This document shows, in pieces, positions 1 through 64,000 of a DNA stretch of 64,000 bases. The notes beneath the pieces were generated by a model. It was given only the letters and a program-made list of their open reading frames with translations, had not been told where the DNA came from and did not search any database. Position numbers and translations under genes: made by a program. The first letter of the stretch is position 1. Each line of letters starts with the position of its first letter. Origin of the DNA: an uncultured archaeon (GTDB lineage Archaea; Hadarchaeota; Hadarchaeia; Hadarchaeales; Hadarchaeaceae); NCBI GenBank assembly GCA_937921735.1, contig CAKZTQ010000032.1, forward strand, positions 1-64,000. The letters run 5' to 3'.

Positions 1-2
1 CC

Positions 3-2675
3 AAGGTCTTCACGCTCAAGGTCACGAACACCTCTGGCGACCCCATAAACAGTGTCAAGATCACCATACCCAGCGGCTTCTCGAACTTGGCGGCGGTGGC
101 GAAGGTGCCCAAGGACAACCTGCTGACCTGCGTCGACGACAACGTCGTTATCCTACCCGCGGGCACCCTCGTGAAGCTGAAGTCGGCGTCGGTGAACGTG
201 ACGATCTACGAAAACACCGATGTCATCAGGGAGAACAACACTTGGGTTTGGGTGCCGACGCTTGGCGAGAATGCCCTGTTGAGGGACAACGCTCTTGTCG
301 AGGTAACAATAAATAATAACACTACCACCGGTCTTGCGCAAAACGACAACTTGGCCCCCGCCAAGCATACCTCCGTGACCTTGGAGAATGGGGCCGAACT
401 CAGGTTGCTCCAGGATACCCTCGTGGTTAGGGTGAGCGGCAACGTGGTGAAGCTGCCGGAAGATACGTTGCTGGAGGTGACCAGCGATCGCTCCACGGGA
501 GATAACCTAAAGGTAAACGAGAACATCAAGGTAATGCAGGACAAGAAGGTGGTTCTAACCGATAACAAGTTAAGGACCGTCGCTAGTGTGCCAGTGCTAA
601 GGGGTGGCGCCATCGAGGCAACGCTTGGGGCGGGCGTGGTAGTAGAAATGATGGTAAACAACGGGGTAATAATCCCAAGCGGCACGGTGGTTAAGCTCCT
701 CGCTAATGTTTCCGTGACGATACCCGAGAACACCGACGTGAAGAGGGCGAGCGGCAAGAAGATGGAGCTGGTGACGCCCGCCGCGGCCGAAGGCCAACCC
801 GTCGGGTGGACCTTCGACGGCACCGACACCTGGTCGACCGACAACACCGCGAGGATGATCGCGCCCGGCGCCAGCCTGGAGTTCCCGTTCGCCGTCGACG
901 TGGGGTACTTCGGGACGCCTGAGAATTCGAAGAAGCCGGACGACTACGTGACGGTCGTGTGGGCGGTCAGCACCTGGGACACGAAGGGCGCGAGGGCGGA
1001 CAAGAGCTACAACACCATAGTCGACTACAAGTGGCCGACGATCTACCGCATCTACGTCAACGACGTATACTATCTCCCAAAGGTCAAGGCGGGCACCACC
1101 GCGAGCGTCAAGATCTCGACTAGCTATTATGAGGTAGTGACGGGCATGGAGGAGAACAGCGTGGTCATAACCGTCGGCCCAGCCGACAACATAGTCGAGA
1201 ACTTAAAGTGCACCACGACCGACAACATAGACTGGTTCACGAGCTTCGTCGTCAAGCCCGAGTGGGAAAACAAGGACGTGAGAATAAGGGTGCGTGAGAA
1301 TACCCTCAGGGACAGGGCCGGCAACACAGGGCCATGGCTGCCTGGAGGCTTTGCTTCGCATCGTATCTACGTCGACAACGCGCCGCCGTTGAGGCCGCAG
1401 GACCTGAAGTTCTCGGACCTCGACAGCCTACCCGCCAAGACCAACCAGGCATCCTGGCTCCTCACCGGCAGGTGCGAGGACAACGCGGTCTCCGCTTATA
1501 CGCCCGACACGCTCACCGCCGTGGTAGAGGTCAACGGGAAGGTGACCAAGCAGACCGTTGAGAGGGGCGTCTCGCCCTACTACACCTTCGCCATACCCAT
1601 AACCCTCGATGAAGGTCCGAACACCGTCAGGGTCTGGGTGGAGGACTACGTCGGCTGGGTGGGCGAGAAGGTCGAGAACAAGGCCTTCCTCGACACCAAG
1701 CCGCCGAGCGTCCAGTTGGTCTCCATCGCGGGCAAGAGCTTCGTCGAGAACATGGCGATTAACGACAACAGGCCCAAGATCGTCGTCAAGATGCTGGATC
1801 CAGGCTACGCCGAGAACAAGGGCTTGGGCGTCGTCTTCCCGGAGAACGTGAAGGTGCAGATCCGACGCTTGGACGGCAGCGTCGTAGCGACGCTCGAGAA
1901 CTCTAACGTCTGGAACCCGGCGACGGGCATCTTCGAGAACACGCTGGCGGAGGCGCTACCCGACAACTGGTACCTCGTCCACATCGAGGCGGGCGACAAC
2001 CTGAACGCTCCCACCGTGGAGAACTTCAGGTTCGAGGTCGACACCACCCCGCCCGCGCTGCCGGGTGCGCCGACGGTGACGATACCCGAGCGCACTAGGG
2101 TGGCGACCGTGACCGTCGCTGGGACCGCGGAGCCCAAGGCTACGGTGAAGGTCGTGGTGAAGCAGGACGCCGAGGTGAAGGTCACCCAAACGACCACCGC
2201 GGACGAGCTAGGCAACTTCAGCCTCAAGATCTCGCTGCCAGAAGGTACTAGCAGCATCTGGGTCTCGGCCATCGACAGGGCCGGCAACGAGGGCCCGGCC
2301 AGGCTCTACGGTACCGTCATCGTCGACAGCGCGGTGCCGACGGTCACCATCATCTCGCCGGCGGACAAGACGACTACCAGCCAGGCGTCGATAGCCGTGG
2401 TGGGCAAGGTCAGCGAGCCGGCGAAGTGGACGGTGATCGCGCCCGCGGGCACCTGGAGCGGCAGGACGGACAAGGACGGCAACTTCAGCGTCTCGATAGC
2501 GCTCGTTGAGGGCACCAACACCATCGTGGTGACGGCCGAGGACGACGCGGGCAACGTCTCGACGCCCAAGAGCGTAGAGGTGACGAGGACCGTCACCGCC
2601 TGGGGCACCTACGCGATAATCCTAGTGATCATAGCGCTGATACTGGCTGCGATCGCGATCTTCAGGAGGAAGTGA
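3..2675 (+). CDS. Large cell-surface/S-layer-like protein with Ig-like repeats and a C-terminal membrane anchor (5'-truncated by window)
   Basis: Frame is open from position 3 (KVFTLKVTNTSGDP...). Beta-rich DN/EN repeats, several Ig-like modules (D..GN, L.EG.N.I), C-terminal TM helix plus basic tail (YAIILVIIALILAAIAIFRRK). Confidence 0.8.
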   Translation, partial: KVFTLKVTNTSGDPINSVKITIPSGFSNLAAVAKVPKDNLLTCVDDNVVILPAGTLVKLKSASVNVTIYENTDVIRENNTWVWVPTLGENALLRDNALVEVTINNNTTTGLAQNDNLAPAKHTSVTLENGAELRLLQDTLVVRVSGNVVKLPEDTLLEVTSDRSTGDNLKVNENIKVMQDKKVVLTDNKLRTVASVPVLRGGAIEATLGAGVVVEMMVNNGVIIPSGTVVKLLANVSVTIPENTDVKRASGKKMELVTPAAAEGQPVGWTFDGTDTWSTDNTARMIAPGASLEFPFAVDVGYFGTPENSKKPDDYVTVVWAVSTWDTKGARADKSYNTIVDYKWPTIYRIYVNDVYYLPKVKAGTTASVKISTSYYEVVTGMEENSVVITVGPADNIVENLKCTTTDNIDWFTSFVVKPEWENKDVRIRVRENTLRDRAGNTGPWLPGGFASHRIYVDNAPPLRPQDLKFSDLDSLPAKTNQASWLLTGRCEDNAVSAYTPDTLTAVVEVNGKVTKQTVERGVSPYYTFAIPITLDEGPNTVRVWVEDYVGWVGEKVENKAFLDTKPPSVQLVSIAGKSFVENMAINDNRPKIVVKMLDPGYAENKGLGVVFPENVKVQIRRLDGSVVATLENSNVWNPATGIFENTLAEALPDNWYLVHIEAGDNLNAPTVENFRFEVDTTPPALPGAPTVTIPERTRVATVTVAGTAEPKATVKVVVKQDAEVKVTQTTTADELGNFSLKISLPEGTSSIWVSAIDRAGNEGPARLYGTVIVDSAVPTVTIISPADKTTTSQASIAVVGKVSEPAKWTVIAPAGTWSGRTDKDGNFSVSIALVEGTNTIVVTAEDDAGNVSTPKSVEVTRTVTAWGTYAIILVIIALILAAIAIFRRK

Positions 2676-2688
2676 GGGGAGACGCAAA

Positions 2689-2719
2689 TCTTCCCCTCTT
2701 TTTTGTATTTTTGTTTTTG
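2689..2719 (+). terminator. Oligo-T archaeal terminator
   Basis: T-rich run (tcttcccctctttttt gtatttttgtttttg) immediately after the surface-protein stop codon. Confidence 0.55.
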
Positions 2720-2782
2720 ATTCCCGTCGCGGCAACGCGTCGTGTTTTCCCTTCATAAAATACCTTCGCCAAAGCTCCGCCG

Positions 2783-2840
2783 TGACACACGTATGTCGTC
2801 GAGCCCCAGTTCAACGCCAACCGCCCACACGCGTACGTCA
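2783..2840. repeat. Two upstream copies of the 16-bp palindrome
   Basis: TGACACACGTATGTCG at 2783-2798 and degenerate CCACACGCGTACGTCA at 2825-2840, 42 bp apart. Confidence 0.7.
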
Positions 2841-3014
2841 TACCTGCTCGTGTACGACATACGCAGGCCGGACAACGCCCTTAGGCTAAGGGTGAACAGG
2901 CGTCTGAAAGGGCTGGGGGCGTCGAGGTTGCAGCACTCGGTCTGGGAGCTCGATCGCCTGGACGACTTCTTGGGGCTCGCGACCCTCATGAGGTCGGCGG
3001 CGGGAAGGCGCTGA
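2793..3014 (+). CDS. Small Cas2/ChrB-N/PaaX-like ferredoxin-fold protein, probably frameshifted near its C-terminus
   Basis: YLLVYDI...RLRVNRRLKGLGASRLQHSVWE matches the Cas2-type pattern. An alternative frame from ~2999 reads GGKALILEKRVVL, the expected final strand. The ATG lies inside a palindrome copy. Confidence 0.6.
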   Translation: MSSSPSSTPTAHTRTSYLLVYDIRRPDNALRLRVNRRLKGLGASRLQHSVWELDRLDDFLGLATLMRSAAGRR

Positions 3015-3038
3015 TCCTCGAAAAGAGGGTCGTCCTGA

Positions 3039-3281
3039 TGACACACGTATGTCAAAGATCTCGCGACGTTCGGCAGTTTTCTGACTCACGTGTGTCACGT
3101 TTTTGACATACGTATGTCATCAACCCTTGACTCCCAACATCTGCCGTGACATACGTATGTCATCGATTTCGGCCATGCGTTTCGAGTTTGACACACGTAT
3201 GTCATCCAGCCCGCCCAGCCCCACAGCTGACACGCGTATGTCATCGGGGATAGGACGCCGTCAAGTGATACACGTGTGTCA
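3039..3281. repeat. Array of seven 16-bp palindromes, consensus TGACAYRCGTRTGTCA(TC)
   Basis: Copies start at 3039, 3082, 3104, 3147, 3189, 3228 and 3266. Gaps between copies are 27, 6, 27, 26, 23 and 22 nt. Confidence 0.95.
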
Positions 3282-3356
3282 TCGCGCCGGCGGCACCGAA
3301 GCGATACCTTTATAAGCCCGTGTCCCCCGTATGAGCTTCAATTGCCCGGTGATTTT

Positions 3357-3605
3357 ATGGAGTTCTGCCCCAAGTGCGGCAGCGTCCTCCTGCCCAAGAA
3401 GGTGAGGCGCAGCACGAGGCTCGAATGTCCCCGCTGCGGCTACGTGGGCAAGCTCAAGAGGCCCGCCGCCTACAAGATCAGCGAGAAGGGCAAGGAGGCC
3501 AAGGAGGTGGCGGTCATCGAGGAGAAGGAGCCGAAGAAGAAGAGGCGCCCGGAGCAGGAGTACGAGCTCGAGCCCATGGAGTACTACGAGGAGCTCTACG
3601 AGTAG
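3357..3605 (+). CDS. TFS/RpoM (RPA12/RPB9/RPC11) family protein with N-terminal Zn ribbon only
   Basis: MEFCPKCGSVLLP...CPRCGY. No C-terminal Zn ribbon or catalytic DE; ends in an acidic/Tyr-rich tail. Confidence 0.75.
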   Translation: MEFCPKCGSVLLPKKVRRSTRLECPRCGYVGKLKRPAAYKISEKGKEAKEVAVIEEKEPKKKRRPEQEYELEPMEYYEELYE

Positions 3606-4403
3606 CTAGACCTTCACCACCGCCCCCTCGAGCGCCCTCCCGCAGCCGCAGGAGCGTTTCTCCGGGATCCTCGCGACCGCCTCGGCCAGCAGCGCCTTTA
3701 CCCTCCCTGCGCTCGCCGCCATCAGCTCCGCCACCTCCGCGTGCGTCAGCTTCCCGCGGGAGATGCCGGCCGCGAAGTTCGTGATCACCGCCACCGCCGC
3801 GTAGCAAAGCTCCAGCTCCCTCGCCAGCACGCACTCGGGCACGTTGGTCATCCCCACCAGGTCGCAGCCCAGGCGGCGCATCGCCCTTATCTCGGCGGCG
3901 GTCTCGAACCTGGGTCCCTCGGTGCACGCGTAGGTCGCGCGGGGGTGGAGCTTGAGCTTCAGCTCCTTAGCCGCCTCGAGCAGCGAGCGGCGGAGCTCGG
4001 GGCAGTAGGGCTCCGTCACGTCGACGTGCACCACTCCCTTTTCGCCTCCTTCGTAGAAGGTCATCGCGCGCTGCTTGGTGAAGTCCACGAACTGGTGGAG
4101 CAGCGCGAGCTCGCCTGGCCTCATGCGGCGGTTCATGGAGCCGGACGCGGTGGTCGCGAGGACGCGGGTAACCCCCAGCTCGCGCAGCGCCCAGAGGTTG
4201 GCGCGGTAGTTCACTAAGTGAGGGGGAACGGTGTGTCCCCTGCCATGGCGCGGCATGAACGCCACCTCGCGCCCGCCTAGCCTGCCCACCACCAGCTCGG
4301 GGGGCCTTCCGTAGGGCGTCTCGAGGGTCACCTCCCTCGCCCCCTCCAGAAGGTCCAGCGCGTAAAGGCCAGAGCCGCCTATGATCGCTATCTCCGCCCT
4401 CAC
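3606..4403 (-). CDS. mtnP: MTAP-family purine nucleoside phosphorylase (methylthioinosine/6-oxopurine type likely)
   Basis: IIGGSG, PRHG..H, EGPRFET.AE, VGMT motifs. Has TNFAAG where adenine-specific MTAP has DYD. Confidence 0.9.
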   Translation of the reverse strand: MRAEIAIIGGSGLYALDLLEGAREVTLETPYGRPPELVVGRLGGREVAFMPRHGRGHTVPPHLVNYRANLWALRELGVTRVLATTASGSMNRRMRPGELALLHQFVDFTKQRAMTFYEGGEKGVVHVDVTEPYCPELRRSLLEAAKELKLKLHPRATYACTEGPRFETAAEIRAMRRLGCDLVGMTNVPECVLARELELCYAAVAVITNFAAGISRGKLTHAEVAELMAASAGRVKALLAEAVARIPEKRSCGCGRALEGAVVKV

Positions 4404-4407
4404 GCGA

Positions 4408-5181
4408 TCACCTCCCAAACCTCCGCTCCCTCCTCTGGAAGGTTCTGATGGCGCGGAGGAAGTCTATCTTCGAGAACTCCGGCCAGTGGGCCTCGCAGAA
4501 GTAGAGCTCGCTGTACGCCGACTGCCACAGCAGGAAGCCGCTGAGCCTCTCCTCCCCGCTGGTCCTGATGATTAAATCGGGGTCGGGGCTGCCGGCGGTG
4601 TAGAGGTGCTCGCCTATCGTTCGCTCGTCCACCTCCTCCGGCGAGAGCTCGCCCCTCCGAACGCGCTCGCATATCCTCCTCACCGCGTCCACGATTTCCG
4701 CCCTCCCGCCGTAGCTCAGGGCTATGTTGAGGAAGTAGCCGTCGTAGCCCTTCGTCGCCTCCTCCGCCTCCCTTATCGCGGCCACCACCCTTTCCGGCAG
4801 GCGGCTCAGATCCCCTATTACCCGGACGCGAACCCTGTTCCTGTGCACCCTCTCGTCGCGCGAGATCTGCCTGAACTTCTCGGCGAAGAGGTCCATGAGG
4901 GCATTTACCTCCTCCTTGGACCTGTGGAAGTTCTCCGTCGAGAAGGCGTAGACGGTGCCGTACCTGATCCCCAGCTCTTGGCACCAGCTCAGGACCTCCT
5001 CCAGCTTCTCCGCGCCCAGGAGGTAGCCCTGCCTCTCGTCCATGCCCGCCTTGCGCGCGAAGCGGCGGTTGCCGTCGAGGATGATCGCCACGTGCTTGGG
5101 CATCTCCCCCCTCTTCACCTCATGGAGCAGGCGCCTCTCGTAGTACCTCGCCGCCAGGCGGAGCAGCCTATCCAAGATCAT
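4408..5181 (-). CDS. uppS: cis-prenyltransferase (polyprenyl diphosphate synthase)
   Basis: HVAIILDGNRRFA, YAFSTENF, YGGR.EI, IRTSGEERLSGFLLWQ. Confidence 0.95.
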   Translation of the reverse strand: MILDRLLRLAARYYERRLLHEVKRGEMPKHVAIILDGNRRFARKAGMDERQGYLLGAEKLEEVLSWCQELGIRYGTVYAFSTENFHRSKEEVNALMDLFAEKFRQISRDERVHRNRVRVRVIGDLSRLPERVVAAIREAEEATKGYDGYFLNIALSYGGRAEIVDAVRRICERVRRGELSPEEVDERTIGEHLYTAGSPDPDLIIRTSGEERLSGFLLWQSAYSELYFCEAHWPEFSKIDFLRAIRTFQRRERRFGR

Positions 5182-5229
5182 CCGATAGGCTTTATTGCGG
5201 CCGCCCTTAAAACCTTCAGCCGCGGGAGC

Positions 5230-5808
5230 ATGCGAGTAGCCGTGGGCTCGACCAACCCGGTAAAGGTGAGGGCCGTCCGCAACGTGATGAGGGAGCTCTT
5301 TCGCGAGGTAAAGGTCAGGGGCGTGGACGTGGGCCCCGAGCTCCCCCCGCAGCCCATAGGCAGGACGTCGGTGATAAGGGGTGCCATCACCCGGGCCAAG
5401 CGAGCGCTGGCGTCGGGGGACTTCGACCTAGGCGTGGGGATAGAGGCGGGCTTGGAGCGGGTGGCGCAGGCGAGGTCCGGCTACGTCGACGTGCAGTGGT
5501 GCGCGGTCGCGGACAGGAGAGGGCGCGTGACGCTTGGGCACGGGGCGGGCTTCGAGTACCCCCGCGCGGTGGTCGAGGCGGTGCTCAAGGAAGGGCTGGA
5601 GGTGGGAAGGGTGATGGAGGAGCTGACGGGCATCAAGCGGATAGGCAGGCGGATGGGCGCGATAGGCTACCTGTCTAAGGGCAGGCTGGACAGGCTCCGC
5701 CTCACGGAGCAGGCGGTGCTCATGGCAATGCTTCCGAGGCTCAACCCCGAGCTGTACGAGCTCGGCGGGACGGAGGGCCGACCACCCGAAAGTTTTTCGG
5801 CGGTATGA
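5230..5808 (+). CDS. yjjX: Inosine/xanthosine triphosphatase
   Basis: VGSTNPVKV, GVGIEAGL, GAIGYLS...R motifs. Confidence 0.9.
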   Translation: MRVAVGSTNPVKVRAVRNVMRELFREVKVRGVDVGPELPPQPIGRTSVIRGAITRAKRALASGDFDLGVGIEAGLERVAQARSGYVDVQWCAVADRRGRVTLGHGAGFEYPRAVVEAVLKEGLEVGRVMEELTGIKRIGRRMGAIGYLSKGRLDRLRLTEQAVLMAMLPRLNPELYELGGTEGRPPESFSAV

Positions 5809-6122
5809 AAGTACGGAGACGTTGAACCTCAGGCTTGGGACATTTGGTACGCGGTCTCCGGCGACATCGTCGACGACAGCCGGGCGGAGATGAGGGGTGG
5901 GCGACGGGACGCATCACCACTGCTGGGGCACGACCGGCGCTTACCATGGCGGCGGGAAGAAGTTCTACATGAATTTCCCGCATGAAACCTGGCGTTGAAA
6001 GGTCGAGCCTCCTTCCTTTGAGGGAAAATTAAAGGGAAATTTTATTAATGGGGAAACAAAAACGAGGTCGGGGGTTGAACCGAGGGGGAGCGGGGTGAAT
6101 AAATAGCCCAGGGCATGAAAGG

Positions 6123-8441
6123 GTGGTGCACGTCAGCAAGATCGAGATGCGGGGGTTCAAGTCCTTCGGTAACACCAAGGTCACCCTTCCCCTCTCCCCG
6201 CACCTGACGGCGATAGTGGGCCCCAACGGCTCGGGGAAGAGCAACATAGTCGAGGCCTTCTGTTTCGTCCTGGGGTGGATGAGCGCCAAGACGATGCGGG
6301 CCGAGCGCTTCTCCGACCTGCTCTTCAACGGCGGAAACGGCCAGAGGCCAGCCCCGTTCGCGGAGGTCTCCCTCCACCTCGACAACAGCGACGGCGCCCT
6401 GCCCGTGAACTCCGAGGCGGTGGTAATAACCAGGCGCGTCGACCGCAGCGGCAAGTGCGTCTACATGATAAACAGGAGGCGCGTCTCGCGGCAGGAGATC
6501 GTCGACCTTCTCGCCAAGGCGATGTCGAGTCCAGGCGGCTACAACTTCATCATGCAGGGCGATGTGGACAGGTTCATCAAGATGAGCCCTCTGGAGCGCA
6601 GGGCGATCATCGATGACATCGCGGGCATCGCGGAGTACGACGAGAAGAAGGAGAAATCGCTGGCCGAGCTTCAGAAGGTCGAGGCCAACCTCCAGAGCAT
6701 GGGGGCGATCCTAAACGAGATAGCCATGCAGATGGAGAGGCTGCGCAGGGAGAAGGAGGACGCCCTCCGCTACAGGCAGTTGAAGGCCCAGCTCGAGCAC
6801 GGCCGCGCGGTCCTGTTGCTCGCGAGGACCAACGCCTGCAGGAGGAAGCTCTCCGAAGTCCAGGCGAGGATGGCCACAAGCTCGGGGGAGCTCTCGAGGC
6901 TCAGGGAGAGGTCCCAGAAGATCTCTGAGGAGCTCGAGAGGTGCGAGGACAGGATCAGGCAGCTCGACAAGCTCATGGACGAGAGGAGGAGGTCCGATGC
7001 TCTTGCGGTCGCCAATGGTCTGCGGGAACGTGTGAGGACGCTGGCCGAGATGGTGGCCTCCGCCGGCGAGGAAAGGGCCGCGGTGGAGGCGGAGATCTCG
7101 CGGCTCAGGGCGGAGGTCGAGAAGGCCGGCGCGGAAGGGCCAAGACAGGCGAGGGGAGCGCTCGATCGTTTGCGCGAGGAGGTCGAGGACATCTCGGCGA
7201 GGTTCGCAAAGCTCAAGGAGGAGTTCGATGGGCTTCGCCGAGCCCTGAGCGAGCCGGACCGCGCGACCACCTCCGATCTCCGCAGGGCCGCGCGCGAGTT
7301 GGCGGAGGTGCTTGAGGGGATGAATCGGGTGCTCGAGGAGTTCAGTTCCTGCATCGAGCGGGCGATGGAACTTTGGGGTTCAGCTCCCCCCTTCGCGCGC
7401 GCCGCGAGGGGGCCGACGTCGGAGCTTCAGGGGCTTCGGTCCGAGCTCGCATCCCTCGAGGGCCAGCGGCTCCAGCTGGATAAGAGGCTGGAGGAGCTAC
7501 AGCGAAAGCTTCGCGATGCGGAGGCCGCCCTCGCGGAGATCGCCGAGCGCGAGCAAGATGTGAGGAGGTCCATCCGAGCCATAGAAGCCGAGAGGGAGGG
7601 CCTGTACCGCAGGTCGTCGTCGCTCAGGGAAAGGCTCGCCCGCCTACAGGGCGAGATCCAGGCCCTTGAGGGCAAGCTGCAGGGATATAATATAGAAGAG
7701 GCCCGCCTACAGGCCCAGCTCGAGATGCTGGAGGGCGAGCTGAGGAAGATGAAGGTAAAGCTCGAGGAACCCCCGCGCGTCGACGCCTCCAAGCTGGAGA
7801 GGGAGATAGAGAGAATTGAGGCCGAGATCGAGGCCATGGGGCCGATCAACGAGCGGGCGATAAGGGACTTCAGGAACGTCGAGCGTCGCTACTCCTCGCA
7901 GAAGGCACGTTACGATAAGTTGGTATGGGAGAGGCAGAAGATCCTCAACTTCATGGAGGAGATCGACAAGAAGAAGACCGAGGTTTTCATGAGGACCTTC
8001 GAGGAGATCTCCGAGAACTTCGGCAGGATATTCAGCGACCTCTCGCCCGGCGGGACGGCGAGGCTGGTGTTGGAGAACCCGGAGCGCCCGCTGGAGGGTG
8101 GCCTGGAGATAGAGGCCAAGCCTGCCGGCAAGGAGCTGGTGCGCGTGGAGGCCATGTCGGGGGGCGAGAGGGCCCTGACCGCGCTGGCGTTCATCTTCGC
8201 CGTGCAGAGGGCGAAGCCCACGGCTCTCTACGTGCTGGACGAGATAGACGCCCACCTCGACGACGAAAACCTGAGGCGCGTCGCGGAGCTCCTGCACAGG
8301 TCCTCGAGGGAGACGCAGATAGTGGTCGTCACGCTCAGGGACGCGATGATGTCTGTCGCCGACCGCCTCTTCGGCGTGAGCATGGACGGCAATGGGGTCT
8401 CGCGCGTGGTGTCGGTAGAGCTGGCGGGCTTGGCGGCGTGA
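6123..8441 (+). CDS. smc: SMC-family ATPase, short (772 aa), no recognisable hinge
   Basis: GFKSF, Walker A GPNGSGKSN, Q-loop IMQG, signature MSGGE, Walker B/D-loop LDEIDAHLD, coiled coils. Confidence 0.9.
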   Translation: MVHVSKIEMRGFKSFGNTKVTLPLSPHLTAIVGPNGSGKSNIVEAFCFVLGWMSAKTMRAERFSDLLFNGGNGQRPAPFAEVSLHLDNSDGALPVNSEAVVITRRVDRSGKCVYMINRRRVSRQEIVDLLAKAMSSPGGYNFIMQGDVDRFIKMSPLERRAIIDDIAGIAEYDEKKEKSLAELQKVEANLQSMGAILNEIAMQMERLRREKEDALRYRQLKAQLEHGRAVLLLARTNACRRKLSEVQARMATSSGELSRLRERSQKISEELERCEDRIRQLDKLMDERRRSDALAVANGLRERVRTLAEMVASAGEERAAVEAEISRLRAEVEKAGAEGPRQARGALDRLREEVEDISARFAKLKEEFDGLRRALSEPDRATTSDLRRAARELAEVLEGMNRVLEEFSSCIERAMELWGSAPPFARAARGPTSELQGLRSELASLEGQRLQLDKRLEELQRKLRDAEAALAEIAEREQDVRRSIRAIEAEREGLYRRSSSLRERLARLQGEIQALEGKLQGYNIEEARLQAQLEMLEGELRKMKVKLEEPPRVDASKLEREIERIEAEIEAMGPINERAIRDFRNVERRYSSQKARYDKLVWERQKILNFMEEIDKKKTEVFMRTFEEISENFGRIFSDLSPGGTARLVLENPERPLEGGLEIEAKPAGKELVRVEAMSGGERALTALAFIFAVQRAKPTALYVLDEIDAHLDDENLRRVAELLHRSSRETQIVVVTLRDAMMSVADRLFGVSMDGNGVSRVVSVELAGLAA

Positions 8442-8451
8442 GGTGTTCGCT

Positions 8452-9111
8452 ATGGGCGTGGTGGTGGATCAACCGTTTCAAATCCTCCTCGAGCTGGTGC
8501 AGGCCCACAAGCTGGATCCTTGGGACGTGGACATCGAGAGGCTCACCGACGTCTTCCTGCGCCGCATGCGCGAGCTCCGCGAGCTGGACATCAGGGTCTC
8601 CGGGAGGGCCCTCCTCTCGGCGTCCACCCTGCTGAGGATAAAGTCCGACCGCGCGCTCGACGGGGATGGGCACGGGCGGGTTGCTGAGGAGGAGCTCGAG
8701 GAGGTGCTGGACATAGATCTCCCGGAGCTTGGCCCTGTCCTGATGATACAGCGCGCCCCCCACATGATCACGCTCGCGGATCTCCTAAGCGGGCTCCGAG
8801 AGGCCCTGCGGGAGGCGCCCGCGGGGGCGAAGCCGGCGAGGAAGGAGATGGAGAAAATCGTGCGGGCGCTGAGCGAGTACCGCGTCAACATCGAGCGGCA
8901 CCTGCGCAGGCTGCACGAGCGAATAGCCAAGCTCGCCGCGGACGGGCGGAGGGTCACGATGTCGGAATTGCTGGAGGAGAGGACGAGGTTGGCCGTGGCG
9001 CGCACCCTGCTCCTCCTGCTCTTCCTGTGCGCGCGGAGGAAGATAGCGATCTGGCAGGAGGAGCCCTTGGGCGAGGTGTTCATCTCCCTGTTGGCGCCGC
9101 CGGGTGGTTGA
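8452..9111 (+). CDS. scpA: Kleisin ScpA
   Basis: LDPWDVDI, SGRALL.A..LLR.KS, C-terminal LLFL....I...QEE..GE. Follows smc. Confidence 0.9.
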   Translation: MGVVVDQPFQILLELVQAHKLDPWDVDIERLTDVFLRRMRELRELDIRVSGRALLSASTLLRIKSDRALDGDGHGRVAEEELEEVLDIDLPELGPVLMIQRAPHMITLADLLSGLREALREAPAGAKPARKEMEKIVRALSEYRVNIERHLRRLHERIAKLAADGRRVTMSELLEERTRLAVARTLLLLLFLCARRKIAIWQEEPLGEVFISLLAPPGG

Positions 9112-9622
9112 GGTGGGCGTGAAGGAGGATCGCTCGCTCCTGGAGGCCGCGCTTTACGCGGCCGACCGCCCCTTGAGCTTGGGCGAGCTCCGGAGGCTTC
9201 TGGGCACGTCCTCCGAGACCTACGTCCGCAAGCTGGTGGCGGAGCTCATGCGGAGCTACGAGAGGAACGGAGGCCCGCTGAAGCTGGTGGAGACGGCAAG
9301 GGATACCTTTGCCCTCACGCTCCGCGAGGACTACCTGCCGAAGGTCGAGGGCATCGCGCCAAAGGTCAAGCTCTCCCGTGGCGCCCTCAAGACTCTGGCG
9401 CTCATCGCTTACAAGCAGCCGATCCAGCAGTCGAAGCTGGCCGAGCTGCGCGGAGGGCGCGTCTACGAGCAGGTGAGGCAGCTCGTGGCGCTGGGCTTCG
9501 TGGAGTCCAAGCCCTTCGGCCGCACCAGGGTGCTCAGGACATCGAGCAAGTTCGCGGGCTACTTCGGCTTTGAGGACGACATGGATAAAATCCGCGAGCG
9601 CCTCGGGGAGCTCATGCGCTAG
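9104..9622 (+). CDS. scpB: Kite subunit ScpB
   Basis: LEAALYAA..PL, LKTLALIAYKQPI, L.T...F..YFG. Confidence 0.92.
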   Translation: MVEVGVKEDRSLLEAALYAADRPLSLGELRRLLGTSSETYVRKLVAELMRSYERNGGPLKLVETARDTFALTLREDYLPKVEGIAPKVKLSRGALKTLALIAYKQPIQQSKLAELRGGRVYEQVRQLVALGFVESKPFGRTRVLRTSSKFAGYFGFEDDMDKIRERLGELMR

Positions 9623-9697
9623 CGTCGCCGGCCTTCGTTCGGATGCCGCCCGGCACTTTTATTAAAGGAGAAGCCAAAGGTAAACCGCCGTGAATTG

Positions 9698-9952
9698 ATG
9701 GGAGGCGAAAAACTCAGGAGAAAGGGCCAAGTTCTCGAGGCGGCGGATGGATCGTTGCTGCTCGTCAACGAGGACAAGCAGGGTTTCAGGGTCGGCGAGG
9801 GCGTCGTCGTGATTTGGGACATGTGCGAGGGGAGAACGGAGGATGAGGTCTCACGGGAACTTGCCTCCCGGAGCGAGCTGGACCTCGAACAGATCAAGCC
9901 CATAGTCGCCGAGATCGTCGCCAAGCTCAAGGAAGCCAAGCTGGTCGAGTAG
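9698..9952 (+). CDS. PqqD/RRE-like small winged-helix protein
   Basis: LLLVN....F.V......IWDMCEGRT...V...L...........V..IV.KL.E..LVE pattern. Confidence 0.65.
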   Translation: MGGEKLRRKGQVLEAADGSLLLVNEDKQGFRVGEGVVVIWDMCEGRTEDEVSRELASRSELDLEQIKPIVAEIVAKLKEAKLVE

Positions 9953-10085
9953 GGGCACCAATCCGTTGCACGGTCCTTGGCCGAGGCCCCCAATGCGTTT
10001 GACCTAGTTCACGTTGGGTGGTCGCTAGTTGAGCTGAAGGCAACGCTTTTAACGCGGAGGGAAAAATGGTTGAGGGCGTGACCAA

Positions 10086-10532
10086 ATGGGAAGGTGGCAG
10101 GGAAGATCGCTGACGAAGCCCACGGGCGGGAGGATTTGGGCGAGGCGCAAGAAGCGCAAGAGGGAGATGGGCAGCGATTTCATAGAGACCCACATAGGTC
10201 CCGCCCAACGCGTTCTCCACAGGGTGAAGGGCGGGGGCGTGAAGTGCAGGCTTTCCGCCGCCGACGTTGCGAACGTGCTGGACCCCAGGACCGGGCGGGC
10301 GAGGAAGGCGAGGATATTGACGGTGGTGGAGAATCCCGCGGACCCGCACTTCGTGCGCAGAAACGTGCTGACGAGGGGAGCGGTGATAGAGACGGAGATC
10401 GGGAGGGCAAAGGTGACGAGCAGGCCCGGACAAAACGGGGTCATAAACGCCATCCTGCTGGAGCAGGCGAGGGAGCCTGAGGCCAAGCCGACCGAGGAGG
10501 CAAGCGCCGAGGGAGAAGCCGCCGGGAAGTAG
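10086..10532 (+). CDS. rps8e: 30S ribosomal protein S8e
   Basis: KPTGGR, KRKREMG, ENPA...FVRRN.LT.GAVIET, TSRPGQ.G.INA. Confidence 0.97.
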   Translation: MGRWQGRSLTKPTGGRIWARRKKRKREMGSDFIETHIGPAQRVLHRVKGGGVKCRLSAADVANVLDPRTGRARKARILTVVENPADPHFVRRNVLTRGAVIETEIGRAKVTSRPGQNGVINAILLEQAREPEAKPTEEASAEGEAAGK

Positions 10533-10544
10533 TCCCGACCCCTT

Positions 10545-10961
10545 TCACAACGTCTGCTGCCTTCCCCTTCCGACGATGTGCACGACCTCCCAGCCCTGCC
10601 CGCGCAACCGCTTGGCTATGAACCTGCGGTGGCACCCGCTGGGATAGGCCTCGACGCACATAAGCGCCGCGACCTTCTTCCGCGCCAGCTCCTTGAGGCG
10701 CCTGAGCCCAAGCTTAAACTCCTCGCTCCGCATGTAGGCCTCGTAGCCGCCCCTGCGGTATCCCCCGAGCTCCCTGATGTGGACGTAATCGATGCCTCGA
10801 GGGGGCAACGCGACCTCGAGGTTCTCCCTCACGAACTCCGGCCACTTGGAGGTGGGAAACGCGCGGACGTCCACCACCAGCTCCACGCCGAAGCGCTTCA
10901 GCAGCTCGACGAAGTCCTCGAACCTTCGATTGCCGTAGCCGATGGTGTATATCCTCGGCGT
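10545..10961 (-). CDS. DUF488 family protein (probable ACG start)
   Basis: IYTIGY...VDVR.FP.S, LGG.R, MC.E.....CHR. The conserved N-terminus extends upstream of the first canonical start. Confidence 0.85.
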   Translation of the reverse strand, partial: TPRIYTIGYGNRRFEDFVELLKRFGVELVVDVRAFPTSKWPEFVRENLEVALPPRGIDYVHIRELGGYRRGGYEAYMRSEEFKLGLRRLKELARKKVAALMCVEAYPSGCHRRFIAKRLRGQGWEVVHIVGRGRQQTL

Positions 10962-11027
10962 GGCAACCCCCTTCGAGCTTGGTCGCCAAACCTTTTAAGG
11001 CGCCCGGGCGAACTTCTGGAGGTGCGC

Positions 11028-11828
11028 ATGCCCCAAATCCAGGTGACGCTAACCCCGGCGGAGTCCAAGCGCCTGATCGCTAAGGCCGTCGCCAAGCTCG
11101 AGGAGGTGCGGAGGGCGCTTAGGGAGGGGATAATCGTCATCTCCGTGGGTTCGACCACCGCCTACGTGGCTGAGGAGCTTCTTGGGCTGAGGATGGAGCG
11201 CGAGAAGTTCCTTGCGGGCGTGGTGCTGCCGAAGGGCACCTGCGTCTTGCCCCCGAAGATGCGCCTCCGGGAGATAGTGGTCCGCAAGGGGGAGGTCATC
11301 GATGCTAGGGCGGACGACGTGCTACCTGAGATGGGTCCTGGCGACGTCTTCATCAAGGGCGCCAATGCCATCGACGCCAGCGGCGTGGCCGGGGTTTTCT
11401 TGGCGGACCCCAAGGGCGGCACGGTGGGAAGGTCGTTGGGCGCGGTGATGTCGAAGGGCATCAACCTCATAATCCCCGTGGGCTTGGAGAAGTTTGTACC
11501 GGGCAGCTTGATCAGGCTCGCCGCGATCGCGGGCATCGAGAGGGCATCCTTCGCCACGGGTGTGCCCCTAGGCCTCATGCCCCTCACCGGCAAGGTGGTG
11601 ACGGAGCTGGAGGCGATAGAGATCCTGACGGGTGCGGAGGCAATGGCGATGGGAAAGGGAGGTCTCTCGGGCGCGGAGGGGAGCGTGACGCTGCTGGTGC
11701 GGGGGTCGCGGGAGCAGCTGGAAAACCTCAAGGCGCTGGTGGACTCCATCAAGGGCGAGAGCTATCCGAAGGTGGAGACGGACTGCGATGCCTGCGAAAA
11801 CCCCACCTGCTGGCTGAGGAAGCGGTGA
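11028..11828 (+). CDS. Conserved hypothetical protein (NagB/RpiA/CoA-transferase-like fold suspected) with C-terminal CxxCxxxxC
   Basis: LTPAESKRLIAKAV, DVFIKGANAID, PVGLEK motifs; RBS GGAGGTG. Confidence 0.7.
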   Translation: MPQIQVTLTPAESKRLIAKAVAKLEEVRRALREGIIVISVGSTTAYVAEELLGLRMEREKFLAGVVLPKGTCVLPPKMRLREIVVRKGEVIDARADDVLPEMGPGDVFIKGANAIDASGVAGVFLADPKGGTVGRSLGAVMSKGINLIIPVGLEKFVPGSLIRLAAIAGIERASFATGVPLGLMPLTGKVVTELEAIEILTGAEAMAMGKGGLSGAEGSVTLLVRGSREQLENLKALVDSIKGESYPKVETDCDACENPTCWLRKR

Positions 11829-12164
11829 TCAGCCCTTGCCCTCGTACGTTCGGAGCTTGAACTTGTACTCCGCCGGCGCTGCCTCCCTCACCATCTTGGA
11901 GCCCGCCACTACCTCGTCGACGCTATGAACGACGCCGCCCCACTCCTCTATGGCCGCGCGGATCTTGCCGTAGTCCAACTCGCCGTCTATCGTCACCTTG
12001 ACCGTCTCGGTGTCCCTATCTATCTCTATCAGCGTGACGTTCACCCCCTCCACCCCGGGCATGGAGCTCAGCTTGGTCGCGAACTCCGGCAAGGTGGGGG
12101 TGTGGGGCTTCAGCACGTCGAGCACCAGCCTGCGAAGCTTGGCTGAATTCGACTTCCTACCCAC
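11829..12164 (-). CDS. DUF211 family protein
   Basis: RRLVLDVLKPH.P, GGVVHSVDEVVAG. Confidence 0.9.
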   Translation of the reverse strand: MGRKSNSAKLRRLVLDVLKPHTPTLPEFATKLSSMPGVEGVNVTLIEIDRDTETVKVTIDGELDYGKIRAAIEEWGGVVHSVDEVVAGSKMVREAAPAEYKFKLRTYEGKG

Positions 12165-12242
12165 GGGATCATCGCCTTTTATATATTCCGAAACGCTTAT
12201 TAAGTAGTAGTTGGCCTCGATTTAAAACTTTTGGGCGAAAGG

Positions 12243-12509
12243 ATGCGAAGGTTAGGTAAGGTAGTCCACTTCACCAAGCGCGGCTTGGTGATACGCCTCG
12301 AGCGCGAGCCCAAGCTCGGGGAAGCCATATATAATGGGGAGCGCAGGCGGGTGGGCCAGCTGCTGGACATATTCGGGCCCGTGAGCAGCCCCTACGCGCT
12401 GGTGAGGCCCGCGCGCGAGATCGCCACCGAAGAGCTGGCCGCGCTGGTGGGCGAGGAGTTGTTCACCTCGGAGGGGAAATCCCATGGAAAGGGTAGAAAA
12501 GCAAAATAA
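12243..12509 (+). CDS. gar1: H/ACA RNP protein Gar1
   Basis: MRRLG.V.H, VG...DIFGPV..PY; conserved position upstream of tfb. Confidence 0.9.
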
Positions 12510-13404
12510 GTGCCCGGAATGCGGCGGGACGAAGCTCGTGCGCGATTACGAGCGAGCCGAGCTAGTCTGCGCTAGCTGCGGCTTGGTCATCTACGACAAG
12601 ATCATGGACATGGGACCGGAGTGGAGGGCCTTCGACCAGGAGCAGAGGGATAAGAGGGGTAGGGTAGGCGCGCCCATGACGTATACCATCCACGACAAGG
12701 GGCTCTCGACGATGATCGACTGGCGGGATCGCGATAGCCACGGCAAGGACCTAACGCCCAAGCGGAGGGCGCAGATCTACCGCCTGCGCAAGTGGCAGCG
12801 CCGCATCCGCGTCTCCGACGCCACCGAGCGCAACCTCGCTTTCGCACTCTCGGAGCTCGACCGCATGGCCTCGCACCTCGGGCTGCCGCGCAACGTCAGG
12901 GAGACGGCCGCGGTGATCTACAGGCGGGCGGTGGAGGAGAGGTTGATCCGAGGGCGGTCGATAGAGGGGGTCGCCGCGGCGGCGCTCTACGCGGCTTGCA
13001 GGGAGTGTAAGGTCCCCCGCACGCTCGATGAGATCGCCGAGGTCTCCCGCGTGGGCAAGAAGGAGATCGGGCGCAGCTACCGCTTCATCACGAGGGAGCT
13101 GCTGATGCACCTGCGACCGACGAGCCCAATGGACTACGTCCCCCGCTTCGGCAGCGAGCTCGGGTTGAGCGGGGAGGTGCAGTCGAAGGCGATAGAGTTG
13201 CTGAAGGAGGCGAGCAAGAAGGGGCTGACCTCAGGGCGAGGTCCTACGGGCGTGGCGGCGGCGGCGATATACATCGCGAGCGTGCTCTGTGGCGAGCGGA
13301 GGACTCAGCGCGACGTCGCGGAGGTGGCGCGGGTTACGGAGGTCACAGTGAGGAACCGCTACAAGGAACTTTGCGAGAAGCTGGGGCTAGATGTTGAGCT
13401 TTAG
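12484..13404 (+). CDS. tfb: Transcription initiation factor IIB
   Basis: CPECG Zn ribbon, GPEWRAF, two cyclin repeats, [13 protein letters not shown]. Confidence 0.98.
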
Positions 13405-13455
13405 GGCCCTTGCGGAAGGCAAAATAGGTCAGCCGCCAGAGATTAATCGAGCACC

Positions 13456-13881
13456 ATGCGAGGAACCTACGCCCTTCTCGTGCACGTGCCCTACGACCTA
13501 GCCATCACCGTGGGCGAGCTGGGCACGCTCAGCTTCAGGGCGGGCTACTACGTTTACGTCGGCTCGGCTCTAGGGGGCCTCGAAGCCCGCGTGAGGCGCC
13601 ACCTTAGAGCAGAGAAGGCGCTGCGCTGGCACATCGACTACCTCCTCGCTAGGGCGCGGGCGGTGGACGTGGTGTTCGCTAGGTCGGACGAGAGGAAGGA
13701 GTGCGAGATCGCCGCCGAGTTGTCGAAGCACCTCGAGGGCGTCCGCGGCTTCGGGTCGAGCGATTGCCGTTGCGAGACCCACCTCTTTTACGGCCCCGAC
13801 CTCAACGAGCTGCTTAGGCGGGTGCTCCTGAGCTTCAAGGCGAGCGGGCTGAAGCCGGCCAAGGGTGGTACCTTTGGGTAG
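13456..13881 (+). CDS. GIY-YIG nuclease-like DUF123 protein
   Basis: GTY.L, YVYVGSA, RWHIDYLL, GFGSSDC.C..HL. Confidence 0.88.
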   Translation: MRGTYALLVHVPYDLAITVGELGTLSFRAGYYVYVGSALGGLEARVRRHLRAEKALRWHIDYLLARARAVDVVFARSDERKECEIAAELSKHLEGVRGFGSSDCRCETHLFYGPDLNELLRRVLLSFKASGLKPAKGGTFG

Positions 13882-14488
13882 GCGTTGGCAGCTCGAGCGA
13901 AGGCGTGACCACTTCTACCGCATGGCTAAGAGCGAGGGCTACAGGTCGCGGGCTGCCTTCAAGCTCAAGCAGCTTGACGAGCGCTACCATCTGCTCGCCC
14001 CGGGGCAGGTGGTCGTCGACCTCGGCGCGGCGCCCGGCGGCTGGCTTCAGGTGGCCCGCGAGAGGGTGGGCGACGAGGGCTTCGTGCTCGGCGTCGACCT
14101 TCAGGCGATAGCCGGGCTACCCTACGAGAACGTTGTCACGCTCGTCGGGGATATCACCGACGCCTCCACGCAGGAGCTCATAAGGGCCAAGTTGCCCAGG
14201 CCGGCGGACGTCTTGCTCTCCGATGCCTCGCCCGACATCTCCGGCATCTGGGACGTCGACCACGCGAGGTCGATGGAGCTCGCCAGGGCAGCGCTGGCGA
14301 TCGCGGACGCCGCGCTGGTGCCAGGTGGGAAGCTGCTGCTCAAGGTCTTTCAGGGCGCGATGTTTGGGGAGCTTCTGTCCGAGCTCAAGCGGAGGTTCAG
14401 CTCGGTCAAGGTGACGAAGCCGGTCGCCTCCCGCAAGCGGAGCGCGGAGGTTTACATCGTCGCCGAGGGCTTCAGGAGATCTCGATAG
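13865..14488 (+). CDS. rlmE: 23S rRNA Um2552 2'-O-methyltransferase (RlmE/FtsJ)
   Basis: YRSRAAFKL, DLGAAPGGW, SD.SP, KVFQG, KP.ASR..S.E.Y. Confidence 0.95.
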   Translation: MVPLGRRWQLERRRDHFYRMAKSEGYRSRAAFKLKQLDERYHLLAPGQVVVDLGAAPGGWLQVARERVGDEGFVLGVDLQAIAGLPYENVVTLVGDITDASTQELIRAKLPRPADVLLSDASPDISGIWDVDHARSMELARAALAIADAALVPGGKLLLKVFQGAMFGELLSELKRRFSSVKVTKPVASRKRSAEVYIVAEGFRRSR

Positions 14489-14858
14489 CCTGTCCGCGCA
14501 CCTTGGGCAGGGTCACCTTGAGCACGCCGTTCTCCTGTCTCGCCGAGACTTGCTCGGCCCTGACCGCGCAGGGTAGGGGTATCACCCTGTAGAAGCGGTC
14601 GACCCGCTCCCTGACTATGGCTTCCTTCGGGGTTTCCCTCCTCGCCTCTAGCTCCAGCGAGTCGCTGAAGGCCCTGAGCCTCACGTCCTCCCTCCTCACG
14701 CCAGGCAGGTCCACGTAAACCTCTAGGCTCTCGCCCTCGTCGCAGATGTCCACGCTCGGCTCGAAGGGGAACTCGAACGGGATGCGCCACGGCCAAGGTC
14801 CCCGCGGTATGAGCGGAGGGCGCGGGTAGCCTAGCCCCCAAGTTCTCTCATAAGCCAC
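14472..14858 (-). CDS. Small heat shock protein (Hsp20)
   Basis: VDLPGV..EDV, F.R.I.LP, A...NGVL.VTLPK. Confidence 0.9.
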   Translation of the reverse strand: MAYERTWGLGYPRPPLIPRGPWPWRIPFEFPFEPSVDICDEGESLEVYVDLPGVRREDVRLRAFSDSLELEARRETPKEAIVRERVDRFYRVIPLPCAVRAEQVSARQENGVLKVTLPKVRGQAIEIS

Positions 14859-14898
14859 ATTGACCACCAATTTTAGAATTGGCACGGGAAAAGAAAAA

Positions 14899-16077
14899 TT
14901 ACCTCGACGGAGAAACCTCCTTCAAAAAGCTGAGCACTTCATCCAGCGGGGCGTCGGTCCTTAGCCCGATCGGAGAGAAGTGAGTGCGCGAGGCGAAGTA
15001 CCCCTTTGCCTTAAGCCCCTCGAGGAGCCTAGCGAGCTTGGGCGGTGATGCCCCGGCCCTCCTGGCTAGCTCGTGGACGTCGTAGAAGGTTTGGGGCCCC
15101 TCCCCCTCCTCGGCCAACCTGTTCAAGAGCTCGAGGGCGCTCCCGCCGAGCCTGAAGTGGCGCGAGGCCAGGTCCGCGGCCACGCGTTCGACGAACCCCT
15201 TATCGACCAGGCGTCCTAGCCACAAGGGTCCGGCGTGCGCAAGCCGTTCGCCGCATTCGCAGAAGCTGGGCAGCTCCGCGGCGATGCCCTTGGTCACCGT
15301 CCTCCGTCCGCAGGAGAAGCAGTGGGAGATGTAGCCCTGCTGGGCCATGACCTCGTCCACCCTCTTGGCGCCCGCCGAGGCTCGAAGGTAGATCCTGAAG
15401 TAGTGCATGGTGCTATGGGCCAAAAGCGGGGTCAACGCTAGCTCGTGCTTACCGCCCATCCGCTGGCAGAAGCCGATCAGGATCCTGACGCCTAGCTCGT
15501 GGCAGTACTCGGTCCTCATCGAGCGTGCCCCGTACCTCCGCAGGCAGGCCTTGGGGTGGGTGCCGCAGAGAGGGGCGGTGTCGGTTGCGGTTAACATCAC
15601 CACGCCCCCGCGGGCGATGGCGCTGCAGGCAGCGTCGACGAACGGCGCGGGCGAACCGAAGGGGTCGAGGTCCACGACGTGGAACTTGGGCTTGAAGCTC
15701 CAGAGGAGGGCATTCGCGTCCTCGTTCCTGATCTCCACGAGGTCGGCGAGGTCATTGAGCGCGACGTTCCTGCGGATGAACTCGAGGGCGTCGGGCGAGC
15801 GATCGTTGACCACGACCTTGGAGATGCCCTTCACCTCCCTCGCGTAGCGCAGCCCTCGCGCCCCCACGCCGGCGAGCGGGTCGCATATGCGGAGGGCCCC
15901 GAGCTCGTTAGCGAGAACCTGAACCACGGAGACGGAGATATCGCGGCACAGCTCCATCAAGGGGTTGTAGAACACTCGCGTGAGGGAGGGGGCATAGTCG
16001 CCCGCCGGCGTGCGGAATCGCTCGAGCTCCGGGACCTCGAGCCTTGTGGTGCCTTCCGTTATGAGTTGCGAGGTCAT
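14899..16077 (-). CDS. trm1: tRNA (guanine-26-N2)-dimethyltransferase
   Basis: VFYNP.M...RD, G.RGLRY, DLDPFGSP.PF, TATD, HE.G.RIL, GPLWLG. Confidence 0.95.
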   Translation of the reverse strand: MTSQLITEGTTRLEVPELERFRTPAGDYAPSLTRVFYNPLMELCRDISVSVVQVLANELGALRICDPLAGVGARGLRYAREVKGISKVVVNDRSPDALEFIRRNVALNDLADLVEIRNEDANALLWSFKPKFHVVDLDPFGSPAPFVDAACSAIARGGVVMLTATDTAPLCGTHPKACLRRYGARSMRTEYCHELGVRILIGFCQRMGGKHELALTPLLAHSTMHYFRIYLRASAGAKRVDEVMAQQGYISHCFSCGRRTVTKGIAAELPSFCECGERLAHAGPLWLGRLVDKGFVERVAADLASRHFRLGGSALELLNRLAEEGEGPQTFYDVHELARRAGASPPKLARLLEGLKAKGYFASRTHFSPIGLRTDAPLDEVLSFLKEVSPSR

Positions 16078-16213
16078 GTTCTCAAGATTTGTACGTTCGC
16101 GCAAGTCTAATTCCTTACGCCGCGGCCTTCGGTCTGCATCCATCCGCCGACTTAATCGAAAGAAAATCGTGAAAAGGGAAACCTTAGATAACGAAAGCAA
16201 ATTATGAGCAAAA

Positions 16214-16459
16214 TTACGAGATTTCTACCTTGCTCCCCACCGCCCAGCCGGGAAGCCCCACCCGGAAGCGGGCGCGATAGCCTCGGCTGCCGTGGGTGTC
16301 CACGATTTCGCCTAGGACCCGGCTGCCCGAGTGCGGGTTGTGCCAAATGACCTTCCTGCCCACGAGCGTCCCTTTAACTTCCCCCAGAGGCCTGATGATG
16401 ACCTCTCGCCCGTAGCGCGTCCTGGGCCCGCCTCGAAAGTTCACGATCACCGCTTCCAT
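16214..16459 (-). CDS. rpl35ae: 50S ribosomal protein L35Ae
   Basis: IVNFRGG, LVGRKV.W, G.I...HG..G..RARF...LPG. Confidence 0.9.
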   Translation of the reverse strand: MEAVIVNFRGGPRTRYGREVIIRPLGEVKGTLVGRKVIWHNPHSGSRVLGEIVDTHGSRGYRARFRVGLPGWAVGSKVEIS

Positions 16460-16995
16460 CGCAACACCTCCTCCACCATCCTCGCGAGCTCCTCGGGCAA
16501 CCTCCCCCTGTTGCTCGGCGTGACCTCGAAGATCCTGACGTCCCGCCTGGACTTGACCTCACCTATGAAGCCGGTGGTCGTGCGCTGGTGTATCACCGCA
16601 AGCAGGGGCTTGGACGAGTTGAGCGCCGCGAGCACCGCGCGCTTGAAGCCCTCGCTGTGGACCTCCATCGGGGCGATCTCGTCTATCACCACGAAGTCCG
16701 CCCCCTCCAGCGCCCGCGCGATTGAGGCCTCGCTCATGGTGTCGACGTTTGGAACGTTTACGCGGTACTTGCTGACCAAGGGGCCAACCGGCTGGTCCAC
16801 GTGCGCCAGGATTCGCTCCTCGCCCGTCATGAGGTCCACCATCTTGAAGCCCACGCGCACGCCTCGCTCGCGGATCTCTGGGCAGTAGAGCCCTCCAGGC
16901 TTGTAACCTCGTGACCGCAGCAGCGCCACCGCCCCCTCTATGACCGAGGTCTTTCCGCTTCCTGGGCGCCCGGTGACGAGGAAGTTGTTGGGCAT
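16447..16995 (-). CDS. THEP1-family nucleoside triphosphatase
   Basis: TGRPGSGKT, R.GF, IDEIAPME. Confidence 0.9.
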   Translation of the reverse strand: MPNNFLVTGRPGSGKTSVIEGAVALLRSRGYKPGGLYCPEIRERGVRVGFKMVDLMTGEERILAHVDQPVGPLVSKYRVNVPNVDTMSEASIARALEGADFVVIDEIAPMEVHSEGFKRAVLAALNSSKPLLAVIHQRTTTGFIGEVKSRRDVRIFEVTPSNRGRLPEELARMVEEVLRWKR

Positions 16996-17054
16996 CCTCC
17001 CGACCCAAAGGTTTGAAATCCACCGGCGAACAATTCTGTACGAGTTTGATAATA

Positions 17055-17786
17055 ATGTTGACGGACGTGCGGTTGAGCAAGCAGCGGCTGAGGGAGCGCA
17101 TCTGGGGGGAGCTGGAGGCCAAGGGCGTCGTCTCGTTTCCCAAGCCGGCCCACGGGCGCATCCCGAACTTCGTTGGAAGCGACATAGCGGCCGAAAGGCT
17201 TCGCTCGCTCCCCGCTTATCTGTCGGCGGACGTCGTCATGGCAAACCCGGATGCCGCCCAGCTGGCCGTCAGGAGGCTAGCGCTGGCGGACGGCAAGAGG
17301 TTGCTGATGGCATCCCCCCGCCTTCGAAAGGGCTTCATCCTCCTCGACCCGAGAGGCATCCGAGACGTAAGGCGGGCGGCCACGATTCGGGGCGCATTCA
17401 AATACGGGCGCACCGTCGACCTGAGGAAGATAAAGGTGGACCTCGTAGTCGAGGGCTCGGTGGCGGTGGACTTAAGGGGCGGGCGTTTGGGCAAGGGAGG
17501 AGGGTTCGGCGACCTGGAGGTGGCGATCCTCATGGAGGCCGGTGCGATGGACGATGCCACTCCCGTGGTGACAACGGTGCACGAGCTGCAGGTCGTCGAG
17601 AGCGTGCCGATGGCTGAGCACGACGTACCCGTCGACTTCATCCTGACGCCCGAGAGGACGATCGAGGTCACGCACGGCCATCGAAGGCCTCGCGGCATAG
17701 TATGGCGGCTACTTCCGACCGACGTATTTAAGCGGATGCCGATACTCGCTGAACTGAGGCGAGAGGTTGATAGCCGGCGTGGATGA
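17055..17786 (+). CDS. 5-formyltetrahydrofolate cyclo-ligase family (MTHFSD-like)
   Basis: GRIPNF.G, NPD..Q, GSVAV...G.RLGKG.GF.DLE, HD.PVD. Confidence 0.9.
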   Translation: MLTDVRLSKQRLRERIWGELEAKGVVSFPKPAHGRIPNFVGSDIAAERLRSLPAYLSADVVMANPDAAQLAVRRLALADGKRLLMASPRLRKGFILLDPRGIRDVRRAATIRGAFKYGRTVDLRKIKVDLVVEGSVAVDLRGGRLGKGGGFGDLEVAILMEAGAMDDATPVVTTVHELQVVESVPMAEHDVPVDFILTPERTIEVTHGHRRPRGIVWRLLPTDVFKRMPILAELRREVDSRRG

Positions 17787-18414
17787 GGCGGGTAGGGGTC
17801 CCGTCCTCGGCCCCCTGGTGCTCTGCGGGGTCATGTTCGACGAAGGGGCGCTGGAGGAGCTGAGGTCCGCGGGGGTCAGGGATTCGAAGCTCCTAAGCCC
17901 GAGGAGGCGAGAGGCCCTGGCCAAGTTCATCGTGGGCAGGGCTAAAGGGGTCGAGGTGATCGAGCTCTCGCCGGAGGAGATAGACGAATTCAGGCTGGTC
18001 AAAAAGGTCAACCTCAACGAGGTCGAGGCGTTGAACGTCGCCAAGATCATAGATCACCTTCGGCCGAGGGTGGCGTTCGTAGACTCCGCCGACCCTGACC
18101 CGGCGATGTTCGAGGCTAGGATCAGGCGGTACCTCAGGAGCAAGCCCAAGCTGGTGGTCGAGAGCTATGCCGACCGCAGGTACATCGCCGTCTCGGCGGC
18201 GTCCATCGTCGCCAAGGTCAGGAGGGACGCCAGGATGGCCGAGCTCCGTCGAAGGTACGGGGACCTCGGCAGCGGGTACAGCTCGGACCCGCGGACCATC
18301 GCCTTCCTCGAGCGATGGGTTCGGGAGCGAGGCAAGCTGCCGGAGTTCGCTCGCCGCTCCTGGGAGACCGCGAGGCGCATCGAGGAGCAGCTGAGGCAGC
18401 GGAGGTTGGTTTGA
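17767..18414 (+). CDS. rnhB: Ribonuclease HII
   Basis: GVDEAGRGPVLGP, DSK.L, SAASIVAKV.RD, GSGY.SD. Confidence 0.97.
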   Translation: MIAGVDEAGRGPVLGPLVLCGVMFDEGALEELRSAGVRDSKLLSPRRREALAKFIVGRAKGVEVIELSPEEIDEFRLVKKVNLNEVEALNVAKIIDHLRPRVAFVDSADPDPAMFEARIRRYLRSKPKLVVESYADRRYIAVSAASIVAKVRRDARMAELRRRYGDLGSGYSSDPRTIAFLERWVRERGKLPEFARRSWETARRIEEQLRQRRLV

Positions 18415-18495
18415 GCCCATCCGTTCGATCAGCTCGAAGACGCCTAAAGAGCACAGGCTAACCTGTACCCGAGACCAAAAGGGTTTTTAACGAAT

Positions 18496-18760
18496 GGCCC
18501 GCCGTGTTCCCCAAGACACTAACCCCCGGGTTCACCGGCCGAGCGAACGCTCCCTCGCCCGGGTAACCCTCGTGATGGGGTCTTCGGCGGGCCGCCCACC
18601 TGTGCCGCACCAGGGTTGGCTTCAGGGTCATGGCTTTAGGTGCTCCACCACTCGCTCCCCGAAGGACCCAATTTGGCGCGTTGTCGGTGGGCCAGCTCAG
18701 GTGTTCCCGCGGTGATGCACCGGTGTTCACGAATCGCACCAGCTCTCGATTCCCGCGGGT
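18496..18760 (-). ncRNA. Unassigned structured RNA candidate (three multibranched domains)
   Basis: Closing stems CCCGCG/CGCGGG, GCCCACC/GGTGGGC and GGCCCGCCG/CGGCGGGCC with internal hairpins. TATA-like TTTTTAA ~25 nt upstream on the minus strand. No credible ORF. Strand is uncertain. Confidence 0.55.
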
Positions 18761-18865
18761 GATATCCCTTCATCGCAGTTAAAAATTGGCTTCCCGCGGC
18801 TATAAAGCTTGGCCCACGTAAAGAGCAAACGAGGCATCGTGGAACACCAACTCTTTTGGCTGGCT

Positions 18866-19273
18866 CTAGCGCGCCTCGAAGAGGTAGAAGGCCGCCCCCC
18901 GGTGGTTCACGAGCTTCCCTCCGGGCAGCACGCTCTCCGCCGCCAGGGGCTTCACGATCAGGTCGGCGCCCACCTTGCGGGCCAGCTTCAGCAGGTAAGG
19001 CTGCAGCTCGGGCGGCGGCCGCATCGCGTATATCAGGGCGGCGTTCTCGTAGATTCGAAGCCTTGGGTTGGTGACGTCGTCGCGCTCGAACCTCACACCC
19101 GGCGGCAGGGGCGGCGGAGGGGAGATGTCGGTGGCTACTATCTCGCAACCGGACAAGCGTCTGCTCAGCTCGATGGCGGTAGCGGGAAGCGCACCCACGC
19201 CCACCTCGACGATCTTCCTCGCGTGGGGATAGCGGGCAGCGATGTAATCCGCGATCGCCTCGAACTCACGCAA
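18866..19273 (-). CDS. UPF0146 family protein
   Basis: VEVGVG, DDVTNP...IY..A.LIYA.RPP.EL. Confidence 0.9.
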   Translation of the reverse strand: MREFEAIADYIAARYPHARKIVEVGVGALPATAIELSRRLSGCEIVATDISPPPPLPPGVRFERDDVTNPRLRIYENAALIYAMRPPPELQPYLLKLARKVGADLIVKPLAAESVLPGGKLVNHRGAAFYLFEAR

Positions 19274-19278
19274 GGGGA

Positions 19279-20922
19279 TCAGCCCGCTTGCAGGTCGAGC
19301 TCGAGGGCGGCGACGGGGTGCTCCAACTCGAAGTTCAGGATGACCTCGGGGTGGAGCTCGCCGATGATGCCCAAGCGCTTCCCCTCGGAGACGACCTCGG
19401 CCGCCCTCCCCTCGAGGAAGCTCGGGTGCTCAAGGGGTTTGACCTCGTAGCTCACGTTCAGCTCCCTCAGCACCGCTTCAGCCACCGCCTTGATGTAGGT
19501 GAAGTTGCCGACGTCGCCCACGGCGGCGGCGGCGACCCTGCGCACATCCCTAGCCCCGGTCTCAGCGCCCTCGTCGAGCAGCACCACATCCCCCACCTCG
19601 AAGATGCGCTGGGGAAGCGGGTGGAGCTTGTTCTCCCTGAACACCGACATCAAGCAAGGGATGAGCCAGGTTCGAAGGATGGTGTACTCCTCCGAGATGG
19701 GGTTGGCGATGGTGGCGGCCTCGCCCTCCGCCCTCATGAGCTCGAAATTCGTGCGGGGGTTGGTGAGCGTGAAGGTCATCACCTCTAGGAAGCCCAAGCC
19801 CGTGAGCACCTTCCTCACCCTCGCGCTCAGCGCCTCCAGCGGGTGCCTCTCGCCGACGGTCGCCACCTTGGGCAAGGTCGGCTTCAGCCTGTCGTAGCCA
19901 TATCCCACCGCGAGCTCCTCGATGAGGTCCACCTCGTGCAGGATGTCGGTTCGATAGGGGGGAACGAGCAGGCTTAAGCTGTCTCCCCGCGCTCCGACGA
20001 CCCCAAACCTCATCCTGCGCATTATCTCGGCGGCCTCCCTGACCCTCAACTTCAGCCCCAACATCTCATTCGCCGCGCGCACGTTCAGGCGCTTGCGCCT
20101 TGGCTTGAGGTCTGGGACGCGGAGGCTTCGGCCGGGGTACTTGACCGAGATCGAGCCTAGCTTGAACCCACGCTCCGCTAGGCCGGTCATCAGGATCACC
20201 AGCGCTTGGTTCACCGCCCTCTCGTGGGTACCGGTGACGTCGACGAACAGCCGTCGCGTCCCCGCCGTCACCCTCGTGAGCTCCCCGTTGATGATGGGGG
20301 GCATCGAAAGGACGTTTCCCTTGGCATCGACTATTAGCGGATAGCGGTCGAAGCCCTGGAGGAGGTGGGCGTACCTCACCCCTTTGGGGTGTTCCCCGAG
20401 GATCTCCGCGGGGGTGAGCTCACGATCCATGTCCAGGGGCACGAACCTCACCCCCTCGGGCGAGACGGTGGTGTAACGGAAGGGCGGTCTAACCCTGTCC
20501 AGGTCGTGGATTCCTATCGCTACCCTCCTCCTGTCCCTACCCAAGGTTTCGTGGAGCTTGTCCTGCACCTGCATAAGCTGGGCCACGGAAGCATCGGTCA
20601 ATTTCACGTCCTCGACTATGCCGCCGGCGAAGTAAGGCCTCACCCCCCTCGTACTTCGGTCGACCCGCACGACCACGCCCGAGTTCTTCAGCCCGTAGTT
20701 CGGTAGGCCAACCTCGATGCCCAAAAAGCCCCTCAGCGCCCTGGCCACCCCTTCCACGCTCAGCAGGTCCGGGCGGTTATGGGCCACCTCGAGCTTAAGC
20801 TCCCCTCCCGCTGCTTCAGCTTCGATGCCCATCATCATCAGGCTCCTCTTCAGAGACCCCCACCTCACCCGTCTGCCGAGGAGCTCGCAGAGATCTCGGT
20901 ACTTGACGGAGATCGTCGGCAT
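19279..20922 (-). CDS. pheT: Phenylalanine-tRNA ligase beta subunit
   Basis: MPTI, NRPDL.S.EG.ARAL, SMPPIIN, R.DILH..D..E, FE.G.V. Confidence 0.97.
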   Translation of the reverse strand: MPTISVKYRDLCELLGRRVRWGSLKRSLMMMGIEAEAAGGELKLEVAHNRPDLLSVEGVARALRGFLGIEVGLPNYGLKNSGVVVRVDRSTRGVRPYFAGGIVEDVKLTDASVAQLMQVQDKLHETLGRDRRRVAIGIHDLDRVRPPFRYTTVSPEGVRFVPLDMDRELTPAEILGEHPKGVRYAHLLQGFDRYPLIVDAKGNVLSMPPIINGELTRVTAGTRRLFVDVTGTHERAVNQALVILMTGLAERGFKLGSISVKYPGRSLRVPDLKPRRKRLNVRAANEMLGLKLRVREAAEIMRRMRFGVVGARGDSLSLLVPPYRTDILHEVDLIEELAVGYGYDRLKPTLPKVATVGERHPLEALSARVRKVLTGLGFLEVMTFTLTNPRTNFELMRAEGEAATIANPISEEYTILRTWLIPCLMSVFRENKLHPLPQRIFEVGDVVLLDEGAETGARDVRRVAAAAVGDVGNFTYIKAVAEAVLRELNVSYEVKPLEHPSFLEGRAAEVVSEGKRLGIIGELHPEVILNFELEHPVAALELDLQAG

Positions 20923-20925
20923 CCT

Positions 20926-22488
20926 TCACCCTCCGCTCGGTTTGAGCTTGGTTGTGCGGGAGATCCAGCGAAGGTCGTTGCAGAAGACATCCCTGATGTC
21001 CTCGAGCCCAAGCCTCATCGCGATGAGCCTGGTGAGGCCTATCCCCCAAGCGAGCACCGGGCATCTAACGCCCAAGGGGCGGAGCACCTCCGGCCTGAAC
21101 ATACCCGCCCCTAAGATCTCGATCCACTCCCGCCTCCTGGGGTGGTACACGTCCGCCTCCACCGAGGGCTCGGTGAAGGGAAACATGCCGGGCCTGAACC
21201 TCACCCTCTCGAAGCCCAGCTTGTTGATGATCAGCTTGAGGTACCCGAGCATGTCCCTAAGCGTCAGCCCCTCGTCCATAACTATGCCCTCCGCTTGGTA
21301 GAACTCCGCGAGGTGTTTGTAGTCTATCTTCTCGTGCCTGTAGACGCGCCCGAGGCAGAAGACCTTCGCCGGGGGCTTGGGGTGCGACGCCAAGTAGCGG
21401 ATGGTGGCGGCCGTGGTCTGCGAGCACATCACCGGTCTCCGGCTTATGTCGGCATCGAACTTGTAGCCCCAGCCCGTGGACCCTGCCACCCCCCGCTCGT
21501 GCGCGGAGGCCACCCGCTCCACCAGCGCTTCGGGGAGCCTAGCCCTCCCAGGCTTGGAGAGGGAGAGGCTGGCGTGGATTTCGCGGGCTGGGTGATCTTG
21601 GGCTTGGAAGAGCACGTCGAAGTTCCAGAACTCGGACTCCACGAGATTGCTCTTTATCTCGACGAACCCCATCTCCAGCAGGATCTCCCTGAGCTCCTCG
21701 ATGATCTCCTGCTGGGGGTGTAACCTGCCCGGCACGAGCTGCGGTCCTGGGGCGGCGACGTCGTAGCGCCTGAACTTCACCTCCCTCCAGCGACCGCTCA
21801 CGAGCAGCTCCTGCGTGAGCTCGCTTACCTCCTCCACCAGCTCGAGGCCCAGCGCCAGGGCACGTTCGCCTGGCTCGGTCAGCGCGAGCCTTCTCTGCAC
21901 CCTTTGCTCTACCTCGACCAGCCCTCGCCTCGCCAGCACGGCTAGCTCAGACCTCAAGTGGCTGGGGAGCTCCTCCACCTCCACGCTTTTGAGGGCCAGT
22001 AGCTCCAAGAGTTCCTCGTCCTGCTGCTTTTTCCCCGCCGCCGCTTCGCCATCCCTCGTGGGGGCAAGCATCGTCCGCCCCGCCTGCTTGATGAACACCG
22101 CCCAGCCCTTCCTGCGCAGCCAACCCAGCGCTATCCGCATTTGTCCCTCCGTGAGCCCAGCGCGGCTAGCGGCCTCCTCGGGCGTGCAGGGGCCGAGCTC
22201 AAGCAGGGATCGAAGCATGCGTCGCTCCGGGAGGCCATCCTTGGCGTAGGCCAAGCCCTCCTCAGTCGCGGCAGCGAGCGTCCGCTTTCGCTCCTCGATT
22301 CTAATGAAGCCCAGCCCTTGAAGTGCGAGGGCCGCCCGCATCGCCGTCGCCGGCTCCAGGGCCGCCCGCCCGGCGACGTCGGCGATGTCCCCCTCGCCCC
22401 CGAGCTGCTGGAGCGCGAGCAGGACCTTCCTCTCATGGGTGCCCATGCTCTTGACGACTGCCTCGAGGTCCAACTTTCGCCCCCGCAC
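20926..22488 (-). CDS. pheS: Phenylalanine-tRNA ligase alpha subunit
   Basis: FWNFD.LF..QDHPARE, FPFTEPS.E, GAGMFRPEV. Confidence 0.97.
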   Translation of the reverse strand: MRGRKLDLEAVVKSMGTHERKVLLALQQLGGEGDIADVAGRAALEPATAMRAALALQGLGFIRIEERKRTLAAATEEGLAYAKDGLPERRMLRSLLELGPCTPEEAASRAGLTEGQMRIALGWLRRKGWAVFIKQAGRTMLAPTRDGEAAAGKKQQDEELLELLALKSVEVEELPSHLRSELAVLARRGLVEVEQRVQRRLALTEPGERALALGLELVEEVSELTQELLVSGRWREVKFRRYDVAAPGPQLVPGRLHPQQEIIEELREILLEMGFVEIKSNLVESEFWNFDVLFQAQDHPAREIHASLSLSKPGRARLPEALVERVASAHERGVAGSTGWGYKFDADISRRPVMCSQTTAATIRYLASHPKPPAKVFCLGRVYRHEKIDYKHLAEFYQAEGIVMDEGLTLRDMLGYLKLIINKLGFERVRFRPGMFPFTEPSVEADVYHPRRREWIEILGAGMFRPEVLRPLGVRCPVLAWGIGLTRLIAMRLGLEDIRDVFCNDLRWISRTTKLKPSGG

Positions 22489-22563
22489 AACTCAAAGCCT
22501 ACCGTGCTATAAAAACTACCTCCAAAAAGTCTCGTCGAGGGTCAGCGGAGCCTTAACTTGCGG

Positions 22564-23550
22564 CTACGCTCGCCTGAAGTGCTCGTATCCACGGTCGGGC
22601 AATTCCTCCAATTTGCCATCCTTCTCGATGTAGACCCCGCGGCCCCTCTCCACGCGCCCGATCGCGGTCGCCGACGTGTCCATGCGCTTCAGCGCCCACC
22701 GTATCCCTCGCCAACCCTCAGGGCGAGCCGTGAAGAGGAGCTCGAAATCCTCGCCCCCGAAGAGCGCGAACTCGCCCGCGTCTAACCCTCGCCGCTCGGC
22801 GAACTCCTCGACGAGGGGGTGAACGGGCACCCGCTTGAGGTCCAGGATGAGCTTGACCCCGCTCATCCTCGATATCTGCCAAAGGTTCGACGCTAGGCCA
22901 TCGGTCACGTCTATGGCGGCGGTGACGTGGCCGCACTTGGCGAGCGCGATTCCCTCCCTCACCCTCGCTATCGGCTCGAGCTGGGCTCTGACGAGCTCCT
23001 CGTAGCCCCCGCTGGGCAGCTTTTCCAACAATATCCTTAGCCCAGCCGAGGCCGCGCCCAAGCTACCCGTGACGGCGATGATATCACCCGGTCTAGCTCC
23101 AGAGCGGGTTAGCAGCCTTCCTTTCCTCGCCACGCCGAAGGCCGCGCCGGCTATGATGATCTCCTCGCTTTCGTCGAGATCGCCGCCCACCACGTATGCC
23201 CCATATTTTCTGGCCGTAGCGTCCATGGTGCGGATCATCCTTTTAACGAACTCCACCTTTAGCTGGCGGGGCAGGCCCACGGAGAAGACTAGGCCCAGCG
23301 GCTCCGCCCCCATCGCGGCCAGGTCGCTGAGGTTGGCGACGACCGCCTTCGCCCCCATCTGCTCCGCGGTTGCGGCGGTTGGGAAGTGCTGGCTCGCGAC
23401 CAGCATGTCCGTCGTGACCACTAGGTAGCGTCCGTCGATATCGATCGCAGCGGCGTCGTCGCCTATCCCCACTTCGACCTTGGGCCCCTTGACGCAGATC
23501 CTGCGCGCGAGTTCGATCAGGGCCCTCTCGCCCACATCGCTGAGCTTCAG
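22564..23550 (-). CDS. thiL: Thiamine-monophosphate kinase (probable CTG start)
   Basis: GIGDDAA, NLSDLAAMGA.P, GGD, D..DGL, GGEDFEL. The N-terminal KLSDVGE follows a CTG with an RBS. Confidence 0.95.
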   Translation of the reverse strand: MKLSDVGERALIELARRICVKGPKVEVGIGDDAAAIDIDGRYLVVTTDMLVASQHFPTAATAEQMGAKAVVANLSDLAAMGAEPLGLVFSVGLPRQLKVEFVKRMIRTMDATARKYGAYVVGGDLDESEEIIIAGAAFGVARKGRLLTRSGARPGDIIAVTGSLGAASAGLRILLEKLPSGGYEELVRAQLEPIARVREGIALAKCGHVTAAIDVTDGLASNLWQISRMSGVKLILDLKRVPVHPLVEEFAERRGLDAGEFALFGGEDFELLFTARPEGWRGIRWALKRMDTSATAIGRVERGRGVYIEKDGKLEELPDRGYEHFRRA

Positions 23551-23593
23551 GTTCTCACCTCACCGCTCCAAGTTTGCGCAAGTTCGCAAGGAG

Positions 23594-23950
23594 CTACAAC
23601 AACGGCAGGTCGCCGGTTATCCCGTCGACGGCCTCGCTCGGCGCCGGGCCCACGGCCAAGACCGTCGTAGTGTTCGGGGGCAGCTCCGTCAGCCCGGCAT
23701 CTCGGATGAGCTCGCATGGCAGGCCAAGTTTCCTCGCCCTTCCGTAAAGCTCCAGGAGCTCCTTTTCCCCCTTCACCTTCACCACCACCTTTTTCTGACC
23801 CTCGACAAGCCACGCGTCCAGCCATTCCCTCCTTTCCAGCCTCGCTCGTTCAGCCGCCGCTACCGCGCCGTGCGCCACTTGGACGGCTAGTTTCCCGGGG
23901 CTCATGTTCAGGTCCGTCCTGACGATTATCACTTGCTTGTACTTGAACAC
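23594..23950 (-). CDS. pth2: Peptidyl-tRNA hydrolase Pth2
   Basis: KQVIIVR.DL.MS.GK.A.QVAH, DAGLTE.PP.T.T...GP. Confidence 0.95.
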   Translation of the reverse strand: MFKYKQVIIVRTDLNMSPGKLAVQVAHGAVAAAERARLERREWLDAWLVEGQKKVVVKVKGEKELLELYGRARKLGLPCELIRDAGLTELPPNTTTVLAVGPAPSEAVDGITGDLPLL

Positions 23951-23951
23951 C

Positions 23952-24389
23952 TCAACCGCCCACCTGTTTTTCGTCCGGGGCTTGTCCAGCAGCGGGTTCT
24001 GGCTTTTGGAGCTCTTGCCCACCCCCTTCTGGCGCGGGTCCTGCTTGTGGCGGGGGTGGGGGTTTGGGCCTGCGCAGGGCCCGCATGGCAGCGCGCGCAT
24101 AACCGAGCGGGACAGCGAGGCCCCCTCGCACGTATGCCGCGACTACACAGGCCGCACAGAACAGCAAGACCGTCCCGACGAACGGAGCGAGGCGGAGCAT
24201 CCTGATGTGGGGTAGGGCCAGCAGGACGCCGGCATAGATCACCACGAGCGCGCCGAGCCCGAGACTCAACGCTGCGCGGGACCAAGGGTCCAAGCTCTCC
24301 CATCTGGGGAAGAGCACAAGGGTGAGCAAGAAGCCTGGAGCGAGCAGCAAGAATAAGCCCAGCAGGATGAGGCCAAATTGCTCAAGCAT
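23952..24389 (-). CDS. Membrane protein (DUF1616 N-terminal-like)
   Basis: PGF.LT..LFP....LD...R.ALS.GL; three TM segments and a Pro-rich tail. Confidence 0.65.
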   Translation of the reverse strand: MLEQFGLILLGLFLLLAPGFLLTLVLFPRWESLDPWSRAALSLGLGALVVIYAGVLLALPHIRMLRLAPFVGTVLLFCAACVVAAYVRGGLAVPLGYARAAMRALRRPKPPPPPQAGPAPEGGGQELQKPEPAAGQAPDEKQVGG

Positions 24390-24439
24390 TGACCCACGCT
24401 AGGTAGGATTATCTACTTGGGCTTTAAAACCATTGTCAG

Positions 24440-25636
24440 ATGTACGACGTCGCGATAGTGGGCGGGGGTCCTGTTGGCTGTTTCGCCGGCAAGTTGTTGG
24501 CCGAGCGTGGTCTCGACGTCGCCGTGATCGAGGAACATGCCGAGATAGGCCATCCCATGTGTTGCGCTGGTGTGGTGGGCGTCGGCGGCCTCCGCGAGCT
24601 GGGGATTAGACCGGGCAAGTGGGTGCTCAACGAACTTAGGGGTGCGAGGCTCTACCCGCCCTCGGGGAGCCCTGTGAGCTTGAGCCGGGGAAGGGTAGAA
24701 GCTCTGGTAATAGACCGTGCCGCTTTCGACAGGGAACTCGCGGCATCGGCTGCAAGGTCCGGCGCCCGCTTTCTCATGCGCAGCAGGTGCGTGGACATCT
24801 CGGTCGGCGAGCAGGTGAAGATCAAGGTCGAAACAGAGGGAAGGCTTCGCGAGATCGCCTCGCGCCTCGTCATAGGCGCAGATGGTCCGAACTCCTTGGT
24901 CGCGCGCAAGGTCGGCCTTCTGAGGTCACGTCAGTTGATAAATTGCGCCCAGGCGGAGGCGATCGCCGACATCCATGCAGAGACTGCCGAGGTGTACCTA
25001 GGCCGCAAATACGCGCCTGGCTTCTTCGCCTGGGTCGTGCCCGCTGGCGAGCTGTGCCGCGTAGGCGTCGGCACCGTTGAGGGTTCGGCCTTGGGGAAGC
25101 TCAAGAAGCTCTTGCGCGAGCACCCGGTCGTCTCGGAGAAGGTCGATGGGGACAAGCTCCTGCACCTCACGGCGGGGGCCATCCCAAGGCCGTTGACGCG
25201 AGGGATGTACGCCGACGGGGTGATGTTGATCGGCGACGCCGCGGGGCAAGTGAAGCCCTTGACGGGGGGCGGGATATACATCGGCCTATCCTGCGCCAAG
25301 TTGGCGGCGGATGTTGCGGTCGAAGCCTTGGAGGAAGGCGACGTGAGCGCTAAGGTCCTGCGCAAGTACGAGGGGGCGGTTAGGGGGAAATTCGGTGGAG
25401 AGTTTGAGCTAGGCATGCGCGCTTGGCGGCTTTTCCTCGAGCTTTCCGACGAGGATCTGAGCTCCCTGCTTCGGGCGCTCGAGACACCGGATGTGAGGGC
25501 TACCCTGTTGGAGCAGGCCGATTTCGATCATCACGCCAAGGTCATCTCGGCCCTCGCGAAAAGGGGGCCGAGCTTGCTCCGCTCGCTCGGGTTAAGGAGG
25601 CTTGTGAGGTACACCAGCCACATGCTTAAAAAATAA
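24440..25636 (+). CDS. Geranylgeranyl reductase family (DGGGPL reductase)
   Basis: GGGPVG, IGADG..S, APG.FAWV.P, GDAAGQVKP.TGGGI. Confidence 0.92.
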   Translation: MYDVAIVGGGPVGCFAGKLLAERGLDVAVIEEHAEIGHPMCCAGVVGVGGLRELGIRPGKWVLNELRGARLYPPSGSPVSLSRGRVEALVIDRAAFDRELAASAARSGARFLMRSRCVDISVGEQVKIKVETEGRLREIASRLVIGADGPNSLVARKVGLLRSRQLINCAQAEAIADIHAETAEVYLGRKYAPGFFAWVVPAGELCRVGVGTVEGSALGKLKKLLREHPVVSEKVDGDKLLHLTAGAIPRPLTRGMYADGVMLIGDAAGQVKPLTGGGIYIGLSCAKLAADVAVEALEEGDVSAKVLRKYEGAVRGKFGGEFELGMRAWRLFLELSDEDLSSLLRALETPDVRATLLEQADFDHHAKVISALAKRGPSLLRSLGLRRLVRYTSHMLKK

Positions 25637-25843
25637 GGCGGAGATTCGACCCCTCGACTACTCTTCGGCAGGGCAATTGCACCCCACCGCTTTTCGTCTC
25701 GGGGCCTTTTTCCCGCGGTTCTTGCCTCCGCGCCCACCACCGGGCGCATTAGCCTAGCCCTTCCCAAGTTCCCTTGGTTCCTGCAAGGCTCCCCGCCGCC
25801 CTTAGGCGCCGGTTCGGCCGTCACCGCGGGCTTCCTCTCCGCC
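25637..25843 (-). ncRNA. Unassigned ~207-nt structured RNA candidate
   Basis: Terminal stem GGCGGAGA/TCTCCGCC; inner CCCGCGGT/ACCGCGGG; hairpins CCAAG-GGAA-CTTGG, CGCC-TAAG-GGCG and GCGCCC/GGGCGC. TATA-like TATTTAAG ~25 nt upstream and a T-run directly downstream. Confidence 0.65.
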
Positions 25844-26085
25844 AATTTTATTTTGAAAATTTTCCCTTAAATAACTGGTGGAATGTCTTATTTCTGACCA
25901 AAGTGGACGATTTTCGCCCTGGATCAATCTGCTGGGGTGTGGCGTTTGTAATTTCCTCCCTTATCACGTCGCTACATCGACGAAGTTTTTGTTTATCGCA
26001 GATAGGCCTTATGCACCCCACGCGGCAGGAGCTGCTGACGGAGTGGGCTCTCCATGAATTTTATCCTTCAAATGCAATAATTAGC

Positions 26086-27105
26086 ATGATGCCCGCCAAC
26101 CTACCTCCCGAATATCTGAAGGCGGAGGAGCGATACCTCCGCGCCAGGACGCTGGAGGAGAAGATCCTCGCGACGCAGGAGCTCATCCGCTTGGCCCCCA
26201 AGCACAAGGGCACCGAGAAATTGCTGAAGGTGCTCAAGAGGCGCCTGTCCAAGCTTCGCGAGGAGCTCCGCAGGCGGGAGATGCGCCGGGTGGGAGGGGG
26301 CCCGAGCTTTCACGTCAAGAAGGAGGGTGTGGCACAAGTTGCGCTCGTAGGCGTCCCCAACTCAGGGAAGTCCACGTTGCTGAGGCAGCTAACGGGTGCC
26401 CAGCCGGAGGTAGCGGATTATCCCTTCACCACGCGCGAACCGGTGCCCGGTATGATGCAGTTCGAAGACGTGCAGGTACAGCTCGTCGAGATCCCCGCGA
26501 TAATAGAAGGTTCGAGCTTGGGAAGGGGCCTGGGCGCCCGCCCCTTGAGCGCTGCCCGCAATGCCGATGCCATCGCCCTCGTGGTGGACGCCTCCAACGA
26601 GCCGCTGAGGCAGATGGAAACCCTCCTTTCTGAGCTCTGGGCGGCCGGCGTGCGGCTAAATAGATTTGCGGGAGAGGTAGTCGATGGGTTCGAGGAGCAC
26701 AGCGAATCCCTCGTTGACAGACGCGCGGTTATCGTTGCGACGAAGGGGGATCTCCCTGGCGCTGAGGAAGGGTTCGAGTTGTTGTGCGGCAAATATGGCG
26801 AGAGGTTCCCGGCCGTCCTCGTTTCCCCCGTTGCGGGGAGTGGTCCGACGGAGGTCAAGCGTCTGATATTCGAGAGCTTGGGCCTCGTGCGGGTGTACAC
26901 CAAGCGCCCAGACGAGCCACCATCCGAGCGCCCGTTGGTGTTGCCGAAGGGCTCCACCATCTTGGATGTAGCGAGGGCCGTCCACAAGGACATCGCAAGG
27001 GGGCTGAAATTCGCTAAGGTGTGGGGGTCCGCCCGCTTTCCCGGTCAACAGGTGCCTCGAGACTACGTGCTCCAAGACAAGGACATCGTCGAGCTGCACG
27101 TGTGA
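26086..27105 (+). CDS. DRG/OBG-family GTPase with TGS domain
   Basis: PKHKGT, GVPNSGKS, YPFTT, C-terminal TGS (VWGSARFPGQ.V). Confidence 0.9.
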   Translation: MMPANLPPEYLKAEERYLRARTLEEKILATQELIRLAPKHKGTEKLLKVLKRRLSKLREELRRREMRRVGGGPSFHVKKEGVAQVALVGVPNSGKSTLLRQLTGAQPEVADYPFTTREPVPGMMQFEDVQVQLVEIPAIIEGSSLGRGLGARPLSAARNADAIALVVDASNEPLRQMETLLSELWAAGVRLNRFAGEVVDGFEEHSESLVDRRAVIVATKGDLPGAEEGFELLCGKYGERFPAVLVSPVAGSGPTEVKRLIFESLGLVRVYTKRPDEPPSERPLVLPKGSTILDVARAVHKDIARGLKFAKVWGSARFPGQQVPRDYVLQDKDIVELHV

Positions 27106-27114
27106 GGTCATAGC

Positions 27115-27873
27115 TTGCGGTCCTACGTAGACGCATGCGATGTCGAGCTCTTCGAGCTCAAGGGCCGAGAGTTGCCCGTGGCCATGCTCGGCACGAGTCC
27201 ATTTTGCGGCGCCGGTCAGTTCGGCCCAAGGGCCGAGTTATATTACAGGACATTTTACGAACATCCCCAGAACATGGTCCGCCTGATCGTCGCGTCGACC
27301 GAGCTCGGCGTGCCTGCCGTCCACGTCGTCGCATATCCGAGGATTTGTTGGGCGGTCGCCGAGGCTTCGAGGGCGTGTGATATCAAACTTTGCGTCTTGG
27401 GCACGATTGGCTTGCTCGACCCCATGGACGAACTCAAGCGTCTGCTCTCCCTGGGTGCGGTCGGGGTGGCAGTACATGCGGACATCGTCGACCGCGACCC
27501 TAGCTCCGTGGAGCGATACGCGGCGGCGATACGCGACGGCGGGGCAGCGGTCGGCGTGGCCACACATCGCCCTTGGAAAACCCTGAGCAGGATCCGAGGG
27601 CTCGACTTGGATTTCGTGATGGCCCCCGTGAACAAGTCGGGCTACATGATGGGGCCTAGGCCCGGTGAAACGTTGGAACTCCTTCGTTCCTTGAAGGTGC
27701 CCATAATCGCCATCAAGCCCCTCGCGGCCGGCGAGCTAAGGCCCGGGGAAGCGCTCGAGTTCCTCCGCTCACGCGTCGACGCGGTAGCTGTGGGTATAGC
27801 GTCGGAGGAGGAGCTCATCGAAACTTGGCGGGCGGTAAAGGAGAACTTCACTCGCCGCGGAGGTACCTGGTGA
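27115..27873 (+). CDS. Aldo/keto reductase-like TIM-barrel hypothetical protein
   Basis: LGTSPF.GAGQFG, GVATH.P, PVNK.GY, IAIKPLAAG. Confidence 0.7.
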   Translation: MRSYVDACDVELFELKGRELPVAMLGTSPFCGAGQFGPRAELYYRTFYEHPQNMVRLIVASTELGVPAVHVVAYPRICWAVAEASRACDIKLCVLGTIGLLDPMDELKRLLSLGAVGVAVHADIVDRDPSSVERYAAAIRDGGAAVGVATHRPWKTLSRIRGLDLDFVMAPVNKSGYMMGPRPGETLELLRSLKVPIIAIKPLAAGELRPGEALEFLRSRVDAVAVGIASEEELIETWRAVKENFTRRGGTW

Positions 27874-28504
27874 TCTTCAGGACGGCATCCGGCTTGCCCA
27901 CGACCGTCACCAAATCTCCAGCCAATATCTCGGTTTCGCCCCTTGGGGGGATGAGGTCATCTCCCCTCGTTATCATCGCCAGCGTACAGCCCTTGGGGAC
28001 GTTTATGTCCTTGATCCTCTGCCCCACCGCCTTGGAGTTGGGTCCGACGGTGACCTCCACCACCTCGCCCTTCCCGCCCCCTATCCCTAGCAAGCCGTAG
28101 ACGCCGGGGCCGCTCACGGCTTTCTCGAACAGCATCACCGCGGCGCTTATCAGGCTGACCGCTATGTCCACGCCCAGCTCCTCGAACATCCTCGCGTGCT
28201 TTTCGTCGTTCACCCTGGCGATGACACGTGGCACGCCCATCTTCTTCGCGAGCTCGCAGGCCATGAGGTTTACTTCGTCCGCCTGCGTGAGCGCCACTAG
28301 GACGTCCGCCCTATCCACCCCGGCATCCTTCAGGACGTCGATGTCGGCGCCATTGCCGTGGACGACGAGCACGTCGAGCTCAGCTGCAAGCTCGTGCGCC
28401 CGCCTCTCGTCCTTTTCTATGACCACCACGTTGTTACCCCTATCCGCGAGCCTCTTGGCGAGCTTTGAACCGGTCTGTCCGCCGCCTACAATTATAATAT
28501 ACAT
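27848..28504 (-). CDS. trkA: TrkA-family potassium uptake regulatory subunit
   Basis: GGGQTG NAD-binding RCK-N plus TrkA-C domain. Confidence 0.9.
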   Translation of the reverse strand: MYIIIVGGGQTGSKLAKRLADRGNNVVVIEKDERRAHELAAELDVLVVHGNGADIDVLKDAGVDRADVLVALTQADEVNLMACELAKKMGVPRVIARVNDEKHARMFEELGVDIAVSLISAAVMLFEKAVSGPGVYGLLGIGGGKGEVVEVTVGPNSKAVGQRIKDINVPKGCTLAMITRGDDLIPPRGETEILAGDLVTVVGKPDAVLKITRYLRGE

Positions 28505-28567
28505 CGGATCGCCTCTGCATCGGTGCCGTTATAAAGCACGATGTTCATCTATGGTAGGAGGGTTTAA

Positions 28568-29086
28568 ATGCCTATCCGACCGGCTCGCACCTATAGGTAT
28601 TTCAGCGGCCCCGCGTACACGCGCAGGGAATACGTCAAGGGCGTGCCGGGGCTACGGGTTACCTTCTTCGACATGGGAAACCCGAAGGGCGATTTCCCCA
28701 TCGAGATCTCCCTGATCTCCAAGGAGGCCGGCCAGATAAGGCACAACGCCCTAGAGGCTGCCAGGGTCGCGGCCAACCGCCTCCTGGAGACTAGGGTGGG
28801 CAAGAGCAACTACCACCTCAAGCTTCGCGTATATCCCCACCACGTGTTGCGGGAGAACCCAATGGCGGTGGGCGCTGGGGCGGACAGGATCTCCGACGGC
28901 ATGCGCTTGGCCTTCGGCAGGCCCATAGGCGCCGCCGCTAGGGTCCACGCGGGACAAAGGTTGATGACCGTTCGCGTGGGGAAGGAATTCGCCCCCATAG
29001 CGAAGGAGGCGCTGCGCCGGGCCGCGGGGAAGTTGCCGATGCCTTGCAGCCTTCAGGTGGAGAAAGGGCAGGAACTACTCCAGTGA
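28568..29086 (+). CDS. rpl10e: 50S ribosomal protein L10e (uL16)
   Basis: [36 protein letters not shown]. Confidence 0.97.
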
Positions 29087-29950
29087 GCTAGCCATCGCCG
29101 CGAGCAGCTCATATATTATCTTTGCCGCTGCGAAGGCCGTGGTGCCGTTGTCGTGGGGCGGGGTGAGCTCCACCACATCGAAGGCGAGGATTTTCAGCTT
29201 GCCCAGCTCGCGCACCAGCTTCAGCAGGTCGAGCGTCGATAACCCTCCAGGCTCCGGTGTGCTCACGCCCGGCGCGAAGGCGGGGTCGAGGACGTCGAGG
29301 TCCACTGTCAGGTAAACGGGGGAGCCGCCGACTTGCTCTTTTAGCTCGGCGGCAACTTCGGCCGGGTCTTTCAGCACCTCCTCGCTCGTATAGGTCTTGA
29401 GCTCTATCGAGTCGGCGAATTCCGCCTCCTCCTTGGAACAAGAGCGAACGCCCACTTGGAGCAAACGCTCGGCCGGTAGGCGATCGAGGACCCTCCGCAT
29501 CACCGTCGCGTGGCAGAGCCTATCGCCCAGGTACTCGTCGCGCAGGTCGCGATGGGCATCGAGTTGTATCACGGTCACATCGTCGAGGGCTTGAAGCGAG
29601 AAGTATGTAAGCGTATGCTCCCCCCCAAGCAGGGCCGGTATCTTTCCGTCGTCGTTCACGCGCTTGACCAGCGCCGAGATCCTCTCCCCAGTTGTCTCTA
29701 GATCGGTGGTTGTGATCATGAGATCCCCGAGGTCGGAGATGCTGAGCTTTTCGAAGACATCGAGTCCGGCCGAGGTTACGTAGGTCTCCAGGTTTGCGGA
29801 TGCCTCGCGTATCCTCGCCGGCCCGAAACGGCAGCCGGAGCGATAGCTGGAGGTGATGTCGAGCGGGATGCCGGCGAACACCACTTTCGCCCGCTCGTAG
29901 GGCTCGTCGAAGCCGCCAAAGCCCGGGCGGACGGGCGTCATGGCTTTCAT
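29075..29950 (-). CDS. speB: Agmatinase
   Basis: GGEH, DAH.DLR, D.DVLDP..APG..TPEPGG. Confidence 0.93.
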
Positions 29951-30047
29951 CCCATCACCCTTCGAGTGTAGACCTCAAGGGCTATGAAGCTTTCCAAGAC
30001 CTAGCAATTTAAAGTCGAACACCTCTACCTAAAGCACGGAGGTGTTC

Positions 30048-30605
30048 ATGGCGAAGATCGATGTGGATGCGAGCCTCGCCCCGAGGTTGTTCGCCCCTAG
30101 GTTGACGGTGCTGGTGACCTCCCTCGACAAAAAGGGCAGGGCGAACATCATAACCCTCTCTTGGGCCATGCCGACCTCCTTTGACCCACCCTTAGCGGCG
30201 ATAAGCGTGGGAAAGCGGAGGTACTCCCACGAGCTCATCGAGGGCTGCAGGGAGTTCGTGGTGAACATCCCCTCGCAGGACATCTTGGAAAAAGTCCAAC
30301 TTTGCGGCTCCCGCTCGGGTAGAAACGTGGACAAGTTCGCCGAAAGCGGCCTGACGCAGCTCCCGAGCAAAAAGGTCAAGCCACCCAGGATAAAGGAGTG
30401 CGTCGCCCACCTCGAGTGCAAGCTCGTCGATAGCCTGAGTACAGGAGATCACACCATTTTCATCGGCGAGGTGGTGGCAGCCTCCGTCGACGAGGAAGCG
30501 TTCGACGGAATGGAAAAGTGCATAAAGTTGGAGACCTTTAAGCCCATCCTCCACCTGACCGGCCCGTACTTCACCACTTCGACGAGCGTGAGGCAAATAA
30601 ACTAG
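30048..30605 (+). CDS. Flavin reductase-like FMN-binding protein
   Basis: EFVVNIP, G..SGR..DKF, I.EC...LEC, GDHT.FIGEV. Confidence 0.9.
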   Translation: MAKIDVDASLAPRLFAPRLTVLVTSLDKKGRANIITLSWAMPTSFDPPLAAISVGKRRYSHELIEGCREFVVNIPSQDILEKVQLCGSRSGRNVDKFAESGLTQLPSKKVKPPRIKECVAHLECKLVDSLSTGDHTIFIGEVVAASVDEEAFDGMEKCIKLETFKPILHLTGPYFTTSTSVRQIN

Positions 30606-30611
30606 ATCTCG

Positions 30612-32099
30612 TAGTGCGGGGGTGGTCAACTAGAAAGAGTTCGAGATACCCCCATCTCCTTAGCTTCGACGTTGATCTGAAGTTGTTTGAGTTCCTCGTC
30701 TATGTTCGTCTCTTTTAATATTCCCGCAAGAATCTCTGGTGCCTTTCGCGTGAATCCCTCAATCACCCGCCACCAGATCGTCTGCCATGTTGACTTAGCG
30801 TGGATGGGACAAAACGATCGCTATGATAGACCGAGAGGCAAAACTTATGTTACGGCTGAGTTTAAACGGATGGATGGTACCTATGTTAAGAAAATTTCTT
30901 TAGTTGCTCTGCAGAGCCAAACTAAAAAAAGCATGAACGGAACCTCCGTCAAAACTCCGACAACCGTTGCTATAGCTGCCCCAGAAGCTAAGCCGAAAAG
31001 GGTTATAGCGACTGCTATAGCGACATCGAAATTATTGCTTCCGGCTATAATCGCTGTCGGTGCGGCATCCTCATAGGGTAAACGAATGATCTTAGAAATC
31101 AAATAAGTTATCGCGAAGACGAACAAGATATTGACGAAAATCCCAGTTGCGATCATGCCAATGACCAAGGGTTGTTCAACGATCACATGCCCTTGTAGTG
31201 AAAATAGCACTATTAATGTGATGAGCAAAGCCACGATAGATGCTTTTTTGAGCAAGGGAGCGATCTTTCGATTGAGCCATTCGACACCCTTTCCCTCAAT
31301 GACTCTTTTCCTCGTATAATAACCGGCAATCAACGGTATGACTATATAAACAGTGACCGCAAACGCTATAGTTTCCCAAGGGATAGAAATACCAGAAATC
31401 CCAAGCAGGAAAACAGCTAGAGGAGCGTACAAAAATACCATCGATAAAGAATTTATAGTCGTCATAACGAGAGTGTGACCCATGTTACCTTCCGCCAAAT
31501 AACTCCAAACGAGAACCATCGCCGTGCAAGGAGCAACACCTAACAGAATCAACCCTGCCCTGTACTGCGAAGAAAGATCGGGGGACAAAAATGGGCGGAA
31601 GATAACGCTCAAGAAAAGCCAAGCGAAGAAAGCCATGGTGAAAGGTTTAACAGCCCAATTGCTGAACAAGGTCACAAATATAGGCTTAAGCGTTTTGCCC
31701 GCTCTCATCACCTGTTTGAAATCTATTTGAACCATTATCGGATAAATCATCGCAAATAAGCAGATGGCGATCGGAATCGATACGTGGGCTATGGTCAATT
31801 CACCCAACAAGCCAGAAATTTGAGGAAAAGCCTTGCCAAAACATATCCCTAGGATTATGCAAAGAGCAACCCAAAGGCTAAGATATTTTTCCCAGATTCC
31901 TAATTCTCTTTTTCTTTCAGCCATATTTTCGGCCTTGGTTAGTTTATACGAGTAAATAATTTATACATCAGTGCCAGCGATTTTAGAGCTTGCTCGCACG
32001 TCTCGAGCTCTTCAAAGCTAATGCCGGTACCTTTGGCTCCCGTCCGCTTTCTGTGGGCCTTGTTTTCAAGGGGCATCTCAAACTATGGTGCGGGGGCGG
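30612..32099. mobile_element. Decayed tRNA-Leu-integrated islet carrying acr3
   Basis: TAGTGCGGGGGTGG (30612-30625) vs tRNA 3' end TGGTGCGGGGGCGG (32086-32099), 12/14 identical. Interior is visibly AT-rich. No integrase seen. Confidence 0.55.
30881..31924 (-). CDS. acr3: ACR3-family arsenite efflux transporter
   Basis: YLSLWV, MIYPIM, NW..KPF.M, APCTAMV.VW, SNNF..AIAVA, EVP. Confidence 0.95.
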   Translation of the reverse strand: MAERKRELGIWEKYLSLWVALCIILGICFGKAFPQISGLLGELTIAHVSIPIAICLFAMIYPIMVQIDFKQVMRAGKTLKPIFVTLFSNWAVKPFTMAFFAWLFLSVIFRPFLSPDLSSQYRAGLILLGVAPCTAMVLVWSYLAEGNMGHTLVMTTINSLSMVFLYAPLAVFLLGISGISIPWETIAFAVTVYIVIPLIAGYYTRKRVIEGKGVEWLNRKIAPLLKKASIVALLITLIVLFSLQGHVIVEQPLVIGMIATGIFVNILFVFAITYLISKIIRLPYEDAAPTAIIAGSNNFDVAIAVAITLFGLASGAAIATVVGVLTEVPFMLFLVWLCRATKEIFLT

Positions 32100-32173
32100 G
32101 GATTTGAACCCCGGAACCCCTACGGGACAGGCTCCTGAAGCCTGCGCCGTTGGCCAGGCTTGGCTACCCCCGC
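32086..32173 (-). tRNA. tRNA-Leu(CAG)
   Basis: Cloverleaf GCGGGGG/CCCCCGC-ACCA, anticodon arm CAGGC-TTCAGGA-GCCTG, long variable arm, T-loop TTCAAAT. Confidence 0.96.
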
Positions 32174-32272
32174 GATCGAAACTTGGCCATCCTAATTCTT
32201 TAATGTTAGGTCGGCGCCGTGAACTAAAACTTTATGAAGCTGGAACTGACAACAAAAAATTGATTGGTAAAT

Positions 32273-33454
32273 ATGCCGTTCGATTTCAGCTTCGAAGGTC
32301 TCCTAGCTTGGCTGGTGTTGATCCTCCTACTTAGCTTTATTACCATGTATCTCATGCCGTACCAGTTTACTTTCCAGACCCGTTTGATGATAGGGCAGGT
32401 GCGCAAGTCGTTGAGCCAGCTCGAGGAATGGGCAAAGGAGGGAAGGAGGATCGCGTTGAGCACGATTACCAAGCATGGCCGAACCAAGCGAGATATCGAG
32501 AAGGAGTTCGACGATTTCCTCGAATTCTTCACCATAGAGCCAGTCAGCGATGACCCGGCGGGGGTACTTCGGAGGCTGGAGCACGTGCTCGACGTGCGGA
32601 AGAAGCGCTTCGAGGGGATGGTCGCCCGCTTCGCCCCCAACGCTGATCCCGAGACCGCGGCGAACCTCGAGATGACTATCGAGGGAGCGATGGCGAGCAA
32701 CTTGGTCTTCCGCTTGGTGCGCCACTACATGTTGCTCGCGGAGAAGACCAAGAGCTATCAGCTGATAATGGCCCTCCAGATGCAGATGCCCATCCTAAAG
32801 GAGTACGCCAAGGCCTTCCTCGACGCTACTAAGGCCTTCGCCGAAGGGAAGCCGATCGGCGACGGCGTTGGCGCGATGGTGGCGACCAAGTTGGCAGGCG
32901 GCGCGAGCTGGAGGGAGCTCGTGGAGGACACCGTGTACGCGGAGACGAAATTCGACGGGCGAAAGCTGATAGTGGTCAAGGCAAAGGGTCCGGGAGGCAG
33001 GGTCGGCAAGCCCGGTGAGCTCATTAAGCGTTTGATGGAGAGGAGGAAGGTGGACAGGATCATAATGATCGACGCCGGGCTGAAGCTTGAAGGCGAGGAG
33101 AGCGGTCACGTCATCGAAGGCGTCGGCGCTGCGATAGGGGGCCCGCCGACCGAAAAGTACAAGATAGAGGAGATCGCGGTCAAGAAAGGCGTGCCCGTCG
33201 ATGCCATAATCGTCAAGGAGTCATTCAAGGAGGCCATCACGCCCCTCAACAAGCGCTTGGCGAAGGCGGTCGACGCCACCGTCGAGCGGGTTAAGCAGGC
33301 CATCCGAGAGCGCACCAAGCCGGGCGAGGTGGTGATCGTAGCCGGTATAGGCAACACTATAGGAATAGGCCAAAACCCCGAGGAGCTGCCTAAGGATTTC
33401 CCTGAGCCTAAAGAGGAAAAGGGGATAGAGTCCGACAAGCTGCTCTTTCGATAG
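32273..33454 (+). CDS. DUF1512 family protein
   Basis: N-terminal TM, PIGDG.G, KA.GPG..VG.PG, IDA.LKLEGE, G.GNT.GIGQ. Confidence 0.85.
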   Translation: MPFDFSFEGLLAWLVLILLLSFITMYLMPYQFTFQTRLMIGQVRKSLSQLEEWAKEGRRIALSTITKHGRTKRDIEKEFDDFLEFFTIEPVSDDPAGVLRRLEHVLDVRKKRFEGMVARFAPNADPETAANLEMTIEGAMASNLVFRLVRHYMLLAEKTKSYQLIMALQMQMPILKEYAKAFLDATKAFAEGKPIGDGVGAMVATKLAGGASWRELVEDTVYAETKFDGRKLIVVKAKGPGGRVGKPGELIKRLMERRKVDRIIMIDAGLKLEGEESGHVIEGVGAAIGGPPTEKYKIEEIAVKKGVPVDAIIVKESFKEAITPLNKRLAKAVDATVERVKQAIRERTKPGEVVIVAGIGNTIGIGQNPEELPKDFPEPKEEKGIESDKLLFR

Positions 33455-33522
33455 GTTTTAATATCCTGCGGTTATTTTTTACCGATAAATCTCATAACAT
33501 AAGTCAGACACGAGGGAAAGGC

Positions 33523-35709
33523 ATGAGGCGCTACAAGCACCTTGCGGACGTTCAAAAGCTGATGTGGCAGCTGGAGCAGATACGCAACATAGGCATAGTG
33601 GCCCATGTCGATCACGGCAAGACCACGTTGACGGACAGCTTGGTCGCAGCCTCCGGCATCATAAGTTTCGAGCTCGCCGGCGAGCAGTTGTTCACCGATT
33701 TTCTGGAGATCGAGCAACAGCGAGGCATCACGATCCAGACATCCGCGGTGAGCCTCGCCCACACCTACGAAGGGAAGGAGTACCTGATCAACTTGCTCGA
33801 CACGCCTGGCCACGTGGACTTCAGCGGGGACGTGACCAGAGCCCTGCGCGCCATAGATGGTGTCATCGTCGTCGTCGATGCCGTCGAGGGGGTCATGGTG
33901 CAGACGGAGACCGTGCTGCGCCAAGCCCTGCGAGAGCGAGCGCGTCCAGTACTTTTTATCAACAAGGTCGACCGGCTAATAGACGAACTCAAGCTCACGC
34001 CAGAAGGCATGCAGGAGCGCTTCATCAAGATCATAACCAAGTTCAACCAGCTCATACGCAGGTATGCACCGCCTGACGTCGCTGAGCGATGGCAGGTGAG
34101 CGTCGAGGCCGGTTCCGTTGCGTTTGGCTCGGCTAAGGAAAAATGGGCGCTGTCAATAACGCAGATGAAGAAGAAGAACATCACTTTCAAGGATATCATA
34201 GAAGCGTACAGGAAAGGGGAACAGGCGAGGTTGGCCGAGGAAAGCCCGCTCTACGAGGTCATCCTCGACATGGTAGTTAAACACCTGCCCGATCCGAAGC
34301 AGGCGCAGTCCGATAGGATACCTGTCATATGGAAGGGCGAGATAAATAGCGAGCTCGGAAAGGACATGCTTACGTGCAACCCCAACGGCAAGATCTGCAT
34401 GGTCATAACGGATATTATCGTGGACGAGCACGCCGGTGTGATATCCACGGGCAGGGTTTTCTCCGGCACTTTGGAGAAGGGGAAGTCGGTTAGGCTGGTC
34501 GGCTTGGGTCAGGAGGCACGAATACAGCAGGTAGGCATTTACATGGGGCCAGATCGGATAATCGTGGACAAAGTGCCCGCGGGGAACATAGCCGCGATCG
34601 TTGGCATGAAGGAAGCGGTGGTCGGCGAGACGCTCATCGAGTCAGGAATTGAAGGGGCAGGATTTGAGGAGCTCAAATACGTAAGCGAGCCGGTCGTCAC
34701 GGTGGCGGTCGAGCCCAAGAACTTCCAAGACTTGCCTAGGTTGATCACCGCGCTGAAGAACATCTCGCGCGAGGACCCCAACGTCCACGTCAAGATCAAC
34801 GAGGAAACCGGCGAATACCTCGTGTCCGGCATGGGCGAGTTACACTTGGAGATAGTCGAATACAAACTTAAGGAGGCCGGGCTTGAGGTCAAGACCTCCG
34901 AACCGATCGTGGTCTACCGGGAAACTGTCACGGGCAAGGCCGGGCCCGTGGAGGGCAAGTCGCCGAATAGGCACAACAGATTTTTGATCTCCGTGGAGCC
35001 GCTCGAACCTGAGGTGATCAAGGCGATCGAGGAGGGCAAGGTCAACATGAAGCAAGATCGCAAGGAGCGCGCGAACGTGCTGCGGGGGCTCGGATGGGAC
35101 ACGGACGCCGCTAGGGGGGTCGTGACGATAGTCGGGCCGAACATCCTAACCGATGTCACGAAGGGGGTGCAGTACATGAGGGAGGTCGAGGACTACGTCA
35201 TCGAGGCCTTTACAGAGGTGGTGAACGAAGGGCCGTTGATGCGGGAACCCATGCGAGGGTTGAAGGTGCTGATCGTGGACGCGATGCTTCACGAGGACTC
35301 GGTCCACCGCGGTCCGGCACAGATAATCCCCGCGGTCAGGCGAGCGATTCAGGCGGCGGTCCTGATGGCTAAACCACAGGTGCTCGAACCTATCCTCAGG
35401 TTGGAGGTCCGCGTGCCCCAAGAGTTCTTGGGTAGCTGTACCAAGGTAATCCAAGGTCGACGTGGACGCATCATCTCCATGGAATCCGAGGAGGATATCG
35501 CCGTGGTTAAAGCGCTGTTGCCCGTGGCGAACTCCTTTGGGCTTGCGGCCGAAATGCGATCGGAGACGGAAGGGCGGGCAATATGGGGCACGGAGTTTGA
35601 GAAGTTTGACCCCATACCCAGAGAACTGCAGGAGCAGACGATCTTGGAGACCCGCAAGCGCAAGGGTCTCAAGCCGGAGCCACCCAAGCCCGAGGACTTT
35701 TTAGATTAG
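33523..35709 (+). CDS. fusA: Translation elongation factor aEF-2
   Basis: AHVDHGKTT, RGITI, DTPGHVDF, NKVD, diphthamide loop HEDSVHRGPAQ. Confidence 0.98.
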   Translation: MRRYKHLADVQKLMWQLEQIRNIGIVAHVDHGKTTLTDSLVAASGIISFELAGEQLFTDFLEIEQQRGITIQTSAVSLAHTYEGKEYLINLLDTPGHVDFSGDVTRALRAIDGVIVVVDAVEGVMVQTETVLRQALRERARPVLFINKVDRLIDELKLTPEGMQERFIKIITKFNQLIRRYAPPDVAERWQVSVEAGSVAFGSAKEKWALSITQMKKKNITFKDIIEAYRKGEQARLAEESPLYEVILDMVVKHLPDPKQAQSDRIPVIWKGEINSELGKDMLTCNPNGKICMVITDIIVDEHAGVISTGRVFSGTLEKGKSVRLVGLGQEARIQQVGIYMGPDRIIVDKVPAGNIAAIVGMKEAVVGETLIESGIEGAGFEELKYVSEPVVTVAVEPKNFQDLPRLITALKNISREDPNVHVKINEETGEYLVSGMGELHLEIVEYKLKEAGLEVKTSEPIVVYRETVTGKAGPVEGKSPNRHNRFLISVEPLEPEVIKAIEEGKVNMKQDRKERANVLRGLGWDTDAARGVVTIVGPNILTDVTKGVQYMREVEDYVIEAFTEVVNEGPLMREPMRGLKVLIVDAMLHEDSVHRGPAQIIPAVRRAIQAAVLMAKPQVLEPILRLEVRVPQEFLGSCTKVIQGRRGRIISMESEEDIAVVKALLPVANSFGLAAEMRSETEGRAIWGTEFEKFDPIPRELQEQTILETRKRKGLKPEPPKPEDFLD

Positions 35710-36538
35710 ATGCGATGTAGTTCGAAATGGAGCCCAGCTCTTCGGGCGTGAGGTCCATCACCCTCCTGTTCGCTAGATCCTTTGGGATCGTCTCGTCCAC
35801 GATCCTACGCCTTTCCGACTTAGGCTTTGGTTGTGGAAACACCTCATTAAACGAGTGAAATAGGGCATTGCGCACCTTTTGCCGCTTGTGCTGGAACAAC
35901 GCGCGGACTACATCGAAAAATAGGGCTTCATCGATTACGTAAAAGGGCGGACTTCGTGGCCTCAACCTCACCAACATGGACGAGACCTTTGGTCTTGGGA
36001 AAAATGCAGAAGGCTCGACCTCCTCCAACAACTCGACTTCCGCACGATAGTATACGCCAACCGTCAAACGACCATAGTCCTTGGAGCCGGGTTTGGCGAT
36101 TAGCCGTTGGGCGAACTCCTTTTGATACATCAAAACAGCAAGCTCGAAGTCATGCTCGAGCAATTTGAACGTGATCTCGGACGATATCGCGTAGGGCAAG
36201 TTCGCGACTACCTTATTGAAAGGCGGAAGCTCCATCTGCAAGATGTCTGCGTTCACCAGATCCACATTCGCGAGGCCCTTCGCCTGCTCCCGAAGGACTC
36301 GGAACAGCTTCGCGTCCCGTTCCACCGCTATTACCTTCCCCGCACGTTCTGCGAGCAGCTTCGTCAAGTTCCCCATCCCCGCACCTATCTCGAGCACAAG
36401 ATCGCGAGAAGAGACGCCCGCGTAATCGACCATCCTCCTTAACAAGCTAGGGTCGATCACGTGGATTTGACTGCCGCGTTTGTTTAACCTTATGCCATAT
36501 CTTCGCAAGGTCACAAGCAACTGGTGCATGCGATCCAC
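35669..36538 (-). CDS. rsmA: 16S rRNA adenine dimethyltransferase
   Basis: LEIGAG.G.LT, ANLPY.ISS, Q.EFA.RL.A, F.P.PKV.S. Confidence 0.94.
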   Translation of the reverse strand: MDRMHQLLVTLRRYGIRLNKRGSQIHVIDPSLLRRMVDYAGVSSRDLVLEIGAGMGNLTKLLAERAGKVIAVERDAKLFRVLREQAKGLANVDLVNADILQMELPPFNKVVANLPYAISSEITFKLLEHDFELAVLMYQKEFAQRLIAKPGSKDYGRLTVGVYYRAEVELLEEVEPSAFFPRPKVSSMLVRLRPRSPPFYVIDEALFFDVVRALFQHKRQKVRNALFHSFNEVFPQPKPKSERRRIVDETIPKDLANRRVMDLTPEELGSISNYIASNLKSPRAWVAPA

Positions 36539-36579
36539 GCTTTTTATAGTTCGACCCTAGGAAATAGAATTAACGCCGG

Positions 36580-36942
36580 ATGTGCATGGTCTCCGAGGTC
36601 TTTTTGCGAAAAAGAAACGAACTGTTCAAAAAACTGAAGGAGGTCGGCTTACTGACGGATGAAGTCAGGCAGACGATCGTGGACACCTATGGTTCAAGGG
36701 GGAGAAAGGCCCTAGAGGTGATAGACAGGGGAGGTGTGGTAAAGCGAGGAAGGCGTTGGTTCGTACGCGGCAAAGGCGATGAGTACGAGGTGGTCCGAAC
36801 TTACTGCACCTGCCGCGATTACGTCTTAAATGTGGTCACCGAAAAAGTAGACGTCGATATGTGCTACCATGTGCTGGCGAAGGTGATATGCGAGATGTTG
36901 GACGCTTACTACATGGGTGGTGAGGGTGCGCCTAGTGATTAA
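36580..36942 (+). CDS. SWIM zinc-finger protein
   Basis: V.G....Y.V...CTC.D...CYH.LA. Confidence 0.8.
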   Translation: MCMVSEVFLRKRNELFKKLKEVGLLTDEVRQTIVDTYGSRGRKALEVIDRGGVVKRGRRWFVRGKGDEYEVVRTYCTCRDYVLNVVTEKVDVDMCYHVLAKVICEMLDAYYMGGEGAPSD

Positions 36943-38344
36943 GTTCGGTGGGGTACCGGTCAAGGACGGCAGGAGCATTCGTAACGCCGCGCAGCTCGTC
37001 GTCGCCCGCTATCGAAGGGGAGACGAGGTGGTCGCCGTCGTCTCGGCCATGGCAGGCATCACAGACGAGCTAGTAGCAATAGCTCATCGCTTGCTCGAGC
37101 CCGGGACGAACGCCGAGCAATTGATCTCCGACTTCATGGACCGTATTTCGGGTAGGCATCTACAAGCTTGTAAAGATGCCATCGATGATGAGGCCACGTT
37201 GAGTCGTACTTCCAGGGCGGTGGAGAACGCACTCGAAAACTTGGAGAGGGTCCTGACGGGCGTAGCGTATTTGGGCGAGCTCTCGCCCCGATCGCAGGAT
37301 TTAATAATGTCCTTTGGCGAACGCCTTTCGGCGCCGATTCTAGCAGGCGCGATCCAATCGCTCGGGGTTCCCGCTCGTTACTTAACCGGCTTCGAGGCCG
37401 GCATCGTAACCGATAACCGCCACACCGAGGCCAGGCCCATTTTTGAGCTGACCCGAAAGCTCGTACGGCAGCGGTTGGGCAAGCTGTTGGCAGCCCGAAA
37501 GGTCCCGGTGGTGGCTGGCTTCATAGCTGGTACGGAAGACGGCATCGTGACGACGCTTGGGCGAGGAGGCTCGGATTACTCCGCTTCCATCATAGGTGCC
37601 TCAATAGGGGCCGACGAAATATGGGTGATGACGGATGTCGACGGCATCATGACCGCAGATCCGAGGGTCGAACCCGACGCTAAGGTGATAGACACCATCT
37701 CCTATCTTGAGGCCACCGAGCTGGCATATTTCGGAGCCAAAGTGCTACACCCGAAGACCATCGAGCCAGCGATGGAGCTGGACATCCCCGTTCGCGTGCG
37801 CAGCGCGTTCAACCTCTCCCATCCAGGGACGGTGATAGTCAGGAAGCCGAGAAAGGTGAAAAACACGGTGAAGGCCATCACAATGAGCAAGGAGGTGGCG
37901 GTGATAACGGTCGGTGGTCCGGGCATGATCGGGATGCCAGGAGTGGCCGCCGCGGTGCTCGACATTTTGGCTAGGGCGAATATCAAGGTTTTAATGATAT
38001 CTCAAAGTTCTTCGCAAGCAAACATAAGCTTCGTCGTCCCCAGGGCCGAGCTGGAGGCCGCGTTGAAGGCGTTACGCGTCGAGTTCGCCGAGCGCCGCAT
38101 CGACTGGCGCATAGACTACGATCGAAACGCTAGCATCATCGCCACCGTGGGCGCTGGCATGAAGGGTACCCCTGGCGTGGCCGCGCGGGTCTTCGGGACG
38201 ATGGGCCGCGAGAACATAAACATAATCATGATAGCCCAAGGCTCATCTGAACTGAACATATCGTTCGTGGTCGCCGAAGAAGATGCTATAAAGGCTGTGC
38301 GTGCCCTGCACGCCGAGTTCGGGTTGGGTCGAGGACCCCGCTGA
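36917..38344 (+). CDS. lysC: Aspartate kinase
   Basis: KFGG, VVSAM, TTLGRGGSDYSA, FGAKVLHP, two ACT domains. Confidence 0.96.
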   Translation: MVRVRLVIKFGGVPVKDGRSIRNAAQLVVARYRRGDEVVAVVSAMAGITDELVAIAHRLLEPGTNAEQLISDFMDRISGRHLQACKDAIDDEATLSRTSRAVENALENLERVLTGVAYLGELSPRSQDLIMSFGERLSAPILAGAIQSLGVPARYLTGFEAGIVTDNRHTEARPIFELTRKLVRQRLGKLLAARKVPVVAGFIAGTEDGIVTTLGRGGSDYSASIIGASIGADEIWVMTDVDGIMTADPRVEPDAKVIDTISYLEATELAYFGAKVLHPKTIEPAMELDIPVRVRSAFNLSHPGTVIVRKPRKVKNTVKAITMSKEVAVITVGGPGMIGMPGVAAAVLDILARANIKVLMISQSSSQANISFVVPRAELEAALKALRVEFAERRIDWRIDYDRNASIIATVGAGMKGTPGVAARVFGTMGRENINIIMIAQGSSELNISFVVAEEDAIKAVRALHAEFGLGRGPR

Positions 38345-38345
38345 T

Positions 38346-38612
38346 TTAAGGGAGGAAGGATTCCTTTCTGGAATCGGGTATTCGCCTGCTGAGCAATTGC
38401 CCGCAGCGATCGCACTTGAGGAGTACCCAAGTCCCCCGTCTTTCGATGGGTTCCATAGATCTCCCACAGCACCGTGGGGCGGTGCTGCCGTCTAGCCCCT
38501 TTGCTCGTAGACGGTCCGTCAAGCGCTCTCGCATCGCCTTAGTCTGCAGTCTCCATAAAGCGTAGCCTGCGGCGGCTATGGAAAGAATTCCTATCCCCAG
38601 CTCGATGAGCAT
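38346..38612 (-). CDS. Small membrane-anchored Zn-ribbon hypothetical protein
   Basis: N-terminal TM, CCG..M and C..CG; RBS GGAGG. Confidence 0.6.
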   Translation of the reverse strand: MLIELGIGILSIAAAGYALWRLQTKAMRERLTDRLRAKGLDGSTAPRCCGRSMEPIERRGTWVLLKCDRCGQLLSRRIPDSRKESFLP

Positions 38613-38670
38613 CCTCCTCCCGCTCCTCCGTTTTTTATTTTTCCTTTAAGGGGAAAAATATTTTTCGCTT

Positions 38671-39351
38671 TTATTCAAACCGGGGCAAGTGGCGCTTTTG
38701 TTCATCTGAAGGGTAAAAACAAAGGTCACGGATCGGGCAATTTCCACATAAGGGTGCACGCGCGCGGCAGTACCGCCGGCCGTGTTGTATCAGCAGGATG
38801 TGCGCCTCCCCCCTGCGGCCGCTCGGGACGAGGGCTTCAAGCTTCGCCCTGACCTCTTCATAGCCATCCCCGGCGCTCGTGAAACCGAGCCTTTCCGATA
38901 TCCTGAAGATATGGGTGTCGATCGGCAGCACATCGCGCCCTCCCGCGAACAGCAAAACGCAATCGGCAGTTTTGAACCCCACGCCAGGTAATGCCAAAAG
39001 CTCTCGCCGCGCTTCTTCAACGGGTTTGCGGATAACCTTTCGGAGATCGCCGCCATATTTCTCGCAAACGATTTGAGCTATCTGCTTCAACCGCGCGGAC
39101 TTCATTTGGTGAAGGCCGGCCGGTTCTATCAAACGTTGGATCTCCTTTGGGTCGGCTTGGGCTAGTTCTTCAGGCTTTTTAAACTTCTGCATCAAGCGAT
39201 CGAACGCCAGTTTGGTGTTGCGCCAGTTGGTATTCTGTGACAGCACCGTCTGCACGAGTACTTCAAATGGGTTCTTGCTTCGATATTTCCAGAGCTGGAA
39301 CTCCGCGCTCAGGCGGTTGAGTATTTCGATGATTCGCCAGCGATCGTCCAT
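38671..39351 (-). CDS. nth: Endonuclease III family HhH-GPD glycosylase
   Basis: LSQNT, LPGVG.KTA, PIDTH, C-X6-C-X2-C-X5-C. Confidence 0.93.
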   Translation of the reverse strand: MDDRWRIIEILNRLSAEFQLWKYRSKNPFEVLVQTVLSQNTNWRNTKLAFDRLMQKFKKPEELAQADPKEIQRLIEPAGLHQMKSARLKQIAQIVCEKYGGDLRKVIRKPVEEARRELLALPGVGFKTADCVLLFAGGRDVLPIDTHIFRISERLGFTSAGDGYEEVRAKLEALVPSGRRGEAHILLIQHGRRYCRARAPLCGNCPIRDLCFYPSDEQKRHLPRFE

Positions 39352-39444
39352 GGGCGGCCCTCAGCGATGTCGGATATTCGTCATTCCGCTACCCTTACCT
39401 CTTAAATTTTGGAGCTAGTTTATCATTTTTGGGATGAGGTGAAC

Positions 39445-39837
39445 ATGGGGTTGACTTATGTCGTTTACCTTATGCTCATCTTGGGTTCCTTCACCTTCGG
39501 GTTTGAAGCCCTTCTCCTCGGCTTGGGAGGGCGGCTTTTCGTGCTTTATCGCGAAAATCGCTCGCGCACGCTCAAGCTGGCGTTATCGCTTGGGCTAGCG
39601 ATAACATGTTTGTCGATCGCCATCTCGAGCCTACTCGGCTTACAGCTCATACACTTATGCGCATCCGTGCTCGCGTGCACGCTGCTCTTGAGTTTGATCG
39701 TCGGGCGTTGTAAGAAATTCGTAAAAACACCGCTGCCCGTGCCTCCACCCATTGCAGACGATGAAATTAAAAAGATGCTTAATAAGCACGGCCTGTGCGA
39801 ATTCAAGGAGGAAGACGAAGCCAGTAGCAAGAGCTAG
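39445..39837 (+). CDS. Hypothetical membrane protein
   Basis: Three hydrophobic segments; RBS GAGGTGA. Confidence 0.6.
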   Translation: MGLTYVVYLMLILGSFTFGFEALLLGLGGRLFVLYRENRSRTLKLALSLGLAITCLSIAISSLLGLQLIHLCASVLACTLLLSLIVGRCKKFVKTPLPVPPPIADDEIKKMLNKHGLCEFKEEDEASSKS

Positions 39838-39933
39838 TTTTCCGCGCCCCTTGTGGTTTGGCTTCCCCTGTCGCAGGGTGGGGAAAATTTTTTAAACAAC
39901 AAAAGAGTTTAGTGTGGATACCAAGGGATCATC

Positions 39934-41925
39934 ATGGAGCAAAAGCATGGGAAGATCGCGGAGCCTATTAAATGGGTCGTAGAGGATCCTGAACGCAAGG
40001 AGGTTTGGTGGCCTTCCCCGGAGCTCAAGAAAAGGGCTTGGGTAAGCGATGAGTCGATATATGAACAGTCCGGGAAGGACCCGATCGCTTTTTGGGCCGC
40101 CCTGGCCCGGGAGGGGCTGCACTGGTTCAAGGAATGGGACAAGACCTACGAACAGGACCCGCCATATTTCAGATGGTTCATCGGTGGAAAGATAAACGCC
40201 TCGTACAACGCCGTCGATAGGCACATAAGCACCGAGAAGAGGTACAAGGCAGCGATTATATGGGAACCCGAGCCCCTCGACGAGCCGGCTAGGGTGTTGA
40301 CGTACTATGATCTCTATCGTGAGATCAACAAGTTCGCGAACGCCTTGAAATCGTTAGGCGTCGGGAAGGGCGACAGGGTAGGCATCTACCTGCCCATGAT
40401 ACCCGAAGTTCAAATCGCCATGCTCGCGTGCGCCCGCATAGGAGCTATACACAGCGTCGTCTTCTCGGCCTTCAGCGCCGACTCCTTGAGGTCTAGGTTG
40501 ATGGACGCCGAGGCCAAGGTCCTCATCACCGCAGACGGCTATTACCGACGTGGTAAGATCATCAACTTGAAGGCGGAGGCTGATGAGGGGATAAAGGGAA
40601 CCACCGTGGAAAAGGTCGTTGTTGTGAAGAGGGCGGGCCTCAACGTTCCGATGCTTGAGGGCAGGGATCTTTGGTGGCACGAGTTGATGAAGGGGGCCGC
40701 TGCTTATTGCGAACCGGAGCCAATGGATAGCGAGGATACATTATTTATACTCTACACGAGCGGCACCACGGGCAAGCCCAAGGGTGTGGTCCACACCACC
40801 GGTGGGTACCTTACCCAAGCTTACTGGACGACTAAGTGGGACTTCGATATCCACGACGATGACTTGTTCTGGTGCACTGCGGACATAGGGTGGATCACCG
40901 GCCACACCTACGCTTGCTATGGTCCCCTCCTGCTTGGTGCCACGATGCTCATGTACGAGGGAGCTCCCGACTACCCTGAGCCAGATAGATGGTGGGCGAT
41001 AATCGAGAAGTACGGCGTAAGTATATTTTACACCGCCCCGACGGCGATAAGGATGTTCGTGAAGTACGGCGAGGAGTGGCCGAGGAAGCATGACCTCAGC
41101 AGCTTGAGGATACTGGGCACGGTAGGCGAGCCAATAGACCGCGAGGCCTGGCTTTGGTACTTCTACAACATAGGCGGTGGAAGGTGCCCGATCATCGACA
41201 CGTGGTGGCAAACCGAGACAGGTGGAACGCTGATAAACTCTCTTCCAGGTATAGGCCCGTTTATCCCCACGGTCGCCGGCAGGAGCTTTCCGGGCACTAG
41301 ACACGTGGTGCTCGATGAGAACGGCAGGAGGGTGGGCGTGGGCGAGACGGGAAGTTTAGTCCAGCTGAGCCCGTTCGCGCCGGGGATGCTTAGGGGAATT
41401 TACAAGGACCCGGAGAGGTACAAGGAGCTTTACTTCAGTAAATACGGCGACGAGATTTATTACACCCACGACGGGGCGAAAGTGTGGGATGAGACATATA
41501 ATATCCGCTTGGGAGGCAGGGAGGATGACGTGATGAAGGTAGCCGGTCACAGACTGGCGACAGCAGAAGTGGAGACGGCGCTTACGGATCACGAGGCGGT
41601 CGCTGAAGCGGCGGTCGTTCCTGCCCCTCACGAGATCAAGGGAGAGGTGCCGGTGGCGTTCGTGGTGCTAAAGAAGGGCTGGGAACCATCGGAGGCGCTC
41701 GAGAAGGAGATAGTGGCCAAGGTAGTCAAGGCCATAGGTCCCACGGCTAAGCCCCAAGCGGTCTTCTTCGTGCACGATTTGCCCAAGACGAGGAGCGGCA
41801 AGATCATGCGGAGGATACTTAGGAGCTTGATGAAAGGCGAGCCCGTCGGAGATACCACAACGCTCATGAATCCAGAGGTCGTGGAGGAGTTAAAAGCGAG
41901 GGTCGCTGGAGCGGCTTCTAAATAA
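39934..41925 (+). CDS. acs: AMP-forming acetyl-CoA synthetase
   Basis: [33 protein letters not shown]. Confidence 0.96.
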
Positions 41926-41966
41926 TTTCGATGATTTACGGCTTGCTCAGCTCCAAAGCGGCGCTT

Positions 41967-42560
41967 TTATCGATGGGAAAGTTTTGCGTAGCGCTTGTCG
42001 AGTTCTTCTACCAGCTCCTTTACCTCCTTGATTTCGGCAGCGTAGGGGCCTAGGTCTGCGTGCACGGCTCGCCAGAGCTCGTCTAACTCGCGCGCGCGAT
42101 TTCCACGTTCTCGATACTTAATAGCTTGAATTAGCATAGAGAGATAGTCAGCCGCGTGGACGATCTTCGCCTCAAAGGTGTACTTCTCCGAGTACTCCCG
42201 CCAAAGTTCCATAAGCATTTGTTGATTGGGCAGACCGGCGACGAGATCCCTCATCGCCTTGCCCTCCATTTGTTTCTTAGTTCCGGGTTCCCCCAAATAC
42301 TTCAAAGCCGTGTAGGGAAAGTCCGCAACCATCGCCTCTGCCCAGTCATGCAGAAGCGCCATGCTGAGGGCCCTTTCGACATCTAGCTCGCGGCCGCCGC
42401 GCTTTGCCTCGTCCGCTAGCAGGAGCGCGATCGCCGCTACCTCAAAGGTATGCTGTGCAACGTCTTCGACTTCGTTCAATGGCACATTGCACAGCAGCCA
42501 ACCCGTTCGGGGTATACGCTTGAGGTCGTTAAGTTTTTCCAAAAGCTCGCTCAGTTTCAA
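41967..42560 (-). CDS. HD-domain 5'-deoxynucleotidase (YfbR-like)
   Basis: LKRIPRTGW, E.VA.H, LHD..EA...D, AD.L. Confidence 0.88.
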   Translation of the reverse strand: MKLSELLEKLNDLKRIPRTGWLLCNVPLNEVEDVAQHTFEVAAIALLLADEAKRGGRELDVERALSMALLHDWAEAMVADFPYTALKYLGEPGTKKQMEGKAMRDLVAGLPNQQMLMELWREYSEKYTFEAKIVHAADYLSMLIQAIKYRERGNRARELDELWRAVHADLGPYAAEIKEVKELVEELDKRYAKLSHR

Positions 42561-42961
42561 ACTACCACCAACTTAGCCTGCTTAACGCCCCGCATGGCTC
42601 CGATGCGGTCGACAAGCTTGCGGATTTCGTCCGCCGCTCCTTTCACGACGATGATCTCTAGGCAATTCTTGGCATCGACGTGCAAGTGCTGGGCGGCGCT
42701 TATCACCTTCGAGTGCTGGTGCTGGATGTCCATGAGTTCGTCCACCAACCCCCTGACGTCGTGCTCGTAAAGCACCATGATGGCCCCCAGCTGCTCACCC
42801 TTCAACTCGCTCCTCCACTTGTAGTTCGCCAAGAAATCGCGAAGGGCGTCCCTAATGGCTTCCGAGCGGCTCGCGTAGCGTTGAGCCCTAAGCACGCGAT
42901 CGAGTTCGTCGAGCAGCTCACAAGGCAGGGTGAGGCTTATGCGAGCTATTCTCGAAGACAT
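42557..42961 (-). CDS. nikR: Nickel-responsive regulator NikR
   Basis: RHH N-terminus (RISLTL, SRSEAIRDA), Y.H, QH, HLH.....CLE. Confidence 0.93.
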   Translation of the reverse strand: MSSRIARISLTLPCELLDELDRVLRAQRYASRSEAIRDALRDFLANYKWRSELKGEQLGAIMVLYEHDVRGLVDELMDIQHQHSKVISAAQHLHVDAKNCLEIIVVKGAADEIRKLVDRIGAMRGVKQAKLVVV

Positions 42962-43011
42962 GATGGCACGATTGAATTTGCAAGATTTGGACATTTATGT
43001 TTTGCCGAAAC

Positions 43012-43305
43012 TCAGCACTTTGAGCGGGGTCTCGAGAGGACGACTGCGAAACCCCAAATGACGAGCACCGGGATGAGCATCACGATTCCAAGTATGATCC
43101 CGCTAGTGATAGCCCCTTCCGTGGTCACCCGTATGAATTCCCCTCCTTCGTGCAGGTATCCGAGCACGTGGTCGACGAGTATCATCACCGTTGCTCCCCA
43201 AAGCATCAGACTCAGCATTCCGAGCTTGTATTCCCTGATGCCTAGAATTCTTAGCACCGTCACTAGACATGCCGCGATCAACGTCGTTATCAGCCACATG
43301 CTCAT
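43012..43305 (-). CDS. Small 3-TM membrane protein (paralog of upstream gene)
   Basis: L.LMLWGA..M..VDH motif. Confidence 0.7.
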   Translation of the reverse strand: MSMWLITTLIAACLVTVLRILGIREYKLGMLSLMLWGATVMILVDHVLGYLHEGGEFIRVTTEGAITSGIILGIVMLIPVLVIWGFAVVLSRPRSKC

Positions 43306-43307
43306 GC

Positions 43308-43634
43308 CTACCTACGGATACCCAATCTCGTTTCCATCGTCTTTATCAAGTTGAGCCGCGGGGCGATCGTCAGCATGCCTGTCCAAAGGAGAGTGCATGC
43401 TAGGGCCATTGGAACTCCGATCCGAACCATTTCCGGCAGGACTTCAGATAGTCCGGCGGTCAAGAAGGGCGGATATGGCACGATTTCTCCGTGAGCTAAA
43501 TGTTCGACCGCCAACATCGCCACGCCGCCCCACAGTAGAGCGTTTAGCCAGTTTATGTTGTACCTCGTCGGGAACTTTTTCCTGAACAGCGTGGTTATCG
43601 CGCCCAGCGCCATGGGAACGAGGAAACAAGCCAC
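43308..43634 (-). CDS. Small 3-TM membrane protein
   Basis: MACFLVP, LN.LLWGG..ML.VEH..HGE..PYPPFLTA; GTG start with RBS. Confidence 0.75.
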   Translation of the reverse strand: MACFLVPMALGAITTLFRKKFPTRYNINWLNALLWGGVAMLAVEHLAHGEIVPYPPFLTAGLSEVLPEMVRIGVPMALACTLLWTGMLTIAPRLNLIKTMETRLGIRR

Positions 43635-43654
43635 CCTTTCACCTCTTGCTTTTT

Positions 43655-43682
43655 GTAATACTTTTCCATATTTAAATATTAC
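43655..43682. promoter_or_regulatory. Putative NikR operator GTAATA-N16-TATTAC overlapping a TATA box
   Basis: Perfect 6-bp inverted repeat with 16-nt spacing, the geometry of the E. coli NikR site GTATGA-N16-TCATAC; covers TTTAAATA. Confidence 0.7.
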
Positions 43683-43769
43683 CAATTCGATAGTAAAGCG
43701 CCAAAGAATTTTGCAGCCCAAAAGAAAAGGCATAAATTGACGAAAATCCACCGTAATCCGGTGAGGTGA

Positions 43770-44036
43770 ATGGAAAAGGAACCTGTTGAGAAGAAACTCG
43801 TAGGAAAGGTTACCCACTACTTTACGAGGATTGGGGTAGCAGTCGTTGAGTTGACAGACGAGTTAAAGATAGGCGACAGGATTTCCATAGAGGGCGCGAC
43901 CACGAATTTTCAACAGGTAGTGGGCTCCATGCAGATCGAACATAAAGACGTAAAGGTCGCTACGGCTGGGCAATCGATAGGTCTGAAGGTCGACCAAAGG
44001 GCACGTGAAGGGGACCTCGTCTACAAGATCCTTTAA
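43770..44036 (+). CDS. Translation-factor domain II-like beta-barrel protein
   Basis: VGKVTHYF..IGVA, LKIGD.I.I.G, SMQIEH, G..IGLKV....REGD.VY. Confidence 0.8.
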   Translation: MEKEPVEKKLVGKVTHYFTRIGVAVVELTDELKIGDRISIEGATTNFQQVVGSMQIEHKDVKVATAGQSIGLKVDQRAREGDLVYKIL

Positions 44037-44905
44037 GCGGTTAGATCTAGCTTAAAAAGCAGGATTTTCGCCTTTCTTATATTTTCGGGAAGATTTCTGC
44101 AGTTCTTACAAAGGCCCATAGTTTGGGCGATCAAATCGCGATACCCTGAGAACTTCTCCTTTTTTTCCAGTATTCTGTCTAAGGTTCTCTCGAGTTGGGG
44201 GGTCGGCGCGAAAGTACTTCCGCATGCTGAGCATCGCCGCAGCTCTATCTTGGCTTCAGCCCCGATCGCTTTTCTATCCCCAGTTGCTCGTGGGCGCTCG
44301 GCCCCAAGCTCCACTGCCTCCTCCGGGCAGGCCTCCTCGCAGGAGGCACAGGAAATGCACTTTTCGTATCTGAACCTCACCTTTCGTTCGTTGCCTTCGT
44401 CGACCATCTCTATTGCTCCAGTCGGACAAACCTGCACACAGGCCCCGCATCCGGTGCACTTCTCCGCGTCGATATTGGGCATTCCCCGAAAGCCACCGGG
44501 CACCTCCCAAGCTTTTGACCCCAGCTTTAAAACGTCAACGAGAGCCTCGACGATGGCGTGAGGGCTTGGAGGACACCCAGGCACATATGCGTCCACGTGA
44601 ATTATTTCGTCCACCATGCCGTCCACGCTATAAGAGCCCTCGAAGGCCTCGCCGGACAGGGCACAAGCGCCGACCGCGATGGCTAGCCTCGGCGGCTTCA
44701 ACCTTTCGTATACTTCTCTGAGCATATCTCGCGTCTTGACCGTCGGTACCCCTGTGACGATGAGCACGTTGGCCTCACTTGGGTCCCCGACGAGCTTTAC
44801 CCCCAGCTCCTCTAACCCGAACCTTCTCGCAAATGCGCTGAACACTTCGATGTCACATCCGTTGCACGAGCCTACGTCCAGACGATAAACGTTGACCTGC
44901 CTCAA
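44033..44905 (-). CDS. Group 4 [NiFe]-hydrogenase small subunit (NuoB/HycG-like) fused to a 2x[4Fe-4S] ferredoxin (NuoI/HycF-like)
   Basis: GSCNGCDIE, GACA..G, PGCPP.P, then FRG.P and two CxxCxxCxxxCP motifs. Confidence 0.88.
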   Translation of the reverse strand: MRQVNVYRLDVGSCNGCDIEVFSAFARRFGLEELGVKLVGDPSEANVLIVTGVPTVKTRDMLREVYERLKPPRLAIAVGACALSGEAFEGSYSVDGMVDEIIHVDAYVPGCPPSPHAIVEALVDVLKLGSKAWEVPGGFRGMPNIDAEKCTGCGACVQVCPTGAIEMVDEGNERKVRFRYEKCISCASCEEACPEEAVELGAERPRATGDRKAIGAEAKIELRRCSACGSTFAPTPQLERTLDRILEKKEKFSGYRDLIAQTMGLCKNCRNLPENIRKAKILLFKLDLTA

Positions 44906-46041
44906 ACCCCTCTCCTGAGCTCCGACAGCTCCACCTGATGCTTTTTTCCAGTTCGTTGATCTACGAGCGTCAGACGATTTGTGCAGGAGATGCAGCGGTC
45001 TATGCTTTCTAAAATCAAGGGAAGGTCACTTAACCTCTGTCCCCGCAACATCTCAGGGAGGCTGCGCTCGTTCATGTAGGTGGGCGTTCTGATCTTTACC
45101 CTCTCAGGGATGTTCGTGCCGTTCGACTTGACGAAGTAGATCAATTCGCCTCGCGGCGCTTCCACCCTCCCAACCTCTTCCTTTTCCTTTGGCGGCTCGC
45201 CAACTTCGGCCGCGATGTTGCCGGATGGGAAATCGTCTAATAGCTGCCGTATGATCTCGATGCTTTCAAAAGTTTCCTTTACCCTGACAAGCGTTCTCGA
45301 AAGCACGTCTCCCCCGTCCTCCACCTGCACCTCGAAGTCTACCTCTTCGTATGCGGCGTAGGGATCGTCCTTGCGAACGTCGCTCTCAACGCCGGATGCC
45401 CTCAAAACGGGCCCCACGACACCTAACGCCAGCGCTTTCTCCCTTGGCAATGGGCCTATCCCCGAAAGTTTCGGGGCAAGTTCCCGCGTGGCACGGGCGA
45501 TGTACCCTGAGAGGCTTGTTAAATCGTCTAGCGCGTGTCTAAGTCTTCTGATCATCTCCACGCTTAGGTCCCCCCTCACCCCACCTATCGCGTTGATCCC
45601 ATAATGGACGCGGTTGCCGCACATCAGCTCGATCAGATCCATGATTTCCTCCCGCGCATCGACGATTTTGATGAAATGTTCCTTTTCGCCGAGGGTGTGA
45701 AACAGTAACGCGGTCCATAGATAATGGCTCTGGAGCCGCTCAAGTTCAAACATAATCGTTCGAATGTACTTGGCCCTCTCCGGTGGCTCAACCTCGAAGA
45801 CCTTCTCTACGGTTTGACAGTAACAAGTGGTGTGGGCATGTGAGCAAAATCCGCATATCCGCTCGCATAGGAAAACGCCTTGGGCATAGGTCTTTGTGGC
45901 GAGGAGCCTCTCGATGCCCCTATGCGTGTAACCTTGCTTTATGTCCACGTCGACGATCTTCTCGTTGCTCACCGTAACTTCGTAGAGTTCGGGCTCTACC
46001 AAGGCAGGATGATAAGGACCTATGACTACTATTTTCGACGT
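44902..46041 (-). CDS. Group 4 [NiFe]-hydrogenase large subunit (probable ACG start)
   Basis: GPYHPAL.EP, HRGIE, L1 ERICGFCS, EAPRGE, L2 DRCISCTNR. Confidence 0.9.
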   Translation of the reverse strand, partial: TSKIVVIGPYHPALVEPELYEVTVSNEKIVDVDIKQGYTHRGIERLLATKTYAQGVFLCERICGFCSHAHTTCYCQTVEKVFEVEPPERAKYIRTIMFELERLQSHYLWTALLFHTLGEKEHFIKIVDAREEIMDLIELMCGNRVHYGINAIGGVRGDLSVEMIRRLRHALDDLTSLSGYIARATRELAPKLSGIGPLPREKALALGVVGPVLRASGVESDVRKDDPYAAYEEVDFEVQVEDGGDVLSRTLVRVKETFESIEIIRQLLDDFPSGNIAAEVGEPPKEKEEVGRVEAPRGELIYFVKSNGTNIPERVKIRTPTYMNERSLPEMLRGQRLSDLPLILESIDRCISCTNRLTLVDQRTGKKHQVELSELRRGV

Positions 46042-46044
46042 ACG

Positions 46045-46911
46045 CTACACCCCCATTTTCTCGATCAACTGTGAAATGGGGCTGCGGTGGAACTCGAGCT
46101 TGAGCTCGTTTGTAGGGACGCCCACCGCCAAAGCCAATAACTCAACTATGTGGAGGCACGGAAAGTTGTATTTCAAGCCATATTTCCTTAGCGAGATCTG
46201 GCCCGTCTCAAACTGGAGGATGCACATTGGACAAGCGGTAATGATGCCGTCAACCATAAGTTCCTCGTAGCATCTCAATTTGAGGTGCAGCCTCTCTTTA
46301 AGTGCCGCTTCTTCGTTTACTTGCATCATTGGGAATCCACAACACATGCGATCTAGTTTGCAGCTGACCACGTCGGCGCCGGTAGCTTGTACCAGCTCCG
46401 TCAACATCCCCGGTTTTCTCCAAATGTCCCCCCCGTCGGCCTCGCGAAAGAGATGACATCCAGGATGAACCGCAGCCCTGAACGTCAGTGGTTTGGCGAT
46501 TTCCTTTATTCGGCTGATCCCAATGTCTTCGTATAGAATTTCAACGATGTGTTTCACGTTTACCGTGCCCTCATACTTTCTCCCGACCTCCGAAAGTAGT
46601 CCGTTCACCTCTTCTCTCAGTCCACTTTCTTGCTTCATCGCTTCGTTCGCTTCCCAAAGCGTTTCGTAGCACCCGTTGCACAAGGTTATGATATCCAAAC
46701 CAAGTTGCTCGGCTAAGCTTAGGTTTCTAGCGGAGAGCGCGAGGGACATCCGCCTGTCGGCTAAACGTGCCACCACAGGATCTGGACAACAGGAGTAGCC
46801 GGAAAGGTCCAATACCTCAACACCTAGCCTCTCGAAAAGTTTTCTGGCTGCAAGTTCCACGCTGGGGATCCTCTGAGGGATGAGACAACCTAAGAATAGT
46901 GCGTATTTCAT
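46045..46911 (-). CDS. hdrB: Heterodisulfide reductase subunit B-like (two CCG domains)
   Basis: F.GC.IP, SCCP.P, CNGC, H.GCH, CCG, CP.C..QF. Confidence 0.85.
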   Translation of the reverse strand: MKYALFLGCLIPQRIPSVELAARKLFERLGVEVLDLSGYSCCPDPVVARLADRRMSLALSARNLSLAEQLGLDIITLCNGCYETLWEANEAMKQESGLREEVNGLLSEVGRKYEGTVNVKHIVEILYEDIGISRIKEIAKPLTFRAAVHPGCHLFREADGGDIWRKPGMLTELVQATGADVVSCKLDRMCCGFPMMQVNEEAALKERLHLKLRCYEELMVDGIITACPMCILQFETGQISLRKYGLKYNFPCLHIVELLALAVGVPTNELKLEFHRSPISQLIEKMGV

Positions 46912-46916
46912 GAAAT

Positions 46917-47573
46917 CTACCCTCGCCTCAACTTTTTCCTCTCCCAATCGTATCCTGCTTTTTTATCGAAGGCAACCCGTTTCATCAGTTCCTGAAGTTC
47001 GCGGAGTGCTTCCTCGCTCGCGTAGCTGGCAGGGGGAGATGCCGGCAGACCGGCTTCGTCTCTCTTCCGCTGCATGTGAGGTGAAAGCGGGGCGGTCGTG
47101 CCAACCGATATCAGGGACTCGGCCACCGGACATATTTTAGCAGGAAGCTCCCCCTCGAAGGGGCCTCTCAGGGGTGGACTCCCGGACCACCCCTCCGGTA
47201 ATAGTAAGGGAGCAGGTCTTGGATGGGCTTTGAACCTCACTCCGAAAAGCTCAGCGGTTTCCCTCTCCGCCCACTCCGCGGCTGGCATTAAATCCGAGAT
47301 GCTGTCGATTTCACTTGTTTCCTTCGCGATCACCGCGCGCAAGACCACAACTGTGCCATCGACGTCGAAGTTGTAAAGCAATTCGATGTCTAGACCTTCG
47401 TCGACGGCAGCTAGCATCATAAACCTTCCCTTATTCGATAGTATCTCGACCGCCTTCCGAATCGACCGCGGCTCGATTTCGACAACCGCCCTCCTTTCGC
47501 GAGAGTAAATGACCCTCGCCTTGACTTCCCTCGTGAGACCCTCGAGGATTTCATCCACGGCCAGATCGGTCAC
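46917..47573 (-). CDS. NuoC-like (hydrogenase/complex I 30-kDa) subunit
   Basis: SI....P.A.W.ERE..ELFG..F..HP....LLLPE.W...PPLR. Confidence 0.88.
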   Translation of the reverse strand: MTDLAVDEILEGLTREVKARVIYSRERRAVVEIEPRSIRKAVEILSNKGRFMMLAAVDEGLDIELLYNFDVDGTVVVLRAVIAKETSEIDSISDLMPAAEWAERETAELFGVRFKAHPRPAPLLLPEGWSGSPPLRGPFEGELPAKICPVAESLISVGTTAPLSPHMQRKRDEAGLPASPPASYASEEALRELQELMKRVAFDKKAGYDWERKKLRRG

Positions 47574-48036
47574 CCTCTATAGCATACATGCGTCTGTTAA
47601 ATTCCTCCGCCTCGGCTCGGCTTACCACTCTCAAAGCTCCGGGCGAACAATACTTCGCGCATACCGGATCTCCATCGCAGAAATCACATTTCGCCGAAAC
47701 TCGATGTTCCTCGTCGAACCATGGGCATGATAGGGGACAAGCTAGGATGCAGGACCGGCAACCAATGCACTTCATCGGATTTATCTTCACCCATCCGCTC
47801 TCATCGCTTTTGGTTATCGCTTCCTCGGGGCAGGACGCCAAGCAAACCGGCTCCTCGCAGTGTCTGCAGTTCGTTGCCTCAAATCTCGCCACACGTTCAT
47901 CGAGCGAAATATGGATGTGAGATTTAGCTGGATCTAGGGTGCCATAGTGCTGAAAAGCACAAGCTATTTCACAATATCCGCAGCCCGTGCATCGCTCTGG
48001 GTCGTAAATCAAAACTTTCTGATGGGCTGCTTTCAT
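47551..48036 (-). CDS. 4x[4Fe-4S] electron-transfer protein (CooF/HycB-like)
   Basis: CTGC..CE.AC, CRHC..P.C...CP, CIGC..C..ACP, KCDFC.G.P.C...C. Confidence 0.9.
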   Translation of the reverse strand: MKAAHQKVLIYDPERCTGCGYCEIACAFQHYGTLDPAKSHIHISLDERVARFEATNCRHCEEPVCLASCPEEAITKSDESGWVKINPMKCIGCRSCILACPLSCPWFDEEHRVSAKCDFCDGDPVCAKYCSPGALRVVSRAEAEEFNRRMYAIEGDRSGRG

Positions 48037-48088
48037 TTAGGCCTCGCTCCACACCGGGTGCTGGTTCAGGTCCATCTAACCATCGGAT

Positions 48089-48334
48089 CTATGTGAGGAC
48101 CTCAACCTCCGCATCTTTGACCACGGATTCAGCCGCTGACTTCACCTGTTTGACTAAATAAGCTATCAGAGGACATCCGGGGATAGTTGGCCTAAATAAT
48201 ATTTTAGCTTTGTCCCCCTTCACTGTTATTCCTTCGATCATCCCCATGTCAACCACGTTTATGCCGGTCTCTGGGTCTATCACATCGCGAAGCTTTTCCC
48301 TTATCTGCTCCACCTTGTCCATCCCATCGCTCAT
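48089..48334 (-). CDS. DUF59/SufT-like metal-sulfur cluster assembly factor
   Basis: V.DPE.GINVVDMG.I, T.PGCP. Confidence 0.88.
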   Translation of the reverse strand: MSDGMDKVEQIREKLRDVIDPETGINVVDMGMIEGITVKGDKAKILFRPTIPGCPLIAYLVKQVKSAAESVVKDAEVEVLT

Positions 48335-49272
48335 ACCAACTCCTCGCCTGGCCTCCACTCAAATTGCTCCTGTAGTACAACATAAGCCGCAGATGGTGGG
48401 ATTATGCCTCGCTCAGTTATTATCAGGTCTATGTATTCTGGAGGAGTAACGTCGAAGACCGGGTTGCGGATTTTAACGCCGGGAAATCTCTTTGGGTTCA
48501 CTATCTCATTTGGTGGTCGCTCTTCGATCTCCACCAATCTCCCGACGAGGGTGCCTGGATGGAACTTATAGCTCTCCGCCGCCACGAAGAACAGCACCCT
48601 AGCTTCATTCGCGGCCAACGCTAGTTGGGAGGTACCAATCTTGTTTATCACCGCGCCGTTCGCTGCTATGCTGTCGGCACCGACTATCACCTTATCGACA
48701 TCTCTTATGAAGTGCCTTACCGCAGAATCGACTATCAGCGTCGTCGGGATACCGGCCCTGCTCAGCTCGCGCGCGCTTATCAATCCCTGCCTCATTGGTC
48801 TAGACTCCGTTACGAATACTTCGAGGCGTTTCCCTTGTTTAAAAGCGGTTTTGATAACAGAGAGGGCACAGTCGCTGTTACAATGTGTCATTATTACGTC
48901 TCCATCGGATATCCTGCGCGAGCCGATCTCTCCGATCCTCTTAACGGCCTCCAGAGACGTTTTGATGAACTCATCAGCTTTGGAGATCACCATCTTCCGC
49001 AATGTCTCCAAATCTAGGTCTTTCGATACCATAGCTTTGTGCGTAACAAATCGTATCGCATTGGGCAACGACACAGCGGTCGGCCGCGTGTTCAATAAGA
49101 ACCTAGAAACCTGTTCGAGTTCTTTCAAGAATTCAGCAGATGTCCTAGCTTTCGTTGTCTTAGCCGCTATCTTAAGTGCCCTAGCGGCAGCTCTCGCTAT
49201 CCTACCGGCCCCCCTTATTCGCATTTTTCGGATATCCTCAGCAATTTTCTCGATTTGGGCTTGTGCCATCAT
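48331..49272 (-). CDS. Ribose-1,5-bisphosphate isomerase (eIF-2B-like)
   Basis: IRGAG.IA, TRPTAVSLPNA, THCNS, ESRP..QG, GAD...ANG.V.NKIGT, NP.FDVTP. Confidence 0.9.
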   Translation of the reverse strand: MMAQAQIEKIAEDIRKMRIRGAGRIARAAARALKIAAKTTKARTSAEFLKELEQVSRFLLNTRPTAVSLPNAIRFVTHKAMVSKDLDLETLRKMVISKADEFIKTSLEAVKRIGEIGSRRISDGDVIMTHCNSDCALSVIKTAFKQGKRLEVFVTESRPMRQGLISARELSRAGIPTTLIVDSAVRHFIRDVDKVIVGADSIAANGAVINKIGTSQLALAANEARVLFFVAAESYKFHPGTLVGRLVEIEERPPNEIVNPKRFPGVKIRNPVFDVTPPEYIDLIITERGIIPPSAAYVVLQEQFEWRPGEELV

Positions 49273-49319
49273 CTCCCCTTTTTATTTTCCACTTAGTTTA
49301 AATATTGGGTGAAAATGGG

Positions 49320-49556
49320 TTAAGTAACGTGTTTCCGCAATTCGTTGAAAAAAATCCGCAAGTCGGTCTTGTGGACGGGGTCCGTTTCGGCCGAGATCTT
49401 ATCCCTTAATTTTTCCATAAATGTTTGTAAGCCTTGGCTCTCGTTTAATAGCTCCTGAATTACTTCGCGAAGCTCGTGCGGATAAACCAAATAAGCCATA
49501 GTTGAGGAAAATGAGTCCCATATTAGTTTTGTTTCAGCTTCTCGCATCTTTGGCAC
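49320..49556 (-). CDS. Small hypothetical protein
   Basis: 78-aa helical ORF directly following the Lrp gene in the same orientation. Confidence 0.55.
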   Translation of the reverse strand: MPKMREAETKLIWDSFSSTMAYLVYPHELREVIQELLNESQGLQTFMEKLRDKISAETDPVHKTDLRIFFNELRKHVT

Positions 49557-50030
49557 CTAGAGATTCACCAACGTTTCCTTTACGGTTTCCATAACTACTA
49601 CAGTTCTGACATTTTTCACGGGATCGAAGGAATAAATATGTTCTTTGATGAATTTATTAAGGCTTTCGAGATCCTTAACCCGGATCTTTATCATTAGGTT
49701 ATGGCCTCCCGTTGTGCGGTGGAGCTCACAAACCTCATGAGACTTGGAAAGACGCGAGATAAGCTTTTGCATGCTTGGAAAATCGATATCGACGCTCACA
49801 AATGCTAGAAGTCCTCGGTCAAGTTTTTTGGGATCGATGATAGCAGTGTATCCCTTGATAAGACCCGAACGCTCCAACAGTTTTATGCGCCTCCGAACCC
49901 CGGATGTGCTTAGCCCAACTTCCCTGCCCATTTTACTGATAGGTATGCGGGCATTAGCGTTTAACATCTTCAAAAGTTTTAGATCAACGCTGTCCAAAAT
50001 TTCGCCTCCGACCCTTCGTGCAAGTTTCAT
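49557..50030 (-). CDS. Lrp/AsnC family regulator
   Basis: LD..D..LL..L..NAR, HTH, G.IKGY.A.ID, RAM domain. Confidence 0.92.
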   Translation of the reverse strand: MKLARRVGGEILDSVDLKLLKMLNANARIPISKMGREVGLSTSGVRRRIKLLERSGLIKGYTAIIDPKKLDRGLLAFVSVDIDFPSMQKLISRLSKSHEVCELHRTTGGHNLMIKIRVKDLESLNKFIKEHIYSFDPVKNVRTVVVMETVKETLVNL

Positions 50031-50120
50031 CTCTTTAATTATTTATTTTTTGCGTGTTCAATTTTGCGCATCCTTGTTCTTTCGAAGATTTTATTTTCTC
50101 AGGCTTGACAAGTTTTTAAC

Positions 50121-50918
50121 ATGTTGAATGCCGAGATCCTTTCGTTGGGAAATGAGCTCATCGAGGGCCTACGAACTAACACGAATGCGACATGGCTCGC
50201 GAGGGAGCTCACGCGATTGGGCATCCGGGTGACCCGCATCACTTGCGTCGGAGACGAGCAGGGTGAGATAAAAGCTGCCATCGGCGAGGCCCTTGCTAGG
50301 AAACCTAATGTGCTCATCATAACGGGTGGACTCGGGGCGACTCCAGATGATAGAACTCGCGAAGCTCTCGCGCTGGCTATGCGACGGGGGCTGATTTTGA
50401 ATTCCGTAGCCCTTAAACTTGTGGAGTCAAGCTATAGACGCTTGGGACCATCGCGATCGATAAAACGCGAGGCTTTGGCCCAGGCGAAACAGAAGATGGC
50501 GAGGATTCCAAAAGGTGCAATCCCTTTGCCAAACCAAGTTGGTTTGGCACCGGGCATTAAGCTCAGGCACGGAAAAACTTTAATATTTTGTTTACCCGGC
50601 GTCCCGGCCGAGGCGAAGGCGATCTTCCGGACCTCTGTTCGGCATAACCTAGCCGAACTGGGTGGACAGGTGATGTGCAGCCGCACGGTGCTAGTAAAGG
50701 GTATCGATGAGACGACGTTAGCACCCCTGCTGGAAAGGTTGGCCCATGCGTTTCCTAGCGTCGATGTTCGTTCTTATCCTTCGTGGAAGGGTACACAAAG
50801 CCAAATCAAAATAATGTTGGTGGCCCCGACGGCGGAGCAAGTAAAGGCTGCGGCCGAATTCTTTGAACGTTCTTTAAAGGGATCTCGCGCATCAACCAGT
50901 CGGCGTGACCACCGTTAA
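50121..50918 (+). CDS. CinA-N/molybdopterin-binding domain protein
   Basis: GNEL..G...NTNA.WL, TGGLG.T.DD.T, N..G.APG, LPGVP.E. Confidence 0.88.
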   Translation: MLNAEILSLGNELIEGLRTNTNATWLARELTRLGIRVTRITCVGDEQGEIKAAIGEALARKPNVLIITGGLGATPDDRTREALALAMRRGLILNSVALKLVESSYRRLGPSRSIKREALAQAKQKMARIPKGAIPLPNQVGLAPGIKLRHGKTLIFCLPGVPAEAKAIFRTSVRHNLAELGGQVMCSRTVLVKGIDETTLAPLLERLAHAFPSVDVRSYPSWKGTQSQIKIMLVAPTAEQVKAAAEFFERSLKGSRASTSRRDHR

Positions 50919-52406
50919 CTTCTCTCGAACGACTTCACAAGCGTCTACTAGCGACTTTCCCCAACGCGCGGGGTCATCGAACAGAAGAACTTTTTCATAT
51001 CGGTGTCCAAATCTTCGCAGGTAGCTTGAAAGAGAATCGACCACTGTTTGCTTTTGGCGTTCATCCAGCTCCTGCGGTACTTGAAATTGCCCAAGTGGGT
51101 AAACATCTTCAAGCTCCTCCGGCACCACGCCGAAAGGAGGTATCAACCTGACTAAGTGAGTTCGATCCGGATCTTCCAATTTCGGTCGCTCCTTCTCGAA
51201 CGCGGGTACTATGGCCAAGATCGGCAAGGCAGGTGGTTCGTAGCGCTCCGCAAATCTTCGGATGTAGCGCACGACCTCCGGGCGATCTGCTGACTCGGGT
51301 CCCAGGTAAAAGAACGCGGATGGCTTGGTCACGGGATCGAAGCGTTCAATGAAATCGCGGTAGACCGCTAACCTGCGCAGGGCGTTCAAAAGCCTAGGAT
51401 GGGCACGACATTTCATCTCCACGTATTCCAATAGTCGCCCCTCGACAATCGCTTGTCTTATCCTCCTGAGTTCTCCGAAGATAACGCTCAAATTATGTTT
51501 GGCCAACAACTTGACGCGCTCCTCCCGTGAGGCTCCTTTTATTTCGTCTAAAGTGTACTCGCTGCAGATGGGACATTCGCAGGGCAAGTAGGCCAAGTCG
51601 TTCAACTTCAGCGTCTTGTCTGGCGTGATGTACCTGTCATCCTTCGCGTACAGTACGTAAGCGGCGGAATCGAAAAGGTCGCAGCCCATCGCGACCGCTA
51701 GTGGCAACATCATGGGATGACCGGCGCCGAATAGGTGCGTCGGGCGTTCCGGTGGAAGGTTTTGTTTTGCGGTCATCACTAAATCCACGATTTCAGCATA
51801 GCGATATTCCTCGAGCAGCTCCACTGGGCTACCTATGGCATGTAGTTGATAATCCAATTTTCCGATCTCCCTCGCGCATTTCGCCACTAAGTCATAAAAG
51901 GTCCCGCCTTGGACGGGGCCACACCACGCCACCTTTGGGTTGGACCTGAGTCGGATGGCCTGCTTGGCTCGCTCCAGCGTTATCTCGACGGTCTCAGCCG
52001 CGCGTCCTCTGTCCACTCCTATGCCGGTTGGTATGTCCAGTATCGTCGCGATATCTGGGGCAATTGCATCTTGGTAAAGCACGATCTCTTCCGGTCCAAC
52101 ATCGATCGTCCCGTAGCGTAAGATCTGATATCCCCCGCTATCCGTCATTATCGGACCATCGTAACGAAGTATCCTATGAACGCCTTGTCTTGTAGCCTTC
52201 TCGCCATAGTGACGTAGTATCAGATATGCGTTTGTTATCACGATCTCCGCTCCGAACTCCCGACGCATCTCGCGAGGGGTCAGTACGATGTCCCTGGGAT
52301 CTATCACTGGCATGAGCGTGGGAGTCGTCACCTCGCCGTGGGCCGTGGTGAGCTTACCGATTCTCCCCATGCCGTCTCGGTGAAGTATTTGAAAAATTTT
52401 AACCAC
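50892..52406 (-). CDS. tgtA: Archaeosine tRNA-guanine(15) transglycosylase
   Basis: TP.LMPV, TDSGGYQ, HLFGAGHP, DLFDSAAY, C.CP.C, HNL. Confidence 0.95.
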   Translation of the reverse strand: MVKIFQILHRDGMGRIGKLTTAHGEVTTPTLMPVIDPRDIVLTPREMRREFGAEIVITNAYLILRHYGEKATRQGVHRILRYDGPIMTDSGGYQILRYGTIDVGPEEIVLYQDAIAPDIATILDIPTGIGVDRGRAAETVEITLERAKQAIRLRSNPKVAWCGPVQGGTFYDLVAKCAREIGKLDYQLHAIGSPVELLEEYRYAEIVDLVMTAKQNLPPERPTHLFGAGHPMMLPLAVAMGCDLFDSAAYVLYAKDDRYITPDKTLKLNDLAYLPCECPICSEYTLDEIKGASREERVKLLAKHNLSVIFGELRRIRQAIVEGRLLEYVEMKCRAHPRLLNALRRLAVYRDFIERFDPVTKPSAFFYLGPESADRPEVVRYIRRFAERYEPPALPILAIVPAFEKERPKLEDPDRTHLVRLIPPFGVVPEELEDVYPLGQFQVPQELDERQKQTVVDSLSSYLRRFGHRYEKVLLFDDPARWGKSLVDACEVVREKLTVVTPTG

Positions 52407-52416
52407 CGTCGGCGAG

Positions 52417-53628
52417 CTAACAGAGCGGGATTTTCCCGTATGCTAAATCCATGCAAAACTTATCTATATTTTCGAGCTCAGAGTTCATGATTTCCTCTAT
52501 GTCCTCTCGGACCTCCTCGATGGTCACCCCTGGTTGTGGGATCACCTGTGCAATGGCGATGGCCGGTTGATCTATAGGTTGGCCTATTTTGCTCAGCAAC
52601 CAAACGTAAACTTCTTCCAAGCCCGGCACCTGCTCGTATATTTTTTCTGCCATACGGTGCGTTAGAACGTTGTAGATCTTGCCAACGTGGCTTATCGGAT
52701 TTTTGCCTGTTGCGGCCTCGGAGCTCACGTGTCTGTTCAATGGGATCACACCGTTAACTCGGTTGCCCCTGCCGACTTGACCCGAATCAGCGCCATCCGC
52801 GCTTGTGCCTAGCACAGTTAGATAAATCCCGTCTACACCGCGTCCGGGTACATCTAACGTATTGAGGTGAATGGTAACTTTTTTGAAGTTTGCATTTTCT
52901 TCAACGAACGAGTTCAAGTTCTCGAGGACTTCTGATTTTTTCCTGAAATAATCATCTTCGCTTTCGATAAACCTGTCAACGAAAGCTATTGAGATAGTCA
53001 AGTTCAACTCATCGTTTTTTCGAAATCCCATTACTTTTACATCCTCACCTGTTTCTTGGAACTCCTTTTTGAATTCCTTTGAATTTATGTATTTTTCTAC
53101 CATGAGAACGAGTTTCTCGGTGTTGGTCATAGGCGCATAGCCAACCGCCGCGGATGTGTCGTTTGCGCTTAGGACCCTTCCTTTTCTCTTGAAGATATCC
53201 GTGAGCGCCGCCGATCCCGGTTTCAACTCAACTTGGTATCTCACGTGCTCCTCGGGGTCAACGAATCTGAGATTTTGCCTAAACCACTCCTTGGCAGCTT
53301 CGATGGCTATTTCCTCAACCGGGATGCTGATGCCCTCCACCTCACAGGTTGCCCTATCTCCGAATATCAAAAGCATGGGTTGTTTTACCGTCCCCCCTCC
53401 AAACTTGGTTTCGACTTCGCCGGCGACGAGCAGCGATTTATCGGCATTGTAATGCATTATCCTTCCAAACTTTTTGAGGTATTCCATGTTCAACATTATG
53501 GAGACTCGATCTAAGATAGCATCGCAAATCGTATCTGGGTGCCCAAGACCTTTTCTTTCCACTATTTCAAATTTTTGTTTCTCCAGCGGCGTTTGTTTGA
53601 AATCCTCCACAATAATATTTCGGTCCAA
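52417..53628 (-). CDS. mat: Archaeal S-adenosylmethionine synthetase
   Basis: ERKG.GHPD.ICD, ANDTS, GED.KVMG, GRGNR.NG.I, GKNP..HVGKIYN. Confidence 0.96.
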   Translation of the reverse strand: MDRNIIVEDFKQTPLEKQKFEIVERKGLGHPDTICDAILDRVSIMLNMEYLKKFGRIMHYNADKSLLVAGEVETKFGGGTVKQPMLLIFGDRATCEVEGISIPVEEIAIEAAKEWFRQNLRFVDPEEHVRYQVELKPGSAALTDIFKRKGRVLSANDTSAAVGYAPMTNTEKLVLMVEKYINSKEFKKEFQETGEDVKVMGFRKNDELNLTISIAFVDRFIESEDDYFRKKSEVLENLNSFVEENANFKKVTIHLNTLDVPGRGVDGIYLTVLGTSADGADSGQVGRGNRVNGVIPLNRHVSSEAATGKNPISHVGKIYNVLTHRMAEKIYEQVPGLEEVYVWLLSKIGQPIDQPAIAIAQVIPQPGVTIEEVREDIEEIMNSELENIDKFCMDLAYGKIPLC

Positions 53629-53704
53629 ATCCGCACCCGCGGTTTTCGGTTCACTATTCAAATATTTATAGGTTTTTCTGATAAATATAACTGATAGGAA
53701 TGAC

Positions 53705-54283
53705 ATGCGCTTAATGAGGCCTACAGAGATACGTAACTTGCGCATTAAGCTAGGCTTGACGCAAGCACAGCTCGCCGAGTTGGCGGGAGTGACCCAAGCC
53801 TACATAGCCAAAATCGAGGCGGGAATCGCCGATCCTAAGGTCTCAACGCTCGAGAGGATATTGACGGCGCTTGAGGGGGCGAAAGCCAAGAGGCGCATTA
53901 CGGCGAGCCAAATAATGAACGCACCGATAATCTCAGTTAAACCTAACGATAAGGTCGAGAAGGCAATCCGACTGATGGAGTCCCACGACATATCTCAACT
54001 CCCGGTGCTGGAGGGCTCAACGCAAATAGGTTCGATATCGGAGGCGACGATCCTCCGCAAGATCGCTGAAGGCGAGGACATGTCCAAGCTTGTGCGAAGC
54101 GACGTCGAGGAGATCATGGAAGATCCGTTTCCGACCGTGGGCAGGGACGCGGATGTCGACACTATCTACCACTTGCTCGAGCACAATCCCGCCGTCCTCA
54201 TCGTTGACCGCAATAAGGCGATCGGGATAGTGACTAAGGCGGATGTGCTTAAGCTGGTGAACGAGTTCAAGAGGATCAAATAG
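53705..54283 (+). CDS. XRE-HTH plus CBS-pair transcriptional regulator
   Basis: GLTQ..LA..AGV.Q.YIAKIE.G..DP, followed by two CBS domains. Confidence 0.9.
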   Translation: MRLMRPTEIRNLRIKLGLTQAQLAELAGVTQAYIAKIEAGIADPKVSTLERILTALEGAKAKRRITASQIMNAPIISVKPNDKVEKAIRLMESHDISQLPVLEGSTQIGSISEATILRKIAEGEDMSKLVRSDVEEIMEDPFPTVGRDADVDTIYHLLEHNPAVLIVDRNKAIGIVTKADVLKLVNEFKRIK

Positions 54284-54364
54284 TTGATTACAATCAACGC
54301 GGTTTGTTAACCGCCCTGAAATGATTTATCCCCGGCGGTAATAGTAGAAACGGCGGTATAATCC

Positions 54365-55084
54365 ATGTTCAAGGACCCGATTAGGGAAAGGGTCGGGCGG
54401 TGGATAGCCGGGGACATAGCGCTGTCCGAGGACCCGGGCGGCGCCATAAAGCGATGGCGGGAGATCTTCGGCATGAGCCAGACCTCGCTCGCCGAAGTTT
54501 TGGGCATCTCCCCCTCCGTCATAAGCGACTACGAAGCCGGCAGGCGTAAATCCCCTGGCGTGGGGACGGTGAGGCGCATCGTCGAGGCTTTTGTCGAGTT
54601 CGACGAACAACACGGGGGGAAGGTGAAGAGGGCTTTTGCGCACATGTTTGGCACTCAACTACCGCCCGACATCGTGCTAGACATCCGCGAGTTCAAGGAG
54701 CCAGTAGACGGGAGGACGATTTGTGAGGTCGTGGCGGGAGAGGTAGCGGCGAACGAAGAGCTGTTGGATCAAAAACTCTTCGGTTACACCGTCATCGATA
54801 GTTACAAGGCGGTGCTGGGGCTCTCGGCAGACGAGTTCACGAGGCTGTATGGTCTGACGACTGAGAGGGCGCTCGTGTTTACGGGTGTCACGACTGGACG
54901 CTCGCCCATGGTCGCGATAAAGGTTATAGGCATCACACCCGGCATGGTGGTACTTCACGGGAGCCTTCAGACGGTTGACCCCTTGGGTATCAAAATAGCG
55001 GAAATCCTACGGATGCCGCTCGTCGTATCGAGGCTCCCATCAGTGAGCGATCTCATCGAGAAACTGCGCAAATGCGCGATTTGA
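54365..55084 (+). CDS. Conserved archaeal HTH regulator upstream of HMG-CoA synthase
   Basis: IAG.I.LS..PG..I..WR, SVISDYE.GRR.SPG, RAL.FT.V..GRSPMVA. Confidence 0.85.
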   Translation: MFKDPIRERVGRWIAGDIALSEDPGGAIKRWREIFGMSQTSLAEVLGISPSVISDYEAGRRKSPGVGTVRRIVEAFVEFDEQHGGKVKRAFAHMFGTQLPPDIVLDIREFKEPVDGRTICEVVAGEVAANEELLDQKLFGYTVIDSYKAVLGLSADEFTRLYGLTTERALVFTGVTTGRSPMVAIKVIGITPGMVVLHGSLQTVDPLGIKIAEILRMPLVVSRLPSVSDLIEKLRKCAI

Positions 55085-55180
55085 TACGACGATCGTCGAA
55101 ATAATTATAGACAATCGAAAAATATTTAATGTTCGCGCCAGACGATTAGCATAAATCTAGGAGGAGGACGGCGAAAATTT

Positions 55181-56224
55181 ATGGATGTCGGAATTGTCGG
55201 TTACGGGGTCTATATCCCAAGATATCGGCTAAAGATAGAGGATATAGCCAAGGTATGGGGGGCCGACGCGGGGAGGGTAAAGCAGGGGCTGTTGGTGGAG
55301 GAGAAATCCGTCCCCGGACCGGACGAGGACACCGTCACCATCGCCGTGGAGGCGGCCAGAAACGCCATGAGGCATGCGAGAATTAACCCCCAGGACATCG
55401 GCGCCATCTACGTCGGCTCCGAATCGCATCCGTACGCCGTTAAGCCCACCGCAACTATGGTTGCTGAGGCAATAGGGGCCACGCCTAACCTAACTGCGGC
55501 GGACTATGAGTTCGCCTGCAAGGCAGGCACGGCGGGCATCCAAACGTGCATGGGCATGGTCGAGGCGGGGATGATAAAATACGGCATGGCCATAGGCGCC
55601 GACACCGCCCAAGGTGCTCCCGGGGACCCACTCGAATACACCGCCGCAGCCGGTGGGGCAGCGTTCATAATCGGAAAAAACGGGGGAGAGACGATTGCCG
55701 CGATAGAGGGGACCTGCTCTTATACCACGGACACCCCCGATTTCTGGCGTAGGGACATGCAACCATACCCAAGGCACGGGGGGAGGTTCACGGGCAAGCC
55801 CGCCTACTTCAAGCATGTCCTCTCGGCAGCGGCGGCCCTTCTCCAGCAGCTACAGCTTAGGCCTCAGGATTACTCGTATGTGGTATTTCATCAGCCGAAC
55901 GGCAAGTTTCCGCTTCAGGCTGCCAAGGAGCTAGGTTTTTCAACAGAACAGGTGATGCCGGGGTTGCTTGTGACCAAGATAGGCAACACATATTCCGCGT
56001 CCACCTTACTTGGGTTAGCTGCCATTTTGGATCAAGCCAAGCCTGGCGAGAGGATCCTCGCCGTTTCTTATGGCTCAGGCGCCGGGAGCGATGCTATAAG
56101 CTTGCTAGTGAGGGACGCCATAGAGGAAAAGCGGAATTCGCCAAAGGTGTTGGACTACGTGAACAAGAAAATAATCATCGACTATAGCACCTACGCGAAG
56201 TTCAGGCGGCTGTTGGTGAAGTAG
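55181..56224 (+). CDS. Hydroxymethylglutaryl-CoA synthase
   Basis: [41 protein letters not shown]. Confidence 0.96.
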
Positions 56225-57388
56225 ATGAGAGAAGTGGCGATAATAGGGGTGGGACTAACCAAGTTCGGCGAGCTTTGGGACGTTTCGTTCAGGCAGATGA
56301 TCGTCGAGGCCGGTGCCCAAGCCATAGAGGATGCCAACGTGGACGGCAAACAAATCGACGCGATGTACGTGGGAAATATGTCCGCCGGTCAATTCATTCG
56401 CCAGGAGCACGTGGCCTCGCTCATCGCCGACCACGCTGGCTTGGTGCCAATACCGTGTACTAGAGTAGAGGGCGCCTGTGCCTCCGGCGGGCTTGCCCTG
56501 CGTCAGGCGTTCATAGCCGTGGCCTCAGGGATCCACGACATAGTGGTGGCGGCCGGAATAGAGAAAATGACGGATATCTTGACAGAGCAGACCACCGAGG
56601 CGCTCGCGACGGCCGCGGACCAAGAGTGGGAGGCGCAGATAGGTGCCACGTTCCCGGGACTCTACGCCCTCATGGCGAGGCGCCACATGTACGAGTACGG
56701 CACGACGGAGGAGCAGATGGCCATGGTCGCGGTTAAAAACCATCACAACGCCTGCTTCAACCCGTGCGCGCAGTACCACATGAAGATAACCGTCGAAGAT
56801 GTTTTGAACTCCGCACCCGTTACCTATCCGCTCAAGCTGCTCGATTGCTCGCCCATCACCGACGGTGCTGCATGCGTTATCCTCGCCCCAGCTGAAAAGG
56901 CGAGGCGATTCACTGACACGCCAATCTTGATCGCGGGAAGTGGGCAGGCTAGCGATACCATTTCTCTACACGATAGACCGACGTTGACAGGCATAAGGGC
57001 GACGACCGAGGCAGCGAGGGTCGCTTACAAGATGGCCGGCGTAGGGCCACGAGACATAGACCTCGCGGAGGTCCACGATTGCTTCACGATAGCCGAGATA
57101 ATGGCGATAGAGGACCTGGGCTTCTGCAAGAAGGGCGAGGGTGGCAGGGTCACCGAGCAGGGTGAGACAGCGCTTGGGGGGAGGATACCCATCAACACGA
57201 GCGGTGGCCTGAAGGGCAAAGGGCACCCCGTCGGTGCAACCGGCATCGCTCAGGCCGTCGAGATCGTGCAACAGCTCCGAGGCGAGGCCGGCAAGAGGCA
57301 GGTAGAGGGTGCGGAAATCGGTCTCACCCATAATGTGGGTGGAACAGGCGGTACCGCGGTCGTGCACATATTTAAGAGGGGTGACTAG
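56225..57388 (+). CDS. Acetoacetyl-CoA thiolase
   Basis: E.ACASGG, EVHDCFT, SGGL..KGHP.GATG, HN.GG.G. Confidence 0.95.
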
Positions 57389-57781
57389 GTGGGCGTTCCA
57401 AGGTTTTGGCGGGAGATACCCAATCGCTACAACTTGATCGGCACTAAGTGTAAGAACTGCAATAAGGTTTTCTTCCCGCCACGCTACATCTGCCCGAATT
57501 GCAGGCGCGTCGGCAAGCTTGAGCCGTACAAGCTGAAGGGGCGCGGCAAGATCTACTCCTATACCATTACATACGTGCCATCGAACGGCTTTGAGGACCA
57601 AGTGCCCTACGTGCTGGCGATAGTTGAGCTCGAGGATGGACCGAAGATTACGACACAAGTCACGGACTGCGATCCGAACGACATCAAAATAGGCGATGAG
57701 GTGGAAATAGTTTTCAGGCGGATGGGCGAGGAAGGAGAAGAAGGAGTAATTTACTACGGGTACAAGGCGAGGAAAATCTAA
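57389..57781 (+). CDS. DUF35 Zn-ribbon/OB-fold scaffold protein
   Basis: C..C....FPPR..CP.C plus OB fold; conserved HMGS-thiolase-DUF35 cluster. Confidence 0.93.
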   Translation: MGVPRFWREIPNRYNLIGTKCKNCNKVFFPPRYICPNCRRVGKLEPYKLKGRGKIYSYTITYVPSNGFEDQVPYVLAIVELEDGPKITTQVTDCDPNDIKIGDEVEIVFRRMGEEGEEGVIYYGYKARKI

Positions 57782-57790
57782 ACTGACCGA

Positions 57791-58546
57791 TCATACCCGT
57801 CGCGCGAAGGTCAGGTATCCGGTATGAGCGATCATTCGAGTCTTCGGCCTCGTGCTGCCTGGTTTGACCTCGAATTCCCTGACCAGGCATTCTATGGTTT
57901 GGTAGTTGACGAAGCTATAATTGGGCAGTTCCGCGTGTAGCCTCTGAATGTGCTCGATGCATGGGGAGAAGACCGCGAGGTAACCCCCTGGCTTAAGTGC
58001 CGCTTCAGCATGGGGTAATACCCGCTCGGGCTGGGGCAAATCTAGCGCAACGAGGTCAACGTCTCGTTCCTCTATTCCCTCGTAGATATCTTTGAGCTTT
58101 ATCGTCACGATATCGCTCAGCCCGGCCGAGCGGATGTTGTCCTCGGCTAATCGAGCGAAGTCCTCCCTGACCTCGTAGCTTATCACTCGGCCGTTCGGCC
58201 TCACCAGATTTGCTAAAAACATCGCCAGCGCCCCCGAGCCGGCCCCCGCGTCCACCACGATATCGCCAGGGCCTAGCCCAGTGTAAGCGATTATCTGCGC
58301 CGCGTCCTTTGGGAGCACTATCTGAGGGGCGCGTTTCATCTTCTGCAAAAAGTCCGTGATTCTTGGCCGCAAAAGTACGAACTCTTTGCCGGTGTGCGAT
58401 TTCAACCTCTCGCCTGGTTTTTTGCCGATCGCGGCGCCGAGGTCGATGGCACCTAAATCGGTATGTAGTTGTCTGGGCTCCGCTGCGACGAGATATTTTC
58501 TGCCTCTTTCATCGATCAGTATTACCTTCTCTCCCCTTTGGATCAT
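57791..58546 (-). CDS. trmI: tRNA (adenine-N1)-methyltransferase
   Basis: PQI..PKD, AG.GSG.L, LDLP.P, RP...M..HTGYL. Confidence 0.94.
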   Translation of the reverse strand: MIQRGEKVILIDERGRKYLVAAEPRQLHTDLGAIDLGAAIGKKPGERLKSHTGKEFVLLRPRITDFLQKMKRAPQIVLPKDAAQIIAYTGLGPGDIVVDAGAGSGALAMFLANLVRPNGRVISYEVREDFARLAEDNIRSAGLSDIVTIKLKDIYEGIEERDVDLVALDLPQPERVLPHAEAALKPGGYLAVFSPCIEHIQRLHAELPNYSFVNYQTIECLVREFEVKPGSTRPKTRMIAHTGYLTFARRV

Positions 58547-58609
58547 CCAATCGCCAATTTTGTTGTCGAGCTTATATATCCCCTGTTAAACGTTGGATAA
58601 GGGGGCGTC

Positions 58610-59500
58610 ATGCGCATGAGTTTGCCGTTCCTCTACATGCGGCCGCGGCAAATGATCGCCATACCCGCGATCCTTTCCGTCATCTTCTTGATCGCAATTT
58701 TGATTCGTGGGGTTCCCATTGGCATGGAGTTCACCGGTGGCACGTTGGTCAGGATTCGCGGGCTTGATGATCGGCCCGACCTTTCGATGGTCGAGCCTGC
58801 GGTTGAGAATTTTTTAGGCTCGAAGATATATCTCAAGATAACTGAGGACCGCACCCGTCAAACTGGAAGGTTTGGATTGGACTTGGAGACCAGCAAGGTG
58901 TTGAGCGAGGAGGAAAAGGTCGAGCTTCAGAAGTTTTTGGAGAAGAAATTTGGCATAACGGGGAACTACGGCGCGGAATGGTTTGGTTCTATACTCACGG
59001 GCATCTATCGAGAGCAAGCGCGTCGGGCGATAATTGCTGCGATCATCGCGATGGCCATCATCATCTTCATCGCGTTTAGGCGCAAGGTGGTGGTCGGTGC
59101 CATCCTCCTTTGCCTAGGCCTTGACATGCTCGGGACACTTGGATGCATGGCGATATTTGGAGTTCCCCTCACCTTGGCATCGATCGCTGGACTCCTGATG
59201 CTCATAGGTTATGCCGTCGATACCAATATCCTGCTGTCGGTTCAAACCGTGAAGCGCTTGGGAGGTGAGGTAAGGGAACGGATCCTCACCGCCATGAAAA
59301 CTGGGCTGATGATGAGCGGCACCACAGCGCTGGCGATGATCATCATTAATGTCATCACCGTTGCTCCGGCCCTCTACCAGCTCTCCGCGGTTCTTATATT
59401 CGGTATCTTGGTCGACATCGTCAACACTTGGTTCTTGAACGCAGGGATTTTGTTGTGGCATTCAAGCCGAATTAAGGAGGAGTTCTATGTCAGCGAGTAG
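58610..59500 (+). CDS. secF: Protein translocase subunit SecF
   Basis: G.EFTGGT, LMLIGY.VD..ILL, D..NTW..NA..L. Confidence 0.9.
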   Translation: MRMSLPFLYMRPRQMIAIPAILSVIFLIAILIRGVPIGMEFTGGTLVRIRGLDDRPDLSMVEPAVENFLGSKIYLKITEDRTRQTGRFGLDLETSKVLSEEEKVELQKFLEKKFGITGNYGAEWFGSILTGIYREQARRAIIAAIIAMAIIIFIAFRRKVVVGAILLCLGLDMLGTLGCMAIFGVPLTLASIAGLLMLIGYAVDTNILLSVQTVKRLGGEVRERILTAMKTGLMMSGTTALAMIIINVITVAPALYQLSAVLIFGILVDIVNTWFLNAGILLWHSSRIKEEFYVSE

Positions 59501-61220
59501 GGACTGGCACATTTGGTTGCTCGTGCTCGTTACATTGTTTTCGGCGATGTTGCTCATAAGGCCGGGTATAAAATACGGGGTAGACATCGCCGGCGGATCT
59601 AGGATAACTTTGCGGTTGGAGGCATCTCACGTTACCATCAAAATAGAGGATTTGTCCAAGTTGGACAACCTCGTCAGAACGCTCGAGGACAACTTGCTTT
59701 CGACGGTCAAGGTAGTGGCCTACAACGAAAACGTAAAACAGATCACGCTGGAAGTGGGCAGGGCTGTGACCGAGGACATGATATCAGGCATCATCGACAA
59801 CCTTGGACAGCTCGTTGGGCTCGAGGAAAATAAGGTCAGCGATGAAACACGCGACGAGATCATGCATATACTTCAAGCTAGGGTGGATCCGTACGGTACA
59901 ATTGGGGCCCAGTTCAAGCCGCTCGGGATGAACTTCATCCTTTTTGAAATATCAGGCATCGAGCCAGAAAGGGCCAAGGAACTGCTCGGGAGGCAAGGCA
60001 TGCTGGAGGCGTTCGTGGACAACACGCTCGTCTTGAGGGGGGGAGACATCTTGCGCGTGGGCCTGATCAGGATCGAGCTAGAAGCTGGAGGATATAAGTA
60101 CCATGTCCCGTTTGAGATTTCGGAGGATGGCGCTCGGAGATTCGCGCAAGCATCCGTTGGAAAGGCCGGCCATTGCTTGGCGATTTACTTAGATCGTCCG
60201 GACGATGCAGTTTTGATCTTTAATAGACAGCTCTTGGGAGAGCTGGAGGCCTTTACCTACGACGAGAACTTGAGGGTATTCATCCACCGCACCGGCGGAT
60301 TTCCGGTCATGGTCCCTGCGGCGGCAGTGACTCCAGGGTCGCTGGAGGTAGAGGTTCTAGAATTTCTGCAGAAACAGCGCGAGTCCGCGATTCGGGCGAT
60401 TTTTTTGGGTGAAGAAAAGGACTTTTCTCCAGTGATTGTTGATAAAATAAGGGAGCTTTTTTCGATCGTTGAGAGCATACCGAGACCCGCGGATCAAATA
60501 GCAGACGAATGGGTGCGCCGAGCCTGTGGATTAGAATCTTGGCCACAAATTCAAGCGGATATCGCCGGAAAAGCGGTGACGAACGTCGAGATAACCGGCG
60601 TTCGAAGTTCTAGGGATGATGCGGAAAGGGACGCGAGGGATCTGCAAATATTGTTGTCTCAAAGATTGCCAGTAAAAATCTCGTTTGAAGGGGAGACGGC
60701 GATCGAACCGAGACTAGGCGCCGAAATAAAGGGCGAGGCCATGAGGGCTGCGGTGGGGGCGATCGTCGGCATTTGGGCGATGCTTTACATCCGCTATAGA
60801 CGCCTTAGGATCGCTGTAGCCATCGTCGGAACGATGCTGTGTGAAGTGATTATTACGTTGGGGCTGGCTTCCGCGATTCGCTGGACGATTGGTTTGCCGG
60901 AGATAGGTGGGTTGATCGCGGTCATAGGCAGCGGCGTCGATCATCAAATAGTCATCACCGATGAAATCTTGAGAGGAGTGGCACCTCAGGCGAAAAAGGT
61001 GAGCATCAGAGGTCGGATCGGTAGGGCCTTCTCGGTGATTTTTGCTGCAGCTGCGACGACCATCGCGGCGATGGTATGCTTGGCATCGCTCGGCTTTGGT
61101 GTGATGAGGGGCTTCGCTCTGGTAACGATCATCGGCGTGTTATCTGCGGTTCTAGTCACCCGCCCGGCTTATGCTAGACTGATCAGCGCATCGTTGGCGA
61201 AGGAACTTAGCGAGGGTTAG
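59487..61220 (+). CDS. secD: Protein translocase subunit SecD
   Basis: G.D..GG.RI.L, R.D..G, LP, P.LG, G.GVD..I.I.DE, GFA...I.G. Confidence 0.9.
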   Translation: MSASRDWHIWLLVLVTLFSAMLLIRPGIKYGVDIAGGSRITLRLEASHVTIKIEDLSKLDNLVRTLEDNLLSTVKVVAYNENVKQITLEVGRAVTEDMISGIIDNLGQLVGLEENKVSDETRDEIMHILQARVDPYGTIGAQFKPLGMNFILFEISGIEPERAKELLGRQGMLEAFVDNTLVLRGGDILRVGLIRIELEAGGYKYHVPFEISEDGARRFAQASVGKAGHCLAIYLDRPDDAVLIFNRQLLGELEAFTYDENLRVFIHRTGGFPVMVPAAAVTPGSLEVEVLEFLQKQRESAIRAIFLGEEKDFSPVIVDKIRELFSIVESIPRPADQIADEWVRRACGLESWPQIQADIAGKAVTNVEITGVRSSRDDAERDARDLQILLSQRLPVKISFEGETAIEPRLGAEIKGEAMRAAVGAIVGIWAMLYIRYRRLRIAVAIVGTMLCEVIITLGLASAIRWTIGLPEIGGLIAVIGSGVDHQIVITDEILRGVAPQAKKVSIRGRIGRAFSVIFAAAATTIAAMVCLASLGFGVMRGFALVTIIGVLSAVLVTRPAYARLISASLAKELSEG

Positions 61221-61507
61221 CTGCTTAAAATTAGGCCCGCCGATATGGCTGCGAATGTCGCCATGGCCGCTACGAGGCATAAAAACTTCCTTCCTATCCC
61301 GAGTAAATCTAACACCGGTTTTGAGGTCGCATAAACTGCCGCCGCGCAGATGAAATAGAACCAAAGGACCACTGCGGATACCATCAACAATGGAAATTTC
61401 AACAGGAGTAAGATGAATGCGATGAAGCCAGCTGCGCACGCCGCTAAAGCTAGTGGGTAGAAAAGGACCAACAGTAGGACTCTCTCCCTAGTAGTCATGT
61501 CCGTCAC
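61217..61507 (-). CDS. Small membrane protein
   Basis: Three hydrophobic segments; overlaps the DUF61 gene stop. Confidence 0.6.
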   Translation of the reverse strand: MTDMTTRERVLLLVLFYPLALAACAAGFIAFILLLLKFPLLMVSAVVLWFYFICAAAVYATSKPVLDLLGIGRKFLCLVAAMATFAAISAGLILSS

Positions 61508-61899
61508 ACCATGAAGAAGTATTGGGTCACCGTCGGAAGCTTTCTTCTAAGGGAGGCTATCTCCGGGAGGTATACGAGAAGTTCTCCACCAGCACATTTT
61601 TTCCCCAATAGTTGGCTCACCACCTTCGCTTCAACTTCTCCAGTTATCTTTGCCGTCCCCCTGCCAAGCTTTGGATCGAAAGATACCAAAATAGGGAGAA
61701 ACAGGCTATCCCATTCGCTTTCAGGTAAAATGCTTGCTAGCAGTTCAAGCTCGTCACGTTCGAACTCGTGGACCGATCCGTTTCTGCCGACGACTTGCGG
61801 TTTTTTTGACTTCAGGGCCTCGCTCAGCGAGATCCGCTTCATCGGGAGGTGGGCATTTAGCTTGGCCAGCTCCCGCTCGATCCAGCGCTCAGAGTTCAT
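61504..61899 (-). CDS. DUF61 family protein
   Basis: N.HLP..R.SL...L, G..H.F...EL, LPI, LR..LPT.TQ. Confidence 0.85.
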   Translation of the reverse strand: MNSERWIERELAKLNAHLPMKRISLSEALKSKKPQVVGRNGSVHEFERDELELLASILPESEWDSLFLPILVSFDPKLGRGTAKITGEVEAKVVSQLLGKKCAGGELLVYLPEIASLRRKLPTVTQYFFMV

Positions 61900-62549
61900 A
61901 TCCTCGCCTCGAGCATCGCTTTGATCCGTTTGAGGCGCGAGAAGTTTTCCCTTTCCATCTCACCCAGTCTCATTGTTATGAATTTTATTGTCGCTTCCAG
62001 GCGGGGGATTATTATATACTCCAGCGCGTTGGCCCTTCGCTTCGTCTTCTCCAGTTCCCTAGCTATCGCTCGAGCAGACTCCTCAAGTTCGGCCAATTCG
62101 ACTAGGAGCTCGAGGGTTTTTTCGAACTCCCTCGCCGCATCGTCTAAGGCGGAGGATGTGAAGTGAATGCTATAACCCCTTTCCAAAACCGTGCGCTCTA
62201 CTCTTTCGATCCTCAAGGCCGGGGTCATGATCCCCATTATATAGCGAGTGGACGCATCCAACTGGATCTCCCGTCTAGCCTCCCGAGAGGCTTGCTGAGT
62301 TTCGATCGTGCCGACGACGGCGAGGCAAACGGATAGCGCCCGATGGGCAGCGGATAATTGCCGCAGGGCATTCGTCCTCGCCTGTTTTACCCTTTTGAGC
62401 ACCTCAAAGAACTCGATGATGAGGGCATCCATTTTTTCGGTGAGTAAGTCATGTCCCCTCTGCGCCAAGCTGATTCTCCTCCTCAGTTTTATGAGTTCCA
62501 TCCTAGTTGGGGAGATCGCCATTGGTGCGGCCATTTTAACCTCCCCCAA
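61896..62549 (-). CDS. atpD: A/V-type ATP synthase subunit D
   Basis: PTRMEL..L, RGH.LL..K.D.L, KT.RR.NALE...IP, ERE.F.RLK. Confidence 0.95.
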   Translation of the reverse strand: MGEVKMAAPMAISPTRMELIKLRRRISLAQRGHDLLTEKMDALIIEFFEVLKRVKQARTNALRQLSAAHRALSVCLAVVGTIETQQASREARREIQLDASTRYIMGIMTPALRIERVERTVLERGYSIHFTSSALDDAAREFEKTLELLVELAELEESARAIARELEKTKRRANALEYIIIPRLEATIKFITMRLGEMERENFSRLKRIKAMLEARI

Positions 62550-62874
62550 CTTTTTCTGTCACCCTCGCCCCGACGGCACGTTTAATAAGTTCATATAACT
62601 CATCCACCGCCGGTACATAGCCGGTCTTATCAGGTATCGCGAGCACCACCGGAAGAACCCCTTTGGCCCTCATCAACAGCTTGAACTCTTCTCCCAAATC
62701 ATCGATGGTCCGATGAGTGATCAACAATAGCCCCATATCCTTCTCCATCAAAAAACTCTTGAGTTTGGATAGGGTTTCCTCCTTGCTTACGTGTATGTGG
62801 GTATGCCGCACGCCGGCAAGCGCAAAGCCGGTCACCGTGTCAGCGTCGCCGATCACCGCGATTTTATAGCTCAA
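62536..62874 (-). CDS. atpF: A/V-type ATP synthase subunit F
   Basis: IAVIGD.DTV.GF.LAG, P....IP, I.RAVG. Confidence 0.93.
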   Translation of the reverse strand: MSYKIAVIGDADTVTGFALAGVRHTHIHVSKEETLSKLKSFLMEKDMGLLLITHRTIDDLGEEFKLLMRAKGVLPVVLAIPDKTGYVPAVDELYELIKRAVGARVTEKVGGG

Positions 62875-63988
62875 TTTTAGGCACCCTCACCAGCAATTCC
62901 TTAATCCTCTCCGGCTCGACTCCATCCACCTTAAGTCTAATGATTGTACGTAGGTTCTTGATCTCCGTTTCCTTCATGTAAATGTAGGAGAGCACAGGGG
63001 CTAAGCTGAGCAATTTTACTATTGACATCCATTTGCATATCCTCAGCAGCCCTTCGTCCAGCGATTTTTCCATCGCCAAAAGTGAGCCAGTGGATTCGAA
63101 GTGGGGCATGGCTCCTGTAAGGATGGGGCCATAACTGGTGTGCGATACCGCCTCAACAGATGCTGACACATCCTCAGCGAGGATCATGGACCTCAGCACC
63201 TCCTCCGATAGCTCGTGCGACGGCCTGATCACGAATTTATCTATTTCATCTGGCGGTACCCCTTCTTTTTTGAGCCGTAATATCAGCTTAATATTCACCG
63301 CGTCTATCTCGTAGCCGATCACCGCCTTCAGGATTTGGCGCTGGCGTTTCGCCTTCAACACCTCTGCCCACAAACTCGAATAATAATGCTTGTCCAAGGC
63401 GGAGGTCAGGGCGATCAACCCCAACTTCTCATAGGCCTGAAGGGCTTTAGAAGCGGCTTCGAAGTACTCGGTGCCCTCCAAATACTTGAGGAATTCCTCG
63501 AGACCCTCTGCGGCGGCCAGCAGCTCGAGCCTATGGAGGGGGAGAGTCGGAGATGGTATGAGGTCCTTCATCCTCTCCTCTTTCGGAAGCTTATCGTGGA
63601 TCGCGGCGAGTAGGACCTTGAGGTTCCAAAGATCTATTCGCTGGATCAACTTGGCGATCACCCCTCTCCCCTCTCTCGGTACCATCTGGAGGAGCTCCCG
63701 ATAGCGCTCGCTGACGCTCATCTTCAGGGCCCGTTCGATCGCGATGACGTCGATCCTTTCGGACCTCGGAATATCCTTGAGGTATGGGCCATAATCGGTA
63801 TCGTCTAAGCCGGCTAGAATATTGACGACCTTGGCCGCATCCGCGAACTCAAGGAGGCGGGACTCAGGGATGGACCTTGCCTCCCAAGCACTGATCTTCG
63901 CGCTGCAGTAAACGTATGGCGTCGTGCGTTTGGCGTGGGCGATGATCAAGACTAAAAAAATCCCCATGAGCGCGAATACCAGCATCAA
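62864..63988 (-). CDS. atpC: A/V-type ATP synthase subunit C (may extend beyond window)
   Basis: PY.Y..A.I, D..N.K, LD..YY, ID..N....LR.K, KE.E..NL..I. Frame is open to 64000. Confidence 0.9.
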   Translation of the reverse strand: MMLVFALMGIFLVLIIAHAKRTTPYVYCSAKISAWEARSIPESRLLEFADAAKVVNILAGLDDTDYGPYLKDIPRSERIDVIAIERALKMSVSERYRELLQMVPREGRGVIAKLIQRIDLWNLKVLLAAIHDKLPKEERMKDLIPSPTLPLHRLELLAAAEGLEEFLKYLEGTEYFEAASKALQAYEKLGLIALTSALDKHYYSSLWAEVLKAKRQRQILKAVIGYEIDAVNIKLILRLKKEGVPPDEIDKFVIRPSHELSEEVLRSMILAEDVSASVEAVSHTSYGPILTGAMPHFESTGSLLAMEKSLDEGLLRICKWMSIVKLLSLAPVLSYIYMKETEIKNLRTIIRLKVDGVEPERIKELLVRVPKIEL

Positions 63989-64000
63989 AGCCAGATCACT

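What the first reader, a model, noticed from the sequence alone, without database searches (positions are those of the whole stretch)
2783..3281. Phased array of 16-bp palindromes coupled to an orphan Cas2-fold gene: candidate undescribed protein-array system
Seen: seven copies of TGACAYRCGTRTGTCA at 3039-3281 (start-to-start 43, 22, 43, 42, 39, 38 bp) directly downstream of a small Cas2/ChrB-N-like ORF. Two more copies (2783, 2825; 42 bp apart) overlap its start codon and 5' coding region. The spacers are non-identical. No cas1 or effector genes are in the window, and 16-18 bp is shorter than CRISPR repeats. The copy at 3037-3054 carries the usual TC flank in inverted orientation, and the spacings approximate 2 or 4 helical turns. 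Inference: either a phased binding platform for a dimeric DNA-binding protein (possibly this gene's product, autoregulated) or a minimal non-CRISPR repeat-spacer RNA array processed by the Cas2-like protein.
Basis: partly seen in the sequence, partly recalled or inferred. Interest (0 to 1): 0.9.

Follow-up and report, generated by a model that had tools for sequence, protein, structure and literature searches.

The report
Cas2-fold gene with cognate palindrome arrays
A small, decayed Cas2-like gene in a Hadarchaeota genome sits inside an array of 16-bp palindromes, and its relatives in two archaeal phyla are each bracketed by their own version of such a palindrome, which points to an undescribed protein-plus-repeat partnership that is not CRISPR.

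Summary
There are 8 sites of TGACAYRCGTRTGTCA at 2783-3281 against 0.05 expected, plus a degenerate ninth at 2825.

The array is not unique. The same palindrome forms three more gene-less intergenic arrays and three single sites in this 1.06-Mb Hadarchaeota MAG. Their "spacers" are homologous between arrays and between species, so the arrays are not CRISPR-like.

The ORF has a Cas2 fold. Here it is decayed: the ancestral ATG reads ACG, there is a 42-bp duplication, and the C-terminus is frameshifted.

The key result is comparative. 20 of 22 homologous loci from Hadarchaeota and Aenigmatarchaeota carry lineage-specific 6-4-6 palindromes beside the gene. One usually lies over the start codon or the inferred transcription start, and one at or after the stop codon. 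This genome's three paralogues each have a different palindrome.

The cassette is absent from three orthologous sites here.

Best reading (0.5): a dimeric Cas2-fold protein recognises its cognate palindrome on DNA and represses itself, with sites dispersed in a REP/RAYT-like way. No binding was tested. Two genomes have arrays without a detected gene.

The parts
2752..2762 (+). TATA-like box (TTCATAAAATA) of the Cas2-like cassette, followed at 2763-2782 by a degenerate copy of the family's conserved leader
   Evidence: Sequence. Alignment of 18 upstream regions shows TTTATAAAG.ACCTCCACCCAAAGCCTCGGCGGG conserved in about 10 Hadarchaeota members. The window copy reads CCTTCGCCAAAGCTCCGCCG. The promoter role is inferred from position, not measured.
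2783..2798 (.). Palindrome copy (TGACACACGTATGTCG, 1 mismatch) about 26 bp downstream of the TATA-like box. It contains the first in-frame ATG (2793-2795)
   Evidence: The equivalent copy lies at -10 relative to the ATG in G004, G011 and two MAG records (L050, L051). In G013 it is read in the sequence, because its 3' end is CG and the filter did not list it.
2825..2840 (.). Degenerate palindrome (3 mismatches) at the ancestral start of the gene. The codon where homologues have ATG reads ACG (2835-2837). The stretch 2783-2840 resembles the two-palindrome stretch at 3189-3245 (about 42-bp duplication)
   Evidence: Homologues start MSYL within the palindrome.
2793..3014 (+). Cas2-fold ORF in frame 0. 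The Cas2-homologous part is 2838-3008 and the stop is at 3012-3014. It lacks the family's last strand in frame
   Evidence: (Pfam Cas2 E=0.0019, below cut-off), and 87 (profile A5 matches 2838-3008, model positions 2-58 of 69, E=2e-23).
2996..3037 (+). Remnant of the C-terminal strand (GGGKALILEKRVVL) in the +2 frame. This is an apparent 1-base frameshift in the GGCGGCGGG run
   Evidence: Three-frame translation. Intact relative P0019 ends ...SAGGKAMILEKRVVRG. The predicted dimer interface is residues 58-69. It cannot be told from this assembly whether the shift is real or an assembly error.
3039..3054 (.). Palindrome copy 1 of the downstream array (GA flank on the 5' side)
3082..3097 (.). Palindrome copy 2 (1 mismatch), followed by a T5 run at 3099-3103 (cgTTTTTg; its last T is also the first base of copy 3)
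3104..3119 (.). Palindrome copy 3 (perfect)
3147..3162 (.). Palindrome copy 4 (perfect)
3189..3204 (.). Palindrome copy 5
   Evidence: Conserved in the congeneric genome G001.
3228..3243 (.). Palindrome copy 6
3266..3281 (.). Palindrome copy 7, which ends about 26 bp upstream of the TATA box of the next gene
3307..3318 (+). TATA-like box (CCTTTATAAGCC) of the downstream Zn-ribbon gene. It is not part of the cassette but is the array's neighbour
   Evidence: Conserved in G001.
3357..3605 (+). Neighbouring gene: an 82-aa protein with an RPB9/RpoM-type zinc ribbon
   Evidence: PF02150, E=5e-9, above cut-off.

Best explanation
The locus is one copy of a compact cassette. A small (69-81 aa), very basic, homodimeric Cas2-fold protein recognises a cognate 16-bp palindrome (6-bp arms, 4-bp centre, TG...CA ends) as double-stranded DNA. 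Its gene is bracketed by these sites. One lies over the inferred transcription start and the start codon, so the protein would repress itself. One or more begin at or just after the stop codon. The same sites have been spread through intergenic DNA, as composite arrays in Hadarchaeota and as single sites in Aenigmatarchaeota. The overall pattern is that of bacterial REP sequences and their REP-flanked RAYT genes, but with an unrelated protein. In this window the gene copy is decayed, and the array at 3039-3281 is the cassette's downstream site cluster.

Shown: the sites, their excess over chance, the fold, the cognate gene-palindrome pairing across lineages, the presence/absence of the cassette, and the homology of spacers between arrays.

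Inferred: binding, action on DNA rather than RNA, self-repression, and any mobilising or nuclease activity.
For: (1) Pairing. 20 of 22 distinct homologous loci have cognate 6-4-6 palindromes within 600 bp, and at least 14 have them on both sides.

(2) The palindrome differs with the protein clade. Half-sites are TGAYAY, TGTCAC, TGTTAG, TGTCAA, TGTCTK and TGTCCT. The supported clades in the tree each carry one half-site type: Aenigmatarchaeota TGTTAG at 99/97, and G012+G003 TGTCAC at 99/93.

(3) Within this one genome, three paralogues each have a different palindrome beside them. They are the window copy, C17 (TGTCCTAWWTAGGACA, 4 copies downstream) and C18 (TGGCGAACGTTCGCCA).

(4) Geometry. 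The palindrome lies at -10 to -25 of the ATG, about 25 bp after a conserved TATA box. In 3 homologues the stop codon TGA is the first three bases of the downstream palindrome.

(5) Protein. [quoted passage not shown] The top Foldseek hits are Cas2 and VapD. It has 14 K/R against 4 D/E in 69 aa, pI 11.0. The homodimer model scores 0.60 against a best control of 0.00. That mark was reached by 20 of 30 proteins solved as pairs and 1 of 23 solved as single chains; the runs agree in 100% of contacts and partner pLDDT is at least 87. Cas2 dimers are solved, so this pass may reflect likeness.

(6) Dispersal. There are 27 sites with up to 3 mismatches in G000, in 4 arrays plus 4 single sites. G065 has 21 sites, 17 of them perfect, against a control of 0.

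(7) The arrays are paralogous blocks. The C32 array aligns to the C16/G001-C39 array over 124 bp at 77% identity. G030 arrays on C10 and C17 have the same order of palindrome types.

(8) The cassette is absent from three orthologous intergenic sites in G000. There are decayed copies in G000 and G011.

(9) Between congeneric genomes, identity of aligned ungapped columns is 90% for palindromes (200 of 221), 69% for spacers (235 of 343) and 88% for flanks (536 of 608).
Against: - No binding, cleavage or expression was measured.
- Two genomes with the strongest palindrome arrays (G030 47 against control 3, G028 34 against 4) gave no hit to the family profile at E<=1e-5. None was found in the 7 array loci I fetched. 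These genomes are 85-88% complete.
- 2 of 22 homologous loci (L029, L039) have no flanking palindrome.
- The window's own gene looks broken although its palindromes are well kept, and the congeneric genome's ortholog is not assembled.
- The protein has no known DNA-binding motif, and Cas2 and VapD relatives are known as nucleases and RNases.
- In one array (C45) the palindromes are no better conserved than the spacers: 74% against 70% with gaps counted.
- TSS positions are inferred from TATA distance only.
Confidence: 0.5

Rival explanations
1. Ordinary transcription factor. The Cas2-fold protein is an autoregulated repressor or activator, and the other sites are its regulon. The window array then controls the downstream Zn-ribbon gene.
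For: One site lies over the inferred TSS of its own gene. The last palindrome of the window array ends about 26 bp upstream of the TATA box of the Zn-ribbon gene. Single sites in G000 lie about 45-70 bp upstream of TATA-like boxes. Arrays are kept at syntenic positions in G001.
Against: In G065, 17 of 21 sites are identical 16-mers, which is unusual for a regulon. The neighbouring genes have no common theme: tRNA synthetases, TFB, TatD, thymidylate kinase, AAA ATPases. One G000 array (C16) lies between two convergent ORFs. Arrays at different loci share spacer homology. Cassette presence/absence and pseudogenes are also atypical.
Confidence: 0.2
2. The palindromes belong to another, unlinked factor or are self-propagating. 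The Cas2-like gene is only one of many places where they have landed, or one target.
For: G028 and G030 have large arrays but no detected family member. Three of four G000 arrays have no such gene nearby. The window gene is decayed while its sites are intact.
Against: Three paralogues in one genome each carry a different palindrome beside them. The palindrome type follows the protein clade across two phyla. An unlinked factor would not predict this.
Confidence: 0.12
3. Architectural role on the chromosome. The sites would be centromere-like (parS-like), a roadblock or insulator between genes, or replication-related sites bound with high specificity.
For: The sites are perfect 16-bp palindromes in about 20 copies. 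In G065 they are unevenly placed, with none between 430 and 785 kb of an 802-kb scaffold. They are flanked symmetrically by a T-run and an A-run, which would stop transcription from either side before the site (that oligo-T is an archaeal terminator is from general knowledge).
Against: No partition ATPase or other partner is linked in the 69-aa subfamily. Several paralogues with different sites occur per genome. The cassette comes and goes between relatives (31 of 65 genomes). The origin position is unknown: the Cdc6_C hit of G065 is on another contig.
Confidence: 0.08
4. RNA-level system. The palindromes act as hairpins in transcripts and the Cas2/VapD-like protein is an RNase that binds or cuts them. 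The array is then a CRISPR-like or processed RNA array.
For: Cas2 and VapD relatives include endoribonucleases (entry titles). The conserved Asp of the YDI motif is kept in at least 90% of rows. The gene's own mRNA would carry the palindrome at both ends.
Against: Spacers are homologous between arrays and species, and are not unique. A T5 run lies inside the window array. In G065 T-runs precede the site from both directions. Non-palindromic centres occur in both orientations within one array. Mismatched arm positions give G-U on one strand in some copies and on the other strand in others (read). No Rfam hit was found. No phage, plasmid or viral match was found.
Confidence: 0.06

Closest known systems
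REP sequences and REP-associated tyrosine transposases (RAYTs) of bacteria (recalled from general knowledge, not read here)
   Same: A small gene is bracketed by the same short palindromes that are scattered, singly or in clusters, through intergenic DNA. The palindrome sequence is specific to the protein lineage. There are usually one or a few gene copies per genome. Clusters are composite elements with conserved linkers.
   Different: The protein is a 69-81-aa Cas2-fold protein. It is not an HUH/Y1 transposase and no HUH motif is conserved. Copy numbers are tens, not hundreds. The hosts are archaea. No mobilisation activity is shown.
CRISPR-Cas adaptation module (cas1-cas2 followed by a repeat array)
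   Same: A Cas2-fold gene is followed directly by an array of short palindromic repeats separated by non-identical stretches of about 20-27 bp.
   Different: The repeats are 16-18 bp with irregular spacing of 16-159 bp. They also lie upstream of the gene. The spacers are paralogous between arrays and conserved between species. No cas1 is linked. The genome's real CRISPR repeat is an unrelated 37-mer. Family members occur in genomes where Cas1 was not found (G065, G004).
Autoregulated dimeric repressors with palindromic operators; papillomavirus E2 / EBNA1 DNA-binding domains as a structural analogy (recalled)
   Same: Half-sites are one helical turn apart (6-4-6). The protein is a predicted symmetric dimer. 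A site lies over the gene's own promoter. [quoted passage not shown]
   Different: No homology to these proteins. The DNA-binding surface was not modelled. The sites are far more uniform and more dispersed than a usual operator set.
VapD/Cas2-type toxins of toxin-antitoxin pairs
   Same: The fold is shared. The 81-aa subfamily has a conserved upstream partner ORF of about 105-109 aa.
   Different: The 69-aa subfamility of the window has no partner gene. Toxin-antitoxin pairs do not come with genome-wide cognate palindromes.

Membership tests
Cas2 superfamily (fold level) | [quoted passage not shown] | tested here: met
   AF2 model of the G004 homologue has pLDDT 92.6. Foldseek top hits are 2ivy (E=2.4e-4) and 3exc (TMq 0.72), then many Cas2 and VapD entries.
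Cas2 superfamily (sequence level) | Score above the curated cut-off of Pfam PF09827 or TIGR01573 | tested here: inconclusive
   The window ORF scores 18.8 bits against a cut-off of 23.8. Three intact homologues score 20.4, 24.0 and 22.4 bits, so 1 of 3 passes. TIGR01573 gives 23.4, 21.5 and 18.3 against 24.5, so 0 of 3 pass. A profile against PDB gives 3exc E=7.7e-5.
Cas2 superfamily | Homodimer through the C-terminal strand | tested here: met
   The model supports it but does not show it: score 0.60 against a best control of 0.00. The mark was reached by 20 of 30 proteins solved as pairs and 1 of 23 solved as single chains. The runs agree in 100% of contacts, partner pLDDT is at least 87, and the interface is residues 58-69. 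Solved Cas2 dimers exist, so the pass may be from likeness.
CRISPR array | Repeats of about 23-55 bp at a nearly constant period | tested here: not met
   The repeat is 16-18 bp. Spacings are 16-159 bp across the arrays of this genome.
CRISPR array | Unique spacers, many derived from mobile elements | tested here: not met
   Spacers are homologous between arrays C32 and C16 and kept in G001. No match was found in phages, plasmids or as arrays in IMG/VR: 6 single chance-level hits.
CRISPR-Cas adaptation module | cas1 adjacent to cas2 | tested here: not met
   The only Cas1 of G000 is on contig C7, next to a canonical cas2 of 66.4 bits. No Cas1 was found in G065 or G004, which carry the family.
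REP/RAYT | Gene flanked by the same palindromes that are dispersed in extragenic DNA | tested here: met
REP/RAYT | Protein is an HUH/Y1 (IS200/IS605-type) transposase | tested here: not met
   Pfam gives only Cas2, ChrB_N and PaaX_M. No His-hydrophobic-His motif is among the invariant columns.
Autoregulated transcription factor | Operator overlapping its own core promoter or TSS | tested here: inconclusive
   The palindrome lies about 25 bp after the TATA box and at -10 to -25 of the ATG. The TSS was not measured.
Autoregulated transcription factor | Sequence-specific DNA binding by the protein | not testable with these tools
   No protein-DNA modelling or assay was available.
Toxin-antitoxin (VapD-type) | Adjacent conserved partner gene | tested here: not met
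   None is present in the window or in the 69-74-aa subfamily. A partner ORF exists only in the 81-aa subfamily, with no Pfam, PADLOC or PHROG hit.

The most novel reading that the evidence does not exclude
This is a previously undescribed class of archaeal genetic element. A solo Cas2-fold protein specifically recognises, and perhaps cuts or mobilises, its own short palindromic repeats, and those repeats colonise intergenic DNA as arrays. If so, Cas2-fold proteins have a repeat-recognition role of their own outside CRISPR. A 'cas2 gene plus adjacent palindromic repeat array' unit then exists independently of cas1, which bears on how the CRISPR adaptation module and its repeats first came together.
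Probability: 0.3. Interest if true: 0.9.

Novelty: new variant of a known kind. Interest (0 to 1): 0.78.

Why it matters
Cas2 is the least understood universal CRISPR protein, and outside CRISPR its fold is known mainly from VapD toxins and from domains of PaaX and ChrB.

Here a compact family carries its own cognate palindromes beside the gene and across the genome, in two archaeal phyla. The family has 131 clusters among 5.8 billion proteins. All source names that state an organism are Hadarchaeota, and relatives occur in Aenigmatarchaeota.

This gives a directly testable case of a Cas2-fold protein with sequence-specific nucleic-acid recognition. It would be a possible archaeal counterpart of REP/RAYT. 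It would also be a natural 'cas2 plus short palindromic repeats without cas1' unit.

It has a practical side as well. These genes are auto-annotated as 'CRISPR-associated endonuclease Cas2', and the arrays break MAG assemblies: several sites lie at contig ends.

Tried and rejected
**CRISPR-like array: rejected.** The reasons are irregular spacing, paralogous and conserved spacers, the unrelated 37-nt CRISPR repeat elsewhere in the genome, and the lack of MGE matches.

**Known RNA family or tRNA in the arrays: none found.** Rfam at E<=1 on window 2000-4500 gave 0 hits. Six other loci at gathering score gave 0 hits. ARAGORN found 0 genes in 6 loci.

**Replication origin: not favoured.** There are four arrays in about 1.3 Mb and no Orc1/Cdc6 nearby. 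Cdc6_C was not found in G000 at E<=0.001, at 83% completeness.

**Common functional theme among neighbouring genes: none seen**.

**Viral origin: no evidence.** No relative was found in IMG/VR with the patterns used, and there was no PHROG hit.

**Closer intact orthologues with flanks.** The metagenome scan with P0019 returned 1 weak locus of 599 candidate stretches and gave nothing usable.

**The congeneric ortholog.** The G001 contig C46 hit turned out to be the ortholog of the C17 paralogue, not of the window gene. G001 contig C22 starts inside the array. So whether the frameshift is real could not be checked.

**Target-site duplications.** The flanks at the cassette's 'empty sites' are too diverged to read.

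**Literature.** Five searches found nothing describing this pairing. I read passages of PMC10848311 only: it concerns a viral Cas2 homologue beside true mini-CRISPR arrays and is a different thing. Supplements were closed and were not consulted.

Full report
**1.
In window 2783-3281 the motif TGACAYRCGTRTGTCA occurs at 8 sites with up to 2 mismatches. Only 0.05 are expected, and 0 of 100 shuffles reached this number. A ninth, degenerate copy lies at 2825 (3 mismatches). The seven downstream copies start at 3039, 3082, 3104, 3147, 3189, 3228 and 3266. Most are followed by TC(G), and the first carries that flank inverted.

**2. Context.**
The window is contig C32 of a 1.06-Mb, 60-contig, 83%-complete genome with 57% G+C. 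Close homologues of the ORF are named Hadarchaeota, Hodarchaeaceae or Hadarchaeales by their sources.

The upstream gene encodes a large surface-type protein with Ig-like domains and a C-terminal membrane anchor. Downstream lie an RPB9-type zinc-ribbon gene, an MTAP-like phosphorylase, and further on an ORF whose translation reads like an SMC-type ATPase, which I did not search.

The genome has a canonical cas1-cas2 pair on contig C7. It also has CRISPR arrays with an unrelated 37-nt repeat at the ends of contigs C21 and C45.

**3. The ORF.**
Its core (2838-3008) matches Cas2 models weakly: Pfam E=0.0019, below the cut-off. Intact homologues behave the same way:
- Pfam scores are 20.4-24.0 bits against a cut-off of 23.8.
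- TIGR01573 scores are below its cut-off.
- PADLOC Cas2 models match at about 1e-5 over the N-terminal half.

A model of the closest intact homologue from another genus (G004, 54% identical) is confident (pLDDT 92.6). [quoted passage not shown] Its nearest solved structures are archaeal Cas2 proteins, followed by other Cas2 and VapD entries.

The protein is very basic: 14 K/R against 4 D/E, pI 11.0. It is predicted to form a homodimer through its last strand. The score was 0.60 against a best control of 0.00. That mark was reached by 20 of 30 proteins solved as pairs and 1 of 23 solved as single chains; the runs agree in 100% of contacts and partner pLDDT is at least 87. Because Cas2 dimers are solved, this pass may reflect likeness.

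The window's copy is damaged in three ways:
- Where homologues start MSYL with the ATG inside the palindrome, it reads ACG (2835-2837).
- A stretch of about 42 bp with a second palindrome (2783) supplies an upstream in-frame ATG.
- The last strand (GGKALILEKRVVL) lies in the +2 frame (2996-3037), after a run GGCGGCGGG.

I could not check reads, so the frameshift may be an assembly error. The ACG and the duplication are independent signs of decay.

**4. The array is not unique to this locus.**
The same palindrome forms three more arrays in this genome:
- C4:2594-2805, 5 copies.
- C16:14411-14583, 5 copies.
- C45:28416-28664, 4 copies.

There are also single sites at C15:20971, C16:48904 and C15:56351, plus one further 2-mismatch match at C11:20664 whose setting I did not examine. 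That makes 27 sites with up to 3 mismatches. The reversed-pattern control gave 0.

None of the three arrays and three examined single sites has a Cas2-like ORF beside it. Their neighbours are unrelated genes: DUF2330, PHP, metallo-beta-lactamase, MptE-like and dihydroneopterin aldolase. One array lies between two convergent ORFs.

The stretches between palindromes are not unique. The C32 array aligns with the C16 array of this genome and with its counterpart in the congeneric genome G001, over 124 bp at 77% identity. Individual spacers can be matched by eye.

G001 has arrays at the four syntenic places. One of them differs by loss of different units in the two genomes. Over the four alignments, identity of ungapped columns is:

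| Region | Identical / ungapped columns | Identity |
|---|---|---|
| Palindromes | 200 / 221 | 90% |
| Spacers | 235 / 343 | 69% |
| Flanks | 536 / 608 | 88% |

In one array (C45), palindromes and spacers are about equally conserved.

**5. The comparative result.**
I searched 40 relatives with the window ORF and GTDB representative genomes with a family alignment. This gave 22 distinct homologous loci outside this genome. 20 of them have 16-bp palindromes of the same 6-4-6 design with TG...CA ends beside the gene, and at least 14 have them on both sides. The two exceptions are L029 and L039.

The palindrome differs by lineage:

| Lineage | Palindrome |
|---|---|
| G004, G016 | TGAYACACGTRTGTCA |
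| G013, G011 | TGAYAYAGSTATGTCA |
| G012, G003 | TGTCACASCTGTGACA |
| G040 | TGTCTCATATGAGACA |
| G006 | TGTCGTAAATAAGACA |
| L048, L052 | TGTCAAACGTTTGACA |
| L049 | TGTCTKAGGTAAGACA |
| Seven loci: five Aenigmatarchaeota records and two records titled only 'uncultured' (one locus reads TGTTATACGTCTAACA) | TGTTAGACGTCTAACA |

In a tree of 21 members, the supported clades each carry one half-site type. The Aenigmatarchaeota clade (99/97) nests among Hadarchaeota members of the short subfamily (82/80). The root is a midpoint root only.

Inside this one genome there are three paralogues, each with its own palindrome:
- The window copy.
- C17:22456-22698, 81 aa, with four TGTCCTAWWTAGGACA copies downstream. 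That motif forms four further small clusters on other contigs.
- A divergent one at C18:843-1130, with TGGCGAACGTTCGCCA on both sides.

This within-genome specificity is the strongest argument that the adjacent protein, and not an unlinked factor, goes with the palindrome.

**6. Cassette anatomy.**
About ten Hadarchaeota members share a promoter and leader, TTTATAAAG.ACCTCCACCCAAAGCCTCGGCGGG. The proximal palindrome follows about 25 bp after the TATA box, which is where an archaeal transcript would start (general knowledge). In the 69-aa subfamily it contains the ATG (-10).

In G004, G013 and G016 the stop codon TGA is the first three bases of the downstream palindrome.

The cassette is a presence/absence character. 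Three cassettes of other genomes lie between genes whose G000 orthologues are separated by only about 66-124 bp, with no cassette. The G011 copy has a premature stop.

With the family profile, 31 of 65 genomes of the order have a hit at E<=1e-5. The 81-aa subfamily has a conserved upstream partner ORF with no known family.

**7. Genome-wide behaviour elsewhere.**
In an Aenigmatarchaeota genome (G065, about 1 Mb), TGTTAGACGTCTAACA occurs 21 times with up to 2 mismatches, and 17 copies are perfect. The control gave 0.

In the three fetched regions, all 15 sites lie outside the predicted ORFs, or overlap only a stop codon. They sit in gaps of tens to a few hundred base pairs, often within about 30 bp of a stop codon, next to unrelated housekeeping genes. 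Each is flanked by a T-run on one side and an A-run on the other. No site lies between 430 and 785 kb of the 802-kb scaffold.

Cas1 was not found in G065 or in G004.

Across the order, a degenerate palindrome pattern is strongly over-represented against its reversed control in many genomes, for example G012 43 against 4, G003 40 against 2, G026 32 against 2 and G040 25 against 0.

**8. What speaks against a simple story.**
- G030 (47 against 3) and G028 (34 against 4) have large arrays, including two copies of one five-palindrome composite element. Yet they gave no family hit at E<=1e-5, and none in the seven array loci I fetched. They are 85-88% complete, and these cassettes often sit at contig ends, so the gene may simply be unassembled.
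- Two homologues lack palindromes.
- The window's gene looks dead while its sites are intact.
- Nothing was measured.

**9. How it most likely works.**
Half-site centres are 10 bp apart, so both face one side of the helix. That suits a symmetric dimer.

The conserved arginine-rich helix 1 (residues 14-26) is not in the predicted dimer interface, so it is free to contact nucleic acid. This is inference.

A dimer on the site that overlaps the start of its own transcript would repress the gene. Sites at both ends of the gene, composite arrays copied to other loci, near-identical dispersed copies, cassette gain and loss, and decayed copies together resemble the REP/RAYT partnership of bacteria more than a regulon.

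Action on DNA rather than RNA is favoured for four reasons:
- T-runs would stop transcription before the site from either side.
- A T5 run lies inside the window array.
- Non-palindromic centres occur in both orientations within one array.
- Arm mismatches do not favour G-U pairing on one strand.

I put 0.5 on this reading. The rivals are an ordinary regulon (0.2), palindromes that belong to another factor (0.12), an architectural role (0.08) and an RNA-level array (0.06).

**10. Comparison with known systems and novelty.**
At fold level the protein is a Cas2 superfamily member. At sequence level it sits at the edge of the curated models, and it is often auto-named Cas2.

It is not a CRISPR array: repeat length, period, spacer uniqueness and cas1 linkage were all tested and not met. 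It is not a RAYT, because it is not an HUH/Y1 protein. It works like REP/RAYT or like an autoregulated operator system.

The family is small and taxonomically narrow: 131 clusters at E<=0.001 and 102 representatives among 1.84 billion. The protein atlas lists related clusters commonest in Aenigmatarchaeota.

My five full-text searches found no description of solo Cas2-like genes paired with cognate palindromes. This does not prove that none exists, because subscription journals and supplements were not searched.

**11. Limits.**
There is no expression or read-level data, because the tool was unreachable. TSSs are inferred. Gene calls in other genomes are simple longest-ORF calls. MAG incompleteness affects every statement about absence.

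Noticed in passing
G000 contig C28:6790-7620 (outside the window): Three 61-bp tandem repeats and three inverted copies of them flank an AT-rich stretch of about 470 bp. The layout is like an archaeal replication origin with ORB-type repeats, or like the ends of a mobile element. The Orc1/Cdc6 C-terminal domain was not found in this 83%-complete genome.
   Followed up: partly
G000 contigs C7:347-1558, C21:58230-end, C45:21-about 250: A canonical cas2 (66.4 bits) and cas1 (288 bits) sit at a contig start. CRISPR arrays with a 37-nt repeat (GTTTCAGTAGGTGCCTCGTAAAGTGAGGATTGAAAG, period about 72) sit at two contig ends. This repeat is unrelated to the palindrome.
   Followed up: partly
G000 C17:22114-22443 (L010:3115-3444) and loci L048, L052: The 81-aa Cas2-like subfamily has a conserved upstream partner ORF of about 105-109 aa (motifs IHYQTLE, ERIKLWRK, RWGF, LTW). 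It has no Pfam, PADLOC or PHROG hit. The cognate palindrome lies between the two genes. This may be a two-gene variant of the system.
   Followed up: partly
G000 C45:28474-28616 (L007:4475-4617): A 143-bp insert between palindromes 2 and 3 of the C45 array is partly conserved in G001, notably GGAGTTAGCTAATTCTTCG. There is no tRNA or Rfam hit. Its nature is unknown.
   Followed up: no
Genomes G025, G029, G032, G037, G039 (another family of the order): The family profile matches the N-terminus of long ORFs (388-479 aa) at E of about 1e-6. These may be fusions of a Cas2-like domain to a larger protein, as in PaaX or ChrB. These genomes show no palindrome excess.
   Followed up: no
G000 contig C13:5, 1611, 2979: The perfect palindrome TGGAACAGGAGTTCCA occurs three times about 1.4-1.6 kb apart on one contig. 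Its nature was not examined.
   Followed up: no
window 3-2675: A large (at least 890 aa) surface-type protein runs off the window start. It has Ig-like and glucodextranase-B-like domains and a C-terminal hydrophobic anchor ending in RRK.
   Followed up: no
G026, for example C54:3026-3057 and C24:4418-4449: Two different palindrome types lie directly abutting each other (16+16 bp) at several loci. This suggests sites for two paralogous proteins side by side.
   Followed up: no
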